From NCBI RefSeq assembly GCF_006345805.1, contig NW_021826336.1, positions 1 to 13,134 on the forward strand: a stretch of DNA of 13,134 bases. Direction: 5' to 3'. The translations under genes were made by a program, and so were the position numbers. Shown here in pieces: positions 1-13,134 of this stretch (the first letter of the stretch is position 1; every line of letters begins with the position of its first letter). The notes under the pieces were generated by a model that worked only from the letters and a program-made list of their open reading frames with translations, did no database searches and had not been told where the DNA came from. This DNA comes from Octopus sinensis (lineage: Eukaryota).

Positions 1-387
1 TTTAAGAAATTAACACCTACTACTGTATCACCATGTAAGTATACATGATTATGAAAGATTGTCGGAACAGAATCACAGTATGTGCAAACTAGGGATATTT
101 TCGCTGTGAAATTGACAGGGGAGGGGGCAATGTGAAAGTGAAAGTAAATTCACAATAAAATGTATAGAGATAGAATCTGCAAGATTTTTACAAACACATG
201 TAACTGAGTAAGCAACCAACCAATGAAACAAAAAAAAATAAATATATAAACACATATGTAAATAAATCCATAGATACTGAGTGTAAATGTGAATACGCAC
301 GAAGACGTACGCTAACATAATTAAACTTATACAAACATAGGCATATATTATCATACATTGGCATATTTGCAACGCACTGACCTATAC

Positions 388-450
388 ATACACGCACGCA
401 CACACATGCACACACACACGCGCACACACACACACACACACACACGTGCA
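388..450. repeat. (CA)n/(CACG)n microsatellite
   Basis: Directly visible cacgcacgcacacacatgcacacacacacgcgcacacaca... run. Confidence 0.95.
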
Positions 451-597
451 CAAATACAACGAAACACAGCCAAAGAAAGGAATCGAAGAAAAATTAAATG
501 AATACGCTTAAGACACACACTTCCACAAAAAATTTATTAGCGCATAAAAATAAATGCACCAAACGCATAAACACCCCCACACAACACTACAAAGATA

Positions 598-679
598 AAC
601 AGATAGATATATAGATATAAATATTTCGTTATATAAAATTGCGTATGCATATATGTGTGCGTATATATATAGAATATAC

Positions 680-720
<41 letters not shown>

Positions 721-1044
721 TATCTATATATATATATATACTATATACAGGCATATAAACTAGACACACACATGCACATATATACACATATATACATATA
801 TATATTCACTCATATACACATGTATTTATGTATTTGTGTATGTATGTATGTTATATATATGTGTATATATATATATCTATATATATATATATATATATAT
901 ATTACACACATGCATGCATACATAATTCCTATGCGTGTACAGTGTTTAATGTCCAGAAGACATACCGAAATATATATCGAAACACCCACGTACGCACACA
1001 TACACACAGAATTCATTCTCCATACACATGTACTATATATAGTA

Positions 1045-1078
<34 letters not shown>

Positions 1079-1345
1079 ATTACATATACACATATACATA
1101 TACACACACACATATATATATTATATATAGATATAGATTATATATATATATATCTACACACATATACTCTCACATATATGTATACATACATTCATACATA
1201 CATACATATATATATCTATATATATGCATATATATATGTTTGTATATACATACATATATATATATATACGTATATATATAAATGCATATATACATATCTA
1301 TATCTATATCTATATATCTATTTATCTACCTATCTATCTTATCAC

Positions 1346-1416
<71 letters not shown>

Positions 1417-1470
1417 TATATATATATATACATATATGTATGTATATACATATTTACTGATACATACACT
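598..1470. repeat. Compound (TA)n/(CA)n/(TATC)n microsatellite-rich tract
   Basis: Long interrupted TA runs with CA/TACA/TATC segments; source of the I/Y/H/T-rich pseudo-ORFs at 772-1554. Confidence 0.95.
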
Positions 1471-2052
1471 CCACAATTTTCTTAGCACATACAAATTTGA
1501 ACAAAACCATGAACTACGTACGTACCTACATGCATACACACTACTTACATACACTTACTGTCACATACATGCACTTATATGCAAATACATACGTAAACGC
1601 ATAAACATGGAGTAAAAGAAAAAGATTCGTTGCATCCGTTCAAGATAAAAACAAAAGTAAGAAAATGGTGAAATAAAGAAAAGCAAATTTTAAGATTTCA
1701 TATCACGTTTTCAATCATTTCTATAGGAAAAACTAATCCACGTCCCCAATATTTTGTATAAGTTTCAGATTGTACATGCTTTTTGCTAAGTATGGAATTA
1801 TAGATATATGATTAAATAACTTTAAATTTAGTGTTTTGGGATTGTCAGAGACAGGAAAAGTTTGGATTAGATTTAGATGGTTTATGATGTTCAGTTCCGA
1901 GCTGCGCAATTCCGTGGGAGATATATTTTCCGCTGAGTCGATAAAAATATGCCAGAAGTTAATGTATGGATGAATCTCTGGGCAGTAAGGGTAGAAGATA
2001 TCGCAGATACAGTGGGGTAGAAATTCAGGAAAACATGGCTTGCAGCTTTTAA

Positions 2053-2137
2053 GTGTGTCTGTCTACGTTGTGAGTTCAAATCCTGCTGAAGTCGTTTTTG
2101 CATGTTTTCATTCCCGGACGTTGATGAATAATGTACT
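2053..2137 (+). mobile_element. Degraded partial copy of tRNA-derived SINE family A
   Basis: B-box GTTCAAATCC at 2074-2083, followed by ctgctgaagtcgtttttgcatgttttcattcccgg. This aligns by eye to the reverse complement of the better copies at 12666-13068 (ccgccgaggtcgactttgcctttcatcc). Confidence 0.7.
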
Positions 2138-2164
2138 GAATCGAGTCCATGACGTTCATCCTCA

Positions 2165-2373
2165 TTACGGTTTCAAATTTTGTCACAAGGCCTGCAATTT
2201 TAGCGAAGTGGGTAAGTCGATTACATCGACCCCGGGGTTCAACTGGTGCTTATTTTATCAACCTCGAAAGGCAAAGGAAACCCCGGCGGAATTTGAACTT
2301 AGAACGTAAAGACGGACGAAATGCCACTAAGCATTTCGTCCGAGCGCTAACGATTCTGTCAGCGTTCCACCTT
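2165..2373 (-). mobile_element. tRNA-derived SINE family A, near full length
   Basis: The minus strand has an A-box-like tgacagaatcgttagc, a 12-bp hairpin and B-box gttcaaattcc. The body and tail (aactggt..., tcgattacatcgacccc, cacaagg...aaatttt) are shared with 6162-6376 and 12666-13068. Resembles octopus tRNA-derived SINEs; the exact family name (OK/OR) is not assigned. Confidence 0.9.
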
Positions 2374-2609
2374 AGCTTTCATCCTCATAGAAAAAAGGTG
2401 TGAACCGTTGTCTGTTTGGCCTTAATATATTAACGAATATAATTAGTAGAATACAAATAGGATGTTAGTTTTCAATAAATATATAAACGTGTATCTATAT
2501 TTAAGTGGTTCCGTTGTGAAATTAGGTTCACAGGGAACTGTTCGGCAATTTGAGATGAGTAGTTTCATTGTTGTTTAATAATTCATCAGAATTCGCTTGA
2601 CTCTAGGGT

Positions 2610-2681
2610 CATGTATGAATGTATTTATGTATGTATATATGTATGAATGTGTGTATCTAGTACATATATGTATGTGTGTGT
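2610..2681. repeat. (GTAT)n/(GT)n low-complexity tract
   Basis: Visible gtatgaatgtatttatgtatgtatatatgtatg...gtgtgtg. Confidence 0.8.
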
Positions 2682-2809
2682 TACCAACCACATGGTTCTG
2701 GGTTCAGTCCCACTGCGTGGCACCTTGGGCAAGTGTCTTCTACTATAGCCTCGGGCCGACCAAAGCCTTGTGAGTGGATTTGGTAGACGGAAACTGAAAG
2801 AAGCCTGTC

Positions 2810-2811
<2 letters not shown>
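2682..2811 (+). mobile_element. SINE family B (OR2-like, CORE-like), 5' half; A-box missing
   Basis: B-box-like ggttcagtccc at 2701-2711. ccttgggcaagtgtctt at 2723-2739 resembles the CORE/MIR motif ccttgggcaagt. The segment aagccttgtgagtggatttggtag...gaaactgaaagaagcc is shared with 5664-5711. Confidence 0.9.
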
Positions 2812-2840
<29 letters not shown>

Positions 2841-3050
2841 CTCTTTTACACTTTTACTTGTTTCAGTCATTTGACTGCGGCCATGCTGGAGTACCGCCTT
2901 TTAGTCGAGTAAATCACCCCCAGGACTTATTCTTTGTAAGCCTAGTACTTATTCTATCGGTCTCTTTTGCCGAACCGCTAATTTACGGGGACTCAACACA
3001 CCAGCATCGGTTGTCAAGCGATGTTGGGGGGACAAACACAGACGCACATA
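2841..3050 (-). mobile_element. SINE family B, 3' half
   Basis: Reverse complement matches 5760-5964 (gtgtttgtcccc...cgatgctggtgtg...cggcaaaagagaccgatagaataagtactaggcttacaaagaataagtcctgggg...catggccgcagtcaaatgactgaaacaagtaaaag). Confidence 0.92.
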
Positions 3051-3135
3051 CATACATAGATACATACATACATACATACATACTACATATATACATACAT
3101 ATACATACATCATACATACATACATACATACACAC

Positions 3136-3173
<38 letters not shown>

Positions 3174-3180
3174 TATATAC
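3051..3180. repeat. (TACA)n/(TA)n microsatellite
   Basis: Directly visible. Confidence 0.95.
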
Positions 3181-3302
3181 AAGATAGAAAATGGAGAAAT
3201 ACATCTAATCAAATATCAGTTACCAGATAATACTGAATCACATACTTTATTAAACCACCACATAAGAGACTGTAGGGTTAAATATAAAAGCAGAACAAAT
3301 CA

Positions 3303-3341
3303 GTGTACATAAAGGAATGTACATAAAAAGTGTACATAAAA
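3303..3341. repeat. Three dispersed-tandem copies of (g/t)gtacataaa
   Basis: gtgtacataaagg aatgtacataaaaa gtgtacataaaa. Confidence 0.75.
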
Positions 3342-3413
3342 GATAAAGTTGTATAATAAGTAGAATATATAAAAGAGAATATAAATATAAGTAAATATAA
3401 ATATAAGTATAGA

Positions 3414-3551
3414 TTACATCTTACAGCTGTTTCGGCCATGTAGATAAGTATGTCTCATTTTACCAATATTAGCCCTTTATGGTTGGTCAATATATAGATA
3501 TAAATGAGACATTTACAAAAATATCATATGGCCTCTTCGGAGATTATGTAA
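3414..3551 (-). ncRNA. Type I hammerhead ribozyme-like motif with U4C core variant, long helix II and palindromic helix III
   Basis: The minus strand reads AUCU-CCGAAGA-GGCCAU...AUGGCC-GAAAC-AGCU-GUA-AGAU. Helix I is AUCU/AGAU with a UUAC/GUAA extension. Helix II is 6 bp with an internal 11-bp stem (3450-3460/3502-3512). The NUH triplet is GUA. Confidence 0.72.
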
Positions 3552-3643
3552 TATAACTCAGTCTACATATATACCCACATGGGTGTGGGTGCATACCCAC
3601 AATACAACATAGACATATGGGTGCATATACTCACACTCTTATA

Positions 3644-3810
3644 CTGGTGTGTTTACCTCCCCGTCACTTAGCGTTTCGGCAAGAGAGACCGATAGAATGA
3701 GTACTAGGCTTACAAAGAATAAGTCCTGGGGTCGATTTGCTCGACTAAAGGCGGTGCTCCAGCATGGCCGCATTTGAATGACTGAAACAAATAAATGAAT
3801 AAAAGAAAAA
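3644..3810 (+). mobile_element. SINE family B, 3' portion
   Basis: ctggtgtgtttac...cggcaagagagaccgatagaatgagtactaggcttacaaagaataagtcctggggtcgatttgctcgactaaaggcggtgctccagcatggccgc...tgactgaaacaa; highly similar to 5800-5960. Confidence 0.92.
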
Positions 3811-4332
3811 TGTATACGTAAAATATGGTGTAATTATAAACAGTGCAAATTTATATATATATCTTTATACTTCTACCTTTACGGTGCTTTATTTGACTGG
3901 CGAAAAGTTCCTTGTGAGCCTAATTTCTCAGCGAAGCTAAAGGCATACTATTAGTTTTATTGTTATTAAGGTGAAGCTAACATGGCTGAAGCGAAGTGTT
4001 GTTACGCATGCTGGAGCACTCGTTTCACCAGTCAGCATATTTTAAATGGAAAACATAAGACAAGAAAGAAAAATGATACGGTGAAATGGATGTAGCATAC
4101 TCTTCTGATAATGGTTACAAACATAGCTACAAGCTCTGCATATTTTGGTGGACGGTTGCAGGCGGTCGGCTTCAGTATATGACCATGCTTATTTTACCTC
4201 GCTTTTGGTTCTCAATCTTTGGTAAGGTCATACTGGAGAGATCGTGGTAAACACCGTGTCCTGAGCATCGAAACCCGACAAAAGCTATTCCGGTCGAGGC
4301 TTATTCTGTTATTTAAAAAAAAACATTTTACC

Positions 4333-4529
4333 TGTATCAGTCATTTGGTTTTGGGCATGTTGGTGCACTACCTTGAAAGGTTTTAGTCGAACAAATCGAC
4401 CCAAGGACTTAATTTTTTAAAGCCTAGTACTTATTCTATAAGTCTCTTTTGTCGAAGCGCCAAGTTACGGGAATGTATGCACACCAACACCGGTTGTGAA
4501 GTGATTATAGGGGTGGGCCCACACACATA
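4333..4529 (-). mobile_element. SINE family B, diverged 3' half
   Basis: cagtcattt...ttagtcgaacaaatcgaccc...aagcctagtacttattctat...ctcttttgtcgaa...agttacggg...caccaacaccggttgt aligns to 2850-3030. Confidence 0.85.
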
Positions 4530-4760
4530 CTTTTATTCTTTTATTTGTTTCAGTCATTTAACTGTGGCCATGATGGAGCACTGCCTTGAGGGGATTTTAA
4601 TCGAACAAATCGACCCCAGGACCTATTATATTATTAAGCGTAGTAATTATTCAATCAGCTCCTTTTGCTGAACCGTTAAGTTACGGGGACGTAAACACAC
4701 CAGCACCGGTTGTCACGTGGTGATAGGGGACAAACGCAGACACAAAGACACAGACACATA
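4530..4760 (-). mobile_element. SINE family B, diverged 3' half, in tandem with the previous copy
   Basis: ttgtttcagtcatttaactgtggccatgatggagcac...atcgaacaaatcgaccccagg...aagttacggggacgtaaacacaccagcaccggttgtca...gggacaaacgcagacac. Confidence 0.88.
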
Positions 4761-4780
4761 AATATATACATATTTATATA

Positions 4781-4838
4781 TAATTAATAATACCAGGGTA
4801 ATAAACATTTTAGAAATTTCTACTACCAGTGGCCTAGC
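4781..4838 (+). repeat. 58-bp direct repeat, copy 1 (partner 5183-5240)
   Basis: Ungapped manual alignment gives 51/58 identities at an offset of 402 bp. Confidence 0.9.
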
Positions 4839-5182
4839 GTTTAGAAAAATTAGTCAACAGACTATATATTATTCATATAAATATAGTGTACATTTAAACG
4901 CATAAGAAGTATCCGTCATAGGAAAAAAATAAAAAAACATTTACCAGCTATCTCCTGAACCATGGTTTCTGAATGTTTTCAGCAAATAAAATAATTTGCT
5001 AGGCGAAGTCTTCATCAACAGGTACGCATAGATTAAACATATAAGTACGAGGCAATCCAGCATGTGCCCCGTGCTTATATATTATAATTTTTCAAATCAA
5101 CCGCGCAAGCGCATTTTTTTGTCGGCAGCAAGTAAAATAATGTCCGGCGTTACTTCGAAAATTTTCCAGAAAAAATTATCAA

Positions 5183-5240
5183 TAATTCATAATATTAGGG
5201 TAATAAAAATTTTAGAAATGTCTACTACCAGTGGTTTAGC
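5183..5240 (+). repeat. 58-bp direct repeat, copy 2 (partner 4781-4838)
   Basis: taattcataatattagggtaataaaaattttagaaatgtctactaccagtggtttagc. Confidence 0.9.
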
Positions 5241-5357
5241 ATGTTTATGAATGTACTCCATAACAGTGGGATTTTCTAAGATTATTTCAGGACATGTATG
5301 TATGTATGCATATATGTATAAATCTGAAAAGAATGTGGAAGTGAGAAAACGGAAGAA

Positions 5358-5497
5358 CTGACCCTAGTATGGGACTTGTAGTATATTTATCGACTCCACA
5401 AAAGATGTAAGACAAATTTGACTTCAGTGGGATTTAACTCAGTGCATAGAAGATTGGATTGAACACAACAAGGCATTTGTATCCGATGCTCTAATGA
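5358..5497 (-). mobile_element. Highly degraded SINE family A-like copy
   Basis: tttatcgactccacaaaagatgtaagacaaatttgacttcagtgggatttaactcag aligns to tatcgaccccaaaacgatgaaagacaaagtcgacctcggcggaatttgaactcag (12756-12809); aaggcattt follows at the expected distance. Confidence 0.6.
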
Positions 5498-5663
5498 CAA
5501 CACTAATTCTCAGACAGACGAAAGCCAAAGCCAGAGACGAGAGCATTTGAACTTGGAAATTAGAAGGACGTTGTCTTATACGCAAGTATTTAATTTACTG
5601 TTCTACTGCTGTCGAATCACTGCCATTATAAGTAAATAAAAACAAATAAAACAACATAAAAAC

Positions 5664-5964
5664 AAGCCTTGTGAGTGGATTTGGTAGTCGGAAACTGAAA
5701 GAAGCCCGTCGTATATATGTACATGTATATATATATATATATGTGTGTGTTTGTATGTCTGTGTTTGCCCTCCCACCCCAAGGTCACTTGACAAACGATG
5801 CTGGTGTGTTTATGTCCCCGTAACTTAGCGATTCGGCAAAAGAGACCGATAGAATAAGTAGTAGGCTTACAAAGAATAAGTCCTGGGGTCGATTTGCTCG
5901 ACTAGAACGTGGTGCTCCAACATGGCCGCAGTCAAATGACTGAAACAAGTAAAAGAGTAAAATA
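5664..5964 (+). mobile_element. SINE family B, 5'-truncated but co-linear (middle, internal TA/GT microsatellite, 3' half)
   Basis: aagccttgtgagtggatttggtag...gaagcccgtcg-(TA/GT)n-tctgtgtttgccc...gactgaaacaagtaaaagagtaaaa. Shows the normal order and orientation of the two halves. Confidence 0.93.
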
Positions 5965-5994
5965 GTATATTCGAACGAGGAAACGACTGATTTT

Positions 5995-6122
5995 ATTGGT
6001 AAAATATTTTATCAGTCTCGAAAGGATGGCATGGAAATTAGTTGCCCTACCCGGATTTGAACCCGGAAGGTAAAGGAGCGCAGTTAAATACCACAAGGCA
6101 CGACATCCATCGCGTCACCGGT
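5995..6122 (-). mobile_element. Degraded SINE family A-like copy
   Basis: ttttatcagtctcgaaaggatg, B-box complement ggatttgaac at 6053-6062, and aaataccacaaggca occur in the family A order. Confidence 0.65.
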
Positions 6123-6161
6123 TTTTGTAAACCTGCACGATTTTAGAATAAATAACATCAA

Positions 6162-6376
6162 TAATGGTTTCAGATTTTGGCACAAGGCTAGCAATTTCGA
6201 GGGAGGGTATAAATCGATTACGGTGACACCAATGTTTAACTGGTACTTACTTTCTTGACCCCCGAGAGGTTGAAAGGCAAAGTCGACCTCATCGAAATTT
6301 GAACTCAGAACGTGCAGGCGGACGAAATGCCGCTAAGTATTTCGCCCGGTGTACTAACGATTTTGCCAACTCGCCG
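6162..6376 (-). mobile_element. SINE family A, full length
   Basis: Tail ggtttcagattttggcacaagg, body aactggtactt...gaaaggcaaagtcgacctc, B-box complement at 6294-6304, hairpin at 6319-6348, head ctaacgattttgccaactcgcc. Confidence 0.92.
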
Positions 6377-6409
6377 ATCAACAAATAATACTAATAATAA
6401 CGCTTAGAA

Positions 6410-6531
6410 CAAGATGATGATGACGATAACGACGACGACGACGATGATGATAATGATGTCTCTGACGGTAACAAAGACGACGAAGACGTTGACGATGACA
6501 ACAACAACGATGATGACGATACGACGACGAC

Positions 6532-6568
<37 letters not shown>

Positions 6569-6687
6569 TTGGTAGTGGTGGTGTCGGTGGTGGTAGTGGC
6601 GTCGGTGCTGCTACTACTGCTGCAGCTGCTGCTGCTGATGATGACGGTGAGGACGACGAAGACGATGATAACAACGATGATGATGAA

Positions 6688-6720
<33 letters not shown>

Positions 6721-6746
6721 GACGATGATGATGTTGATGATGAAGA
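6410..6746. repeat. Compound trinucleotide repeat (GAT/GAC/AAC/GGT/GCT)
   Basis: Directly visible; explains the poly-Ser (minus) and poly-Met (plus) ORFs. Confidence 0.95.
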
Positions 6747-6959
6747 TTGCAGAAATTGCAAGCCATTTATTACTAATGTCACGTAATTACAGCCGACCAT
6801 TACCACTTAACGACCTCTATTGCCGAGATGATCACCACTCACACAATTATATTCTACAACTCATAAAAAATGCACAGCAACCTTATCATTTATTGCCCTA
6901 AATATGTTGTTTTAGTTTAGTATAGGTGTGTTTCATGTGCAACAGTGCAATACTCAATT

Positions 6960-7270
6960 GTGTTGTCTACGTGCATGTATATATATGTTTGGCTCAATGT
7001 GTGTATGTGGTTGTGTGTGATTATGTATGACTGTGGAGGATTGTGTGTGTACATGTGCGCTCGTATGTGTTTGAGTGTTTGTAGCGCGGGCAGGTTATTT
7101 ACGATAATGTATTATAGTTTTGTAATTTTAGATTTCGAGTCAATTTTAAATGTATGTATGTATCTAGGTACGTGAGTATATATATATATGTGTGTGTGTA
7201 TGTGTGTGTGTGTATGTATGTGCATACAAATGCATACATAGAAACATACACTCATTATATTATATATATA

Positions 7271-7309
<39 letters not shown>

Positions 7310-7500
7310 TATATATATATGTGCACATCTACATATACATATACATGTATAATATAATGTGTGTATATATATATATATATGGTGTGTTTGCTATTTTTAT
7401 TAATGTGTGTGTGATTGTGTGTATGCGTCTATGTTTATGTACATATCTGTAAATGTATATATATGTCTAGATATAATTCTGTCTATGTTTGTGTGCGTAG
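6960..7500. repeat. (GT)n/(TA)n microsatellite-rich tract
   Basis: Interrupted GT, GTAT and TA runs. Confidence 0.85.
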
Positions 7501-7949
7501 GTATATCTTATCAACTTAGTATTGTCTGAACTCATGTGGGTAGGAAGAACTCCACCTGTCAAGTGATATAAGAGCAGCTAAGCTTAATAACATAACCGCA
7601 ACTTAAGCGCTGTTAAATTGAATTCTATTCAGAATCTTTGCAAAATTTAAACATTTCTCAGTTTCCCATCAATTTACTCTCGCACAAAAATCAACTATGC
7701 CAATACAGCAGTAGTTTCCCGCCAAGTTATTTTTCAGCTTAACATGACTAGAAATCCTGTATTTTCATTGTCAGTTGACATTGCTGTTCGTGCCGAGACC
7801 TGTATAAGAAATCCATGGGGCCGATGAACTCCGAGTAGAGTTTCATGATGAATAATCTTATCTCAGCCTACCTATAAAATTGGCGTATTCTTTACATCCT
7901 TTACATTATTTACATTTGACGGATATTTGTCCTCATCTTGTTTGTTGTT

Positions 7950-7992
7950 AACACGTTTCAGCTGATATACCCTCCAGCCTTCATCAGGTGTC
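7950..7992 (-). ncRNA. Minimal hammerhead ribozyme-like motif, probably defective at the cleavage triplet
   Basis: GACAC-CUGAUGA-A-GGCUG(gagggtatat)CAGCU-GAAAC-GUGUU. Helix I is GACAC/GUGUU and helix II is GGCUG/CAGCU. There is no separate NUH triplet between GAAAC and the 3' strand of helix I. Confidence 0.65.
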
Positions 7993-8041
7993 TTGGGGAA
8001 ATTTCGAACCTGGGTTCTCATTCCTAAGGTATTTTTCGATG

Positions 8042-8044
<3 letters not shown>

Positions 8045-8108
<64 letters not shown>

Positions 8109-8160
8109 CATCATCATTATTATTATTATTAATATAATGTTGTTGTTGTTGTCGTTGTTC
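8045..8160. repeat. (ATT)n/(ATC)n/(GTT)n microsatellite
   Basis: Directly visible; gives the poly-Ile in ORF 7872..8117. Confidence 0.97.
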
Positions 8161-8322
8161 AGGTGACTGCTTGGAATCGAACTCAGAACCTTGGGGTTAG
8201 TAGCCCGCGCTCTTAACCACTACACCATATGCCCGTGGCGCATTCTTTGTGCTTAATTCAAAACTCGCATCATTGTGAAATCATCATGCATTAATTATAC
8301 AGTTGCTTAGTCTTAATTTTTT

Positions 8323-8640
8323 GTGAAGGCGTATGACTCAGTGGTCAGAGTGTCGGGCTCAAGATCATGAGGTAGTAAGTTCAATTCTTGGACCGGTTTA
8401 TGTTTTGTGTTCTTGAGCAAGACACTTTATTCTACGCTGTTTCAGTTTACACAGCTGTAGAAATTAGTTGTGACGTCACTGGTGCCATGCTGTATCAGCC
8501 TTTACCTTCCTTGGATAACATCACTGACGTTAGGAGGGGAGGCTCTATACATGGGCGACTGCTGGGCTTCCATAAACAACATTGCAGGACTTGTGCCTTG
8601 GAGGGAAACTTTCTAGGTGCAATCCTATAGTCATGCATAA
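8323..8640 (+). mobile_element. tRNA-derived SINE family C
   Basis: A-box-like tgactcagtggt (8334-8345), B-box-like gttcaattc (8379-8387), and gtgttcttgagcaagacac (8407-8425), a motif I recognise from central domains of animal SINEs. The 3' boundary is uncertain. Confidence 0.72.
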
Positions 8641-9929
8641 CCTTGTGTTTTCTCTATTCCAATCGTTAACACATAACTACATATTAACTTGTATTTCGTA
8701 TCTTATATTTTCACTATGTCATTACCTCCCTGCGGATCTAATAGTTGTTGACGCCACTAGATACTCGAACTGTTTAAGGTGTCGAAACCGGGAAAATTCA
8801 TTGAGAATCAGCTGATGAAGGGTATTTTTCTTTTCTTCCAAATATTGTTTTGTCTCTTTATTTGTGCCGAATTTCATCCCTCAGTGCTCCCGACGAATAC
8901 CATTTTCTTACATATCGCCCTGTTGTGTAAAGTGTTGTGACTTATTTGCTTCCTCTTTCTTTGTCATGATTTTCTTTCTTCCCTTCTGTCTCTCACTCTC
9001 TGCTCTATCGCTTTTCTCTCTCTTTCTACTCAGCCTTGTAGCTCTCCCGGCTTCCAACCTCTTCTGCTTCAACAATGTTGTATTACCATTCGTATTTAAC
9101 TGATTTAATTTTCTCAAAAAACACGACCAAGTGCAAAAGTAGATTTGCTGAAAGATTGTGCGAGTTGTATGTCTATGACCTGATCAAATGAGTCTACTCT
9201 CACACATGAGCCCGCCCATAAACCGGAGAATACAGCTATAAGAGGACATTCGCTCTTAGTAGTTACGATTATCTCGAATCTGTGGTGTTCTTTCATTGGA
9301 CCGAAATGATTGGTCTCTCAATTCATTTGTTTTGTATATTGTTTTCCATGCCTGACATTTTTTTAAATAATTAATATCGCATAAATCCTCTCCGTTTTTA
9401 TGATTTGTTCACGTAATTCTGGCAACATTGAAACGAATATTTAGACTTTATAGAACATCACAACATATATTTCGTTTTACATTTTGTGTTTTAAAATATT
9501 CTTACTGATCACCCTCTACTCCGAATGTATCTTAAGCCGTTTGTAATTTTGAACAAAATATCAGTATTAATGAATTCTTGAGCACACCTACATCGATAGG
9601 AATTGTGGTATTTTAAATATGGTTACACTTGTTGAAAATATATTTATCATTCTCTGAAAGAAGTTCGCATATTGAAAAATGCGTTCAGTAATCAACAATA
9701 AAAAAACATTAACTAGTATCTTTTTTTTTTACATAAGTGTGTTTTATACTTATGATACTGAAGATCTGATATTGAACACCAGTTAGTTATTTTTATAAGT
9801 GAATAGATAAGTATATAACGTGTTCTGAGTATGGAACTGTAATAGATGCATGCGACGCATTTACTAATGCTTTCTTTTTAGCAGCCAAGTAAATATCAAC
9901 AGCTAATAATTTTTAGATTTTGTTGAAGT

Positions 9930-9960
9930 ATATATGAATATATGTATATATATAATATAT

Positions 9961-9992
<32 letters not shown>

Positions 9993-10030
9993 GATATATA
10001 TTAATATGTGTGTGTATGTATATATGTATA

Positions 10031-10075
<45 letters not shown>

Positions 10076-10100
10076 ATTATATATATTATATATATATACA
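9930..10100. repeat. (TA)n microsatellite
   Basis: Directly visible. Confidence 0.95.
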
Positions 10101-10149
10101 TAGGAGAGTATTGTAGTTCGCTTGAAGCATTCTGTATTGTTTGTAAAGA

Positions 10150-10442
10150 ATAAAATTTTGAATGGTACAACAATGCACTATAATACAAATAGTGGGCTAT
10201 ATACCTGTTGTAATTTAGTCATCCATAGTATGATAATATTTCGAAATGAAATTCCTTCTTCAGATATTCTTAGATGGAGTCGCTTGTGGGAAAACCGATT
10301 ATAGCAGCGACTCCATCCAAGAATATATGAAGAAGGAATTTTATTTCGAAATATTATCATACTATGGATGACTAAATTACAATAGATATATAGCCTACTA
10401 TTTGTATTATAGTGCATTGCTTTACAATTCAAAACATTTTAT
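10150..10442. mobile_element. Foldback/MITE-like element: ~135-bp inverted arms with a 21-nt spacer
   Basis: Arms 10156-10284 and 10306-10434 have 9 mismatches in 129 ungapped positions by manual alignment. The ORFs at 10122(+) and 10178(-) translate to near-identical peptides. The inverted repeat is certain; the MITE label is inference. Confidence 0.75.
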
Positions 10443-10491
10443 ATTTATTATATATAATATATATTATATAATATATATATATATATATAAA
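10441..10491. repeat. (TA)n microsatellite
   Basis: Directly visible. Confidence 0.9.
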
Positions 10492-10560
10492 TGAATTTTT
10501 TGCGTAATGAGATAAAAAAGCAAGGCTATATATATATATTAGAGCATTTATAGATAGAAG

Positions 10561-10612
10561 GTCTTACAGCTGTTTCCAGGATATTAATTAATAATATTCC
10601 TTCATTGGAGAC
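10561..10612 (-). ncRNA. Type I hammerhead ribozyme-like motif with degenerate core (CCAAUGA)
   Basis: GUCU-CCAAUGA-AGG(A)AUAUUA-uuaau-UAAUAUCCU-G-GAAAC-AGCU-GUA-AGAC. A 15-nt segment is identical to 3419-3433. Confidence 0.65.
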
Positions 10613-10787
10613 GGTGTGAGAGGAAAAATTAAGTCATAGTTAGTTTAGATGGGATACAAAATAGAGAGTGAGGTGGAGGAAAGAAAATAGATGTAAGATA
10701 TGTATTGGTATTGAATTTAACTATGGTCTGTCTATAGCACTTATTCAGCATTACCTGACACCTTTGGGTCTCAATGACACCATTATC

Positions 10788-11204
10788 TCTTATATATATA
10801 TGTCTGTATGTATGTATGTGTGTGTGTGTGCGTGTGTGGGTGTAGGTGTGTGTATGTATATATATGTATATATATGTATATATAAATGCATGCACTACAT
10901 ATAGATAAATACATACATATATATGCATACACACACATATATACACATATGTATATATATGTATATATATACCCACACACATACATGTATATATGCATAC
11001 ACTATATATAGATACATACGTACAAATATATATATAGACACACATACACATACACACATATATATACATATGCACCATATCTACATATATTTATATATGC
11101 ATATATGTATATGTATATAGACATATATGTATATATGTATATATATATGATGTATGCACATATATATGTATATGTATATATGTTTGTATATATATATATA
11201 TATA

Positions 11205-11237
<33 letters not shown>

Positions 11238-11282
11238 CATACATATCTGTCTATCCATCCATCCATCCATCTATCTATCTAA
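10788..11282. repeat. Compound (TA)/(GT)/(CA)/(GTAT)/(CCAT)/(CTAT) microsatellite tract
   Basis: Directly visible. Confidence 0.95.
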
Positions 11283-11624
11283 AACCTAGGTACTACATCA
11301 TTCAAGTTGATTTTACGCTCTAGGCTCATCAGTTTAATTATAGTTGACACGTAATTTTAATTAAACTATATCTGCCGTTTCAATAATTTAGCTCTGAGTA
11401 AACCTATGTTACGTTACGTGTTACGTTGGGGGATTGTATATATATATTCCTAGCGTTAGCTATTGGGTGGGCGCTTCTCAATCATCGGAAAGTGGGACTT
11501 GGAGAGCTTGCTGTTATTTATCGCAAGACTAGAAATTAAGTGTTAAGGAAATTGCAAACAATGGAATCAGAATATTTCTTAATATGATTCTCAACCCATA
11601 CAATGTATATCTACATAAGGAGCC

Positions 11625-11896
11625 TCTGTGTGCGCACGTGCGGGTATTTCTGTGTGTGTGTGCGTGTACATAGAAATATATATATATAAATGCATAGAAT
11701 ACATGTATACTTGTATATATATATAAATATGATATATTTATATATATATTTAATCTATGTAAACGTGATTATATACATCATATATGCATATATAAGTATA
11801 CATATGTATGTATGATGTATATATATTATTATTTTATACTATATATAATATATATACATACTATATATATATATATATCTCCATACATACATATAT

Positions 11897-11947
<51 letters not shown>
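11625..11947. repeat. (GT)n/(TA)n microsatellite-rich tract
   Basis: Directly visible. Confidence 0.9.
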
Positions 11948-11948
<1 letters not shown>

Positions 11949-12279
11949 CATCATCAGCTCAAAATTTCTGGAAATGTTGATCTCTATATCCAACTAATCC
12001 AGGAACGACGTTCTCAAGTATCGATGTACGTGTGATCTTTCGTTATTTTTCCCTCTATACCTGCGTGAGTTATTTTTGAGTATACATTGTCTGAGAGACT
12101 TTTCTTATAGAAGAGGAAATAGCTAAGATTTTTTGGCTGCTATTTCTAAAAGTTCGGTGTGTGGTAAAGTAAATTATTTTACTGAACCCTAATTATATAA
12201 CGTAATGTTTTAAATATAGCGTAAATGGTCTTTTTACATACTGAACACTACTTATTAATTTTACCCTTTTATTATTGAC

Positions 12280-12452
12280 AATATATATATATATATATAT
12301 AAATATATACATATACAAATATATACATACACATACATGTATTTATATTTACCCACCTACAAAACAGTGTCTGTGTATGCATGTATTTGTCAATGTATAT
12401 GCATAAACACACATATACACACACTCATGTATATACGCTTACATATATGTAC
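12280..12452. repeat. (TA)n/(CA)n microsatellite-rich tract
   Basis: Directly visible. Confidence 0.85.
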
Positions 12453-12665
12453 TCACTTCTCCTCACAATCTTACATGGTCCCTCACAGGAACATTAATTT
12501 TCGACTTATTATACCCTGCTCTTTATCCATGGATGACACAAAAGCCACTTCACTACATTGCTCACATCCTACTAGTCACTATACTTCCTCATTCTGTGGT
12601 CAATATCATTGAAACCATCCTTCTAACTATACATTTGCAGCATGTATGCCCCTTCCTTTATATTC

Positions 12666-12865
12666 TTTTCTACTCTAGGCACAAGACCCGAAATTTTTGG
12701 GGAGGGTGGGGCCAGTCGATTAGATCGACCCCAGTACGCAACTGGTACTTAATCTATCGACCCCAAAACGATGAAAGACAAAGTCGACCTCGGCGGAATT
12801 TGAACTCAGAACACGAAGACAGAAGAGATACCACTAAGCATTCCGCCTGACGTGCTAACGTTTCT
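12666..12865 (-). mobile_element. SINE family A copy lacking the extreme 5' head
   Basis: Tail ctaggcacaagacccgaaattttt, body tcgattagatcgacccc...aactggtact...aaagtcgacctcggcg, B-box complement at 12795-12805; ends at cgtgctaacgtttct. Confidence 0.92.
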
Positions 12866-13068
12866 TATTTCTTTACTCTCCACAAGGGGCTACACACAGA
12901 GAGGACGAACAAGGACAGACAAACGGATTAAGTCGATTATATCGACCCCAATGCGTAACTGGTAATTATTTAATCGACCCCGAAAGGATGAAAGGCAAAG
13001 TCAACCTCGCCGGAATTTGAACTCTAAGCATTTCCCCTGGCGTGCTAACGAGTCTGCCAGCTCGCCGT
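12861..13068 (-). mobile_element. SINE family A variant with a different 3' tail and an internal deletion
   Basis: Tail tttcttatttctttactctccacaaggggctacacacagagaggacgaacaaggacagac differs from the other copies. B-box complement at 13012-13022 is directly followed by taagcatttc (hairpin arm deleted). Head is ctaacgagtctgccagctcgccg. Confidence 0.9.
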
Positions 13069-13134
13069 CCGTCCTTTATATTTTCGAATTCAGTAAGTCT
13101 TAAAGTTCTTTGACTTATCTTCTTTTAGCTACTT

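What the first reader, a model, noticed from the sequence alone, without database searches (positions are those of the whole stretch)
3414..3551. Hammerhead ribozyme with a non-canonical C4 core, ~100-nt helix II and self-complementary helix III
Seen: the minus strand folds into a complete type I HHR topology. It has helix I AUCU/AGAU, core CCGAAGA, helix II GGCCAU/AUGGCC enclosing an 11-bp stem (3450-3460/3502-3512) and a 5-bp stem (3462-3466/3483-3487), then GAAAC-AGCU-GUA. Predicted cleavage is after the GUA, between plus coordinates 3422 and 3421. Known: the canonical core is CUGANGA...GAAA...NUH, and HHRs with a 2-bp helix III and palindromic loop (newt satellite 2, ASBVd plus strand, Penelope-like element pLTR HHRs) can cleave as dimers. 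ACAGCUGU is an 8-nt self-complementary sequence that fits this model. Inference: this is a remnant of a Penelope-like pLTR or retrozyme family carrying a U4C core variant and an unusually long helix II.
Basis: partly seen in the sequence, partly recalled or inferred. Interest (0 to 1): 0.85.

Follow-up and report, generated by a model that had tools for sequence, protein, structure and literature searches.

The report
Degenerate hammerhead ribozyme motif, octopod DNA
A single, ORF-less copy of a hammerhead self-cleaving RNA motif with one essential core base changed sits in repeat-rich cephalopod DNA; it is most likely a decayed leftover of a Penelope-type retroelement and is not known to be active.

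Summary
That includes the core CCGAAGA...GAAA...GUA, the G10.1-C11.1 pair, a 6-bp helix II closing a 100-nt arm, the palindrome ACAGCUGU, and the cleavage site at 3422|3421.

It is unlikely to be chance within this window. None of 8000 simulated windows reached the observed quality. Of 120 composition-matched decoy cores tested in the real window, only the true hammerhead arrangement hit. Across a 2-3 Gb genome, a few such motifs could still arise by chance.

The window has no Penelope ORF, no second copy and no tandem repeat, and I found no homologue in any searchable collection. Family membership, covariation and the family's consensus base at position 4 are therefore untested. Both strands fold equally well into a rod, and the hammerhead fold is about 4 kcal/mol above the minimum. 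U4C is a known activity-lowering natural variant.

An octopod relative (Argonauta hians) does carry a Penelope element with a CUGAAGA...GAAA hammerhead in both pLTRs, next to (TA)n. Rfam misses that hammerhead too.

Verdict: probably a decayed single copy of a known kind of motif. Interest is low to moderate.

The parts
3548..3552 (-). Distal part of helix I, 5' strand (AUUAC). It is separated from the proximal part by the bulge AUA 3547-3545.
   Evidence: The hammerhead-constrained fold pairs it with GUAAU 3417-3413. In the unconstrained fold, AUUACAU 3552-3546 pairs with AUGUAAU 3419-3413 instead.
3541..3544 (-). Helix I proximal 5' strand, AUCU
   Evidence: 4 Watson-Crick pairs with AGAU 3421-3418
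3534..3540 (-). Core strand 1, CCGAAGA (C3 C4 G5 A6 A7 G8 A9). Position 4 is C, not the canonical U.
   Evidence: Sequence read. It is the only C.GA.GA site in the window that satisfies the descriptor.
3528..3533 (-). Helix II base, 5' strand GGCCAU (G10.1 first)
   Evidence: 6 Watson-Crick pairs with AUGGCC 3439-3434. Kept in the minimum-energy and centroid folds.
3440..3527 (-). 88-nt interior of the helix II arm. It holds the 11-bp stem 3512-3502/3460-3450, and 5 further complementary pairs at 3487-3483/3466-3462.
   Evidence: Pairs verified. The 11-bp stem is present in the minimum-energy fold of both strands.
3434..3439 (-). Helix II base, 3' strand AUGGCC (C11.1 last)
3430..3433 (-). Core strand 2, G12 A13 A14 A15.1
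3423..3430 (-). ACAGCUGU: helix III (A15.1-U16.1, C15.2-G16.2) plus the loop AGCU. It is an 8-nt palindrome that could form an intermolecular helix III in a dimer.
   Evidence: Palindrome read directly. The self-duplex is -11.1 kcal/mol and forms in a cofold of a trimmed construct.
3422..3422 (-). A17. The predicted scissile bond is 3' of it, between 3422 and 3421.
   Evidence: Follows from hammerhead numbering applied to the GUA triplet 3424-3422. Not tested experimentally.
3413..3421 (-). Helix I 3' strand: AGAU 3421-3418 (proximal) and GUAAU 3417-3413 (distal)

Best explanation
This is one degenerate genomic copy of a metazoan type-I hammerhead ribozyme motif. It is the kind carried by Penelope-like retroelements and their non-autonomous derivatives, stranded in AT- and microsatellite-rich intergenic DNA of an octopod-like cephalopod.

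If the minus strand is transcribed, the RNA would mostly adopt a rod-like hairpin. The hammerhead three-way junction is a minor conformer. Its 2-bp helix III would need pairing of two copies through ACAGCUGU to be stable. The U4-to-C change in the uridine turn would cut the rate further.

The most likely state is therefore an inactive or barely active relic with no function at this locus.

Shown: the motif, its pairings, its non-random nature, and the presence of Penelope hammerheads in an octopod genome. Inferred: descent from such an element, and loss of activity.
For: - All listed bases and pairs are present.
- 12 of 13 core positions match, as do G10.1-C11.1, the 2-bp helix III and the palindromic tetraloop. 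This is the canonical metazoan type-I architecture described in PMC4209133.
- Chance expectation is 0.014 per window for a loose descriptor with position 4 free. At the observed quality there were 0 hits in 1500 and 0 in 8000 simulated windows.
- Only the true core order among 120 decoy permutations hits in the real window.
- The window is octopod-like.
- An Argonauta hians Penelope element has RT and GIY-YIG ORFs and 94%-identical pLTRs. Both pLTRs carry an identical CUGAAGA...GAAA-CGCG-UU hammerhead, followed by (TA)n.
- Penelope elements are numerous in Octopus (PMC13282606). They are often 5'-truncated or rearranged and favour microsatellite targets (PMC8557442).
- The hammerhead-compatible fold is only 4.2 kcal/mol above the minimum-energy fold.
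- Rfam's silence is uninformative, because Rfam also misses the bona fide Argonauta pLTR hammerhead at E<=1.
Against:
- The window has no Penelope ORF, no pLTR partner and no tandem repeat.
- A 100-nt helix II is not a feature of described Penelope or retrozyme hammerheads, which have 4-8 bp.
- All pairs are Watson-Crick, and the plus strand folds as well as the minus strand (z -2.7 against -2.5). Nothing therefore points to selection at the RNA level.
- The hammerhead conformer is about 2e-4 of the computed ensemble.
- T-to-C creating a CpG is the less favoured direction of change in a methylated genome (my own reasoning).
Confidence: 0.55

Rival explanations
1. It is a chance resemblance. 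An imperfect ~140-bp DNA palindrome in AT-rich repeat DNA happens to carry hammerhead-like core letters in one internal loop. There is no ribozyme ancestry.
For: - Both strands fold into the same rod with similar z-scores. Helices I and II are therefore explained by a DNA-level inverted repeat.
- The essential U4 is missing.
- No Rfam hit and no homologues.
- Relaxed descriptors do give chance hits: 0.11-0.64 per window when any one core mismatch and 3-4 bp helices are allowed.
- The same window holds a second, clearly weak canonical-core hit at 10263-10232.
- At an extrapolated 1e-6 to 1e-5 per window, a 2-3 Gb genome would still hold up to a few chance examples of this quality.
Against: - At the observed quality there were 0 hits in 8000 simulated windows.
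- 0 of 119 decoy core permutations hit in the real window, even with a relaxed scaffold.
- Features the search did not require also match metazoan hammerheads: G10.1-C11.1, C15.2-G16.2 and the palindromic tetraloop.
- Outside (TA)n, real sequence inflates scaffold counts only about 2-fold over the Markov model.
Confidence: 0.25
2. It is a functional member of an undescribed cephalopod hammerhead family. The family's native form would have C at position 4 and a long, structured helix II, and it would cleave as a dimer through ACAGCUGU.
For: - Helix II, its 11-bp inner stem and helix I are all perfect, whereas a decaying copy would be expected to carry mismatches.
- The U4C variant retains enough activity in vivo for viroid infectivity (PMC3088659).
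- The palindrome gives a -11.1 kcal/mol intermolecular helix III.
- A CpG at C4-G5 would decay towards U4, so a C4 that is still present is not obviously old damage (my own reasoning).
Against: - There is only one copy, no partner within 13 kb for dimer formation, and no tandem array.
- There are no homologues and no covariation.
- No loop-loop tertiary contact is possible in the usual way with a 100-nt helix II.
- The rod fold is favoured.
- U4 changes considerably decrease activity in vitro.
Confidence: 0.1
3. It is a small foldback or MITE-like DNA element, or a hairpin-RNA precursor. Its arms form helices I and II, and the hammerhead-like letters are incidental to the element.
For: - Symmetric folding of both strands; outer 7-bp inverted repeat ATTACAT/ATGTAAT at 3413-3419/3546-3552.
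- The window holds another, much clearer foldback at 10156-10284/10306-10434.
Against: - The terminal inverted repeat is only 7 bp, and there is no clear target-site duplication.
- There is no second copy in the window.
- The large internal loops are unlike a miRNA precursor.
- It does not explain the core letters.
Confidence: 0.1

Closest known systems
Canonical metazoan type-I hammerheads (newt satellite 2, Schistosoma, non-LTR retrozymes; PMC4209133, PMC7229834)
   Same: - Type-I topology.
- Core CNGANGA...GAAA...UH, with G10.1-C11.1.
- Helix III of 1-2 bp capped by a palindromic tetraloop, which implies dimer-dependent cleavage.
   Different: - C instead of U at position 4.
- Helix II arm of 100 nt instead of about 4 bp plus a loop, so the usual loop 1-loop 2 contact is not available.
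- Not in a 170-400 bp tandem repeat.
Penelope-like element pLTR hammerheads (min-HHR; PMC4209133), including the Argonauta hians example found here (L004 14137-14176 and 19352-19391)
   Same: - Short helix I and a 6-bp base of helix II.
- Small palindromic helix III.
- N7 = A, as in the Argonauta copy.
- Neighbourhood of (TA)n and other microsatellites.
- Octopod genome context.
   Different: - No RT/GIY-YIG ORF, no pLTR pair and no second copy in the window.
[quoted passage not shown]
- No sequence similarity to the Argonauta pLTR outside the core.
- Helix II carries an 88-nt interior.
Natural U4C hammerhead variant of a viroid (cited in PMC3088659, its ref. 30)
   Same: The same single core substitution occurring in nature.
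   Different: That variant sits in an otherwise compact hammerhead with tertiary contacts, in a replicating RNA under selection. Here there is no evidence of selection or activity.

Membership tests
Hammerhead ribozyme (type I) | Three helices around a junction, with the open end at helix I | tested here: met
   Can be drawn with all Watson-Crick pairs. It is 4.2 kcal/mol above the minimum-energy rod and about 2e-4 of the ensemble.
Hammerhead ribozyme (type I) | Conserved core C3 U4 G5 A6 N7 G8 A9 / G12 A13 A14 / A15.1-U16.1 / H17 | tested here: not met
   12 of 13 positions are met; position 4 is C. U4C is a known natural variant with reduced activity.
Hammerhead ribozyme (type I) | G10.1-C11.1 pair at the base of helix II | tested here: met
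   G3533-C3434
Hammerhead ribozyme (type I) | Match to Rfam hammerhead covariance models | tested here: not met
   No hit at gathering score in the window, nor at E<=10 in 3350-3620. The control is equally negative: Rfam at E<=1 also misses the bona fide Argonauta pLTR hammerhead. The test therefore has little power.
Hammerhead ribozyme (type I) | Covariation and conservation of helices and core among homologues | not testable with these tools
   No eukaryotic genome collection is on hand. Searches of the metagenome, viral and protein collections gave only chance hits or none.
Hammerhead ribozyme (type I) | Site-specific self-cleavage 3' of H17 | not testable with these tools
   Needs a bench assay.
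Penelope-like element pLTR hammerhead | Lies in one of two flanking repeats of an RT plus GIY-YIG ORF | tested here: not met
   The window has no such ORF or domain and no repeat of the 3190-3640 region. A 5'-truncated fragment cannot be excluded.
Penelope-like element pLTR hammerhead | [quoted passage not shown] | tested here: inconclusive
   Met: helix I of 4 bp (plus 5 bp after a bulge), a 6-bp base of helix II, and a palindromic helix III. Not met: the extra nucleotide, and an 88-nt interior in helix II.
Metazoan non-LTR retrozyme | Type-I hammerhead in tandem repeats of about 170-400 bp | tested here: not met
   TRF and the repeat search find only microsatellites and short AT-rich arrays near the motif. 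There is one motif in 13 kb.

The most novel reading that the evidence does not exclude
Cephalopod genomes hold a family of type-I hammerheads whose native core has C at position 4. Their helix II is a ~100-nt structured arm. They self-cleave as dimers through an 8-nt palindromic helix III, and this locus is one intact member.
Probability: 0.08. Interest if true: 0.55.

Novelty: new member of a known kind. Interest (0 to 1): 0.25.

Why it matters
If it is a relic, it only adds cephalopods to the long list of animals whose genomes are littered with Penelope- or retrozyme-type hammerheads. That is useful for repeat annotation but not surprising.

It would matter more if genome-wide copies showed that C4 and the long helix II are conserved. 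That would mean a natural hammerhead tolerates a change in the uridine turn and dispenses with the usual loop-loop contact. It would also give a test case for dimer-dependent regulation.

One practical point came out of the work. Rfam models miss a genuine octopod pLTR hammerhead. Descriptor searches are therefore needed for this class of motif, and they must be controlled for chance.

Tried and rejected
- Rfam at gathering score on the whole window, and at E<=10 on 3350-3620. No hammerhead hit. This was later shown to be uninformative.
- Exact-pattern scans for the 3' half. The one metagenome hit lies in a bacterial coding region at 45% GC with no 5' core, so it is chance. The two viral 16-mer hits were not pursued, as that number is within chance for a pattern that short.
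- Exact look-ups of two window ORFs. Not on record.
- phmmer of the 58-aa open frame across the 3' half against 1.84 billion representatives. 0 hits.
- Idea that the motif is the 3' part of the neighbouring SINE. Rejected: homology among the five SINE copies ends near 3644.
- Idea that the window holds a decayed Penelope ORF. Pfam found nothing in the ten most complex open segments.
- Sampling Penelope loci through the Argonauta RT fragment. This gave loci from an unidentified ENA assembly (ERZ25072999) with no octopod SINE and no similarity to the candidate.
- A second long-helix-II motif in the Argonauta element (L004 14363-14462). Rejected as chance: it is absent from the other pLTR, has z = +0.4, and the minimum-energy fold does not support it.
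- Alternative reading of the core as C3 U4 plus a CC insertion. Rejected because it destroys helix I.

Full report
**What is there**

On the minus strand the sequence reads:

5'-AUUAC AUA AUCU CCGAAGA GGCCAU [88 nt] AUGGCC GAAA C AGCU G U A AGAU GUAAU-3'

- Helix I is 3544-3541/3421-3418, 4 bp.
- Helix II is 3533-3528/3439-3434, 6 bp, beginning with G10.1-C11.1.
- An inner stem at 3512-3502/3460-3450 is a perfect 11 bp.
- A further 5 pairs lie at 3487-3483/3466-3462.
- Helix III is A15.1-U16.1 plus C-G around the loop AGCU.
- The triplet is GUA, with the predicted cut between 3422 and 3421.
- ACAGCUGU (3430-3423) is a perfect palindrome.
- The only departure from the hammerhead core is C at position 4 (3539).
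- Helix I can be extended by AUUAC/GUAAU after a 3-nt bulge.

**Is it more than chance?**

I wrote a descriptor search. In the window it finds this site and nothing else when position 4 is left free. With the canonical core it finds nothing.

In Markov-1 simulations of the window:
- the loose form (H1>=4, H2>=4, G-U allowed, position 4 free) occurs 0.014 times per window;
- allowing any one mismatch in CUGANGA gives 0.11 per window, and 0.64 per window with 3-bp helices;
- at the observed helix II quality there were 0 hits in 1500 windows.

A larger run of 8000 windows used Watson-Crick pairs and a short helix III. It gave 3 hits at H2>=4/H1>=3 and none at H2>=6/H1>=4. Extrapolating gives about 1e-6 to 1e-5 per window.

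Real DNA is richer in inverted repeats than a Markov chain, so I checked that too. The window has about 230 times more bare scaffolds than the simulations, but I attribute this excess (by inference, not by a direct test) to the window's long (TA)n tracts. The other eukaryotic loci show only about a 2-fold excess.

A decoy test in the real window is the cleanest control. Among 120 composition-matched permutations of the two core strands, only the true hammerhead order fits even a relaxed scaffold.

The motif is therefore not a chance event at the scale of one window. At the scale of a 2-3 Gb genome, up to a few such chance motifs are expected. The answer thus depends on how many windows the scan read.

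**Folding**

The unconstrained fold of the minus strand is a rod (-31.7 kcal/mol, z = -2.5). It keeps helix II and the 11-bp stem but closes with AUUACAU/AUGUAAU, a register that competes with helix I.

The plus strand folds just as well (-34.5 kcal/mol, z = -2.7). All pairs are Watson-Crick, so nothing marks the RNA strand.

Forcing the hammerhead junction costs 4.2 kcal/mol, and it makes up about 2e-4 of the ensemble. Nearest-neighbour energies ignore the tertiary core, so this does not exclude the hammerhead fold.

The palindrome gives a -11.1 kcal/mol intermolecular helix III, which forms in a cofold of a trimmed construct. That is consistent with the dimer model.

**Context**

The window is eukaryotic, 33% GC, and full of microsatellites.

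It holds at least five copies of a SINE-like repeat. Two inverted copies (about 2836-3040 plus strand, and about 3795-3644 minus strand) flank the motif.

SINE homology stops near 3644, so the motif is not part of the SINE.

There is no second copy of 3190-3640, no tandem array beyond short AT-rich repeats (3302-3341, 3356-3409), and no long ORF near the motif.

Pfam finds nothing in the ten most complex open segments.

A SINE-derived ORF hits one protein, from Argonauta hians. Window 2714-2810 is 93% identical to that locus. The source is therefore an octopod or a close relative.

**A useful comparison**

The 20-kb Argonauta locus (L004) happens to hold a complete Penelope-like element.
- Its direct repeats at 13981-14250 and 19196-19465 are 94% identical and 5215 bp apart.
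- ORFs with RT-like and GIY-YIG-like sequence motifs (read by eye) lie at 16202-17645; relatives of the 16695-17117 segment carry PF26215 and sit beside called genes with RVT_1 and weak GIY-YIG Pfam hits.
- Both repeats carry the identical motif CUCUAC-CUGAAGA-UUUUUAAUAAA-GAAA-CGCG-UU-GUAGAG. This is followed by about 65 nt and then (TA)n.

This shows that octopod Penelope elements carry hammerheads with N7 = A and a palindromic mini helix III. That agrees with the literature (PMC4209133; PMC8557442; PMC13282606).

Rfam at E<=1 does not detect this genuine motif either. The negative Rfam result for the window therefore carries little weight.

Beyond the core letters, the candidate shares no sequence with this element or with three other Penelope loci.

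**Search for relatives**

No eukaryotic genome collection was available.
- Exact scans for the 3' half found one bacterial coding-region hit (chance) and two 16-mer viral hits that were not inspected and are within the number expected by chance.
- Exact ORF look-ups found nothing.
- An exhaustive phmmer search with the open frame across the motif found nothing.

The decisive test, copies and their consensus, could therefore not be run.

**Interpretation**

The best reading (about 0.55) is a decayed, isolated copy of a Penelope- or retrozyme-type hammerhead. It is probably inactive, for these reasons:
- U4C considerably lowers activity, although a viroid variant with it remains viable (PMC3088659);
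- helix III is too short for a monomer;
- there is no partner copy nearby;
- the long helix II removes the usual tertiary contact;
- even canonical Penelope hammerheads cleave poorly in vitro.

The rivals are:
- chance within a DNA palindrome (about 0.25);
- a foldback or MITE-like element with incidental core letters (about 0.1);
- a functional new variant family with C4 and a long helix II (about 0.1).

The perfection of all helices and the surviving CpG at C4-G5 sit slightly awkwardly with simple decay, and they keep the last reading alive.

**Verdict**

This is a new member of a known kind, with unproven ancestry and doubtful activity. Interest is about 0.25. The C4 core itself is not novel.

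Noticed in passing
window 2836-3040 (+), 3644-3795 (-), 4310-4505 (+), 4524-4790 (+), 5723-5975 (-); related pieces near 2217-2356, 6214-6362, 12716-12981: Multiple copies of a SINE-like repeat (core ...TTTCAGTCATTTGACTGCGGCCATGCTGGAGCACCGCC...), often followed by ACAT/TA microsatellites. Two inverted copies bracket the hammerhead region. One part (2714-2810) is 93% identical to Argonauta hians DNA.
   Followed up: partly
window 10156-10284 / 10306-10434: A 129-nt inverted repeat, 93% complementary, with a 21-nt spacer. It looks like a foldback or MITE-like element. One arm carries a weak canonical-core hammerhead-like hit on the minus strand (10263-10232: UAU-CUGAAGA-A-GGAAU..AUUUC-GAAA...UC-AUA). 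Helix I is only 3 bp, and the other arm reads AUGAGGA, so the hit is at chance level.
   Followed up: partly
window 6400-6750: Long GAT/GAC/TGA trinucleotide arrays that give open frames rich in Asp, Ser or Met on several frames. This is low-complexity DNA, not an evident gene.
   Followed up: no
window 8045-8135: An almost perfect (TTA)30 array, 95% matches.
   Followed up: no
L004 13981-19465 (Argonauta hians, GCA_054771915.1 BAAFZT010000006.1): A full Penelope-like element with 94%-identical pLTRs. Both pLTRs hold an identical minimal hammerhead (14137-14176, 19352-19391). RT and GIY-YIG ORF fragments are interrupted by stops. There are internal 189-, 354- and 357-bp tandem repeats, and (TA)n at the pLTR ends. 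Rfam does not detect its hammerhead.
   Followed up: partly
L005-L007 (ENA assembly ERZ25072999, contigs of 0.5-2.5 Mb): A 'metagenome' assembly with long eukaryotic contigs. They carry Penelope-like RT/GIY-YIG genes, LTR-retrotransposon genes and ankyrin-repeat genes. The organism is not identified, and no octopod SINE was seen in 60 kb.
   Followed up: no
window 3302-3341 and 3356-3409: Short tandem arrays (13-nt unit x3, 16-nt unit x3.4) directly downstream of the predicted cleavage site on the minus strand. Their origin is unknown.
   Followed up: no
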